Below, one piece after another: positions 1-64,000 of a stretch of 64,000 bases of DNA. Position 1 is the first letter of the stretch. Every line of letters begins with the position of its first letter. The DNA comes from Octopus sinensis (Eukaryota). Location of the stretch: NCBI RefSeq assembly GCF_006345805.1, contig NC_043000.1, positions 40,300,001-40,364,000 on the forward strand. Reading direction: 5' to 3'. The notes beneath the pieces are model-generated. The model worked only from the letters and a program-made list of their open reading frames with translations, had not been told where the DNA came from and did no database searches. A program made the position numbers and the translations under genes.

Positions 1-297
1 ATATATATATATATATAACATAAGTATGTATATATATATGCATGTATATTTATAAATGTATATATGTACACTCACGACTATATATATACATACATATACT
101 TATACACGCATACATATATAAATATATATCCACACATGCACACACCCACGCATGCAAAGACTAGACAAAAGAGAGCGAGTTTTTTCATTGCAATTCATAG
201 AAATCTTCTCCTTTCTTTTCTTTTCTTCTCTTTCTCCCCTTTCACTAAATATATATATAAGTATATATATGTATACATGTGTGTATATATATATATA

Positions 298-347
<50 letters not shown>

Positions 348-600
348 TATGTGTGTATGTATGTATGTATATATATATATATATATATACATGGGTATAT
401 ATATGTGCATATATGTGCATATATTCGTATATATATTTATATATATATATATGTATGTATGTATCTATATATATGTATACATATATATATATACACACAT
501 ATATATACATATATATATACATATACATATGTATAAATATATATATGTATGTATGTATATATATACATATAGATACTTACACACATGCATGCGTATTATG
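1..600. repeat. Compound (TA)n/(TG)n/(TATG)n microsatellite
   Basis: Directly visible dinucleotide and tetranucleotide runs; source of the Y/I/H-rich ORFs. Confidence 0.95.
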
Positions 601-924
601 TATGTATTATGCATTTATTTGTATAATGTCAACTTATCACAAATAGAGGAGTTATTCAACACAATAGGACATGAACTAAAGAATAGATTTGCGTCATGGA
701 TCTTCGTTGGAATTTGGACTGAGTTGACCTTCAGAACTGGGTTATAGGTCAGTTTGACACTGGGCTCGTCTCCAATGAACACAATTGCATTAAAGAAAGT
801 AATTCAATTTCTTCTACGTTATCGTCGTTGTCGTTGATGTGGCTGCTGTTGCTATCGCTTCTGTTGCATTCGCTGCCTCTCTTCCCCATTCTGTTCCTAC
901 TGATGCTGCTATTGTTGTTGTTAC

Positions 925-1008
925 CCAGTCAAAGCCAGGACCATACACGCTGACAAAGTTGGGGCTTTCATATTCAGGTGAATGGTTTTCTGGTTGCTCA
1001 ATATACAC
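925..1008 (-). CDS. Candidate isolated coding exon (VYIEQPENHSPEYESPNFVSVYGPGFDW), product unknown
   Basis: Minus strand: ttctttttgtag acceptor, 84 nt open phase 0-0 frame with non-repetitive composition, then gtaaca donor. No partner exon or family identified. Confidence 0.3.
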
Positions 1009-1149
1009 CTACAAAAAGAACCTTTGATCTTATAATCATGTATTTAACTTACTCTACGCTAAACCACAACTTTTTAAAATAAATTTTTATTTTTTGCTTT
1101 AAGTATTTTCTAGATCTTAATTTCTGCATGGAGATTATTTCAACGTGTA

Positions 1150-1914
1150 CTTGAAAATGTGTAGACTTCGCACACATACGTAAAATACATGTGTAAAGCA
1201 AAGAAAACTTCCAGTATTCTACATATCTATTCAACAAAGTATTCTAAGAGAGTAGAATGCTTTTAGTACAGTAGAAACAACAAAACGAACAAAATGCTCT
1301 CCATACATAAGGTGCATAGGGCTGAGCTCGATAGATCAGCGAAGGACTGTAATGATTTATATAAGTAATAGCCATCACGCACAACATTCTGGATCTTATA
1401 GACAGACCTGAAGTCTGTTTAGAAGTGCAAGTAAACAAGCTAATGATGGACAGGAGTTGGTAGGTGTCCGAAAGGATAAGGTCGAAGTAATAGATGCTGG
1501 AAGAGATGATACAGTTAGTCTGTCATTTTGACGGCTAGAAGCGTATGTACGAGGTGCAAAGAAAGAGAGAAAGAGAGAGAGAGAGAAAGAAAGTGTGTGT
1601 GTGTGGGGGGGGTGAAGACTAAAGGCACATCTGCTGTGTATTGGGATCCAGTTGATAGAATCAATGAGCTCATCGAAATAGTTGATGAGTCCAGGAAAGG
1701 CTTACAGTACCGATTTAAGGATTCGAGAAAGAAGCTTGAACATTATTTATAAAATTCTTTCTAAGTCAGAGACAATAGGTCTAGTCTCAAGTATGGCTTC
1801 AGGTTTGCGTGTCTTGATGCGTTGGTAGGTAGTAGTAAGGTTTGATCTTTCTTTTTGTTTCTAGTGATGAAGTCGGTTAGGTGTCTTCGGGGATTACAAG
1901 TTGTTGGCCTAGCT
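1150..1914 (-). pseudogene. Degenerate Penelope-like reverse transcriptase remnant
   Basis: Minus-strand translation with a frameshift gives PYYYLP/KTRKPEAILETRPIVS, resembling the PLE motif FYGLPKIHKP..P.RPIVS; further downstream LLNRYVEYW resembles W.RYVDD. Many stops. Confidence 0.55.
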
Positions 1915-2571
1915 CAGAGGTTCTCAAATTTTTGGGGCCAACGCCCTACTCATGACCACATAATACCCTCAGCACCCACCCCTATTTTTATGTATAAATA
2001 CAAATCTTATATTTTACTAATTTATATATACTATAAAGCGTGGTCGTTACCAGCCTCGCCTTACTGGCACGTGAAAAAATATTCGAGCGAGGTCATTGCC
2101 AGTGCTGTTGGACTGGTTCCTGTGCAGATGGCACGTAAAAATACCATTTGAGCGTGGCCGTTGCCAGTAACGCCAGACTGGCCCTCGTGCGGGGCACGTA
2201 AAAGCACCTACTACAGTTTCAGAGTGGTTGGCGTTAGGAAAGGCATTCAGCTGTAGAAACTCTGCCAGATGAGATTGGAGCCTGGTGCAGCCATCTGGTT
2301 CGCCAGTCCTCACTCAAATCATCCAACCCATGCCAGCATGGAAAGCGGACGCTAAACGATGATGATGATGATGATGATGAATCATTTGATATTTAATATA
2401 ATATATAATTTGTATACAATACTATAATAATATAAATTTATAAGCGTCCCCCAAACCACTGCTTTTCTCCCAATGTCCCCTTTTTCTCTACCACCCCCTT
2501 AGACACCAGCACACACCTGGACCATCTCAACGCCCTCCGTGGGGCGGTAGCGCCCACTTTGAGAACCTATG
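1915..2571. mobile_element. hAT-like MITE with a nested SINE
   Basis: 14 bp terminal inverted repeats CAGAGGTTCTCAAA (1915) and TTTGAGAACCTATG (ending 2571), one mismatch. Left flank GCCTAGCT has a CTAG core; a matching right TSD is not present. Confidence 0.55.
2038..2380 (+). mobile_element. SINE family C, 5'-truncated, RTE-type 3' end with (GAT)n tail
   Basis: Three internal GGCACGT(G/A)AAA subrepeats, then GGTTGGCGTTAGGAAAGGCATTCAGCTGTAGAAA...CCAACCCATGCCAGCATGGAAAGCGGACG and a (GAT)n tail, typical of RTE-mobilised SINE ends. Confidence 0.6.
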
Positions 2572-2720
2572 GCGGTCTCAAATGAGGTTTCCTGGATTGA
2601 TGTGACGGCTGGAGTAGAGTTCGTCTTTGGCAGTAGGTATGTAGAGTGTGTTGTTGATGGTAGGAAATTTGTTATCGGTATTGAACTGTGAAGAGAAATT
2701 TATTTAACCTCAATCTACCA
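2572..2720 (-). mobile_element. Penelope-like ORF upstream fragment
   Basis: About 80% similar by eye to 4160-4250; continues the PLE remnant on the other side of the hAT MITE. Confidence 0.45.
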
Positions 2721-2820
2721 CAATATAGTTTGTTCCAACAAAATATCCATGTTGAAGTGGGGATAAATATTAACTCTCGGTAGTAATACTGCTTCTTTCG
2801 CTAATATATATATTTTTAAC

Positions 2821-3537
2821 AAGCTAATTAGTCTATCGCAACACTAGTGCCTGTTCTGATACTGTCAGTCGAGAAATCGCTGGCGGGGAGATGAATCGCT
2901 GCTGTCTTTAACGGTCGTGTGTCCATCATTGACAAGACCAAACAAGGTCGAAATCAGGTGAACCAGTGATCTTGGCGCTGGAGATAGCGGGGATTTATCT
3001 TCCTGCTAGCGATATAAACTAGAGTGCATCTTACACCCAAAAACCAATGAAAGAGTTTTCTCATGGCAACTACTGCAGTAAAGTTTGTTCTTAGCAGAAC
3101 ATCCACGTTTAAGTGGGGATAAATATTACTTCTCGGTACTAATACTACTTCTGTTGCTAATATATATATTTTTAACAAGCTAATTAGTCTATCGCAACAC
3201 TAGTGCCTGTTCTGATACTGTCAGTCGAGAAATCGCTGGCGGGGAGATGAATCGCTGCTGTCTTTAACGGTCGTGTGTCCATCATTGACAAGACCAAACA
3301 AGGTCGAAATCAGGTGAACCAGTGATCTTGGCGCTGGAGATAGCGGGGATTTATCTTCCTGCTAGCGATATAAACTAGAGTGCATCTTACACCCAAAAAC
3401 CAATGAAAGAGTTTTCTCATGGCAACTACTGCAGTAAAGTTTGTTCTTAGCAGAACATCCACGTTTAAGTGGGGATAAATATTACTTCTCGGTACTAATA
3501 CTACTTCTGTTGCTAATATATATATTTTTAACAAGCT
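2821..3537 (+). repeat. Tandem duplication of a 356 bp unit (PLE pseudo-LTR-like), two apparently identical copies
   Basis: Unit starts AAGCTAATTAG at 2821 and 3177; ORFs at 2954 and 3310 are offset by 356. A diverged copy of the last ~95 bp lies at 2727-2820, and a diverged homologue at 48090-48345 (opposite strand). Confidence 0.95.
2923..2965 (+). ncRNA. Degenerate minimal type I hammerhead ribozyme motif (second copy at 3279-3321)
   Basis: TTGACAA-GACC-aaacaa-GGTC-GAAA-TC-aggt-GA-AC; stem II intact, core and U16.1 mutated. Confidence 0.45.
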
Positions 3538-3539
3538 GA

Positions 3540-3864
3540 GGTCAATGAAAAACTGATTGTCATTGAGGTGTCCAAGCACTGGATCATTGTAAGTGTCTTG
3601 GGTGAGGACAAAGACTTTTTTTACGTTTGCTGGAAGGTAATTCTTTTATTCTTTTATTCTTTTATTTGTTTCAATCATTTGACTGCGGCCATGCTGGAGC
3701 ACCATCTTTAGTCGAGCAAATCGACCCCAGGACTAATTCTTTGTGAGCCTAGAACTTATTCTATCGGTCTCTCTTGCCGAACTGCTAAGTGACGGGGACG
3801 TAACACACTAGCATCGGTTGTCAAGCGATGTTGGGGAGCAAAACACAGGCACACAAACATATGC

Positions 3865-3932
<68 letters not shown>

Positions 3933-4500
3933 CGACGGGCTTCTTTCAGCTTCCGTCTACCAATCCACTCACAAGGCTTTGGTCGGCCTGAGGCTATAGT
4001 AGAAGACACTTGTCCAAGGTGCCACACAGTGGGACTGAACCCGAGCTTTTCATTATTGAGTTTCTTTGTGAGGTGTTGGGATTTAGAATGGTTAGGGTAC
4101 GCTGCTGGTTGCTTCTGGAGAATGCTGAAGGTAGAAATTTTTAACTTAGCAAGTTTGAGATAGAGATCGTCTTTGACAGTTGGTGAGTAGAGTCGATGTG
4201 ATTGGTGGGAAATTTGTTAGCTGTATTGAACTGTGAACAGAAATTTATTTAAGCTGCTAAGCTGTTTTATAAAAATTGGTTTCAATAACAAGCTTCAACA
4301 TATGCCATTGATCACAATTAATTGGGAAGGAGGCGAGATGTTGTGTTCAAATTGTATACAGAAGAAACTTCTGCTTAGATCAGTGAAGAAGGGAGTTAAA
4401 GATGGTGACGGATTGTGCATCAGTGACATTGATGGTGGAGTAGATGGGATTAACAGAACTGATGTTCTGAGATAAATTAGTATGGTAGTGGGTTTTGGAC
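3540..4500 (-). mobile_element. Second Penelope-like ORF fragment (pre-RT region), interrupted by a SINE-A at 3641-4045
   Basis: 3540-3640 translates as KSLVLTQDTYNDPVLGHLNDNQFFIDL, like the PLE DKG..VV.D..Y...HL.D..Y..L segment; 4046-4500 is homologous to 2572-2720. Confidence 0.5.
3641..4045 (-). mobile_element. SINE family A (5' end clipped)
   Basis: Reverse complement aligns with 7470-7868; long internal (TA)n; (TAAAAGAA)n-like tail. Confidence 0.9.
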
Positions 4501-4682
4501 ATCGCAACAACGTTGCATGTAAGTCTCACTCACTCATGTATATACCACACACACACACACAAACACACACACATACACACATACATACACATGCATATAT
4601 ACACAATAATATACATTCACGTGTATAGATACATACATACCACATGTATATTTATGTATGTATGTATATTTATGTATGTATG

Positions 4683-4715
<33 letters not shown>

Positions 4716-5499
4716 CTGTATGTATCTGTATATATATATATGTGTGTGTGTGTGGGTGTGTGTATGTATGTATGTATGTATGTATCTGTATTTGTATATA
4801 TATATACATTTGAATATATGCATGTGTGTGTGTGTCTGCGTGTGTCTATGAGCAAGTGTACATATACATTCACACAAACACACACACACACAGATGTTTG
4901 TATGTACGCACTGGGTATATATATATGCGTGGGCAGGTGGGTGTAGGATTTCGATTGTGTATGTGTGTGTTTACAGCCTCCATCAGCGTATTATTGTACG
5001 TTGTAAATTAGATGATGTCCCTGCTAATGCTCCTATTTTAAAAAAAATACCCTTCTCCACACACCCCACTCCATCCCACACCCCACAACGCATTTGTCAT
5101 TTTAATCCACAAAATCCAATCACATCCACACTCACACCCATACCCACACCATTCAATTTTGGAGGGTTTTTTTTTTGCTCTTTATGCATGATCATCAGGG
5201 ATCACCTGTTCGCTCGCACGATCCACCCGACCCCAACCCTATAGCAGCGCATCACCTCGCAGTGCCACTCCAACCTTATTTCTCATGCACCTTTCTTTCC
5301 AAAACGTGCACACGCACACTGCACACATATTACGTACACACACAACTCATACAACAGCAACAACACAACAACAACAGCTTGCTTTATTTACCTACAGGCT
5401 ATTTGCATTAAACTCTGACTGGTTCATTTTCTGTTTTATCCATATTTAAGTAGTTGTTCTTGGTGGTAGAGTGTAATGGCGATGTACCTGTGCATGAAT

Positions 5500-5541
5500 G
5501 GTGCAGTAGGGAAAAAGATTGAAAGTTGAAGCCACCACCTC

Positions 5542-5584
<43 letters not shown>

Positions 5585-5587
5585 TAC

Positions 5588-5625
<38 letters not shown>

Positions 5626-5695
5626 ATTATTATTATCATTATTATTATATTTATTATATTATTATTATTATTATTTATTATTATTATTATTATTA

Positions 5696-5731
<36 letters not shown>

Positions 5732-5825
5732 GTTATTGTTATTGCTGTTGTTGTTGTTATTGTTGTTGTTGGTGCAGCAGGGAAAAAAGATTGAAAGTTG
5801 AAGCCACCACCATTCATTATTATTA

Positions 5826-5884
<59 letters not shown>

Positions 5885-5900
5885 GTTATTGTTATTGTTG
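5500..5900. repeat. (ATT)n/(GTT)n tract containing a duplicated ~45 bp unit
   Basis: GGTGCAG(T/C)AGGGAAAAAGATTGAAAGTTGAAGCCACCACC at ~5500 and ~5771, each followed by (ATT)n. Confidence 0.9.
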
Positions 5901-6327
5901 TTTGTTCATTCTTTGATTTCTAATGGATATACCATTATTGCGTTAATATATATAAAATTGTATATATGTTGTATAATTTGTATATTACTGAATTAATATA
6001 TATTTATATATATGGATGCATTATTTATAGATATAATTGCATATGTATTTCTGTATATGCGTGCGTGGTGTGCGTGCGTGGTGTATGTGTGTGTGTGTGT
6101 GTGTGTGCGCGCGCGCGTGCGCGCGTTTGTGTGTGTGTACGCGTGTGTAAATACACAAAAATAAACAATGTGCAAAATATATTATAGAAATATATTATGG
6201 AAATAGAAGTAATACCCTTAAATTCTAGAGACATTTGAACTGGTGGTTGCAGGCGAACACTGTTGTGTAAATTGAAGGTATACGCAAATATATATACACA
6301 CATATACATACATGTATATAATATATT

Positions 6328-6358
<31 letters not shown>

Positions 6359-6622
6359 CTATAATATATATATATATATATATAATATATATATATATAT
6401 AAACACACACATGGCTGAAACATTCTAAAGAAATACATCGAAGACACGCCCCTTTCTATGACTCATCATTCTGTCTGGGCGGTGATCCATTCCAGAACCG
6501 AAGTTGCACCCTGTTTTGTGCTTGAGTGCACCTGCACACATATGCATTGCAAGCAAATATATACAATTCTGTATGCGACTGAATCCTTGTATCTTTGCGC
6601 ATATATATTTATATACAAGTAT

Positions 6623-6667
<45 letters not shown>

Positions 6668-6694
6668 CATACGTGTATATATATATATATGTAT

Positions 6695-6874
6695 GCATAA
6701 TATATATATGTGTGTATATATACGTGTATATACACATAAATGTACCAATATATATATATATATGCACACATACATATATGCATACATACATACACGCATA
6801 GAAACAACTCGATCTGTGTATGCATAATATATATATGTGTGTATATATACGTGTATATACACATAAATGTACCA

Positions 6875-6907
<33 letters not shown>

Positions 6908-6958
6908 TACATATATGCGTACATACATACACGCATAGAAACAACTCGATCTGTGTGT
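6695..6958. repeat. Tandem duplication of a ~125-135 bp microsatellite-rich unit
   Basis: CACATAAATGTACCAATATA...CACGCATAGAAACAACTCGATCTGTGT occurs twice. Confidence 0.85.
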
Positions 6959-7272
6959 GTTTGTATGCATTTATGTATGAATGCACATGTGTATATAGAT
7001 ATCTACACACAACCATGTACACTTATACACAAACATGTTCATATGCTTATTAGGTTGGATAACATAAACAGGATATATAGAACTGAAAACATGTGTATAT
7101 ATATCATTTTATATCGCCAGAAGTTACAACACCTTGCTTTCGTGCATGTAACACATGAAAATATTTTATGCATGCATACACATCTATATATAAATGTGTG
7201 TGTGACCTCGTGTGTACCGTTGGCGATTTTTTTCCCTTTGTCTTCCATTCTCTGGATCTTTCCTTCTCCTAT

Positions 7273-7307
7273 GTTTCCGACGAAGAGCTCCGCTCGAAAC
7301 GTTAAAC
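7273..7307 (+). ncRNA. Minimal type I hammerhead motif (PLE type) in a pseudo-LTR-like segment (~7230-7410)
   Basis: GTTT-CCGACGA-A-GAGC-tcc-GCTC-GAAA-C-GT-T-AAAC: stem I 4 bp, stem II 4 bp, palindromic ACGT stem III; U4 changed to C. Confidence 0.65.
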
Positions 7308-7469
7308 CCTCCTTCTTTCCATCTTTCCTGGGCGTCCAATAACACTATATTTGTTCCACGTCCTTGCGTTGTTGTGTTTTTTTGTGCTTTCCTTGTTTGG
7401 ATTAACTATATATATATATATATATATACATATATATATTATATTATATATATAATATATATATATATA

Positions 7470-7868
7470 GGCGTAGGAGTGGCTGTGTGGTAAGTAGCTT
7501 GCTTACCAACCACATGGTTCAGGGTTCAGTCCCACTGCGTGGCGTCTTGGGCAAGTGTCTTCTACTATAGCCTCGGGCTGACCAAAGCCTTGTGAGTGGA
7601 TTTGGTAGACGGAAACTGAAAGAAGCCCGTCGTATATATGTATATATATATGCATGTGTGTGTGTCTGTGTTTGTCCCACTAGTTTTGCTTGACAACCGA
7701 TGCTGGTGTGTTTATGTCCTCCGTAACTTAGCGGTTCGGCAAAAGAGAGACCGATAGAATAAGTACTAGGCTTACAAAGAATAAGTCCTGGGGTCCATTT
7801 GCTCGACTAAAAGCGGTGCTGCAGCATGGCCGCAGTCAAATGACTGAAACAAGTAAAAGAGTAAAAGA
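7470..7868 (+). mobile_element. SINE family A, full length, tRNA-like head
   Basis: A-box-like TGGCTGTGTGG, B-box-like GGTTCAGTCCC, internal (TA)n(TG)n, 3' AAGTAAAAGAGTAAAAGA; ten homologues in the window; flanked by (TA)n. Confidence 0.92.
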
Positions 7869-7920
7869 TATATATATATATGTACATATATAGTTAATCC
7901 AAACATAATATATGCGCCCT

Positions 7921-8316
<396 letters not shown>

Positions 8317-8334
8317 AATAAATGGTGGGGTTGT

Positions 8335-8810
8335 GTTGACCGCACGTGGAAAATGATAAGCAAGGAAAAATTGTAAAAATGCAGAATGCTAAATGAAAGA
8401 AAATTTTAATGAAATGAGAAATTGATAAAATATATAAATATATTTATTCAAATCGGTTTTCGTCATAGTGTGACTCATCAAGAATAGTTAGGTAAAAAAG
8501 TTTTTGAAAAATGAGAAGGGGAAAAAAGTTTGCATTGTTTTTTGCAAAAGAATAATAATAATATGTATAAAAATTAAAAAATAAGTACTCTCCGATACAT
8601 TGTGGGTTCGTGTGTATCTTGAGTTTAATGATTGTTCATGAAAAAATTACCTTGAGGTATTAGGATCCAATGGGTTAAGACCATGTGTTGTTTGGTTTAA
8701 TTTAGGATGTTGGCAAAACAGGAAGTAGTAGTAATTGTTGGTCCTTCAGTTCCTGTGTTGTGATAAGGGAGACAACTCTTTTGAGTTCTTCAATAAAGGC
8801 TGCTGATAAC
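8335..8810 (-). mobile_element. Penelope-like 3' end / pseudo-LTR
   Basis: Minus-strand FCQHPKLNQTTHGLN resembles the PLE endonuclease C-terminus (HGLN also at ~46110), followed by a hammerhead motif. Confidence 0.5.
8445..8486 (-). ncRNA. Minimal type I hammerhead ribozyme motif, C3U core variant
   Basis: Reverse complement TATTC-TTGATGA-GTCA-cacta-TGAC-GAAA-A-ccga-T-T-T-GAATA: stem I 5 bp and stem II 4 bp both perfect. Confidence 0.72.
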
Positions 8811-9128
8811 CCCAAATTATAAAATTATCATTTTAGCTTCATTTGTATTATCTTTTTTATATAATTGTTTGTTAACTTAACTTTCAGATTTTAACACTTT
8901 ATTTATATTATTTTCTAATTATATAAATTTGCATAGACAATTACATTTCAGATTGTTATATCATATATAATAAAAATGATAGTAATAAGAACAATAGTAA
9001 AAATGATATTTAAAGAATATAAGTTTTAGCTTGAAGTGATGAATGCATGGTATCCTTATATATTTGTGTTAGTCCATCCATGAAGAATGAGGTAGAAAAG
9101 GAAGTTTGATCAACGAGGAGTTTGCATA

Positions 9129-9565
9129 TTAAGTGTTGTGTTGGAATTTTTCAATAAAGAGATTCTCCTTGTTAATTCTCTCCTGTGTGGTGATCCCGTC
9201 CTTACATTGGTAGAAAGGGAATATATAGAATTTGGGGTTTAAGTCTTTAGCGCATGAGACTATGTGGTCACTCAGTGGAATTTGTCGGTATTCCAGGAGA
9301 TTTATTTGTTCTTTATGCACCGTACTCGTTTACGTAACGGGAGACTCGTTGTCCAAACATAATTATGTTGGCAACCAGCGCATGTGAGAACGTAGATAAG
9401 GTTCTCGGAGGAACCGGAGAAGTTAGTCTTGATTTTAAACTTGTACCTTGTTGAAGGTAAATTCGAGCCTTCAAGTAGGAAGGGGCAGGTGCCACAGTTT
9501 GGGCGTGCACATTTTTTTACTGCTGGGGGTGGATGTGGTGTGTGAAAAGTTTGGGCATTTGTCAC
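9129..9565 (-). pseudogene. Penelope-like GIY-YIG endonuclease remnant
   Basis: CARPNCGTCPF...FSGSSENLIYVLTCAGCQHNYV/TSLPLRKRVR/HKEQINLLEY...DHIVSCAK...KENLFIEKF spread across frameshifted ORFs. Confidence 0.85.
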
Positions 9566-10224
9566 GAGTTTTTTTAAAGATTTATATATATATTATTATA
9601 TATATATATATATTAATATATATAGAGAGAGAGAGAGAGAGAGGGAGAGAGAGGTCTGTGTGCGCATGTGTGTGGTTGTGGTTGTACGTGGGTATATATT
9701 TGTGTATGTATATAAAATATGAGACGCAGAAAACGTAATTTGAACGTTTATATAACATGTAAATTTCCGTAAGCCGAACGCCTTTGTGTAAGCCGGTTAG
9801 GTTTTCGGTAGTTTCGGTGTTTCGCTAACCTAACCAACGAAATTATGGTTACTTCCAGACCTTGTGGAATATTGGCGTGGAGTTTGGAACTTTCTACAGA
9901 GCCAATTCTTTTGGTAACTTGCAGTACCTTTCCGCGCACTTCCAAATTACATCTACGCGTGCGCTCATACTCTTTATACTAAAATCAGAATCTCTATGCT
10001 GGTGTATGTATGGGTTTAAATGTGTGCATGCATGGATATGTGTATATGTGCGACTATGTATATATGCGTGTGTGCGTGTGTTTGTGAGTGTGTGTGTGTG
10101 AGTGTATGTGAGAGAGAAGAGATAGATAGATATAGGGAAAGTTTACGAAAAAAACAAAAGACGAAGACAGGTGGTGTACAAAACAAACAGATGTATTAGT
10201 ATAACGCTCAGGAATAGAAAAAGT

Positions 10225-10260
10225 CTTTTACGTTTCGAGCCTACGCTCTTCTACAGAAAG
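10225..10260 (-). ncRNA. Minimal type I hammerhead motif, A6U variant, in a pseudo-LTR-like repeat (~10133-10340)
   Basis: Reverse complement CTTT-CTGTAGA-A-GAGC-gtag-GCTC-GAAA-C-GT-A-AAAG; all stems pair. Confidence 0.72.
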
Positions 10261-11169
10261 GTACACAAAAAAAAACAAGGAGAGAAACAAGGAGAGAAAA
10301 AAAGGAGAGAAAAAAGAGAGAAAAAAAGGAGAGGAAAAAATGTGTAGGTATAATTTGTTACCGTATATATGTGCGTACATACTTATGTCTATATTCACGC
10401 ACATATATGTATATACATTTATACATATATCAGTATTTCTATGCATGTGTTCAAATATGAGTAAGCTATACACATACACATATATAGTCTCACACACACA
10501 CACACACACACACACACCACAGGCATATATATATATATATATATAGTACATATATACACGTAGTTAAAGGAATGCATTGCAAATACTTTCTCTGTGTAGC
10601 TGTATCTCCCTCCCTTTCCCCCTCACGGTATATTTGCGTGTGTTTGCACTTATCACGCACATATCACAAAACATGTGTGTGTAAATATACAAAATATATA
10701 CACAGATATATATATATACATGCATACATATATATATATATAAATTTATATACATATATACATACATACATATATATATATAATGGTGTGTGTGTGTGTG
10801 TGTGTGTGTGTATGCGTGTGTTTTTCCTGTGAGTAAGCTTGTGCGTGTGTAAATGTGTTTGTGTGCATCTGTACATGTACGTGTGCATGCAATGAAACGA
10901 GTTCACTAATGCATGTGTCCTCATAGTCTTGCAACAACGCGTGAATGCGCTGATGAGCAGACCAGCATTCGCATGTATGCATTGCACTTTGTTCGTTGAG
11001 GTTGATGTGCGTGTGAGCATGAACGTGTATGTGTGTGTCGCTGTGTATATATACGAATGCATGTTTTAAAGTTTGGGTGCAGATTGTGAGTGCCCTTGTG
11101 CATCAGTGCAGATAAGTGCGCATGCCTACTCGATCTCGGAAACTGTAGACAGAACAAATATAAACAACT

Positions 11170-12240
11170 TTGTGAATGGTATGACTGCGATAGCGGTGGG
11201 AGTAGTGGTGGTGCTATAATTGGTGGTGTTGGTGGTCGTAGATGTGGTGGTTGTAGTGGTATGTTTTTGTATGGTTTTGGTGGTAGTAGTTATATTAATG
11301 TGTTGTTATTGGTTGCAGTGGTGATGGTGGTGGTGGTGGTAGAAGTAGCAGTAGTTGTCATTGGTTATAAAGATGTTGATGTGGAAATGGTGATGGTGTT
11401 AATGGTAGTCTATGAGAAGTGGTAATAACATTACTGGCGGTAGTAGAAGGTTTGTGTTAGTGGTATTGGTATGGCAGTAGTAGTAGTAGTAGTAGTAGTA
11501 GGGGGCGTAGCAGCGGTTGTAGTAGTAGTAGTGGCGGCAGCAGCAGCAGTAGTAGTAATAGTAGCAGTAGTAATAATAGTAGTAGTAGTTGTTGTAGAAG
11601 TAGCAACAACAGTAGTAGCAGCGGCAGCAGCGGTAGCGGCAGCAGCAGCAGCAGCAGTAGTAGTAATAGTTATAGGAGGTATGCTGTGAGAGAATATGAC
11701 AATGCTTGTAATAATTGTATAGGTTGGTTGCTGTGGTAGGTTCAGTGGAAATGATGCTGTTTAGAACCCTGAACAAACAGGTGATAGTGGTGCTGGTGGT
11801 GGTGCTGTTGCTGCTTGTGGTGCTGGTGCTGCTGGTGCGCTGCTGCTGTTGCTGGTGCTGGTAGCTATTTTAGTCTATGTGGTTTTTCAGTAGTGTTACA
11901 GTTGTGGTGATGGTGGTTGTGTTCAGTGGTAGTGATTTTTATAGAAATGATGTTTTACCATGTGGTTGTGGTGATGGTGGTGGTAGTAGAGGTGGTGACG
12001 GCGATGGCAGTTTTAATTGCAGAGACATACACGCATAGAATTTTGTCACAACGCATTTTTGTCCGGAATCTAAATCAATGTAAAAATACATCATAATCAT
12101 CATCATCATTATTACCTTCATAATTATCATCACCATTATTATTATTATAATCATCGCCACCTTCTTCATTAACAGCAGAAGAAGTAGCAACAGAACAGCA
12201 TCATGATGATGATGACGATGATGATGATTACATCATCATT
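11170..12240. repeat. Degenerate trinucleotide low-complexity region (GGT/GTA/GCA/CAT)
   Basis: Directly visible; gives poly-V/A/Y/C ORFs. Confidence 0.9.
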
Positions 12241-12665
12241 ATCTTCATGCTACATTATCGTTGCATTTTCGTTGACGTTGTTGACTTCGGCGCTGACAAC
12301 TCGCCAACCAATGTATGGATCTCTATGTATTTGCCGAGCCTGCTGAAAATAAGTTCCACCTTTCCTTCAAACATTCCCACTGTTTTAACACTAAAAGTAC
12401 TGACGTAGGGGAGGGAGTATTTTTTGCCCTATTTCAATTTTGATCCGTTTCGATATTTTCTATTACCCGAAGAACATAAACGTTGACACACTGAGCTTTG
12501 ATGAATTCTCATTCATTTCAGTTAAGCTAAATTTCATTACTGATGCTTTTTGTAAATTTCCTCTAAATATACAAACCTACTAAGGAGGTCCATGTGTAAT
12601 AAATCACCTACAATGTCGATGCTTGTGTGGAGACTTACATAATATTATGTAGCATGAGCTACCCT

Positions 12666-12830
12666 GAGGCGTCGAACTGGCAGAAACGTTCGTAAGCCGG
12701 ACAACACTGCTGCTAGGCATTGTTCTCCAATGCTATTAAGCATTTCTTCTGGCTTTACATTCTGAGTTTTAATTCTGCTGAGGTCGACTTAGCCTTTAAT
12801 CTCTTTGGAGTCGATAAAATATGTATTGAT
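12666..12830 (+). mobile_element. SINE family B, degenerate
   Basis: GGCGTCGAACTGGCAGAAACGTT...TTCTGAGTTTTAATTCTGCTGAGGTCGACTTAGCCTTT aligns with 13342-13580. Confidence 0.7.
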
Positions 12831-12851
12831 TGGCGTTGGCAAAATCGACTA

Positions 12852-13013
12852 GCCGCGGGAGTGGCTGTGTAGTAAATAGCTTGCTTACGAACCACATGGT
12901 TCCGGGTCCAGTTCCACTGCGTAGCACCTTGGGCAAGTATCTTCTACTATAGCCTCGGGCCGACCAAAGCATTGTGAGTGGATTTGGTAGACGGAAACTG
13001 AAAGAAGCCCGTC

Positions 13014-13047
<34 letters not shown>

Positions 13048-13257
13048 CTGTGTGTGTTTGTATGCCTGTGTTTGTCCCCCACCCCAACATCGCTTGACAA
13101 CCGATGCTGGTGTGTTTACGTCCCCGTAACTTAGCGGTTCGGCAAAAAGGGCCGATAGAATAAGTACTAGGCTTACAAAGAATAAGTCCTGGGGTCGATT
13201 TCCTCGACTAAAAGAGGTACTCCATCATTGCCGCAATCAAGTAAAAGAGTAAAAGAA
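12852..13257 (+). mobile_element. SINE family A, full length
   Basis: Collinear with 7470-7868, including the internal microsatellite. Confidence 0.9.
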
Positions 13258-13341
13258 TAGCTGCTTGCTCCAAAATTTCAAGTTCTGTGCCTATAGTAGA
13301 AAGAATATTGAAATATTGAGAGAACGTTAAAACGAACGAAA

Positions 13342-13580
13342 TACCTATTTCTTTACTACCCACAAGGGGCTAAACACAGAGAGGACAAACAAGGTCGGAC
13401 AAACGGATTAAGTCGATTATATCGATCCCAGTGCGTAACTGGTATTTATTTAATCGACCCCGAAAGGATGAAAGGCAAAGTCGACCTCGGCGGAATTTGA
13501 ACTCAGAACGTAGCGACAGACAAAATACCGCTAAGCATTTTGCCCAGCATCGTAAAGATCCTGCCAGCTCGCATCCTTAA
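13342..13580 (-). mobile_element. SINE family B, full length
   Basis: Reverse complement TTAAGGATGCGAGCTGGCAGG...GTTCTGAGTTCAAATTCCGCCGAGGTCGACTTTGCCTTTCATCCTTTCGGGGTCG; about ten homologues in the window. Confidence 0.9.
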
Positions 13581-14147
13581 TATTGAGAGAGCTGAAGACT
13601 AGCAAAGTAAATTTTAAATAAACCGGCAGAAGGGAACGGAAAACCATTGTTGTATCTTTCTCAAGATAACCATGAATCTTATCACATTGTAACATGTGTT
13701 GAATATATGTTGACATTGGTGCGTTGAAGAAACTTTTGCAGATGTTGCTGTTTCAAAATGTTGACCAATTCCGACTAAATTTCATGTTTCATTTATTCAA
13801 TTTAAGGCTGGTTCTTTTCCGCGATTGCAAACTACTTCCGTGAATAAATAATAATATATTATAATGTCGAGTGATAGCAAAATGTAAACTACAATTATAG
13901 GATAATCGATTCGCGGTAAACGGAAAAGAAAAATAAGTTATTTTAGGATTATTTACCTTACTGTGTAATCTGGTACTTCTAGTTTTTGCTTTAAAGAGAC
14001 ATGTTTGCGACAGTGGTGGTGGTGGTGTTGGTGGTGGTGGTGATGGTGGTATTGGTGAGAGTAGTGGTTATAGTAGTTGTTAGATTGGTGGTGATGGTGA
14101 TCATACCTTTGATCAAAGGTTCACGTGATCACGGTTAATTAGGAGCA

Positions 14148-15030
14148 AACCACCACCACCACCACCACCACCACCACCACCACCACCACCACCACCACCA
14201 CCACCACCACCACCACCACCATCACCACTACCATCACCGTCACCACCACCACCACCACCATCACCACCACCATCACCACTACCACCACCACCACCATTAC
14301 CACCATCATTACCACCACCACTACCTCATCATTAATATCATCATCAACAACGTCGTCGTCATTATCAACATCATCATCATCATCATCGAGAACAACTAGC
14401 ATCACTCCGAGCTAAAGAGTGAACTTCTAAGCAGAAGCTCTACCCGTGAGAAAGAGCAGTCAAAACTCATATCACAACCAACTGGCTTTAAAACGAACCG
14501 CAGAATACTTTGGTAATGCGGTCGTAATGTAGTTGGCAATACACAATGTTTGAACACACTGCATAATATTGCCATTAAGGTATTGTAGTGCGCGCACGAC
14601 TAGCAGGCCTTTCATCATAAATCTTTATCGTTCGAGCTTGACCTGGGGCTAAATAACAGCAACTAAAATTTTATAGGATCATTACACCTTGAAACATCTT
14701 TGAATGCATTTTGTTATGTCAAAGCGACTTGTGGTTGTACGGCATCATCGACATCAAAAACCTTTGCGGCCATCTTCAACACATTTACTAACTACCGTTA
14801 CCGCCGCTACTACCATCACCACCACAACTATCACCACCACCACCACCACCACCACCACCACCACCACCACCACCACCACCACCACCACCACCACTACTCC
14901 CACCACAACCACTACCAACACCATCACCACCACCATTAGCACCACGACCACGGCGACAACCACCACCATCACCACCATCACTACCACCATCACCATCACC
15001 ACCGCCACCGCCACCATCATCACCACCACC
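14148..15030. repeat. Two long (CCA)n tracts (14148-14330 and 14810-15030)
   Basis: Directly visible. Confidence 0.95.
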
Positions 15031-15496
15031 AAAGGAAACTGGATAACGTTCCAAAGATACACGAATAAAAAAGACGTGATGGTCATGACTGGAATACATT
15101 TGATCATAGATCTACCAGTACTGACACTGGGTGAACAACAACAACAATAACAACAACAGCCAAAACAAAAAAAAACCACAGTAACAACAACAGCAACAGC
15201 TGCAACAATTCCCCACCAGCAGCATTGCTATCGTGGTGTCTCATAAACCCATGTATAACCCAATGCGACTGGTTCTCTCCGACATCGATCAATTGTCTAA
15301 CGTAAAAAATAACAACTGTTCAGTCTACTAAAATCAATGATGTCATGTTTCCTCTTCATTCTCCCATGTTTTTTTCCTATTATCTTTATTTACTTCATTC
15401 ATGCATTTTTTTTTTTTTTCATTTTTTTCTGATATTTTTTATGCAACTACGTCTGCTTATCTGCATGTCTATCGCTCAGGTTAGCTGACTAGTTCA

Positions 15497-15830
15497 ATGT
15501 ATGTATGTATGTATGTATGTATGTATGTATGTATGTATGTATGTATGTATGTATGTGTGTATGTATGTATGTATGTATGTATGTATGTATGTATGTATGT
15601 ATGTATGTATGTATGTATGTATGTATGTGTGTATGTATGTATGTATGTATGTATGTATGTATGTATGTATGTATGTGTGTATGTGTGTATGTATGTGTGT
15701 ATGTATGTATGTATGTATGTATGCATGTATGTATGTGTGTGTGTGTATGTATGCGTGTATGCATGTATGTATGCATGCATGTATGTATGTATGCATGCAT
15801 GTATGTATGTGCATGTATATATGTTTGTAT
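15497..15830. repeat. Long (TATG)n microsatellite
   Basis: Directly visible; gives MYVC/HTYI ORFs. Confidence 0.97.
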
Positions 15831-16135
15831 GTCTGTCTGTATGTGTGTGTTTGTATGCGTGTATCTATGTGTATAAGTATGTGTGCATGTATACATGTAG
15901 GTATGTGAGATATGTATGGCAAAATACACACATAAATACATATGTATAGATATATATTTAACTAAATATATACATATAGGTTTATACGTACACACGTACA
16001 CATACACAGACGTAGTTGTGTATATATGAGTATATATGTGTATACACACGTACACGCATACACACACACGCACACATACATACATACGAAGATATATATG
16101 TATATATATGTATGCATGTACACACAGACACACAG

Positions 16136-16185
<50 letters not shown>

Positions 16186-16347
16186 ACAATTGACGATTTC
16201 AAGTCTATTCTCAGTATATTGGCATAGAAATCTTTTTTCTTTTGCCCTTGTTTATAATATTTTAGAATTTTCACCTTTAAAGGTATTTTAATATGCTGGC
16301 CACTTTGATGAAATTTTTTGGGGAAAAATTTTTATCCTACATTAGAA

Positions 16348-16461
<114 letters not shown>

Positions 16462-16604
16462 GATGTGAGGAAGAAAGAGATAGTGATTCAAATATAACCA
16501 TACGTATGCATGTTGCACATGTTATAATGTATTTCTTGCTATGCGCATACACACAAACACACATATACATAATACATACATACATACATACATACATACA
16601 TACA

Positions 16605-16635
<31 letters not shown>

Positions 16636-19600
16636 TTTACTTCCTTTCATGAACACAAACACACAAATCAATTATATACGCTGAAAGAACTACAATATAT
16701 ATTACATACACACACCTCACCTTTAATTGTTCCTGCTGCCAAATAGCACATAATTCCATCAACTCCCAACCTAATATCCACCGCCGGTACCACTACTCTG
16801 AAGACCCCACCCAGACTAGTAGCCCTAAATACCAAGCGAGATCCCTCACTTACTTCTCACCGGATTCCAACAGCCTTGCCAATGCAATTCCATTAGTGCC
16901 GGATGAATGCAATTTTGGGCAGAACACTAAAAGTCGAACGGAGATTGATTTTTCAGGTGTAAAATCTATTTGGAAACCATTTACTAAAATTATATGAAAG
17001 AATCGTTTTCTCCCCTATTTCCCCTTTATTTTCAGACGGGAATGGTTAGAGCGAAAGGGATTACTTTTTATTGTTCTTTTGTTGGTTGTTATCATATGCC
17101 TTTTTGTAGAATTCTTACAGGAAAAAATAAAAATCAGCAATCATTTGGATACCATTTACTAAAATATATAAAGGAATCGTTTTTCTCCTTTTCTTTATTT
17201 TCAAAAGGAAGAGTGTTTCTTCTCTCTTGAATTATTTTGTATGTGTGTTTTATTTCTATTAATTACCCTTTTGTAAAATTCCTCCAAAAAGAAATATTTA
17301 TTATTTCCTGTCTTTAGTTATGATGATGATGATGACGATGATGGTCACGGTATCTTGCATAGTAGTTTGCTGAAGAAGTTTTCCTTTCTCTTTGCAATAT
17401 TGTTCAATGCATCATGCGTTCGAATCACAATGAAACCAATTTTATATTTTAACAATTTCATCGACTGCAAAATATGTACCAGTAAGCACTGGTGGGTTGG
17501 TTCTCCGTCCATCTCGAAAGTTTAACTTTTAATTGTTCAAATAACAGAAATCTTACCCGTGAAATTACCATGTAAGTGGTTGAGTATTTAAATGAGAGGT
17601 GTACCTTTGACGCAATTAGCAAATCGAATCAGCATGAGAAGACTGGATATTTGAATCGCAGGTGGTTAAATTCAGGAAGACAAATGAATCGACCCTATTA
17701 CAGATATTTCATCTATCAACCTCTGTCGGATTCTTTTTTACGTATAGAAAACAGTTAATCTAGATAAAGTTATATTTGGTATCTCAGTCACTGTTGAAAA
17801 TTGAACTTAAAAGCCTACAAGCTGAAAAATCGTTACTTCTATATTCTATGAACAATAGAATAATAAAGTAATTAGGTTAAATACTGTTGTTCTGAATTTG
17901 CTGCAAAAAGTGGTCTATGTTTGTGGTGGTGAGTTGGTGAGTCTTTCTTGGGATGTCCTTTTACACTTACAGTAATTTAATCCTATCCAATTCTTAATAT
18001 TATCCACCCGTAACTCAACCTCTACTGGAAACAAAATCTTTGCGGAAGGAGAAAAATCTGCGTGCGAAAAACATCTGAGGCAGATGATATACTAACAGAA
18101 ACATTGAGAGCATTAGATAATCACAATATAGATCTAGTAGCTGTCATACAAAGTAATACAAAAGAATAGTTACATACGAAGCAAGTTAAAACTATCTTCG
18201 TTCCGTTATCAAACAAAAAAACCAAAGACAATGCAGAGTTTAGAATTAGCCATAAACCCAAGGAGTCACGTGATTGAACTTCTACATCTATTCTCGTTTC
18301 TCACTAATTCCTTCTCCACTGATCCGAGATAACACGTTAAACTAATTATGAACTGTTACACTTATCACGAATTAGTTTGTGATAACGCGGGTCGGTGATC
18401 AGTCAAAGATTCCGCTAGGACAGCAAACGAGAGTACTATCGACCAATTACAATGATCAGGACAAGGTAGGTTTCAGAATAAAACCTATTTCCCCCATATG
18501 CTCTATTATCTATCACTGATCTATTTACGAGGATGTCTATTTTTAGAACTAAACACCCACAATAAACAATGATAGATGTCGAAAAAGTGTATATTATGCC
18601 AATGTTACCATCAAGAACTAAATGAGATATTTTTTATTGGGATTTTGTTTTCAGCTGTGGTGTAATTGATTCATATGCATGAACACAATATAAGCAGAAC
18701 AAGCGAGCGTGGGAGGTTTTTCGTGGTCTCTCGTTCGTTAAATTCCCTTCAGTATCATATAACGTTTTAAGGAAAGGTTATATTAAACAAGGTATTCCTA
18801 TATATTTTTTAAAAGACATTGTAACGACTGGAATGTATCTGGTTATGGATCTCCTCAATTAGGATGGATTTGAGACCAAAAATCAACAGCAATGCCAATA
18901 TCAACAGAATTCAACATTCCCGATGAGTTTCATATATTTTATTTGACTTAACTTGAAAATGATAAATTCAGTCTATGAAGAACCCTTTATATGATTGCTC
19001 GATTTCCTTAAATAGCAATCAAATTCTCCTCAAAACACATCATACCGTAATAAAGTAGGATACATTCGACTCAATGAATTGCTAGAAATAGTAACCAAGT
19101 CTCCCTCAAAGTTCATCCCCTTCCCTTGTATATTGATAAACACGACTCGAACGCCTGTGAATATCGTTGTTCTCGATTAAGATTAACATGGGCTAAACAA
19201 CGCCAGCAATCAGGATATATTAAACAATGTTGTCTACGATTAACAAAATACAGGTCTGTCACAAATAGAACATTTTCATGATCATAGTTCTGCTTGATCA
19301 AGGATAGTATGAGAGTCAACCATAACAGCGTCGACGACAGCGACGACAACGATGACAGCTTATGCTCTTGAGATAATTACCAATGAATAATTCACAAAGT
19401 TTAACTGAATTATTTAACTGACTATTTGACATTCATTAAGTGATTCTTTCCAAATGTAGATCCTTTATCAAAGAAGAAAAAGATGACAAACCATCGTATT
19501 TATCAAATTTATCTTGTTATTATGACTGCAGTACTATTGCAAATTTGTTTCATGGACGGAATATCGTTTCTATAGACCTCTAGAAGTTCCAGTGTATGGT

Positions 19601-19686
19601 GTATTTGTTTCTATAGACCTCATAGAGTTCCAGTGGTACTAATGCTGTATTTGAACATATATAAAGCATTGATTCTCCCTAGGGAG

Positions 19687-19738
<52 letters not shown>

Positions 19739-20239
19739 CGTTGCTATTTTGCAAAAGTGTCATAAGTCCAGAACGAAAGAATAGATTTTCCATAGCAAAA
19801 CTGTAGTACTACACTTTGACAATTTTTGACATCTTGGCACCTGAAGTAGCTGGAGATACAATAGTTTGACCAAAAGAACTGGCTATTGCAAGCAAAAATG
19901 AATATTGAAAAAAGAACGCATTTGGACAAATTTGGACATACGACAGTTTAAAATAATAGCAACGATATATAATATGTGTTTTGCTCAACTAGGCCCCTTT
20001 TAATAGCCATTCTTTACTCTGTGAAATCGATCCCCAGAAAAGACATCGGAGTCTAAGCTTGAATCTTTTGTGCAATACTAAGTCTCTTCTATACTGAGAA
20101 TCTCTAAATCTCAACTGTGGACTATCTCTCTCTCTCTCTCTCGCGCGCGCGTGTGTGTGTATCTATGTATATATATATGTATCAGACGAAGATAAAACAG
20201 GTTTTAATTATTGATATATTCATTTATTTAAAATGCATT

Positions 20240-20441
20240 TTCTGTTGTGTCTGGGGAGAGTCATTTTCTTTTTGTGCCCTATTATGTAACACACTCACCG
20301 GTAAAATTTCCACTTCTTTTTCTTATTTTTATTGTCCTAAAATTTTCGTTACGTCTTGCAAGACGCAACGAAAATTTTACCGGTGAGTGTGTTACATAAT
20401 GAGGCACAAAAAGAAAATGACTCTCCCCAGACACAGCAGAA
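20240..20441. repeat. ~70 bp-arm inverted repeat with a nested 40 bp palindrome
   Basis: 20240-20309 is the reverse complement of 20372-20441 with about 3 mismatches; AAAATTTTCGTTACGTCTTGCAAGACGCAACGAAAATTTT at 20339-20378. Confidence 0.92.
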
Positions 20442-21268
20442 TAAGCTTCAACACACGAACTCATATAAAGAATCTTGCAAACCAAATCCCAAACCCAAAT
20501 AAAATGCATTCATTTTAAATTTAGATTGTTTTCTGAACGTCACCTTGAAGCGGGAGATAAGAGAATGATGATCAAGGAATGACATAAGCTTCAAGTCTTC
20601 AGTGACATTTGCTTCTAACAACATGAAACGATCTTTTTTTTACTCTCGTACTTTTCGCACCTCATTTGAGATCAAGCTTTCGAGGATACCGTCTTACAAA
20701 ATACACCATATTCAGCTACATACATAAAAAAATAACTAACTTCAACGGAAGCGTTCTGCTCACTTGAATTTTACATGATAATTTCTGTTTTGTCAAATTG
20801 ATTCCTTATGAGATGCTATTTATTTATTTATTTTTATTCTCAAGTTGACAGTCGAAGCCCTACTCATTCCGCCCTACTCATTTTGCAATAACACTCTTCT
20901 TTACTCCTCTGACTCTTTTCGAATAATCTTTAGGTCGGTGTCGAAAGATACTGCTTCGCGCTTACGCGATAGGAAGGAGTTACAAGAGTAATAAATCAAT
21001 TTTTTTCAAAAAGTTTCTTTTTTAAGAATACTTTTTTTAAAAAATAATTACTACTCAAGCAGTAGAATGTAGCACGAGTTAACACTTGAGAATGCAAAAG
21101 CAAACCAAGTGTGACTAACTGGTTTACAACGAAAACGATTTCCTTTTTTCGGAATTTTGGTTGTGAAAGTGGCTGTAATATTAATTAAGCTTTGTTATGA
21201 CGGGAGTTCAATCACAAAGGTAGAATAAAGCGAAGCACTGGTATACACATTGGCGGACACATGCTCAC

Positions 21269-21301
<33 letters not shown>

Positions 21302-21422
21302 TGTATGTATGTATGTATGTATGTATGTATGTATGTATGTATGTATGTATGTATACATATGTACATATTGCATACATGCATGCACACATACTTGCAATTA
21401 TATATATACACATGCGTGTGTA

Positions 21423-21834
21423 TGTGTGGTAAGAAGCTTGCTTCCCAACCACATGTTCCCGGGTTCAGTTCCACTGCATGGCACCTTGGCCAGGTGTCTT
21501 CTGCTGTAGCCTAGTGAGTGAATTTGGTAGGTGGAAACTGAAAGAAACCCGTCGTATATACATATACATGTGTGTGTGTGTGTGTGTATGTGTGTGTATG
21601 TGTGTGTGCATGTGGTGTGCGTGTCTTTGTGTCTGTGTTTGTCTACCGATCACTGCTTGAGAACCAGTGTTGACGTGTTCACGCTCCCGTAACTTAGCGG
21701 CTCGACAAAAGAACCGATAGAATAAGTACTAAGCTTTAAAAAATAAGACCTAGTGTCAATTTGTTCGACTAAAATTTTTCAAGACGGTGCGCCAGTACGT
21801 GGCGAAATGATTGAAACAAGTAAAAGAATAAAAG
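21423..21834 (+). mobile_element. SINE family A, diverged
   Basis: Collinear with 7470-7868, with a small internal deletion. Confidence 0.85.
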
Positions 21835-22081
21835 TTTCTATACATACATACATTACATACATACATACATACAGAATTGCAGGAGATTTTGAAATCGTCT
21901 GGACGCCGTGTACAATGCCGATTTTATTAAATAAATTTACCGTTTAGTATTTCAAGATATTTTATGTAATTTTGGTAAATATATCTGTTGAAATGTTACT
22001 TTTATTTTTGCGTAATTTAGAAGACTATATGTATTCACCGCACCCGGTATATATATTTATACATACATACATATATATACA

Positions 22082-22194
<113 letters not shown>

Positions 22195-22439
22195 TATATA
22201 TATATGTGTGTGTGTGTGTATATACATATATATATTTATGTATATATATACACAGAGAGAGTGAGAAGAGAGAGAAAGAGAGAAAGTGAGAGAGAGGGTT
22301 AGACGGACAGTGCGGGGGAATGAGAGAGAAAATGTTTAAGTACACGAGGGTATATGTATGTGTAAAATTGCTGGTCTCTTATTTCCCAACCTTTCTCTGC
22401 AGATATGCTCATACATGCATTTACACACACACACACACA

Positions 22440-22470
<31 letters not shown>

Positions 22471-22953
22471 CTTTCTCATTCTCTCTTTCCCTTACTCTCT
22501 CTTTTCTCTCTCTTTCTCCTCTCTGTTTTCAGCATCCATCATATCTACTGGATACCGCCATACGCTTTCATCCATTGATCCATCTTATATATTCGTTAGT
22601 CACCTGTCCTTCTATAGACTGATAAACGGTTCAATATTTCACCGATATATAATCTGTCTGTACTTACTTTACCTGAGAAAAAAAACTGAACGCCAGCCAT
22701 TCAGTATTCCTGATGATGGGGAAGGGGAAATCGAGCGGGCAAGCGATGGAAAAGGGATTCTTTCTCATCTCTCTCTATATATATATTCTTTCTTGTTGCT
22801 ATAGTTGTTATTACTGTTGTAACTGTTAGCATTACTTCTCTTGCCAATTATAATAAGACCAATCAAGGAGATCGTTTAATAGACCTAAACCGGAATTTGT
22901 CCTAATTGAAAAGAGAAAGATAACAAAAGGAAACACAAAACAGTATACAATAA

Positions 22954-22987
<34 letters not shown>

Positions 22988-23064
22988 TATTATTATTATT
23001 ATATTATTATTATTATTATTAAGACGGCTCCCATTGTCTGTCTGACTCCCTCTCTCTCTCTCTC

Positions 23065-23222
23065 TTAAGGCGACGAGCTGGCAGAATCATCAGCGGCATT
23101 CAAACTCCGCCGAAGCCGGTCGAGGTCGATAAAATAAGTACCAGTTGATCACTGGAGTCGATGTAATCGATTTACTCCTTCCCTCCCTCTAAAATTGCTG
23201 GTCATGTGCCTATGATAGAAAG
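23065..23222 (+). mobile_element. SINE family B, internally deleted, followed by (CTA)n(TTA)n at 23223-23330
   Basis: TTAAGGCGACGAGCTGGCAGAATC head and AATAAGTACCAGTT...GTCGATGTAATCGA body. Confidence 0.8.
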
Positions 23223-23223
23223 G

Positions 23224-23305
<82 letters not shown>

Positions 23306-23329
23306 TTACTACTACTATTATTATTATTA

Positions 23330-23810
23330 TTTCACTTCTCAGAGCTCTCGATTTCAGTTGTTCCGGCTAATTCTGTAAGAGCGGATAACCTATTGTCAAG
23401 GGTCTCATAGGGTCTCTTTTCACGATACTTAACACCCAAGTACAAATGTCAAAATCCTCGCTGTTCCCAATAAAACAGTTTTATGAGCATGTTCTACCCT
23501 CATGACAATCCTAATTTCTCCAAGAAATTTCCCAAACCTTATTGTTACTATTCCCAGTCCACCTACAACTATTTGGATGCCAGTTACTCTTTTTAATGCC
23601 CACATTCATGCATTTTCATCCTTTTGTAGCATATACTTCTCAATCTTTTCCAGCTCTGTCACCCACTCGTACATTTCCATGTATGGCAATATCTATGACA
23701 TCGGTTTCCTTTTTATCCACTACCACAATGTCTGGCCTCTGAGCATCAATCACTGAGTCATACAGGATTGTAAAATCTCATAACGCTATCTTGGATGCAT
23801 GTTTAAACTG
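23330..23810 (-). mobile_element. 3' end of an R4/Dong-like non-LTR retrotransposon (restriction-like endonuclease domain)
   Basis: Minus-strand DFTILYDSVIDAQRPDIVVVDKKETDVIDIAI...ELEKIEKY...IVVGGLG...EHAHKTVLLGTARIL, then a 3' UTR ending in (TAA)n. Confidence 0.85.
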
Positions 23811-23857
23811 AATGTGATTAACAGATAGTAGAGAAGGTGCAAAAGCCTCGCAAAAAC

Positions 23858-23980
23858 CTTCAAAAGCCTGATGAGACGTTCACAATATCCTGATAGATTC
23901 CAGCTGGATTTCCCGAATGTGTCAACGTGGACATGGACTAACAACATCGGGTCATCCAGATCGCATCTAGATGGAATGTT
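23858..23980 (-). CDS. Candidate isolated coding exon (NIPSRCDLDDPMLLVHVHVDTFGKSSWNLSGYCERLIRLLK), product unknown
   Basis: Good acceptor ttattttatctacag, 123 nt open phase 0-0 frame, weak gttttt donor. Confidence 0.25.
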
Positions 23981-24419
23981 CTGTAGATAAAATAACAAGT
24001 TTTTCACAATTTAAAATCGTCGACTACACAAACCACAAATTTGTAATCTATTCGATCAACCTATATAGACTTCGTAGGCTTCCGTTCTTGTCTGACCGGA
24101 TTGTAGTGTGTGCTCTTCCATTTTGGCCAGGCGCTCCACTCATTGTCGACACCCGCTGAGTGGAGGACTGGATATATCGTAGCTAATGATGTGCAGATAT
24201 GCTCTGAAGTTTCGGTATCTCTAGCATTTTCTTGACGATAAGAGGTGTGGTCTTCCTTTATCAAATTCGCTCCACAGCTCATCCTTTGACAAAGTTACGG
24301 TCCTAGATCAATTAAAACCTGGGAGAAGACACTTGGTATTTGGAATGTTATCAAGCGCTCACAGCTCTTTCTCAGTCAGACAATGTAATCATTGGGAATT
24401 CCACGTTAGCGCTCTAAAG

Positions 24420-24660
24420 TGAAGACACGTGACCTTACGGTTATAGCGTTGCAGTCGTGATTGTAAGATCGTGCTTTCTATTACAAGACGGGGAAATGCG
24501 TTGTATTCTTGCGCAAAACACATCATATCATATTGCTCCCGTCCACTCAAATGTAAATGGATAATCCTGTGATGGATTGGCGTCCAGTTCACAGAGAATA
24601 TTGCGGTCTCGGTCATTTGCATGCCTTGAAAACAGGTTAACCAGCCCTACGAGTCCTGGA
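24420..24660 (+). mobile_element. SINE family D, degenerate
   Basis: GTGAAGACACGTGACC...GATTGTAAGATCGTG...GCGTTGTATTCTTGCGCAAAACAC aligns with the reverse complement of 7921-8153. Confidence 0.65.
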
Positions 24661-24834
24661 TCTTGAGGCAATAATGTACAGTGGATGATGATGATGATGA
24701 TGATGATATGATGATGATGATATGATGATGATGATGATGATGGATGATGATGATGATGACGACGACGACGACGATGACGACGATGATGATGGTGATGACG
24801 ACGATCATCATGGTGATGACGGTTTTGACTTCTA

Positions 24835-25330
24835 CAAAGGATTATTGACGGGCAAAAGCGATGACGTTCTTGAGAAAACTCTACGAGTCGACTAGCTGGT
24901 CTGTTCCGAAGGATTTTTGGTCCGGGGCCTATGGATAATTTCCAGTAAGCCCTGGTCTGACGTGGCTTCTGGAGGCATTGTTGGTTCGATAAAATCACTA
25001 TAAATACAATGGTGTCGGCAGCTGGACCTGTCCGAGATACAGCCAGAGCGATGAAACTGTTCTGCATGCAGTCGACAATGCTCGAGCATTGCCGATTTAT
25101 GGGTTTATGTCGGACAGTTGTTTTCAAGTGCAGGACGGGTCTGTCTATCAGCCTAATCCGTTGTGAAGATTGCTCTACTGCCTTCCTTTGGACGGTATGG
25201 ACAGGCAATTTTTATCTGAAAGAGATTGTGCGGTGGACGAGACTGAATGAGCAGAAGAAAAACTTTTCCTCTTTGACCAAAACCTCATAAAGTTTTACAG
25301 GTTTCACTTAAAAAGGAAAGCTGGGTCAGT
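24835..25330 (+). mobile_element. Tx1/L1-clade LINE ORF2 C-terminal (zinc-binding region) remnant
   Basis: RIFGPGPMDNFQ...WTCPRYSQSDETVLHA...ADLWVYVGQL...KEIVRWTRL...FHLKRK across frames; CxxC...ET.LH pattern. Confidence 0.6.
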
Positions 25331-26141
25331 GATCCCCTTTTATTTTCTTTGGTAGGTTTGTCAGCCTTTTTACAGGTCAAATAACCACTGACTAGCTTCC
25401 TTATTCTCTGGGACTGGGGGAATTTATCTTTTACTTCTACTGAGCTCCATTTACACGACCACATCTAGTTATCTCTTTAATCAAATGTGTTACAGACATG
25501 GCTACGGCTTCTTTTGTTCAGGCATAATGTATTTAGGACGAAATTAAGCAATGTAGCTATTTTAAAAGACGTGGTTGGTGATTAATTTGAGGAAGATGAA
25601 CTGATATTTCTAGTAAAACTGACGCCGTGTAGATGTTTCTTCGCTTTATCAGGGCTGGGCTGGAGATAAAAAGCTAATCGTGAAGACCCATGATAAAATA
25701 CATTACTTTTCAATTTGAGGGATGAATTAGAAGTGCATATGAACCTGCGGGGAAACATCTATTCTGAAGAAAATTACGGTGCAAGTTATGTTAAATGAAT
25801 GTTTGGCTGTTAATCACTAAGCTTTTATCTTCATGAAAATATTTAGAGAATTCATCCACAAGAAATTCTGAATGTAAATGCTGGCGAGGGTATCCCCACA
25901 TATAAATCTACATTGACTCGTCTGCTTGGCGTTGACCAGTCTCGGAAGTGGGAGTAAAATATTCAAACGATTTATAAACTCTTCAATGGAAGCTATCGTT
26001 GCTTTACCGACTACCTTAGATAAACAATTATAAATTTTATAACCCATCTCTCGAAAGGGAATCCCGGAATAACAATGTTTTCACTCGTCTGGAAACTTCT
26101 ATGTATATGTACTGATACATACATACATACACACACACACG

Positions 26142-26202
<61 letters not shown>

Positions 26203-27915
26203 GCCTGTCATATATGTTTGTACTTGTTATATCCTGTGAGGTGTGTAATCTATTCTGTTCTGTACTATTACAATATGCACAAGATGGCTTGCTTTGGAAT
26301 TTAAAAGTAAATTTATCTGTCTACTGTTTATACATTCAACAGGCATCTTCATCATGTATCTGATTCCTTTTGGAATGAGGGACAGACAACATAGTATTAT
26401 AATGTTTTCTCGAATCAATATTTATATATCTCTACGTTAGTATGTATGTTATGTATGTATGAATGTATGCATGTACTTATGTAGCTATGTATGTAAGTAT
26501 TCATGTATGTATACATACATGTATGTGTGTATGCATTACATACATACTCACATACATACATATATACATACATACATACAGACATACATATGTATCTGCA
26601 TATGTATATACATATACAAGTAAACACATGCATACACATATAGAGATCTTTTTTTTATATGTATTAGTATGTTGTTGTAAGCTGCACTACACTGGTTATA
26701 ACATGGTGATGATGTTTGGTGTGGGATTTGGAAGAGAAACCTTTTCTGTGTCATGATTAAAATCTTCAGCAGGCGCCATTGTCATGTTTATTTATGTTAT
26801 TTTAGGTAAAAAGGATAAAAGTTATATAAAACAAAGACAAAAAAAAAGAACAAAAAAGACTCTGCAGTAAATGAAATTCTTATATTTGAAAGATGAGGAA
26901 ACACCAACATTTCTGAGAAAAGGAGAAAGGGAAAAACAAAGAGAGAGAGAGAGGGGGTAGTCAGAGGGAATGTGCGTGTATGTGTGTAAACAATAAAAGA
27001 AATAAAACATTCTTAAACCGCTATTTGAAATGGAATATATTGTTTAACAATAGTAATCCGAGAAGTTAATCAAGAACACACAAAAGTCGTATGCCGTTGT
27101 AGAGATCAGCTTCTCTGTAGAAGTACATGTCTCTTTAAATATTGGAGAAAAAGACAACAGATGGATAATTGAGAAGATACCTAGAGAATTTATAGCCAGG
27201 CTATAGATTTTCCTGTGTTTCTATTATCACAAGTGTACTGGACTATATAACAGCAGATTAGCATAGAAATTTAGAAATGTTTGGGGTTCTACAAAGAAAA
27301 AAAAAGATTGACTTGCATCTCCCAGATACAGTCGCTCAGAGGAACAAAGAAAATGTGTAAAACATTTCTTGGATCCGTTGTGAGAGACTCCTGGGAAAAC
27401 ACATGCACAGGATTGCATATACATATGGAATATATAAGAACGCACTCACATAAACAGAGCTGAAACCCACAATTGTATTCTATTGCTGTACGCTCATCCA
27501 TGGATGCAAATTTACCCGCACGCACACACATACAACTTGTATGCATATATACATACATCAGCCAGTTCAACTAACCACTGATCCCCAAGAGTTGTTTTAA
27601 CTTAATCATAAGCCTTGTAGATTGTTAGTGACCAGCTTGAATTCTGCAAAGTAAGTAAAAATTAAAATAAATACAAAAAAACATACATCGTATTTTCACA
27701 AAAAAGGACTCAACCAGCAAACACGTACAATACACTTGAAATCTGTAATCTAAACTGTAAAGATGTGCAAGACTACTCAAGTTCAAAATGTGATATTGTT
27801 TTTGCTATCTACATACCAATTACGGTGCTTTAGAAGGTCCATCCTCACAGAAAGACTTCAAATAATAAAAAATAGAAGAGAACATACATACATACATACA
27901 TACATACATACATAC

Positions 27916-28472
27916 ATGGTGGCTGCCCCCTCGTTATCGAGTATGGCCATTGCACGAAGCTTAATCAATGTTGTTATCGTGCAATGCCTGTGCAAGAAGA
28001 TTTTTTTAAAGTGAGGAAAGGCTGTGCACTGAGTCAATCCCACTGACTAAGCAACAGCAGCCATAATCCGAAAAGAAGAACAAGTCAACATCATCGGTAA
28101 CCACTGAGCCGCAGGTTTTATGTCGGAGTTATCCCAGTTACCTGAGTTACCTTCTCCTAGAAGGATGCCCTAACAAAGGCTAGGAGTCCTTCACTCCCAA
28201 TGGTTTAACCGCGCGATCGGGTATTCAGTCCGATTATTTCTATGTCCCCGCGCATGATACAGCCTTAAGGCATTTATTGGATGGCCGCTGACTCTCAAGA
28301 GTTCCTCCGCCCTTTGACGGGTTTTGTTTTTCATCCCGCAGGGTGTCCAATAAACACCCTCCTCACCAAGCAAGCTTGGTGGGGTTGCCGGTTTAGTCGC
28401 CAACGACCCGATCATGCAACAGGTTGTACTGGGTTACATGTTACCAGTAGCACTCGAAAGTGACCTGGCATA
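27916..28472 (-). mobile_element. ~555 bp non-coding element with an RTE-like 5' UTR, embedded in (TACA)n
   Basis: GC-richer block between two (TACA)n tracts; contains CCTAGCCTTTGTTAGGGCATCCTTCTAGGAGAAGGTAACTC, resembling RTE leader sequence; no recognisable coding capacity. Confidence 0.5.
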
Positions 28473-30261
28473 TAGACATACATACATACGTACATACGTA
28501 CATACATACATACATACATACATACATACATACACATACTGTCTCATTTACTTCCTTGCCTACTTATGTATACACATAATATTAAAGATTAATGAGAAAG
28601 AAGACTTGCCGAACTGATTAGATATCTAGTTACGATAATTTTAGATTTCTCCTATTAAAGCATTTGGCCAAGTGAATACCTGCTTCAGTTCCAATCTTGA
28701 GATGGTAGGTTTCACAAAATCAAAAAGAACACACCTAATGAGAAGGTTACGGTTACAAGACATCAACAGGAGCAAAAATATTTGAAACATTCATGAAATT
28801 CAGCTTGCAATAAGATCCATATACGCGATGTCATCCATGTCTGCGCTAATGTATATGAATACATTTAAAAATACTTAGGCTTACATATACACTCATTAAT
28901 GCATCGTTATTTGGATTTTTAAAATTATATATCGACGAGTTTGTCGGATGGACTAAAGACCATGCTCTAGAAACCGTCTCCGCTGATGATTTATTCGACA
29001 CTTTTAGTGGTGGTGATGGTGGTGGTGGTATCCTATTTGTTGTTGTTAATTATTGTGTTTGTTCGGTTGTGGTTTAGCCTGAAAGCATTCTAGAGTATAA
29101 AGTTCTATCATCTTAGATATTCTAGTCATAGCCATATAGCCTTTTGTTTTGTTTTCAAACCCAAACAACATAACGCTATGTGCCTTTCTTTTTCTAGCAA
29201 AATGAGGATATCTTCCAAAGAATATCTTCAGTATGATTAGCATAGAGTTAAATAGCGACTAGGATACCTACTGGAGTGAGCTTCAATGAATTTTAATCGG
29301 TTGAAATTACATTTCTAATGAGAAGGAAACAAATCAGTATTGATAATGACAGTTTCTGGCAACGAAGGCAAGGGAGTTAACTACGAAATTAAAATTAATA
29401 AAAAATAAAAAGGGACATGTGTTGTTGTTGTTGTTGTTGTCGTCGTCGGCGGTGGTGGTGGTAGTAGTCTTAGTGGTGGTGATAGAGGGAATGAGCCGAA
29501 TCCTTTGATAAACATACTGACATTCACATCCACACATACACACACATATATACACATATATATATATACATCCATCATATATATATACATATACGTACAT
29601 ACATACATACATACATACATACACACACATATATGTATGTATGTATGTATATATATAGTTCCAGGCAGCTATTTTACATTCGTTCCCAAAATATTGTGAC
29701 GAGGCAAGAGATAAAATACAGTGTTCTAAGACAAAATAGATTTCACGTAGCACTTATGTGTGTATGTGCTAGTGGGAGGAGGAGTACATATGCATATATA
29801 CATGCACACATATCATACCATGTAAAAACCCATATCATATATGTGAGGCTTAATAAATTTCCATAGGCCTTCATCTTAGGAATACACTTCGCACAGCAAG
29901 GCTCCATAAGTTATAAAATAGCATTAGAGTAACGCTATTTTTCTACATGAAAAAAATGTACAACAAAATTTAAACACACGCGCGCGCGCACACACAAGTT
30001 CACATATACATACATCCATCTGTGATTACATACATACAGCAACTCTTTAACTTTCTCTCAGAGATTTTCCTTTCTTTTAGTTCCTTCTTTCTCCTATTCT
30101 CACTATTTTAGTTCTTTTTTATTTTAACTTTTATTTCTTATCATTCCCCCATATCCTTACCCGTCTGTCTATTTATCTGTCTGTCTGTCTCTGTCTCTGT
30201 GTCTGTCTGTCTCTGTCTCTGTCTGTCACTGTCTCTCTTTCTCTCTCTCTCTCTCTATCTC

Positions 30262-30292
<31 letters not shown>

Positions 30293-30848
30293 GTCTCCTC
30301 ACCACGGTCAATATGCCATTTTACCAGACATCTTTATTCACTTACACACCTCTTATTCCTTTACCCTTTATTTCTCTTTCATCACATACATTCCCCCTTT
30401 CAGTCTCTCAGTCCTCCTAATCGTAATATTCCTTCACATTATTCTTAGCCTTCACTAATTCCTCTTTTTCTGGCTTTCCATTTCTCTTTCCCCGCCAACC
30501 TCCCTTATGCAACTCTTTATTCGAACACTAAATGGATTTCGTCCATTACAGCTTCCTGGCTTCCGGTAATAATTTGGTGGTTAGTAAATCAAAGTTCGTC
30601 CGCCGCCTAATATATTATCGCATCCCTGCTTTTACTGTTACTGTGTATTAAATAAAATATGTAGGTAAACAGACGCATAAGCATACGCACATGCACTCAC
30701 ATACACATAGGTAGACTGCAAATGTGCTCCCTACCACTCATATATATATATATATATAAGCACACACAAACGCACGCACACTTATATATGAGTAGGGGTG
30801 AGGATGAGTACATGTGCGGTCTGTGTGTGTGTGTATATATATATACAT

Positions 30849-30910
<62 letters not shown>

Positions 30911-30925
30911 ATATATATATATGTG

Positions 30926-30959
<34 letters not shown>

Positions 30960-31256
30960 TGTATGTATGTATGTATGTATGTATGTATGTATGTATGTAT
31001 GTATGTATGTATGTATGTATGTATGTATGTATGAATATATGTTTATGTATATATATATGCATTATGAATAAATGATTATCTTCCTTGTAATAACTACTTC
31101 CACTAGTAGAAGAAGACATTTGTGTGTGTGAGAGAAAGAGATAGAGAGGGAGAGAAACAGAGACAGAGACAGAGACAGAGTGTGTTTGTATGTGTGTGGT
31201 GATGTGCATGTATAAGTCCTTTACTTGCAACGTGTGGGGTTGTTTGAGCGGGGAGT

Positions 31257-31292
<36 letters not shown>

Positions 31293-33185
31293 GTTAGAAG
31301 AGAGACATTCAGTCGCTCTTAGTATGGTTAGTAAAACAGACTTTAAAAAAAAACTGACACAAGTTGTTATAAAAGAAAAAATGTAGAGAATCATCTGACG
31401 AACGCATGAGTGTAAAAACCAATCTCACAGGCGAGCTACGTATATTGTTTTGTAATTCTCCATTCAGGCATCCTTATATCAAGGCTTCCCACTTACTCTC
31501 ATTCTCTCTCTTTCTCTCTCTCCTTTTCTCTCTCCTTTTTCTCTACTTCTCTCTTACTTTATCTATTTATCTATATATCTATTTATCTATATATCTGTTT
31601 ACCTATCCCTCCCTCCCTCACTCTATATATCTCTCTATCTATCTGTCTATATTTATCTATCGATCTATCTATCATCTGTTTCTCTATTTATCTATCTGCC
31701 TATGTATGTATGTATGTATGTATGTATGTATGTATGTATGTATGTATGTATGTATGTATGTATTTATCTATCTATCTCTTAGTACATATGTATATGATTA
31801 CATACATCTATGTGTACACAGATATAAATGTGTATGTGTGTGTGTGTGAATGCATGTTATGCATTCTATGACTATTGTATTTGTGAAACATGTAGCCCTG
31901 AACAAAAAAAATTGCTCATACATACACATACACACAGATACGTACATATATATATATATATATATGCGTGTGTGTGTACACACACACACACATATATGTA
32001 TGTATAATACAATATTCATCAGTGCCAGATCCGTCACGCTATCCTTGTGAAGTCATTAAATAGTTAACAACAGAACAAGAAGTTCTGCTAAGCACATTAC
32101 AATGTAGTCCAAACAACTGGGTGGGAACAACATTGTTGACTGTTAGCTAATGATTGCTTGTTCGTTGTCTGATTGACTTCTTGTTATTACATTATTGTCG
32201 GTTGTTGTTGTTGTTGTTGTTGCTGCTGCTGCTGCTGGTCTTGCTACTGCTGTGGCTGTCGTCGGTACTGTTGTATTCGATGTCTTTACGAAATGAAATA
32301 ACAATATGATTTCTCAAAGTGCCATCTTTCCACTGCGGAATATTATTAATACTATTTGTGCTGTTTACTTTCTCTCTGGTTACAGTACATCACCACCACC
32401 ACCACCACCACCACCACCACCACCACCACACCACCACCACCACCACCACCACCACCACCACCACCACCACCACCACTACCACCACCACCACCTCACACCA
32501 CCACCACCACCACCACCACCATAATTCTTGAGCCTATGCTGGTCTATAACTCCGATCCCTCTTGCTGTCAATGTCAATCCATTTCATACGTTCTTTTGTC
32601 AGTAAATATTTATTTAATAAGAATGCAGATTCCAAGACACTGGTTGTTGTTTTCACAATAAAATTTAATATATAAGAGAGATCGTTGATAAAAAACAAAA
32701 ATAGTGAGCTATTGCTGTTTGCAGTGAAAAATACGGAATTTCGGATATTGCGTCATTCTCAGAGAGACAAATATCGAGTCTGATGCCACAGTTACCGTTA
32801 TTGACGATATTTATCATATTCTTTATTGTTCCTCATTCGAGAAGAGCAATTTGTAGGAAACTTTGGATTTTTCACTGTTCTTAGCAAATCAACTCACTGT
32901 CAGAGCTTTCTTTTTCGACGAATTTCTTGCAGGGACTCTTTTTATTTTTTGGATGAGTCTGCGTGTGCGTGCGCGCGTGCGGTGTGGGAGCTTGTGTGTA
33001 TGTGTACAAAAAAGCTGAAGAATTACCGATAGGAGATTCAGTACATATTTCTACATGTATACCTTTGTGGCTGCTATTCGGTAATGAAACCCGTGTAAAA
33101 TGAAATAACACACCAACGCCCATTGTCAGGCGGTGGTGGAGGACAAATACAGACACAGACACACACACACACATATATATACATA

Positions 33186-33216
<31 letters not shown>

Positions 33217-33242
33217 GCAGACAGACAGATAGATAGACCGAG

Positions 33243-33287
<45 letters not shown>

Positions 33288-33315
33288 TATAGATAGATAG
33301 ATATATAGATAGATC

Positions 33316-33462
33316 GGTTACCGTTTATGAAATCAACTCACACGGCTTTGATCGACCCGAGGCTATAGTAGAAGACATTTGCACGAAGTGCCACTGAGTG
33401 GGAGGAGCCCGGAGCCATGTAGTTGGGAAGCAAACATCCTACCACACAGCCAAGCCTACCCC
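33316..33462 (-). mobile_element. SINE family A, 5' half only
   Basis: Head through the segment just before the internal microsatellite. Confidence 0.8.
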
Positions 33463-33514
33463 TATGCATATATATATGCATATATATGTATACATACATG
33501 CATACACACACATG

Positions 33515-33558
<44 letters not shown>

Positions 33559-36095
33559 CACTCATGCATACGTATACATACATTTAACGCACATACACAT
33601 ACATATAAACATATACTTACATATATACGTATGCGTGTGTGCGTGCGTGTGTGTATGTATGTATGTATGTATGTATGTATGTATGTATGTATGTATGATG
33701 TATGTATGTATGTATGTATGTATACAGTTTCCAGCTGCTGAACGCTTCCTAAACTGTTTCCTTCCTGAACATTTGATTGATGTGTCTGTTTTTGGTACAG
33801 TTGTTTAGAAGATGCTTACTAACCTACACTCAAAGGCTGTCCACAGCTACTTAAGGTATTTTTCTCTTGCGCATTTCACTAATTCTATGAAAGCTTTCTG
33901 TTAGCATTTTTAACTTTATGAAAAGGGAACGGATAGCAACTAGTATTGCAAACGTATTGTAGGGTATTATTTATCTTACTGAAAGTAAAAAGCTGTAACT
34001 GCGATGTTTTAAAAGTTTGATGTAATATCTTTTGGGTCAGTTCTACTTTGATCACAACACCTATGTTGTTTATAGCACATATTGTGGAGATGAAAAACAG
34101 ATGTAAATGTTTTTGGTTTGAAGAGCAAATTTCTTCCACGATCAGTGAGGAAAGTATGAACATTATTCATGTCCGAAATTACATCTGTATATGAGGTAAA
34201 AACGTTGTGATCAAATCCAGCTGTTTCTCGTCTTTGTAGATACTTTAAAGGTAAATATTATGATCGTAATCGAAATTACGAGGTTCGTCCATGTTTGGTC
34301 TTGATTTCCGTCTACGAGATTTTACTAAGAGAAATGACAATTGCCTAGTGTCAAAATAAACACAAACAGAAAAAGAAATTCTGTTTGGAATATTCCTTTT
34401 CAAAGGATATTCTTCGTAATTTGAAGTACTAGGCAGATTGTTAACTAGGATGTTAAGGTTTTTTCCCTGTTTTAGGAAGTATAGTGACGCCAGCAACAAC
34501 GAATGAATAACGGTATCAAAAATGTCTGCCCATAATTTAGCCATATTTAACATAGCGATTCTTTATTATAGTTACATATTGTACATAACTCAACGCAGCT
34601 CTATTAATTAGAAGTCAAGGAATGTTTGTATGTATGTATGTATGTATGTATGTATGTATGTATTATGCATGTCTGTATGTACGTATTTGTGTATTATATG
34701 TGTATATGTATATGTACGTGTGTGTGTTTGTATTGTGTGTTTATGTGTGTGCGTATGTGGATAAGATACCCTACCGTTGGTTGTCAATTTTATAAATCTG
34801 CTATCCAACATCTGGCACCAAACAGTTATCTTGCGATATTTCTTCTCACATCTCGCCCCCTGCCCCTCCGTCCTCCTCTGACTATTTCTCTGTCACGCAT
34901 ACACAGGCACAATCAGATATATGAATGTCTATTTACATATACGCGTCTATACAAATGGGTGTATTTGTGTATATGTACATACATACCTACATACATACAT
35001 ACATACATACATACATACACACATACATACATACATACATACACATACATACATACATACATACATACATACATACATACATACATACATACGTACATAC
35101 ATGGTGTTCAAGAGAAAACTGAAGCCGAACAAGTGACAAGGTGTCATCACATGTAGTTTAAAATATATAAGGAAAAGTGATGACAATTTTGCGAGCATAT
35201 ACTTCCTTGTTTAAAGTCCGAGGAGATTGAAAGACGCGACGGATGTTGAATGATGGCTCCGGGATTGGTATACACATTAGCCTATAAAGGATTAAGTTAG
35301 GAAAAGATTGGGTAAGAGAAGAAACATAGGGTTCTACTTTTTTTTAAATAGAACTTTCAGTATTAGCGTTGCAGATATGCCTGTGTGCGTGTATGCGTAT
35401 GTGTTTATGTGTATATCTGTGTCTATGTATGTCTGTGTCCATGTATGTCTGTATCTATATACGACTATAAGTATGTATATGTGTGTTTGTATATGTGTAT
35501 AAAAGTGTGTATGTATATATGTATGTATGGAAGCCGCGGACGCAAACCAGGGTGAAATCAACTGCTGATGTATTAATCCCATGCACAAACGTTGCTTGTA
35601 TTTTGTATGGATAATGTTCAGTGATGGTCTTCCTCGGTCACGACTAGATAGTCATCATCATCATCGTTTATATATATATGTATATGTTGCAGCTAACATA
35701 TGTGTGCGTGTGTGTGTGTGTGTATAGACTGACGCGGACGTTTCCTGTGCCATTCCGAGCGATCATCATCTCTTGCAACTGACTGACTGAATCCAGCGGC
35801 ATCTATTATTTCATAAATCACCGTGGAAAGCCTCACCTTTGAAATTTTATCCGGGTTAGTTTGTGTGTCTCTATCTGTGAACTGCATTGATTTCTGGAAG
35901 AGCTTATGATAATTAAACATCTTCCAGTGGAAATTTGTAGCACTCCAGCATCTTCTTCGCAGCACGACATCGTCATGAAACCCGCTACCAAGGATGGTGC
36001 TTTGCAGGTATGGTGGTCTGACCTCTGCAAGGCTGAAGTCGTTGACTTCCACTCGTCTATGACTAGAATCGTAAATATTTTAGTATCGTTTTAAC

Positions 36096-38692
36096 ATGGA
36101 AGATTTACTGGCCTCCGTGGTAATGTTGCAACAGCAACAACAGCAGCAACAACAACTACAATAACAACAGCAGTTATAACAGAAAATACAACAGCAACAA
36201 TAACACAAGCAACAATTGCTGGAATTAATGCTAAAGAAGTCTGAAAATACTTCAGGTTTGTACTCGCCAGACAGCGTAGAAAACTCAATTGAAGAATTCA
36301 GTTATAATCCAGAAGGCATATTTTCGAAGATACGAAGAAATCTTCAACGAAGAATGTACATGTACTTGGTCTGACAAAAAAAATAATAATAATAATTACA
36401 ACTACTTATAGGAAAGTTATCCCCTGCCGAACACAAAAAGTATCGTAACAATATTCTGTCGAAGAAAACAAGTGAGATTTGTTTCGATGAAACAATTAAT
36501 ATTTTATCGAAAATTTTCAGTGAAAGAAGTTTCCTGTTCAATACTCACTGGCAATGTTTAAGTTTGGTCAAAAAAGATGATGAAGATTTCGTCACCTATG
36601 CCGGAGTTGTTAATAGAGAGTGTAAAAAATTCAAATTAAATTAATTAACCCCGGATATGTTCAAATGTCTAATTTTTGTTCAAGGGCTTACTGCAAGCAA
36701 AGATGCATATATACGTTCCTGGATATTAACAAAATTGGAACAGGACCAAAGTTTAACTCTATAGGTAGTAGCAGAAGAATGCGAGAGGATTATAAGTCTA
36801 ATACGTGACGTAGATAAAGCTGAAGAAAAAGATTGTTCTCATATTCATTCATGTCAACCGGTAACGGATAATGCGAAGACCGAATCCATGTTATGGGTGC
36901 GGTTGTCTACATTTTAAAAGTAACTGTCCGTTTAAAAATATATAAGGCTTGAAGTGTGGTAAGATAGGTCATAAAAAATCACTGTAAAACAAAATCTGGA
37001 AGACGGTTCAACAGAAAAAGTCGCTCAAACAGGTTATCGGCGACAAAAAATACGAACGAGCCCCAATGGAAATTTGTCTTTGTAAAAATTAATAACACAA
37101 ACGTAAAGTTACAATTGGATACGGGCAATGATACCTCGATAATTAACACAAATACATGGTAGAAAATAGGGAGACCGAGATTATTAGAAACTTCGAAAAT
37201 TGCCCGTGGTGCTTCAGGAAAAAAATTACATTTTAAGGGTGAATTGTTAAATGACGTTACATTTCGTGGAAAAACCTTTGTGTTGAATAATACGACAAAT
37301 TTATTCGGAACAAACTGGCTGGAATTATTTAATTTATGGGACATCCCCATAAACCTTTTCTATAAAAATGTGAATGGTTTTTCCGCCGGTACAAATAAGT
37401 CGTCAGACGAATTGAAAAAAGAGATTGAAAAAGATTTTTACTGAAGTTCTGTCTGATGAATTAGGTCTGTGCGCCAAAACGAAGGCGGCGTTTCAAATTA
37501 AAGAAAACGTCATACCGGTATTTAAACAAAAATTAACTGTACCTATCGCAGCGTTAGAACAGATAAACTTAGAGAGACTAGAAAAAAAATGGAATTATCC
37601 AAAAAGTGGAATATAGTCAATGGACATCATTAACAGTATACGTAAAGAAAAAAAAAAACAGAATGCGTGCTGATTTTTCCACTGGTTTAAACGACTGTCA
37701 CAAAACGTTCCACAATCCGCTACTAACTCCGGGGGATATATTTGCGAAATTAAATGGTGGCAAGATATTTTCTAAATTGGAACTCTCTGACGCGTACCTA
37801 CAAATTAGAGTAGATGACGAATGCTCTAAATACCTAACAATTAACACACACAAAGGACTGTATAAATGCAACAGGTTACCATTTGGCTTAAAAGTCGCTC
37901 CAGCAACATTTCAATAAATTATGGATGCAGTGTTAGCTGACTGTGAATTCGCAATTCCATATCTGGATGATATACTCATGAAAAGGAAATCCCGGGACCA
38001 ACACGTTGAGCTCGTAAAATATGTGTTCAAAAATTTAAGGATTACGGCTTTACTTTGAGTGAAGAAAAGTGTGAATTTTTCTTACCAAAAATAAAATATT
38101 TAGGAGAAAATATTGACAGAAATTGACGTCGATCAGATCCGTCGAATTGAAAATATGCCTCCTCTGATAAATATAGCAACCTTACAAGCTTTTTGGGGAC
38201 TGACAAATTATTACCAAAATTACATTCCAAATATTCATTAAAGTAAGAATTCCACTAAATGATCTATTACAATAAATGTAAAGCGGAATTGGTTTGAAAA
38301 TCGTCAGAAGACGTTCGACGAAATTTTAAAAATATTAACATCTGATTTGGCTTTAGCGCATCTCGATCCTGCAGCGGAGATTGCAGTAGATTCAGATGCC
38401 CCTGCGTACAGTATAGGAACAGTAATGCTACATAAATATAAAGATGGTAACATGAAGGTGGTGGTTCATGTCTCACATTCTCTGATATCAGCAAAGAGAA
38501 ATTACAGCCAGATCGAAAAAGAGGCTTTAGCGATTATTTTTGCCGTAAAAAGTTCCATAGATTGTTACACGGTAGAAATTTTCGAATACTGACTGATTAT
38601 CGTTCGTCATTATCGATATATAGGTCGAAGAAAGGAATCCCTACCCATACTGCTAATAGGTTGCAACGCTGGGGTACTATATTATTATACTA
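36096..38692 (+). mobile_element. Ty3/Gypsy LTR retrotransposon gag-pol remnant (gag, zinc knuckles, protease, RT, RNase H; integrase absent)
   Basis: Gag MEDLLASVVMLQQQ...LLIGKLSPAEHKKY...FKCLIFVQGL; CYGCGCLHFKSNC and KCGKIGHK knuckles; protease LQLDTG; RT FSKLELSDAYLQI...RLPFGLKVAPATFQ and YLDD; RNase H NYSQIEKEALAIIFAVK, ANRLQRW. Many stops and frameshifts. Confidence 0.95.
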
Positions 38693-39053
38693 TGCTGGAG
38701 CACCACCAATTTAGTCGAAGAAATCGACCCCAGGACTTATTCTTTGCAAGCCAGTACTTATTCTATCGGTTTATTTTGCCGAGCCGCTAAGTTACAGGGA
38801 CAAATTCACCAACATCGGTTGTCAAGCGATGGTAGTGGGGGACAAACAGATACGAAGACACACACATAAATATATAAATATATATATATACGATGGGCTT
38901 CTTTCAGTTTCTACCTGCCAAATCCACTTACAACGCTTTGGTCAGCCCAAGGCTATAGTAGCAGACACTTGCCCGAGGTGCCACGCAGTGGGACTGAACC
39001 CGGAATCATGTGGTTGGGAAATAAGCTTCTTACCACTCAGTCACCCTGCGCCT
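38692..39053 (-). mobile_element. SINE family A lacking its 3' tail, abutting the Gypsy RNase H end
   Basis: Reverse complement collinear with 7470-7830. Confidence 0.88.
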
Positions 39054-42000
39054 ATGAAGAAAAATATATTATAGTTATTTCATATATGAAATCGAAGAAG
39101 CTACTTGTAAAAACAAAAAGCCCTACAACCACCTGCAATACAACTATCATTTCTTTCACTCTCATTGCCACCGGCGCTACTGCCATGATCAACATTACCA
39201 CATAACTACCAGCACTAGCAATACTATAACCACCACCACCACCACTACCGTCACCATCCCAATCGCCACCCCCATACCCACTACTAGCTATCACTTCTAC
39301 TCCCAACTGCCGTCCTGACTAGACTACCACTATGACTGCTAAACAGTTGGACTGCAAACTTCACTTCCAGCAAGACCAAACCAGAGCTGCCGTCGCAGCG
39401 ACTACTCCCATCACTTTCGCTACGATAAGCATGACCACAACCACCACCAACGCCACCTCAAACACCACCTTAACCACCAACACTACCATTTTCACAACCA
39501 CCACTACTACCGACACCACCACCATCACGACTACCACCACCAACAGATCTAACAACAAACATCGCAATTCCCACAGGTCTTAATCATCAGAATTTAATGA
39601 GGTGGAACACCCATAAACTTTCAAAGGCAAGGGGAGGAGCGGAGAGACATTGGGGAGCTGCTGAATGATAGGGGTCACTCGATGGTGGGACATTCGGATG
39701 ATTGATGATGTCTCTTTTGTTTATAGAAAAAAGGGAATTAGCAGAAACTAAAAGTCCCTGTCGACCAATGAACGAATTTTTTCAATGATATTCCACATGC
39801 TAGAAATATCAACCAAATTTCCTTCCTCAAATGCCACACGACTGTCTTAAAAAAAGCACATACTGGATAATATAATCCAAGTTTTATTATGTCTGGGAAA
39901 CAGACAAGATGGTCTCGTTTGGAAAGCCTTTAATAATGTTCCCTCGACCAGGACTTCACTTAATACTAAGCAACTACAACACGGTTCCAGTTTCAGAATC
40001 AAACTTTGGTTACCATGGTTATCATGCTAGAGGCTATTACTAGTCGTGTATTTTTAACAAATTAATTTAATATAGAACTGAAGTTATTAAATTTAAAATT
40101 ACGCATATCTTCATATATGGCAATGTATTAAAATGCTGTAATAGTCCTATTTATAAGTATTTATAATATATAAGTATGATAATCATTAGCGATGGTGGAA
40201 GCAGTCTAGGATCTTTTCATTTTGAAAGCCAGATTTTTCAGATTTTTCTAGTTAACTGAATAATTTGAAACTTCGTATACTGGTAGAATGTGTCAAAAGA
40301 AAACAATAATTTCAACTAGTTTTTTTGACAAAAATGTATTTTATAAGTTTAAACGTAGTTTAAATCTGCGAATTTTAACCAATCGTATTGTCTGTTTTCA
40401 TTTGAAATTATTAGCTGCATAGTGTTACTGTGACGTAGACAGCTATTTTGTGAGTGGGTAAGCAGTAAGCAAACAGCTGTGGTAGATGTGGTGATCATGG
40501 CAGTGGTGGTGGTGGCGGTGGCGGCAGTGGATGATGATGATAATGATGATGATAGTAGTAGTAGCATTGACTATGTTAGGATGTCTCATGGATGGTAGTG
40601 TTGAAGACATTGCAGAGTTTAGTGGTGGTGAAATTGGTGATTTTGAATATGATGCTGGTATTGATCTTGGGGTTGCGGTTGCAGAAGATGGTTGTGGTGG
40701 TGGCATTGGAGGTTGTAGTAATGGTTGTAGTGGTGGTTGTGAAGATGATTCTGATATTGATAGTCTTTGCATTGAGGTGGTGGCAGAGTCAGAGTAAATA
40801 ATAAGAGCCCAGTTAACACAAGATTCTTAGTTAAAGCTAAGATGAAACAAGATTCCTTCTTAATATAGTTAATGGTCAAATATAATAATTAAATATCCCA
40901 GACATCTGTAAAAAGAAGTAAGCGTAGAATGTTGAGTCGATGGGCATTACATTTAAAGAACATAAGACTTGTCAGTCTGCCTCATGGCTCCAGCGAGCAA
41001 AATGAAAAGGCGTTGTCCCGAAGTGAGACGCGCTTGAACAGCCACCCCCGACTTGGGGATCGCACTTACAGATAGAAATCTGTGCCCCGATAGCAGTGAG
41101 CAAGGATGTAGTTGAGGTGGGGGAAAGGACGCCGGTAAATATGGACCCTAATAGTTGTAGTATTGCTGCTGCTGCAGCTGTTGATGACCTTGTCCAAAGA
41201 TGTTCCAGCCATAATCATTCCATATTTTATTTAGATACTGTACCTAGGACTACATTATCCACCGTCTCCTTTCATTTTTTAAGAAGGCAGTGAGTATTTT
41301 GTGAGGGATTTAACAGCTATTACTAGTTAGTCGAGTAACCATATAGTGCCTTTGATCTGTTCGTGCTGGGAGTGATTATAGCTATAGTGATGGTGGTGCT
41401 GGTTGTGTACGTCGTAAGGATGATGACGTTGGGACGTAGTGATAGTAATGTTGTAATGATGGTGGTCATTGTGATTTTGATGAGGCCAATGGTTTAATGA
41501 CAACCTTGATGACGTTGACGGTGATAGTGGTAATTGTAACGTTGGAGATGGTTTATAGCGCTGTTGGAAATAGGCTAGGACGATGACTAAGATGATCATA
41601 GTCGTTGTGGTGCTTATTATTTCTGCTATTTTTATGGTTGACCTGGTGTTGCTTATCTCAAAGCCAACCATCATCAAGCAAACCCTATAACCAAAATCGT
41701 TCCTGCCACGGTAATCCGATTGGCTCCCTCTGGCTATGGCCGTCAATACAGCACTTGGCAGGATTAGAAATTTGAATTTGAAATTAAGGAATGCGAGGAA
41801 GAAGATGCATAGAGTTCACATATTTAATTTCTTTTTTTCTTTCTTCTTTTTATCTGTTACGAAGGCCTTACAATTTCTCGTTAGCGGTAATCCTGTATAG
41901 CACTATTTTATTCTTTTTAGAAATCTTCAGCATGTAACTTATAAACGATATATTACGAAGAGAGATTTTTCATTAAAATTGAAGATGAAATTAATTACAA

Positions 42001-42231
42001 TCTGGAGGAAATTCAGTGAATTCGTTTTTGTTTTTCTTTTTTCATAGAACTCTAATATTTCAAGAATTGTGAGGGCGGGAGAATGTTTTTAGTGTTTACT
42101 AACAGAGTAATAGCCGTTTCATGGGTAATTCTACCCCATGAAATTATTTTAAAGTAGCCAACAGTTTCAACATCAGCGACAAAAGATTTCACGATCATGC
42201 ATTATTTTGTTATAAATAAAGGAGGAAGACA

Positions 42232-42429
42232 GTAAGCAAGCAGAATCGTTAAACCGCCACACAAAATGCCTTGCAATATTTCATCCGACACTTCACTATC
42301 TGGGTTCAGATTTCACCAAGATCAACTTACCTTTTCATACAACCGGGTGAAAACGATAAAGTACCAAACAAATACCGTGATCTATGGTACCAACTAGCTC
42401 TTCCAGCATCAAAATTGCTCGCCTTATTC
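42232..42429 (+). mobile_element. SINE family B, highly degenerate
   Basis: GCAGAATCGTTAAACCGCCACACAAAATGCC...TGGGTTCAGATTTCACCAAGATCAACTTACCTTTTCAT. Confidence 0.55.
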
Positions 42430-42668
42430 TTAATCTTTTAGCATTCAGTTTACTCTGTCAAATGTAATGCTTATTTATTCACATTGTTTTGAATCAATCA
42501 TTGTTTTTAATGAATCAATCCTCTTCTAACTTCAAAATTTTGATGGTGTGATTGCTTAGTTTTTAGAACGACATTGTGGAGGAGGTGCAAGAGGTTGGAT
42601 CTGGCAGTTTTTAATATAAAGCAGACAATTTTGGCCAGATATGTCCAGTTTAAATACTATATGATTAA
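42430..42668. mobile_element. TTAA-flanked piggyBac-like MITE, degenerate
   Basis: TTAA at 42430 and 42665; inner ends TCTTTTAGCATTC versus reverse complement TCATATAGTATTT (9/13 match). Confidence 0.45.
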
Positions 42669-43125
42669 ACAACAAAATAGTTAATAATAAAGAGAGGGAG
42701 AGAGAGAGAGAGAGAGAGAGAGAATAGGAATTTTCACAATTCTTTTGTCTTTTTGAGAGGGTCGCAGCTAATATTTGTCAGTTTGAGAATCCCCGTTTTA
42801 GCGGTAGTTAAGAGTCTGTATTATCTAATGTGCTTTACGTTACTAAAGGTGGTAAGGTATGATGAGAAAATTTGGTTGTTATTTCTAGCAAATTGAACGA
42901 CCATATAGAGACTTCTTCATTGATGGTGAAAGTAATGGTAATAGAGGTCGTAAGGGCAGTTGCGGTAATAGCGAGGGTAAAGAGGAGGCGGTGATGATGG
43001 TGGTAAGGGTGGTGGTAATGGTGGTGGTAGTGATGATGGTGATACGGGGGTGTCTGCCGCTAAGGCGGTGATGGTGATACGGGGGTGTCTGTCGCTAAGG
43101 CGGTGATGGTGATAATAGTAAGGTC

Positions 43126-43190
<65 letters not shown>

Positions 43191-43569
43191 CAGCAGCAGC
43201 AGCAGCAGCCGTGGTGTAAGCGATAGTTGTAGATTTGACAGTAATGGTGATGGAGTTCCAGTAATGATATTTACGGGATTGTTTGGAAGGGTTAAGGGTC
43301 GACAGATATGATGATGGAGTGACAGAGAGTTGCGTTGACGATAATGGGGTGGCTGGTGGTGAAGGAAGTAACTGATATGATGTTATATATTAGGGAAGGA
43401 GCGGCCATTGAATTTTTAAAATCGTTTAAGTGGGGGTGGGAGTTGTGGGAGTGGTAGTGATGTGTGTGTATATATATGTATTATATATGTGTGTGTATGT
43501 ATATGTGTGTGCATGTATATGTGTATATATATATATATGTGTGTGTGTGTGTATGTATGAGTAACATTT

Positions 43570-43775
43570 ATCTTCTAATTGTGTTAGTCATTAGCTAGCG
43601 GCCATACTGGGGCACTGCCTTGAAAGGTTTCAGTGGAACAAATCGACCCCAGGACATATTTTAAAAGTCTGGTGCTTATTCTATCAGTGACTAAAGTTGA
43701 ACAGCTAAGTTACTGAAATATAAGCAAACCAACACCGATTGTTAAGCGGTGGTGGGGCACAAACACGAACAAAAA
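43570..43775 (-). mobile_element. SINE family A, 3' half, diverged
   Basis: GCGGCCATACTGGGGCAC...ATCGACCCCAGGAC...CTTATTCTATC...AACAGCTAAGTTAC. Confidence 0.75.
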
Positions 43776-44694
43776 CACAATTTGATTCAATTTTCGAATT
43801 AAACTGGATTCAGTTTGTATGTATGTATGTATGTATGTATGTATGTATGTATGTATGTATGTATGTATGTATGTATGCATGCATGTATGCTTGCTTGTAT
43901 GTATGCATGATTATGTAAAATCTTCCATAAAAACGTTTAAATTTGTATCACATAATTTTTAGGTTTAAAGATATCTTTCCCGAATCCCTTAAACTATTGA
44001 GCATTCATATTTCGCATGATAAATAACCCATCGTCTCCATACAGACCACCTCTTAAATTATTGAATCATTTGCTTAAATAATAAAGGCTATTGAACTCAC
44101 AGATTTATGCAGACTCAACGAGGTTATCCATCATTACAGGGAAAGAAATAGCATAATTTTCTTTGACTTTAAATCGTCGTTCAAAGCCAGTAATGAGTTT
44201 CTTGCGTGCCAGTAATAAGTTTCTTGTTTTTATCTCCGAATCATATATCACATATCAAAATATCTAGCGAGTTGGCAACAATCTTGTGACAATTACTGCA
44301 TCAGGCTCCAGCTAGTTTAAAAGTGTTTTATACTATTAGCGTGCATGTTCGACTGTTTCTTTTTAGTGTCTTGTAATAAGGTTTCAGCAATGTTTTTGAT
44401 ATCTTGAAATATCAGTAAAATCTGAGACTCATAGTCGCGATCTTTATACTTTATATATTTTGAACTTTATACATTACACATAAACACACACACACACACA
44501 TGCACACATACATTTATATGTATGTATGTACATACGTGTGCATCTATGCATATATATAAATATTTATATATATATATATATCTATATATGTATGTATATA
44601 TGTATTATATATATATATATATATGTAATATATATATATATATATATATAATATATATATGTATATATACGTATGTATATATATGTATGTATGT

Positions 44695-44739
<45 letters not shown>

Positions 44740-44769
44740 TATTTTCTCTCCCTCTTTATTTCTGTGTTC

Positions 44770-44805
44770 CTTTCTGTCGAAGAGCGTAGGTTCGAAACGT
44801 AAAAG
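44770..44805 (+). ncRNA. Minimal type I hammerhead motif, A6U variant, in pseudo-LTR copy ~44745-44895
   Basis: CTTT-CTGTCGA-A-GAGC-gtag-GTTC-GAAA-C-GT-A-AAAG. Confidence 0.72.
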
Positions 44806-44893
44806 ACTTTCTCACTTCCCGAGCGTTAAACTAATACATCTGTTTGTAGTTTACACACCTGTTTTCATCTTTTGTTTTTTTGTAAATTCTCCC

Positions 44894-44947
<54 letters not shown>

Positions 44948-44961
44948 TGTAAAAGTTAAAT

Positions 44962-45063
44962 AGAGGATATATTAAACTCATAAAGGGATGATTACACCGA
45001 TTCTATACCAAATATACTTTTGGGAAATAAAATTTCTATAAATCAATAGGTATATATTATTCA
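44962..45063 (+). repeat. ~100 bp direct repeat, partner at 46660-46760
   Basis: GATATATTAA(A/T)CTCATAAAGGGAT...CTATACCAAATATA...AAATCAATAGGTATATATTATTCA in both, roughly 88-90% identical by eye. Confidence 0.85.
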
Positions 45064-45268
45064 CACACACACAACTTTATATGTGTATATGTACGTACGT
45101 ACGTATGTATGTATGTATGTATGTATGTATGTATGTATGTATGTATGTATGTATGTATGTTTGTACATACGCGTGTATCTATGTATATATAAATATATAT
45201 ATGTATATATATATGTGTATGTATATATATAATTATCTATCTATCTATATATATATGTGCGTATGTGC

Positions 45269-45304
<36 letters not shown>

Positions 45305-45400
45305 ATGTGTGTAGGGATAATTTACAAAAGAAAAAAAGACGAAGCCAGGTTGTGTAGACAATAAACTGATGTATTAGTTTAACCTCCGGAAGTGAAAAAC

Positions 45401-45436
45401 CTTTAAAGTTTCTAGCCTACGCTCTTCCTTGGAAAG
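45401..45436 (-). ncRNA. Degenerate hammerhead motif in pseudo-LTR copy ~45312-45560
   Basis: Reverse complement CTTT-CCAAGGA-A-GAGC-gtag-GCTA-GAAA-C-TT-T-AAAG; same family as 10225 and 44770. Confidence 0.5.
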
Positions 45437-46109
45437 GAACACAGAGAGAAACATGCAGAGAAAATAAAGAATGCGTAGTGGCTAACGATCTATCATGGCG
45501 AATGCCGGACAGAGGGGTCACACAGGAGACCCAGGAAGAAGGAGAGACAATAAAGTAGTGGTGATCCCAAAATGAAGGTGCGCGTGCGTGTGTATAAGAG
45601 AGCATATATGTGCGTGTGGAAGAGGGTTGGTGACCTTGACGTGTGCGTGTGCGCATGTGTAGGTGTGTAGATGATGGTGTGGGTGCTGGGATGTGGTCAG
45701 TACTAGTGTGCGCGTGGTGGTGTGATGTGATGTGGTGTTGTGTGGTATGGTAGTGTGTAGTGTGGTGGTGTGTGGTGGTTTTGGGATGTGGGGGAGGCGA
45801 GAGTGGGGAAAACAAGGGTGGGGTGTGGGTTAAACTGAAGGTGGGGGTAGAGGTGGGGTATATGTGAGTGCATGTAAGGGATGGTGTGAGGGTGGGATGG
45901 ATAAGGAAGGTGGGGTGGGATAGTGTAGGGGTGGGTTACGAGGGAGGGAGATGATGAATGAAGAGGAGAAAGGAGAAGGTGGGTAGGAGTGAAGAGAAGA
46001 GAGAAGGACGGTAGGAGTGAAGAGAAGTAAAAGTCGGAGTAAGAGAGGAGAGGTGGGTGGGAGGAAGTAGGTATGAGAGGAAGAGAGGAGAGGGGAGGAG
46101 AGTTGAGCC

Positions 46110-46660
46110 CATGTGACGCAAAAGAGCGAAGAGAGAAGATTAAACTCTGTTCACGGCGAAGACGGAAGTCCGGATGGCGCCTGTGCAAGGACAATCCGAA
46201 TACAGACAGGTGTCACAAAGAGCGACCGGTAGAGCAGAAATGGCGCGAGACCGGGGTGTCATTGCCGAGTCGGATGTCTCGGAGGTGTTCCACGAACCGG
46301 TCAGCCAAGTGGCATCCCGTTTGCCCGATGTACAGAGAATGGCAGAGAGAAAGGAGATGCAGTAGATGACGTTGCTAGAAGTGCAGTTGAAGGAGTCGGT
46401 GATATGATAGTGTCGATGATGGGTGTCGGTGAGGAGGGTGGTGTTGGAGAGGTAAGAGCAGGTGCAGTATAGTGGGCGGGAACAGGGGAACGAGCTGGGT
46501 TGGTAGGTTGGGTTAGAGAAGAAGCTGTGGACCAAGACGTCTCGTAGGTTGTGGGCTCGTTTGAAGGAGGGGAGGGGTCGGTTAGAGAAGATGTGCGAAG
46601 TAGAGTGGTCGGACTGGAATCGCCGGAAGGCTCGGAGAATGGTGCGTTGGAGAGGTAGGG
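46110..46660 (-). pseudogene. Penelope-like GIY-YIG endonuclease remnant (different subfamily from 9129-9565)
   Basis: ILRAFRRFQSD...PSFKRAHNLRDVLVHS...FPCSRPLYCTC...FNCTSSNVIYCIS/LYIGQTGRHLADRFVEHLRDI...REQSLIFSLRSFASHGLN. Confidence 0.88.
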
Positions 46661-47289
46661 TGATATATTAATCTCATAAAGGGATAATTACACTGGCTCT
46701 ATACCAAATATATTTTTTGGGAAAAAAATTTCTTTAAATCAATAGGTATATATTATTCATATAATCCGTATTCGCTTAATAGAAGAAAAGAAAATGGAGA
46801 GTTGAAACTTAATAATTACTTATTAATAAAATGATGCCTCCTACTTCCTATAGCTGTTTCATTTGTGCTTATTAAATAAATTACAAATTTATGGTTTAAA
46901 CTTGTACTTATAAGGTATAAATTCAATATCATCAGAGTAAAAGATATACAATAAAAGATTACATGGTGACCTCTTGGTTCATACTGGCAGACTAAGTACA
47001 TGGAGTTATTTCATGTTTATTTATGTGTGTGCGCGTGGGATAATGGATTAATTTGAATATAATAAGAAATAAAGTAAAATAAATAAGGTAGAATAAAATA
47101 AAATAAAATGTATAAAATATCAAATAAATACGATAAAAATAAAAATAAAGTAAATAAATAAATAAAAGTAGAACAAAAATAAAATAAGAAATGTATTGAT
47201 CAGTGCTCATTGGTTGGAGAAATATATATATATATATATATATATATTAAGCTACGGAAGCAGTATTAATACCAAATAGTAATCTTACT

Positions 47290-47895
47290 AGGCGGTACTA
47301 GTTCCGGCGCTTTATGTTCGGGTTTCAAATTCCGCGAAGGTCTGCTTTTCATTTCATTCATCCGTGGTCGATAAGTTTTGGTACCAGTCAAGTGCTTGGG
47401 TTGATTTAAAAGACTACTCAAATCTTCCTAAATGTCTTGTCCTTTAGAAACAGTTACTATTACTGCTCTTATCAAGGAGACAAGCTGGCAGAGTCGATAC
47501 CGCGTCGGAAAAATAGATGTTTGGTAGCATTTCTTCCGACTTTACGTTTTGCGATCAAATGCCGCTGAAGTGAACTTTGCCTTTCATTCTTCCGGGTCCA
47601 TAAAATAAGTACCGGTTGAACGCTGTGGTTGAGGTAATCGACTTAGTTCCTACTCGGGAATTGCTAGCCCAGAGCCAAAATTTGCAGCGAGCTGACAGAA
47701 TCGTTAGCACGCCCGACAAAATGCTTAGAGGCATATGTTCTGTAGTTTTGCTCTGAATTCAAATGCCGTCGAGCACGATCTTGCCTTCCACCCTTTCGAG
47801 ATCGATAAAACAAGTGCCAGTTGATCACTAGGGTCGATGTAATCGAATTGCTCCCTAACCCCGAAATCGCTGGCCTTGTGCCAACATTTGAAACC
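47290..47895 (+). mobile_element. Head-to-tail run of SINE-B copies (weak ~47290-47410; 47477-47685; 47686-47895)
   Basis: Repeated GCTG(G/A)CAGA(G/A)TCG...CTTTGCCTTTCA/TTGCCTTCCA...GTAATCGA...GCCAA(A/C)ATTTG modules. Confidence 0.75.
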
Positions 47896-48138
47896 GTTAT
47901 TACTGTTCTTATGGTGGCGAGCATTTTAGGTCGATGTTATAGACTAGTCATCATAGCTTGTTTCTATAGTAGAAAAAATTTAATCATCACTTAAACATGA
48001 CTGTTCCGTAGGAACCGATGTTACTGCCATTTTTAACCTCAGGAACACGCCCTTCCCCCAGCTGGTTGTCGATACAATCTGCACCCGATATCTATTGCAA
48101 GCAGGGGAGTGAATCCCTACCATCTTCTAGCCACAAGG

Positions 48139-48187
48139 CAATCAGACCATACGGTCTCGACCTCTTTGTGGTCATCCTCGGTGGTGG
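48139..48187 (-). ncRNA. Degenerate hammerhead motif in a pseudo-LTR-like segment (~48090-48345) homologous to the 356 bp unit
   Basis: Reverse complement CCACCA-CCGAGGA-T-GACC-acaaaga-GGTC-GAGA-CC-gtat-GG-TC; near-palindromic stem III. Confidence 0.45.
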
Positions 48188-49031
48188 ATACTCGCCTGCT
48201 AGAGATAGTAGTTGTTTAGTCCAGCTTGCAATACACAGAAATCAAGTGACACACAGTCACTGACCTTGCAACAAGCAAATTATCCCGTTGAGAAAATCTC
48301 TATAAGAGTAACTATACTGAGAAGTAATATTTATCGCCACCTAAAATAAATTATTAGTTTTATTCTTGATGTTGTTATTCAAGATATTGTTGAGACAAAT
48401 AAATAAATTGACAATATACTTCAGATGTGAACAGGAGAAGAGAGGTGAGTGTTGGAGATGGTGTGATATTAGAAAAGATGGGTAGAGGAAGTTACAAGGA
48501 AATCATAGCAACAGACAACATTCACAAGTCTTCCAATTTGCATGTGACATACATACATATGTATATTGTTTAGAAGTGTCTTTAGAAGTCATTATTAATT
48601 CTACACGTATTCTCTGGAGACATTTTGATTGGTGAATCATTCACATTCACTGATATGACTGCCATGTCAACATTGAATGACGTGCATTTTATGATGACGG
48701 TCGTGGTGGTGGTAGGAAGACTAGTGTGTATTTTGGGTTGCATAATTGGTGGTGGTGGTGGTGGTGGTGGTGAGAGTGGCAGTATTTTTTTAATGGTGAT
48801 AGATGCGATATTTTTCGGTGCTTGATGACACGCTTGTAGTAGTAGTAGTAGTAGTAGTAGTAGCCACCGCCATCATCGTCTTCGTTGTTGTTGTTAATGT
48901 TATTCTTGTTGCTTGGTTTCTGGTCACTAATCCAGGAGAGAGCCATTATTGAAGGAGTTTGCAGTAAATACACACACGCACACATACACATACATACATA
49001 CATACATACACACACACACGCACGCACACAC

Positions 49032-49062
<31 letters not shown>

Positions 49063-49567
49063 CGTATGTATGTATTTATGTATAGTCTCCTATATATGGA
49101 TAGTCTCCTGACCACATAGTCTAAGGTCATTCGAGAGAATTTTAGCAGCTGACAAATAGAGTGACCACACATAGGATCCCCATGTGGTGATGGTCGCAGT
49201 GGTGGTGGTTGTGCTTATTATGATGGTGATTATCGTGATGATGTCCTTTGTGGTTATGGAGATGTTGTTGTTGTTGTTGCTGTTGTTGTTGTTGTTGTTA
49301 GTGGTGGTGGTGGTGATCGTAGTGGTGATAGAGGAGGTGGATAGTTTGCGTATTTTGGTGTTAGCAGTACAATGCATTTAGCGAAGTGGTGCTTTACATT
49401 TAACGAAAGTGCTGTGCATTTGTTAATGGTAATGCCATATGGTTACATACAATAATAATAATAATAATAATAATATAATAATAATAATAATAATAGTAGT
49501 AGTAGTAGCAGCAGTAGTAGTAATAATAATAGTAGTAGTAGTAGTAGTAGTAGTAGAAGTAGTAGTA

Positions 49568-49624
<57 letters not shown>

Positions 49625-49933
49625 CAACAGCAGTGGTGGTAGTGTTAGTAGTAATGGTACAATAGATCTGACGATCGATATGTTGGTGATGATGCTGAGT
49701 TCATTTTACCGTTGTCTGCTGTACACTTTGTGATCGTCGTCGTCGTCGTCGTCGTCGTCGTAGTAGTAGTAGTAGTAGTAGTGGCGGTTCTGGTGGTGTT
49801 ATTGTGCATTTAGTGGAATGTGTGTGATTTGTCATAAAAGCCTCCAAGCATGATGCGATAATCAAGAATATTTTGTGAAGACGGATTTCCACAGGATGCT
49901 ATGTTGAATTATGAATTCTATAGTTCCTCAATA

Positions 49934-49978
49934 ATTAACTTCCAGCACTTTCTGACTCATACCTCCTCCCCACCCCGC

Positions 49979-50031
<53 letters not shown>

Positions 50032-50192
50032 GGGCAGCAATTTGTGGGGAAGGGATGAGTCGATTACATCGACCCCAGTGTTCAACTGGTACTTATTTAC
50101 CGACCCCGAAAGGATGAAAGGTAAAATCGACCTCGGCGGAATTTGAACTCAGAACGTAGCGACGGGTGAAATACTGCTAAGCATTCTGCCTG
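49934..50192 (-). repeat. Left copy of a 259/265 bp inverted duplication (partner 55041-55305)
   Basis: Base-by-base identical to the reverse complement of 55041-55305 except 17 versus 19 AAT units. Confidence 0.97.
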
Positions 50193-50230
50193 GCGTGCTG
50201 TGCTAACGATTCTGCTAGTTCGCTGCCTTA

Positions 50231-50231
<1 letters not shown>
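50031..50231 (-). mobile_element. SINE family B, full length, with (TAT)n tail
   Basis: Head TTAAGGCAGCGAACTAGCAGAATCGTTAGC matches 63045-63075. Confidence 0.92.
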
Positions 50232-50262
<31 letters not shown>

Positions 50263-50603
50263 AATAATAATAATAATTATAATAAGATTTTAAAAGGTTT
50301 GATGTAACTCTTCACAAATTAAACAAACAAGACGAAGAGCGAGATGCGATTGCAATATATATTTTATTGATTGAACAATATTTCGACAGCAAGTCTGTCT
50401 TTGTCGAGTTCCAAATAAGAAGTGATAAAATTTCAAAGTTATAGAAATTCTTTTTTTTTTCTTTTTTCTCTCTTTTTTTTTCTGTCTTTTTCTTTTCACC
50501 ACTTGAAACTGAAAGATTGATGATGTCATTCCAACGACGTGTGGATGCTAGTTGCTCTCATTCATATTTTAGATTTGAATTTCTATAATTCAACATCCCT
50601 TAT

Positions 50604-51078
50604 AAATGCTATACGAACACAAACTGTGTGTCGATAGCCAGCTGGAAAAGATGTTTTCCTAGGGCTAAAACAACAGTAACATCGTCCTTTAAGACTGCCA
50701 ACTTCTGTTGGCATATAAGCTTTACTATTCGGTACTGTTATTGTATATCTCTTACTCAGAGGTTTAAAACAAGTTGTTTTTCTATATATGAGATCAGCGA
50801 CCGTGTGTCGCTTAAAGAATATATAGTATTTGCGAGTAGAGAGAGCTTTCGTCACTAAACTGTGGTTGTCTCACACTGAGGACAGGTAATCACCCAAAAA
50901 CCTATGTGAGAAACACGTAAGGTTAGAGATGGGAGCGATGACCTCCCTTGCAAATGCTATACGAACACAAACTGTGTGTCAAAAGCCAGCTGTAAAAGAT
51001 GTTTTCCTGGGGCTAAAACAACAGTAACATCGTCCTTTATAGGACGGCTACATACTATTGGCATATAAACTTTACTAT
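50604..51078 (+). repeat. ~125 bp direct repeats (50604-50728 and 50952-51078) around a ~220 bp spacer
   Basis: AAATGCTATACGAACACAAACTGTGTGTC...GGGCTAAAACAACAGTAACATCGTCCTTTA...TTGGCATATAA(G/A)CTTTACTAT occurs twice; related sequence at ~48015-48075 on the opposite strand. Confidence 0.9.
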
Positions 51079-51193
51079 AATTTTGAATTTTTATCACTTT
51101 TTATTTTGAACTCGACAAAGAAAGGCTTACTGTCGAAATATCGTTCAGCCAATGAAATATCTATTGCAATCGCACCGCGCTCTTTGGCTTGTC

Positions 51194-51253
<60 letters not shown>

Positions 51254-51270
51254 TGATGATGATGATGATG

Positions 51271-51560
51271 ATAATCGACGTAGCATGCCCCGGTGACAGC
51301 AGGATCAATGTGAAAAAATAAATAACTATGACGATTTGAAGTGGAAAATACGAAGCTTGTGGTCAATGAGGTGCACTTACAAGTATCAGCACTCAGCTTC
51401 CAACATGGCTGAAAAAGATTGGCGCAAGTCTGAAGTAGAACACCTACAAAAATCAGCATTGCTTAGAACTGCAAGAATTCTTCGCAGCGTTCGTGAAGCA
51501 TGACCAGTAAACAAGTGTCACCTTTGTCTGCTGGCTGTGGACAGCTGATACTAAGCATCA
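51271..51560 (+). mobile_element. R4/Dong-like LINE 3' fragment, preceded by (TAA)n(TGA)n
   Basis: IIDVACPGDSRINVKK...YDDLKWKIRSLWSM...EHLQKSALLRTARILRSV. Confidence 0.8.
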
Positions 51561-52019
51561 TCGAAAATGATAATGCAAAGATCCTATGGGATTTTATGAT
51601 TCAGCGCGACCATGAGATAGAGAATAAGAAGCCAGACATAGTCTTAATTGAGAAAGAAACCAAACTATGCTGAATCATGGATATAGCATGCTCTGCTGAC
51701 AACAAGGTATGTGATAAGAAAGAGAAGTCGATTGGTATGACAGGTTAGCTTGGGATGTAAAGCAGTTGTGGACGATGAAAAAGGTGGTAGTGGCATTAAT
51801 AATTGTCGGAGCCCTGGAAACTGTGAGTAAAAATCTCGAGAACTACATGGACCAAATAGGGGCTGCAATAAGGGTGGAGCACTTGTAGAAAATAACACTG
51901 CTTGGAACCGCTTGAATACTCCGGAAGGTGCTCGAAAAATAAGAGGTGTTACCTTAGTTCACTGGTAGTGAACAGCTAACACCGTAGTAAATCTCCTGAG
52001 TTAGAAGCTGTGCAAAGGC

Positions 52020-52087
<68 letters not shown>

Positions 52088-52138
52088 TAATAATAATAAC
52101 AATAATAATAAAATGGAATAATAATAATAATAATAATA
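51557..52138 (+). mobile_element. R4/Dong-like LINE 3' end with (TAA)n tail (52021-52138)
   Basis: ENDNAKILWDFMIQRDHEIENKKPDIVLIEKETKLC*IMDIAC...IIVGALETVSKNL...LLGTA*ILRKVLE: PD..D-type restriction-like endonuclease. Confidence 0.9.
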
Positions 52139-52139
52139 T

Positions 52140-52406
52140 GGAGGTCAAAGTCCCAGAGGATCTTTGCCTTCCCGTTTTTATCCATTACCTGTTCCGGTGT
52201 ATAATGGTTCTAAGCACCCGTCACCTCGTGTCCATTCTTCCGGCATAATAGCTAGTAAAGGTTTTGGATTACCTTGTACTCTTTCTGCGCAAGACTTTCA
52301 CAAGCACTAACAATGTGAGTCACACTTTCGACCTTCTTCCCACACATTCTGCAGAGGTTTGTTGCATTTGTGTGGTGTATATCCCTTTTATAACATGGTT
52401 CTTGGT
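52140..52406 (-). mobile_element. R4/Dong-like LINE CCHC zinc-knuckle fragment
   Basis: CRMCGKKVESVTHIVSACESLAQKEYK...MDKNGKAKILWDFD. Confidence 0.88.
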
Positions 52407-52745
52407 ACCAACATGCACAGGAAAAGTTAATGGATGAAAACGGAAAGGCAAAGACCTTATGGGACTTTGATTTCCAGACAGACAAGGTGTTAGAGCACCA
52501 AAAGCCGGATATAGTAACCTTTAGGAGGGAAAATAAGAGTGCCTAATAATCGACGAGGCATATTATCATGAAAGAAAGAGAAAAGGTTGATAAAAATGGA
52601 ATCCTGATAATTGAAATCGCCAAGATAGGGCAGTTGCGGGAGTCAGTCATAAAGGTTGTTCCTGTTGTCATCGGAGCATTGAGTTCAATATCCAACCTGA
52701 AGAAACATCTGGACACTTTAGGAATATCCTACGGCGTAAATTCGG
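52403..52745 (+). mobile_element. R4/Dong-like LINE endonuclease fragment
   Basis: WYQHAQEKLMDENGKAKTLWDFDFQTDKVLEHQKPDIV...KEREKVDK...VVPVVIGALSSI. Confidence 0.88.
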
Positions 52746-53675
52746 ATAAATAATCTGAAATAGAAGTTTTTTTCCCCCACTAATTTCTTAAAAAAATGGC
52801 GACAGAGAGTCTAATAAAACTTTTAATCGAAACGCTATAAGTTGAGGCATGTCTGTATTTATATCAATGGTTCTCGCCTGGTTCTTTAATTTTGGTGTCT
52901 GAATCTAATCTAATGTTTTTAGTTTTAAGATTTCAAATTTGCCTCATAATAATAGCTTTCACATAGTTTTGCTTCATACTAAGTATTAAATTTCATCTGA
53001 GTAAGTGTAGAATTTTTTTATATATTATCCAGTAGGGTATTAATGTTTCGTAGATAGTGTTATTTATGTAATGAGAGAATTTATAATTTTTCAGTCGCGT
53101 TTACAACCATTAGCGGCTTCATTTAGCAAATTCGGCAGTGTACGCTACAACCGGTATGGTTCCAAAATATAAGACTCTCGGTATTTCGCCACATCTCCTT
53201 GTTTAAGTTCAGGGTTGAAATTTCGCCAGGTTCAAATATTCTTTTCATACTTCTAGGATCAACTACATAATATACAATTAAAGTACTAGGGTAAATTCAA
53301 TCTACTGAGCTAACACCTACCAATACCCACCAACATTCGCTACCATTTCGTAACGTCACCAGTTCAACTATGGCCGCGTGCTTATGTTAATAGCCATTAT
53401 TATATATACAGTATAATCATTATTAAGGACACAGTACATATATAGTACATACACATGTTATTAATTAGCTGTTTATTATTAACTAAGGCAGTATGGATCG
53501 CCTATAGGTTTCCAGATGCAAGATTAGTTTGATAATTTTGTTTCATGTGAAATTACCGTTCACGCCCCACGTATACCTAAACAAGTAAGCATATACACAC
53601 TGATATATATGTGTGGGTGTGTGTTTTGTGGGTTCACACACAGACACACGTATATATATGTATGAAGTATCTGTG

Positions 53676-53718
<43 letters not shown>

Positions 53719-53762
53719 ATATAGGTAGGTAGGTATACACATAGATAGATACATAGACCGAC

Positions 53763-53830
<68 letters not shown>

Positions 53831-54328
53831 GGATAGATAGATAGATACATAGATACATACATACATACATACATACATACATACATACATACATACATAC
53901 ATACATACATGCATACATACATACATACATGACAAGTTGGTTATGCTAAGTCGGTCAGTCAGGTTTTATCCATTAAATATATCTCGTGAAATGAAGAAAT
54001 GTCAGAGATTGATATAATGGCAGTCTTTGTTATGTGAGCAGTAACTTATCTCACCGCTGATGGTTTGGGGATATAAAGCAGGAAACAACCGGACTATTCT
54101 AATAGCCCAGAAAATCTAATTTTATCTTTGAAAACAAGCTAACTATTTTAAGACCTCAAAATGAATAAATAAAGAAGAAAATTAAGAAAGAAAGGAAAAA
54201 TAAAATTACTTCTTGAACAAATCACTCACTCCCTAGAATTACTTCTTTCGTCGATTCGTAACCTATACACACTACTAGATATACATATATATGAACCTAT
54301 GTGTATTTATATATACATACATACATAT

Positions 54329-54385
<57 letters not shown>

Positions 54386-54411
54386 CACACATACATACAT
54401 ACATACATACG

Positions 54412-54444
<33 letters not shown>

Positions 54445-54494
54445 TCATACATACATACATACATATATACATACGTACACACACACACACACAC

Positions 54495-54546
<52 letters not shown>

Positions 54547-54547
54547 A

Positions 54548-54696
54548 GCGCCGGAGTGGCTGTTTCGTAAGTAGCTTGCTTACCAACTACATGATCCTGG
54601 GTTCAGTCTCACTGCGTGGCACCTTGAGCAAGTGTCTTGAACCGACCAAATCCTTGTGAGTGGATTTGGTGGACGGAAACTGGAAGAAGCCTGTCG

Positions 54697-54727
<31 letters not shown>

Positions 54728-54944
54728 CAGTGTTTGTCCCCCCCACCCCACCAACATGGCTTGACAACCGATGCTGGTGTGTTTACGTCTCCGTAACTTA
54801 GCGGTTCGGCAAAAGAGACCGATAAAATAAGTACTAGGCTTACAAAGAATAAGCTCTAAGGTCAATTTGCTCGACTAAAGGTGGTGCTTCAGCATGGCCG
54901 TAGTCGGGTGGCTGAAACAAGTAAAAGGATAAAAGAGTAAAAGA
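54548..54944 (+). mobile_element. SINE family A, near full length
   Basis: Collinear with 7470-7868; flanked by (TA)n on both sides. Confidence 0.9.
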
Positions 54945-55040
54945 ATATATATATATATACTAGCAGAATTGCCCGGCGAATCTCGGGGCTGAATTGCTTG
55001 AAAGTACTGTTAATGATTGCACTGAATTATGATGATTATT

Positions 55041-55201
55041 CAGGCAGAATGCTTAGCAGTATTTCACCCGTCGCTACGTTCTGAGTTCAAATTCCGCCGA
55101 GGTCGATTTTACCTTTCATCCTTTCGGGGTCGGTAAATAAGTACCAGTTGAACACTGGGGTCGATGTAATCGACTCATCCCTTCCCCACAAATTGCTGCC
55201 C

Positions 55202-55260
<59 letters not shown>

Positions 55261-55305
55261 GCGGGGTGGGGAGGAGGTATGAGTCAGAAAGTGCTGGAAG
55301 TTAAT
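55041..55305 (+). repeat. Right copy of the inverted duplication (headless SINE-B + (TTA)n + 45 bp flank)
   Basis: See 49934-50192. Confidence 0.97.
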
Positions 55306-55670
55306 CATTATGCATGTAGGAAAACAGTGCTGTTCAATAAAGTTTCGACCAGGGTCAAGCAATCCGACCCCATGGGCTCCTTTGACAGCACTGATGTATG
55401 TGACCTCATCGTGTTGTATATCCTTGATACTCTTAAGAAAATGTTTCCCTCTCTCCTCTTTGGTCTCTACAGTGATGATGCCATGCCATCTCCAGAGGAG
55501 CAAACGGAGACACCCTAGACAGGCTTAGGAAAGATCTAATTAGCACACTTGGCTCCATGAGACTGAAAATTACCATCGAGACCAATCTCATCACCGCGGA
55601 CTTCTTAGACGTCACGCTTGACTTGGGCTCCTGTACATACAGGCCCTACCGCGAACCAAATGAGAGGCTT
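55306..55670 (+). pseudogene. Penelope-like reverse transcriptase remnant
   Basis: IIMH/RKTVLFN...PMGSFDSTDVCDLIVLYILD...GLYSDDA...RLRKDLI...LKITIETNLITADFLDVTLDLGSCTYRPYREPN; matches PLE MGSFDGAEVCEL, YRDD and DFLDVTL motifs. Confidence 0.88.
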
Positions 55671-56202
55671 AGTATTCAAGAAGAGAAATAACACGGAAAC
55701 TTTTGTTTTCTTAAAAAGTGGGACGACGGTCGTAAAGAAAAGTCATATAAACTTTCATTCACTGGACTCATTCATTCAAAAATACATACACAGCTGGCTG
55801 GCTACATGGATGGATGGATGGAGAGAGAGCGGGAGAGAGAGGGATCTGTTTCAACAATAACATATTCACTTGATCGATCAAGTGTTTAACCCAAGGTTAA
55901 CCGTTGTCCCTTACACATATGATAAAAAATAATGCAATCGTGGTCATCATGTTATTTCATCAGAGGTAGCACATCTAAAACTATAATCCCTAATGCTGTG
56001 GTTACCTTGGTATTCTAAGGCTGTTTTTCATCCGCAAGTCAGTCCTTATCTGGAAGACCTTTAATAAAAGATGCCTCAGCCATGACTAACCTATTCTTAC
56101 TTCAGACATTGTAAGGTGAGGCATGCATTATACAGCTATCTTCTTTTTCAAGATATGGTGATGCACAGTGTGTGTCTGTTTGAGTCAGTATATGAGTTTG
56201 TT

Positions 56203-56239
<37 letters not shown>

Positions 56240-56244
56240 GTGTC

Positions 56245-56605
56245 ATTTAGCTGCTTTTTCTAGCGAATCGAGCGCTAGTGCTGTGGCTTCCATACTGCCT
56301 CGTGCGCAAGTGTGTATGTGTGTGTATGCGTGTTTGCGTGTGTGCGTGTGTGTGATATGCCGTATTTTAAGGTGTATAAGGAATCCTCGTGTATAAGGAA
56401 CCCCCTAATTTGGGGGGCTTTAAATTTGGAAGAAAAGGTTTTGTAATGGATTATAATACTATCCATGTATAAAAAGCTCCCATATTTTTTAAATCTAATT
56501 TTTGACAAAAAAGGGTTCTTTATACACGTTAAAATACGGTAGGTGCCTTTTCAAGGAAATCGAGCGCTAGTGTAATGCCTTCAATACTAGCTCATGTGTG
56601 TGTGC

Positions 56606-56661
<56 letters not shown>

Positions 56662-56805
56662 GGGTTTGGGTGGGTGTAGATGTGTGTGTGCGTGTGTGTG
56701 AGTGCGTACGTGCGTGTTTGTGTGTGAGCGTATGTGCTTAATACAGGTGCTTTTTCTAGCAAGCCGAGCGCTAGTCTAATGCCTTCCATATTGGCTCGTG
56801 TGTGT
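56245..56805 (+). repeat. Three diverged ~60 bp units separated by (TG)n
   Basis: GCTTTTTCTAGC..ATCGAGCGCTAGTG..ATGCCTTCCATA..GGCTCGTG-like units at ~56251, ~56545 and ~56748. Confidence 0.8.
56360..56539. mobile_element. pogo/Tigger-type MITE (~180 bp)
   Basis: TIRs CCGTATTTTAAGGTGTATAAGGA and reverse complement CCGTATTTTAACGTGTATAAAGA; TA on the right, TG on the left (mutated TA TSD). Confidence 0.8.
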
Positions 56806-56843
56806 GTGCATGTGTGTGTGTGTGTGCGTATGTGTCTGTGTGT

Positions 56844-56896
<53 letters not shown>

Positions 56897-57640
56897 CACA
56901 TGTTGATAGGAATTTTGCAAATAAGTTGCGTTGATATCTATGAGAAACAGTAACAAAGTAACCATTTGTATCCATGTAAAAAAAATGTTCATCAGTCCAC
57001 AAATGTAGCTTAGATTGAAAAATAAAATAACATAAAATAAAATAAAATAAAAAACGAAAAAAAAAAGCAACATAAAGTAAAGCAAAGATGGCTGCAATCT
57101 GACGCCTGAAGCAATGACGTCATCAAATTAGTAAATAAACTGTGTTGTTTGTTGATGTCATGTTGCTAATGAGAATTTTGTAATTGGAAGTAAATTCTAT
57201 TAAGAAAAGCTCTTCTGTTTCTTTGTATCTTGTTTATTTTTTCACTGTTTATTTGCTTCATGGATCTATCTCAGTAGAGAAGCTCTTAGTATATTGGCAA
57301 AACAGACATGAGTTTCAATCAACTACAAGGTGAAAGCATTTTGCTGCAGATTTTCCTTCCTTCTTTCTTTCTTTTTCTTTCTTTTTTTTTTGTAGGTTGC
57401 TCCAGCATGACTACAGATAACTAGATAAAACTAGTGAAAGAGTAGAAAAAATAATCAGTGAAGTTTATGTTGTTTGGAAAGTTACATGTGGTGAACTAGC
57501 GTTCTTTCCAGGGTGGATGTGATTCGACTATCATTTATTAGTGACAACCGAAACTGATTCGGAAAATCACTCATGCATTTCGTTGATAAAATGCATCGTG
57601 TTTTTTTTTGTTATTGTTGTTGTTGATGATGTTTCTTTTA

Positions 57641-57812
57641 TCTTGTACCCTTTACTTGTGTCAGTCATTGGATTGCGGCCATGCTGGGGCACCACCTAGA
57701 AGAATTGTAGACGAACGAATCGACCCCAGTACTATGTTTTATGCCTGGTACTTATTCAATCGGTCTGTTTTGCCGAACCGCTAGGTTATTGGGACGTAAA
57801 TACACCAACAAT
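57641..57812 (-). mobile_element. SINE family A, 3' half
   Basis: TGCGGCCATGCTGGGGCACCACC...ATCGACCCCAG...CGGTCTGTTTTGCCGAACCGCTAGGTTA. Confidence 0.8.
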
Positions 57813-58207
57813 TTTGTAGTGAGTGGTGGACGCAATAAGCAAAAATGCTTAACAATTTCAAAATTTCTAGTTAAGCTGAAGTAAGAAAATAATAATCTAC
57901 AAGGAATTGTTAGCAGTTCTCAAAAGTAAAGGAAGATAATTTCGAGAAATTAAGAATTAATTTCTTCAGCTTGAATATATTTAGATCAAGAAGTGCCCGA
58001 GGAAAATGGATGCACTGAGAGGAATTACTTGAAAAGCTATTCTGAGAGAGAGGGAGAGAGAGACAGGAGGGGGAGGTAGAGAGAAAAGAGGAAGAAGGAG
58101 GGAGGAGGGAGGAAGAATTGAGGTTGACTTCGGTTAGAATGACTAGAAAAGAGGAATCGAAGATACTTAGAGGATTCCGATGGAAAGAGCATGGACATGT
58201 AGATTAA

Positions 58208-60480
58208 CCCTTGGTCTACCAGAGAAAATGTATGTCACTAGTTACCAACAGGGTCCAATGCACCCAATATTTTTCTTATAATTAAATTTAATTCAAACTA
58301 ACACTATTTCTTAGCTACATTATATATGCTATCACGTGAATGAAGAATTTGTGTTTCTCACAAATTTTTATTTAAAAAATACAGCTTACAGAATATATTA
58401 TAAATTTTAAAAAATTACAAAAGTACATAATTACAGCTCTTCGTGGCAGTGAATGCAGACATCATTGGAATGTTCTTGGCAAACATGGATATTGCAATTC
58501 TTACATGTAGTACGAGTTTTCCTGTTATTTTGGGGCAAAACAAAGAACATCTTTTTTTCTTTGGCTGAGGACTCGCAAATGAGCTTGAAGATCGTCTTCT
58601 TATCTTGTTTGGTTGAGAAATGTTAGCGGAACTAGAAAATTGTTTGTCATGTTCTTGTTTAACATTAACTTCAGCAAGATCCTTTCCTAAATGAATTAGG
58701 CACTGTCTTTTTTTAGCCTTGAAACTTTGCAAGTGAAGCTGTTTAGCAACAATGAAAGCATTCACTGTACTTATAACAGTCACGTTGTAGAATATAACCA
58801 TAGGCCATCTTCGAGTCATTCTTTTGCAAGTGTATGTCCTTACCATCTTATTTAGGGTATTTCCTTTTGTTTTGTTGTAACATGTAATAACTTCAGGTTT
58901 CTTTTCATCACTTTTTGAATCAACTGAAGGCTGAGAGTGCATTGTACTCATAAGTGTGACTACATAATTTTCCTTGGAACAATAAGATAGGATCTTAGAA
59001 TCCTTTTGAAATCCAAATATTGTGATGTTGATTTCTGTTTCTTTTCCATTTGTGAAAACACTAGGAAGTTCAACTCTGTTCTTTCTAATTGTTCCAACTA
59101 AAGTAGATTTCTTGCTAAGCAACTTTCAAGTCAATCCTAGACTTGTAAAGAAAATTATCACAAGTTATATTGCAACCAGTATTTTCAAGTTCTTTTACTA
59201 GGTCTTCAACAACTCTTGAACCTTGATTTGTTTCTCCCCCTTTTACTGGGTCTTTTCCAGTGTAGATTTGCCTTTTCCAGGCATAATATGGTTTACTGTC
59301 GCATATTACCCAAATTTTAATTTCATATTTCCCTGGTTTTGAAGGAATATATACCCAGAATGGGCAGCGCCCTCTGAATGAAACTAGTTAACTGTCATAC
59401 ATGAACTTGGGACATATCCATCTTGCAAATTCTGAATCCACATTCCAAATACCTCTCTTATGGGTTCCAATTTATCATCATTTCTCTCTTTTCCTTCTTG
59501 TACTAGCAACATCAAAATGCAATACTTGTAAAATCTGTTGAAATTTTCCCCGGCTCATAATTTTGTTGATTATTGGGGAAAGGGGCATCTTCTTGACTCC
59601 ATAACTGTTAGACATTTTCATGTTTAGATTTATAAACACCTATAAGAATAATCAGTCCAATAAATTTCTTTAGTTCAGAGTGAGCAATTTCCTTCCGTTT
59701 ATCTTTGTAAACAACCTGACCATCAGCATTTGTCCATTTAAGGATTGCTTCAAGAAGATTCTGATGCATAAAGATAGTAAAATATGTTTCAATTCTATCA
59801 CGTCATTTTAGCAAAACAGGATGGTCCACATTCTTGGCGCACAATATTGCAAGATAAAGTTCATACTGCTGCTTGAGTAAGAGGATTAGAATGCCAAACT
59901 TCTTGCCTGTCTCTAGAAATATTGCTCATCCATAATTGGGTGGCTGGCAGATAACTTTTTGAGTTTTTGAGTATCTTCATCATCTAATAACACAGAACCC
60001 AAACTGTCCAGCAACACAATCACTTTCACCATCATCTTCAGAGCAACCAATACTATCTTCTTCCCATTCTTCATTTAATTCCAATAACCTTTTCGGTATT
60101 TGGTCTTCACTCAAATTTTCACGTTTAGGCATATTGGAAAACACAGCCGAACTATATGAAACTTGATAGCAAACTAAAGGCAGATATTTGTTCTCTCTCA
60201 TATTAATACTCTCCTGAAAGATGATGCAATAAGTTGTAGGAATTGCGTCGTCACATAGAAATATTGCATCTCCTAGCAGATTAAAAGTGATGCAAAAACC
60301 ACACAAATTTACAGAAATATTTTCATAATTTTTCCTATTTTATCTGAACTTCAGCAAATAAAATGAATTCAATTTTATCCATTTTATATCTGATAAATAT
60401 CTAGGAAAATAATATTTGATACTGCTTTTATTCTGTTTAGAATGACAAGAATATTGTCTGAATTTAATTCGAGGGTTCAA
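58208..60480 (-). mobile_element. piggyBac DNA transposon, decayed; one terminus clear, the other uncertain
   Basis: TTAA (58204-58207) followed by CCCTTGGTCTACC and a subterminal GGGTCCAATGCACCC; contains the transposase remnant. A similar GGGTTCAATGGAC at ~60473 suggests the other end. Confidence 0.85.
58415..60132 (-). pseudogene. piggyBac (PGBD4-like) transposase pseudogene
   Basis: Acidic N-terminus MPKRENLSEDQI; FRGRCPFWVYIPSKPGKYEIKIW; NITCDNFFTS; TLVGTIRKNR; YNKTKG; RRWPMVIFY; Cys-rich tail. Multiple stops and frameshifts. Confidence 0.93.
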
Positions 60481-61564
60481 TGGACTATATACACAGAAAG
60501 GTGAGAGAAAGATAATATCAGTTTACATCTATGAACGTTTATTAATTAATAGATTTAATTAACTAAAGCAGTAGTATAAATTTTTATATATTCCATTGAT
60601 AGTTACGTTTCATTGCGAAGTGCTCGCTTCACATTCGTTTCGTTTAACGTTACGCTATAACATTGACGAAAAATATTGATAATAAAACAAATGCTGTAAA
60701 ATTAAAATTCTTAAAATGTATAGGTTTTAAATTTAGTAAAATAAAGATAGAGATAAAACGATGAATAAAGACACTTATCACTTTTATTTAAAAGCCGTCA
60801 ACTTCACTTGTAATTTTTTTAAAGTTACGACTATAGTAAAATGTAGAATAAACAATGAAAAGTAAACTACACAGTGGAATTATATTTAACACATAGTAAT
60901 TAATACATTTCTAAAGTGAGGTCTGTTTGATCTCTGTTAATCCACTTCAAATTCTCAAAACTCTACTAACTTCGATGTATTGAGTGCAGAATGTTTTCTT
61001 TTCAGTTTCCACTAAGTCGCTTTTCTACTTGCGTTTAAAACATGGAATTAAATGAAAATTATAAAAAATAAGGACAAGTAAATAAATTTAGAGAAGGGAA
61101 AGGTAAAAGCACAAATTAAAGCAATCCAGTTTTTTTTATTATTGTTGTTTGTTTTTGATCTGAGTGATTGTGTAAGGAAGTGTTTCTTACTGTTTTCACT
61201 CTGCAAATATGTATTCCACTCTGCAAATATGTTTTTCTTTATATGTATTTATGTTGTCATGACTACAAGAACAAATTTTGTGGCCCATTTGAGGACACAC
61301 TAAGAGAAAACAGAAAAAATGAAAATAAATTAGGATTGTTGCGGAGATCCGACGATGGGATAGATGCATCGCAAACCTCAAATATTGGAAGAGCTCTCAG
61401 TCAATAACCAACAAATGTGCGACAAATTTGCAGTATTGTCGATGATTAGTTTGCAGCTTGTTCTTAAAAGCTAATAACTCTAGCTACTACAAAATTAAAT
61501 AAGAATAGAACTAACATAATCGAAAATATAGAAAAGATTTTTAAACATATTGATGGAGAATATA

Positions 61565-62340
61565 CATCAGCTTAACTCTCCATGTTCGCTACTTGCCATA
61601 TAAATGAAAGCTGCAAGTTTATTTGATAACCTGAAGAAAAGGCCAAGGATCCAGTGCTGAAAGTGAAAGCTCTATAGCAAGTCGTGGTTGGTCGGTGCGT
61701 TTCGACAATCGTTCATAATTGCATAACATAAAGCTTCTGAGTGTGAAAGTTCTGACAAAGCTGCCGTTGTACTGAAAAATATTATTGACAAGGAGGATAA
61801 ACACCGTTGCAAATTTGGGTCTGTTTTGGAAAACAAAGGCCAAAATGAATTCACTTTGCGTAAAGAAAAAAATGGAAAAATCGAAAAATCGAACTGGCTA
61901 TTTTTCATATTGAGATTCCAATGGCTATAAAAAGCTACTCTAAATATCATGTTTTGGCGTTCAACAGAATAGTGTCTCAAAATTACTATAATTTGTGTTT
62001 CTGCAGAGCTGTAAAAGATTATTGTCAGACTAAGAAATTTGGAAATAAAGCGTTTACTTCTTGTGGACAATACACCAGGTCATTTAGTTAATCTGCATGA
62101 CTTAATAGATAATGTTCAGGTGGTTTTTCTACTGTCATGGAATGAGTTGAGAACCATTGGAGTTATCTGAATCATATGAGAAAGAAATAAAGACTTACGA
62201 AATGCTTTTCAGTTTTTAGATATAGCTATGGTCATTTTCCCAGAAAAAATTATTCAGGAAGGGAGAAGGTGGTGAGCAAGCAGGTTGATAATGAATGTTA
62301 CAAGAGATTATACAAGCAGAAGAAAAGACTGCACAACGAT
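61565..62340 (+). pseudogene. pogo/Tigger (CENP-B-like, TIGD1-type) transposase remnant
   Basis: MKAASLFDNLKK...ASRGWSVRFDNRS.LHNIK...SSDKAA...LGLFWKTK...LLLVDNTPGHLVNL...NVQVVFL across frames. Confidence 0.75.
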
Positions 62341-62387
62341 AAAATTAAGGAAATTAGTGTTTTAATGGATTCTTTTATTGTCTGATT

Positions 62388-62788
62388 TTTTTTTACTTGT
62401 TTCAGTCATTTGACCTAGGTCATGCTGGAGCACCGTCTTAAAGGGTTTTTATCGAAGAAATCGACCCCAGGACTTATTCTTTGTAAGCCTAGTACATATT
62501 CTATCGGTCTCTTTTGCCGAACCACTAGGTTACGGGAAGGTAAACACACCGACATCGGTTGTCAAGCGATGGTGGCCAGACAAACATAGACACGAAGACA
62601 AAAATAAATATACATACATATATACATGTACGACGGGTTTCTTTCGGTTTCCGTCTACCAAATCCATTCACAAGGTTTTTGTCGGACCTAAGCTATTGTA
62701 GAAGACATTTGCACAAGGTGCCACGCAGTGGAACTGAACCCGGAACCATGGCGTTGAGAAGCAAGCTTCTTACTACACAGCCATGCCT
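62388..62788 (-). mobile_element. SINE family A, full length
   Basis: Reverse complement collinear with 7470-7868. Confidence 0.9.
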
Positions 62789-62882
62789 TTTTTAAATATG
62801 TGTGAAGCATATTCATGCATGCATGCATACGTATGTGTGTAGGAAAGATGCGTGTGAGCCAATGTTTCATTATTTAATATTG

Positions 62883-63017
62883 ATTTCAAATTTTGGCACA
62901 AATCTCAGCAATTTCGTGGAAGGGGATATGTTGATTGCATCGACCCTAGAGTTCAACTGGTACTAACTCTATCGACTCCAAAAGAATGAAAGGTAAAGTC
63001 GATCTCGGAGGAATTTG
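62883..63017 (-). mobile_element. SINE family B, 3' part
   Basis: Reverse complement of the CAAATTCC..CGAG.TCGACTTTACCTTTCATTC...GTACCAGTTGAAC...GTGCCAAAATTTGAAA module. Confidence 0.75.
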
Positions 63018-63044
63018 TTTTAGTGTTTAATATTAGAAATACTT

Positions 63045-63262
63045 TTAAGGCAGCGAGCTGGCAGAATCGTTAGCTCACCGGATGGAAATGCTTAGCAGCA
63101 TTTTATCCGTGTGTATGTTCTGGCTTTAAATGTCGCCAAGGTCAACTTTGCCTTTCATCCTCACGAGGTCGGTAAAATAAGTATCAGTTGAGCACTGGGG
63201 TTGATATAATCGAGTTATCCCATCGCCCGAAATTGCTGGTCTTGTGCCAAAATTTGAAACCA
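63045..63262 (+). mobile_element. SINE family B, full length
   Basis: TTAAGGCAGCGAGCTGGCAGAATCGTTAGC...GTGCCAAAATTTGAAACC. Confidence 0.88.
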
Positions 63263-63542
63263 ATATTATAAATAGTTTGGGTCTATTAAGATCAGGCCTT
63301 TGTAACGATGAATATACGTAGAAACGTAAATCATCTTTAGGTAATTGAATCATGCCTTTGTAGCAATGAATGTACGTAGAAATTGAACCTATGGTAAGAG
63401 AGGTTCCGCTTTACGTCGTTTCATTGAAACGCACAGTTTCCGAGAAGCTTTCAATAACGTAACAACGTTAAGGCGGTGACTGACAATGAGCATGAATCAT
63501 GAATGTATATATCTAAGTGCATGTGTATGTATTGCACACGCA

Positions 63543-63603
<61 letters not shown>

Positions 63604-64000
63604 GCTCATACATCCTCTCATCTTTATTATTGCCGTTTGCTTTGCACTAATCCCATCAAAAAGAGCAAACTTTCTCATTTTTAAACAGTTTGTTGTTTTC
63701 TATTCAAAGTAAAACAGAGTTCACAACTTTGATGCTCAATGCAATGAATACTTATGCAAATGAACCTTCTAAAGTTGACCTTCTCACTTCTAGGTTTGAC
63801 CTTTTTTTTAAGTCAGAGCAAGCTATATCAGTGATAATACAAAGCGCAACAGTTGATAGTTGACCTTTAACGCCTAAGTATGACGGTTTTGCTGATTTTA
63901 AGGGTTTACTATATGTTTGTCTCTGTGTGCCTGACATAATGCCTCGAAGTATGTTTATAGTAACGTATATTATATGTCTGTCCGTCTCTCTATCTGTCTG

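What the first reader, a model, noticed from the sequence alone, without database searches (positions are those of the whole stretch)
49934..55305. ~4.85 kb inversion with a ~260 bp inverted duplication at its breakpoints (staggered-break signature)
Seen: S = 55041-55305 is identical to the reverse complement of 49934-50192 except for two AAT units, and includes 45 bp of non-SINE flank. The SINE-B head continues only at 50193-50231 (inside the segment), while the flank continues into a Penelope RT only at 55306+ (outside). The inner right end ...GAATTATGATGATTATT and the reverse complement of the outer left flank (AT)TATTGAGGAACTATAG overlap by 4-6 bp. Inference: the ancestral order was L-M(inverted)-S-R and became L-S(inverted)-M-S-R through an inversion with one long and one short staggered break. 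Established: such inverted duplications mark staggered-break inversions in Drosophila. Complete identity implies a very recent, possibly polymorphic event.
Basis: partly seen in the sequence, partly recalled or inferred. Interest (0 to 1): 0.75.

Follow-up and report, generated by a model that had tools for sequence, protein, structure and literature searches.

The report
Small inversion flanked by inverted duplication
In a repeat-filled, gene-free stretch of an octopus genome, a 4.85 kb segment is bracketed by two identical, oppositely oriented 260-base copies, most likely the scar of a recent small inversion, which is a well-known and here probably neutral kind of rearrangement.

Summary
Bases 49934-50192 are the exact reverse complement of 55041-55305. 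The only difference is two extra ATT units on the right. All 206 non-microsatellite positions match, including 45 bases that are not part of the SINE. Other copies of this SINE in the window are only 75-88% identical. Only the left arm runs on into the SINE head (50193-50231).

The arms are therefore one local DNA-level duplication. They are not two SINE insertions and not transposon terminal repeats.

The 45-base flank is not part of the Penelope-like reverse transcriptase. Homology to that enzyme starts exactly at 55306. The window alone therefore does not show which outer junction is ancestral.

A second detail holds up. AATA(AT) at the left junction is mirrored by (AT)TATT at the inner right junction. 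The chance of this is about 0.1-0.6%. It fits a second, short staggered break.

My estimates:
- Inversion with a flanking inverted duplication: about 0.5.
- Inverted templated insertion with no inversion: about 0.17.
- Assembly artefact: about 0.15.
- Retroposition: about 0.06.

No orthologous locus or reads could be reached. The segment holds only repeat fragments. This is a known kind of event and of low interest.

The parts
49930..49935 (.). Hexamer AATAAT at the outer left junction. The first four bases belong to flank L and the last two to the left arm. It is the mirror of ATTATT at 55035-55040 and is the candidate short duplication from breakpoint 1.
   Evidence: Read directly from the sequence. 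Chance of a flush inverted match: 0.6% for 4 nt and 0.085% for 6 nt.
49934..49978 (-). Left copy of the 45-nt unique, non-SINE flank.
   Evidence: Identical to the reverse complement of 55261-55305. No other copy in the window.
49979..50031 (-). Left (AAT)n tract of 17.7 units, which replaces the canonical SINE 3' tail.
50032..50192 (-). SINE body in the left arm, SINE positions 40-200.
   Evidence: 100% identical to 55041-55201.
50193..50231 (-). SINE head, positions 1-39. It is single copy and contiguous with the left arm only, which shows that the S'|M junction is ancestral.
   Evidence: Alignment with other family copies; blastn query positions 1-298.
50193..55040 (.). Spacer M of 4,848 bp, the segment proposed to be inverted. 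It contains only repeat fragments: three partial copies of a roughly 260-nt SINE-like unit (50327-51192), LINE-type fragments (51500-51700 and 52139-52750), microsatellites, and a second SINE family at 54506-54959.
55035..55040 (.). Hexamer ATTATT at the inner right junction, the last bases of M. It is the mirror of 49930-49935.
55041..55201 (+). SINE body in the right arm. It starts abruptly at SINE position 40, which makes M|S a novel junction.
55202..55260 (+). Right (ATT)n tract of 19.7 units, two more than on the left.
55261..55305 (+). Right copy of the 45-nt unique flank.
   Evidence: It is not RT-homologous.
55306..55673 (+). Decayed fragment of a Penelope-like element reverse transcriptase. 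It covers about residues 286-414 of a 713-aa relative and carries one frameshift near 55485. Its 5' edge coincides with the end of the duplication.
   Evidence: phmmer hits. The homologues P0067 and P0079 carry GIY-YIG C-termini. tblastn. The HMM alignment starts at His 55306-08.

Best explanation
This is most likely a recent small inversion with a flanking inverted duplication. The proposed ancestral order was L - M(reversed) - full-length SINE with its (ATT)n tail and 45-nt flank - Penelope fragment. Two breaks occurred. The first was a short stagger of 4-6 nt (AATAAT) between L and reversed M. The second was a long stagger of about 260 nt, with one nick inside the SINE at position 39/40 and the other 45 nt beyond the SINE tail. 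The overhangs were filled in and the middle fragment was rejoined in reverse by end joining with almost no homology. This copied the roughly 260-nt stretch to both ends of the inverted 4.85 kb segment in opposite orientation, and did the same for the hexamer. Shown by the data: the structure, the identity of the arms, continuity of the SINE across the left inner junction, the abrupt break at the right inner junction, junction homology of 0-2 nt, and the mirrored hexamer. Inferred: the ancestral order, the staggered-nick chemistry as opposed to two replicative template switches giving the same product, the young age, and neutrality (no gene lies in or near the segment).
For: The arms are identical at 206 of 206 non-microsatellite sites, including the 45 nt of non-SINE flank. 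Family copies in the window are 75-88% identical. The left copy carries about 7% private differences from the window's family consensus. It also has a 5-nt internal duplication, has lost the canonical 3' tail and has an internal T4 run. The right arm shares all of these, so it is a DNA-level copy. The SINE head is contiguous only with the left arm. The right arm has no flush target-site duplication and the pair has none either. The mirrored AATA(AT)/(AT)TATT sits exactly at the two novel junctions, with a chance of 0.6% for 4 nt and 0.085% for 6 nt. The duplication size falls within the range reported for staggered-break inversions, and one-sided long duplications are the commoner case there (PMC1885836). 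There are no N gaps in the window.
Against: The ancestral order was not observed. No orthologous locus, read set or second assembly could be reached. RT homology does not cross 55305/55306, so S|R continuity rests only on the mirrored hexamer argument. That argument is post hoc and lies in AT-rich sequence. The end of the duplication coincides, within a few bases, with the 5' edge of the Penelope fragment, and the model does not explain this. A single assembly cannot prove that the junctions exist in the animal.
Confidence: 0.5

Rival explanations
1. Inverted dispersed duplication without an inversion. The ancestral order was L - S' - M - R with M in its present orientation. A break at the M|R boundary was repaired by copying about 265 nt from the left copy, 4.85 kb away, in inverted orientation. 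This could be templated insertion or template switching during break-induced or synthesis-dependent repair.
For: This model gives the same final structure with the same two novel junctions. The RT test leaves S|R free to be the novel junction. A short imperfect match exists at the priming site: AAT, then a mismatch, at 49930-33 against 55306-09.
Against: There is no usable microhomology at either junction for priming or re-annealing: at most 1 nt at M|S, and a terminal mismatch at the L side. The model gives no role to the mirrored AATA(AT)/(AT)TATT at the junctions. Templated insertions of several hundred bases are less common than short ones (my own background knowledge).
Confidence: 0.17
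2. Assembly artefact. One or both novel junctions come from chimeric reads or a mis-join in repeat-rich sequence, or from mixing two haplotypes. The animal would then carry only one copy of the 260-nt stretch.
For: The region is saturated with SINEs and microsatellites. Perfect identity of the arms is also what a computational duplication would give. No read evidence is available.
Against: There are no gaps (N count 0). The arms differ by two microsatellite units, so they were not simply copied. The structure has a 4.85 kb unique spacer and two precise junctions, unlike the spacer-less palindromes of missed-adapter reads or the kilobase-scale haplotig duplications (background knowledge). A mis-join at a repeat would not place the unique 45 nt next to two different flanks.
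Confidence: 0.15
3. Retroposition. Either the right arm is a 5'-truncated retrocopy of a read-through transcript of the left SINE that carried 45 nt of 3' flank, or both arms are independent insertions of a young SINE variant whose unit includes the (ATT)n tract and the 45 nt.
For: 5' truncation, as seen in the right arm, is typical of retrocopies. An older inverted pair of another SINE-like family lies within M at 86% identity, so inverted same-family pairs do occur here. A loose direct repeat flanks the right arm: ATTATGATG at 55027-35 and ATTATGCATG at 55307-16.
Against: That repeat is not flush with the insert and is imperfect. The copy has lost the family's conserved 3' tail and has an internal T4 run, which is a Pol III terminator, so it is a poor source element. 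A retrocopy landing 4.85 kb from its source in a genome of about 2.8 Gb is very improbable. Only about 4,500 recently active SINE insertions in about 900 families are reported for O. vulgaris (PMC13282606), so two of one family within 5 kb is unlikely. The 45 nt has no further copy in the window.
Confidence: 0.06
4. Ectopic recombination between two pre-existing inverted SINE insertions, or terminal inverted repeats of a DNA transposon or foldback element.
For: Inverted repeats bracket a discrete segment.
Against: The arms include 45 nt of non-SINE sequence and are 100% identical, against 75-88% for the family. One arm is just the continuation of a full SINE into M. No target-site duplication is present: the outer flanks read CCTCAATA and CATTATGC. 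Recombination would in any case not explain where the duplicated flank came from.
Confidence: 0.02

Closest known systems
Staggered-break inversions with inverted duplications at the breakpoints (Drosophila melanogaster group; Ranz et al. 2007, PMC1885836)
   Same: Ancestrally single-copy sequence is present in inverted orientation at both ends of the segment. The duplication size of 259-265 nt compares with a reported median of 321 bp and a range of 46 bp to 1.9 kb. [quoted passage not shown] The junctions lack extended homology.
   Different: Those inversions span many genes and were polarised with outgroups. Their duplicates average 88% identity. Here the segment is only 4.85 kb of repeats, the arms are identical, the organism is a cephalopod, and the polarity is not established.
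Complex structural variants of the class 'inversion with flanking duplication' (dupINV / INVdup) and inverted dispersed duplications in human population catalogues (my own knowledge, not checked here)
   Same: The size scale is the same, kilobases with sub-kilobase duplications. So is the ambiguity: from the derived allele alone, an inversion with a flanking duplication cannot be told from an inverted dispersed duplication.
   Different: The human cases are usually attributed to replicative template switching with microhomology. Here one junction is blunt and the other has at most 2 nt (6 nt with one mismatch).
Inversions by non-allelic recombination between inverted repeats (for example human polymorphic inversions, PMC3961182)
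   Same: The present arms, 260 nt and 100% identical, could from now on mediate repeated flipping of the 4.85 kb segment.
   Different: Recombination cannot have created the arms. They are not independent repeat insertions.

Membership tests
Staggered-break inversion with inverted duplication | The same sequence is present in inverted orientation at the two ends of the segment, and includes non-repetitive sequence. | tested here: met
   259/265 nt are 100% identical, including a unique 45 nt.
Staggered-break inversion with inverted duplication | The duplicated sequence is single copy, and the intervening segment has the opposite orientation, in the ancestral or outgroup arrangement. | not testable with these tools
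   No orthologous locus or second assembly was reachable. The RT-continuity test for polarity was negative.
Staggered-break inversion with inverted duplication | One copy of the duplicate stays contiguous with the inverted segment and the other with the outside flank. | tested here: inconclusive
   The inner half is met: the SINE head at 50193-50231 is continuous with the left arm. The outer half is not shown: the flank abuts the Penelope fragment but is not part of it.
Staggered-break inversion with inverted duplication | Novel junctions are formed by end joining, with no long homology. | tested here: met
   0 nt at 55040|55041. At 49933|49934 there are 1-2 nt, or 6 nt with one mismatch.
Staggered-break inversion with inverted duplication | A second breakpoint may also leave an inverted duplication. 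| tested here: met
   AATA(AT) at 49930-35 mirrors (AT)TATT at 55035-40. Chance is 0.6% for 4 nt and 0.085% for 6 nt. This is a post hoc observation.
Two independent SINE insertions, or recombination between them | Similarity is confined to the element, each copy has its own flanks and target-site duplication, and divergence is typical of the family. | tested here: not met
   The shared 45-nt flank, 100% identity against 75-88% for the family, and shared private mutations and tail loss.
Retrocopy with 3' transduction | Flush target-site duplication, a 3' tail at the new site, and a transcriptionally competent source. | tested here: not met
   There is no flush duplication and no tail after GTTAAT. 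The source has an internal T4 run and has lost the conserved 3' tail. Only the 5' truncation fits.
Penelope-like element (the right flank) | Reverse transcriptase of the Penelope type, whose full-length relatives carry a GIY-YIG endonuclease. | tested here: met
   60 hits with a best E-value of 1.7e-10. The relatives P0067 and P0079 have GIY-YIG C-termini. The tblastn match covers 55306-55673 only, so this is a fragment of about 128 residues with one frameshift. Pfam gave no hit to the pieces.
DNA transposon or foldback element with terminal inverted repeats | Terminal inverted repeats flanked by a target-site duplication, with the unit repeated elsewhere. | tested here: not met
   The outer flanks CCTCAATA and CATTATGC share no duplication. 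No other copy is in the window. The arm is part of a SINE that runs on into the spacer.

The most novel reading that the evidence does not exclude
This would be the first molecularly resolved staggered-break micro-inversion in a cephalopod. It would be less than about 2 My old and possibly still polymorphic. Its 260-nt perfect inverted arms could now let the 4.85 kb segment flip repeatedly by recombination. That would show that the Drosophila-type mechanism also works at kilobase scale in a lophotrochozoan genome known for large-scale rearrangement.
Probability: 0.4. Interest if true: 0.3.

Novelty: new member of a known kind. Interest (0 to 1): 0.2.

Why it matters
If real, this is a clean and very young example of how inversions arise by staggered breakage and not by recombination between repeats, in a group where breakpoint-level data are scarce. 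Both junctions and both duplications (about 260 nt and 4-6 nt) are still unblurred by mutation, so it is a good teaching case and a possible polymorphic marker. It touches no gene and contains only decayed repeats. No functional consequence is expected, and the mechanism is already well described elsewhere.

Tried and rejected
1. I searched the protein collection with the 138-aa reading frame that spans the right outer junction, hoping to pull other assemblies of the locus. Nothing was on record.

2. I searched with the piggyBac-like frame at 58415-59122, 3 kb to the right. Only paralogues came back, at most 83% identical, from Octopus vulgaris, O. sinensis and O. bimaculoides. This names the genus but gives no orthologous locus.

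3. An exact-pattern scan of metagenome contigs for 31 nt of the 45-nt flank gave 0 matches.

4. I tested whether the reverse-transcriptase homology crosses 55305/55306, using a family HMM, 2,000 random and 1,000 shuffled extensions, and leave-one-out grafts. There was no signal, and the power control was positive.

5. I looked for the missing N-terminal half of that RT next to any junction. None was found. The only other fragment is an unrelated copy at 43970-44251 on the - strand.

6. I looked for repeats bridging L with reversed M, or M with R. None was found.

7. The 10-mer TGAATTATGA occurs near both left-hand junction sides (49906 and 55023), with p of about 0.01. In the rebuilt site it would form a 10-bp hairpin, but the fold is no more stable than shuffles (z = -0.8). 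I dropped it as a cause.

8. Rfam and tRNA scans of 48-58 kb gave only sub-threshold microsatellite matches and no tRNA.

9. Pfam on the reading frames inside M gave only a weak zf-RVT hint.
Full report
**What is there**

A local alignment of 49900-50260 against the reverse complement of 55000-55340 gives one block. It runs 49934-50192 on the left and 55041-55305 on the right. There are no substitutions and a single 6-nt gap inside the trinucleotide tract. The repeat finder reports the same arms independently (pairs I1 and I3).

Leaving the microsatellite aside, 161 SINE positions and 45 flank positions are compared, and all 206 are identical. The tracts are 17.7 AAT units on the left and 19.7 on the right. 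One mismatch (49933) is followed by three more matching bases, which is not significant. The window has no N gaps.

**Is it more than chance or ordinary repeat similarity?**

The arm is mostly a SINE. Its other copies in this 64 kb window lie at 13411-13544, 23120-23183, 47543-47877 and 62906-63238. They are 75-88% identical to it. At 12% divergence, the probability of 206 identical sites is about 4e-12.

The 45 bases beyond the (ATT)n tract have no other copy in the window.

Aligned with its relatives, the left copy differs from the local family consensus at about 7% of positions. It also has a 5-nt internal duplication and an internal T4 run. It has lost the family's conserved 3' tail (GTGCCAAAATTTGAAACC...), which is replaced by the ATT tract. 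The right arm shares every one of these features. The two arms are therefore copies of each other at the DNA level. They are not two insertions from a master element.

**Anatomy of the four junctions**

Call the pieces L (up to 49933), S' (49934-50192), M (50193-55040), S (55041-55305) and R (from 55306).

- **S'|M is ancestral.** SINE positions 1-39 continue at 50193-50231.
- **M|S is novel.** The right arm starts at SINE position 40, directly after the unrelated sequence ...GATGATTATT, with no shared base.
- **One of the two outer junctions, L|S' or S|R, must also be novel.**

R is indeed a decayed fragment of a Penelope-like reverse transcriptase. An exhaustive phmmer search gave 60 hits with a best E-value of 1.7e-10. 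Full-length relatives such as P0067 and P0079 end in GIY-YIG endonuclease domains. tblastn limits the fragment to 55306-55673, with one frameshift near 55485.

The flank itself is not RT. A family HMM aligns from the histidine at 55306-08. Adding the 15 residues encoded by the flank changes the score by +0.3 bit, and 857 of 2,000 random 45-mers from the window do as well. In leave-one-out grafts, the true 15 residues from 17 of 21 relatives add 8-14 bits, so the test has power.

The N-terminal half of the RT is not found next to any junction. The RT therefore cannot show that S|R is ancestral. The end of the duplication simply coincides, within a few bases, with the 5' edge of an old, truncated Penelope fragment. 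I cannot explain that coincidence. With three independent break positions in DNA where repeat boundaries occur every few hundred bases, it is not extreme.

**What does discriminate**

The last four bases of L (AATA, 49930-33) are the reverse complement of the last four bases of M (TATT, 55037-40). The match is six bases (AATAAT/ATTATT) if the first two bases of S' are counted.

Random position pairs in this window show such a flush inverted match in 0.6% of cases for 4 nt and 0.085% for 6 nt.

In the inversion model this is the expected trace of a second, short staggered break. The ancestral ...CCTC-AATAAT-CATCATAATTC... would leave the hexamer on both products, with 2 nt of overlap used in joining L to S'. 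In the model where an inverted copy of S' was inserted between M and R, the hexamer has no role.

This favours the inversion.

**Other readings**

*Retroposition.* A 5'-truncated retrocopy of a read-through transcript, or two insertions of a composite young element, would explain the 5' truncation. Against it:
- There is no flush target-site duplication. The best candidate, ATTATGATG and ATTATGCATG, is imperfect and offset.
- There is no 3' tail.
- The source copy is a poor template.
- Landing 4.85 kb from the source in a genome of about 2.8 Gb is very unlikely.
- O. vulgaris is reported to have only about 4,500 recently active SINE insertions in about 900 families (PMC13282606).

*Transposon terminal repeats and recombination between independent SINEs.* Both are excluded by the shared flank, by the absence of a target-site duplication, and by the SINE running on into M.

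*Assembly artefact.* This cannot be excluded without reads. However, the arms differ in microsatellite length, there are no gaps, and the structure is unlike the usual palindromic-read or haplotig artefacts.

**Age**

Zero differences in 206 sites gives a 95% upper bound of 1.46% divergence. The O. vulgaris repeat study calibrates a Jukes-Cantor distance of 0.065 at about 18 My and 0.09 at about 25 My, or about 0.0036 per My per lineage (PMC13282606). On that calibration the event is younger than about 2 My. Gene conversion between the arms would make this an underestimate.

**Context and consequence**

The closest relatives of the piggyBac-like frame at 58415-59122 are Octopus proteins, so the window is from an Octopus genome.

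M holds only repeat debris:
- three partial copies of a roughly 260-nt SINE-like unit (50327-51192);
- LINE-type fragments;
- long microsatellites;
- a second SINE family at 54506-54959.

No gene is seen in or near the segment, so the rearrangement is probably neutral.

**Comparison with what is known**

The structure matches the staggered-break model proposed for Drosophila inversions. In that study, 17 of 29 inversions carry inverted duplications of non-repetitive sequence. The duplications range from 46 bp to 1.9 kb with a median of 321 bp, and in 12 of 18 cases they come from only one breakpoint (PMC1885836).

It also matches the human complex-variant class "inversion with flanking duplication". 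From my own knowledge, that class is not distinguishable from an inverted dispersed duplication when only the derived allele is available.

The defining features that need an outgroup could not be tested. I therefore file this as a probable new member of a known kind, not a proven one.

**Verdict**

| Explanation | Estimated probability |
|---|---|
| Inversion with flanking inverted duplication | about 0.5 |
| Inverted templated insertion, no inversion | about 0.17 |
| Assembly artefact | about 0.15 |
| Retroposition | about 0.06 |

Interest is low (0.2). The event is a neat, young example of a well-described mechanism, it lies in non-genic repeat sequence, and it cannot be verified here.

Noticed in passing
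window 50327-51275: An older inverted pair lies inside M. The arms 50327-50447 and 51071-51192 are 86% complementary. There is also a direct repeat, 50593-50728 against 50941-51078, at 88%. Read together, they look like three partial copies of one roughly 260-nt SINE-like unit that ends in a (TAA)n(TGA)n tail. The full SINE of the finding sits right against the tail of the inverted partial copy (50232-50290).
   Followed up: partly
window 55306 (edge of the Penelope-like fragment 55306-55673): The outer end of the right arm coincides, within a few bases, with the point where reverse-transcriptase homology begins in mid-domain. Neither the inversion model nor the insertion model explains the coincidence.
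   Followed up: partly
window 49906-49915 and 55023-55032: The 10-mer TGAATTATGA occurs only twice in the window. One copy lies 18 nt before the left outer junction and the other 8 nt before the right inner junction. The chance is about 1%. In the rebuilt ancestral site it would form a 10-bp hairpin around breakpoint 1, but the fold is not unusually stable (z = -0.8).
   Followed up: yes
window 43970-44251 (- strand): A second, unrelated decayed Penelope-like RT fragment covers the same part of the enzyme (residues about 277-369 of P0067).
   Followed up: partly
window 58415-59122 (- strand): A 235-aa open frame matches the C-terminal part of a piggyBac-type transposase (Pfam DDE_Tnp_1_7, E = 6e-13). 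It is 75-83% identical to proteins of Octopus vulgaris, O. sinensis and O. bimaculoides. This is what identifies the genus.
   Followed up: partly
window 45417-46535 (- strand): Three overlapping open frames have a cysteine-rich stretch (...SSNVIYCISFLSAILCTSGKRDAT...) that resembles the GIY-YIG region of Penelope-like elements. Pfam gave no significant hit.
   Followed up: no
window 51500-51700, 52139-52218 (- strand), 52397-52750: These are fragments with the motif KILWDF..Q.D......KPDIV and a later VVPVVIGALSSIS stretch. They are typical of the C-terminal region of a non-LTR retrotransposon protein. One neighbouring frame gives a weak zf-RVT hit (E = 0.0045).
   Followed up: partly
window 50100-50110 / 55123-55133 (SINE body): This SINE copy has TTTT where its relatives have CTTTG. 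That is a potential Pol III terminator inside the element, which argues that this copy is not a transcriptionally competent source.
   Followed up: partly
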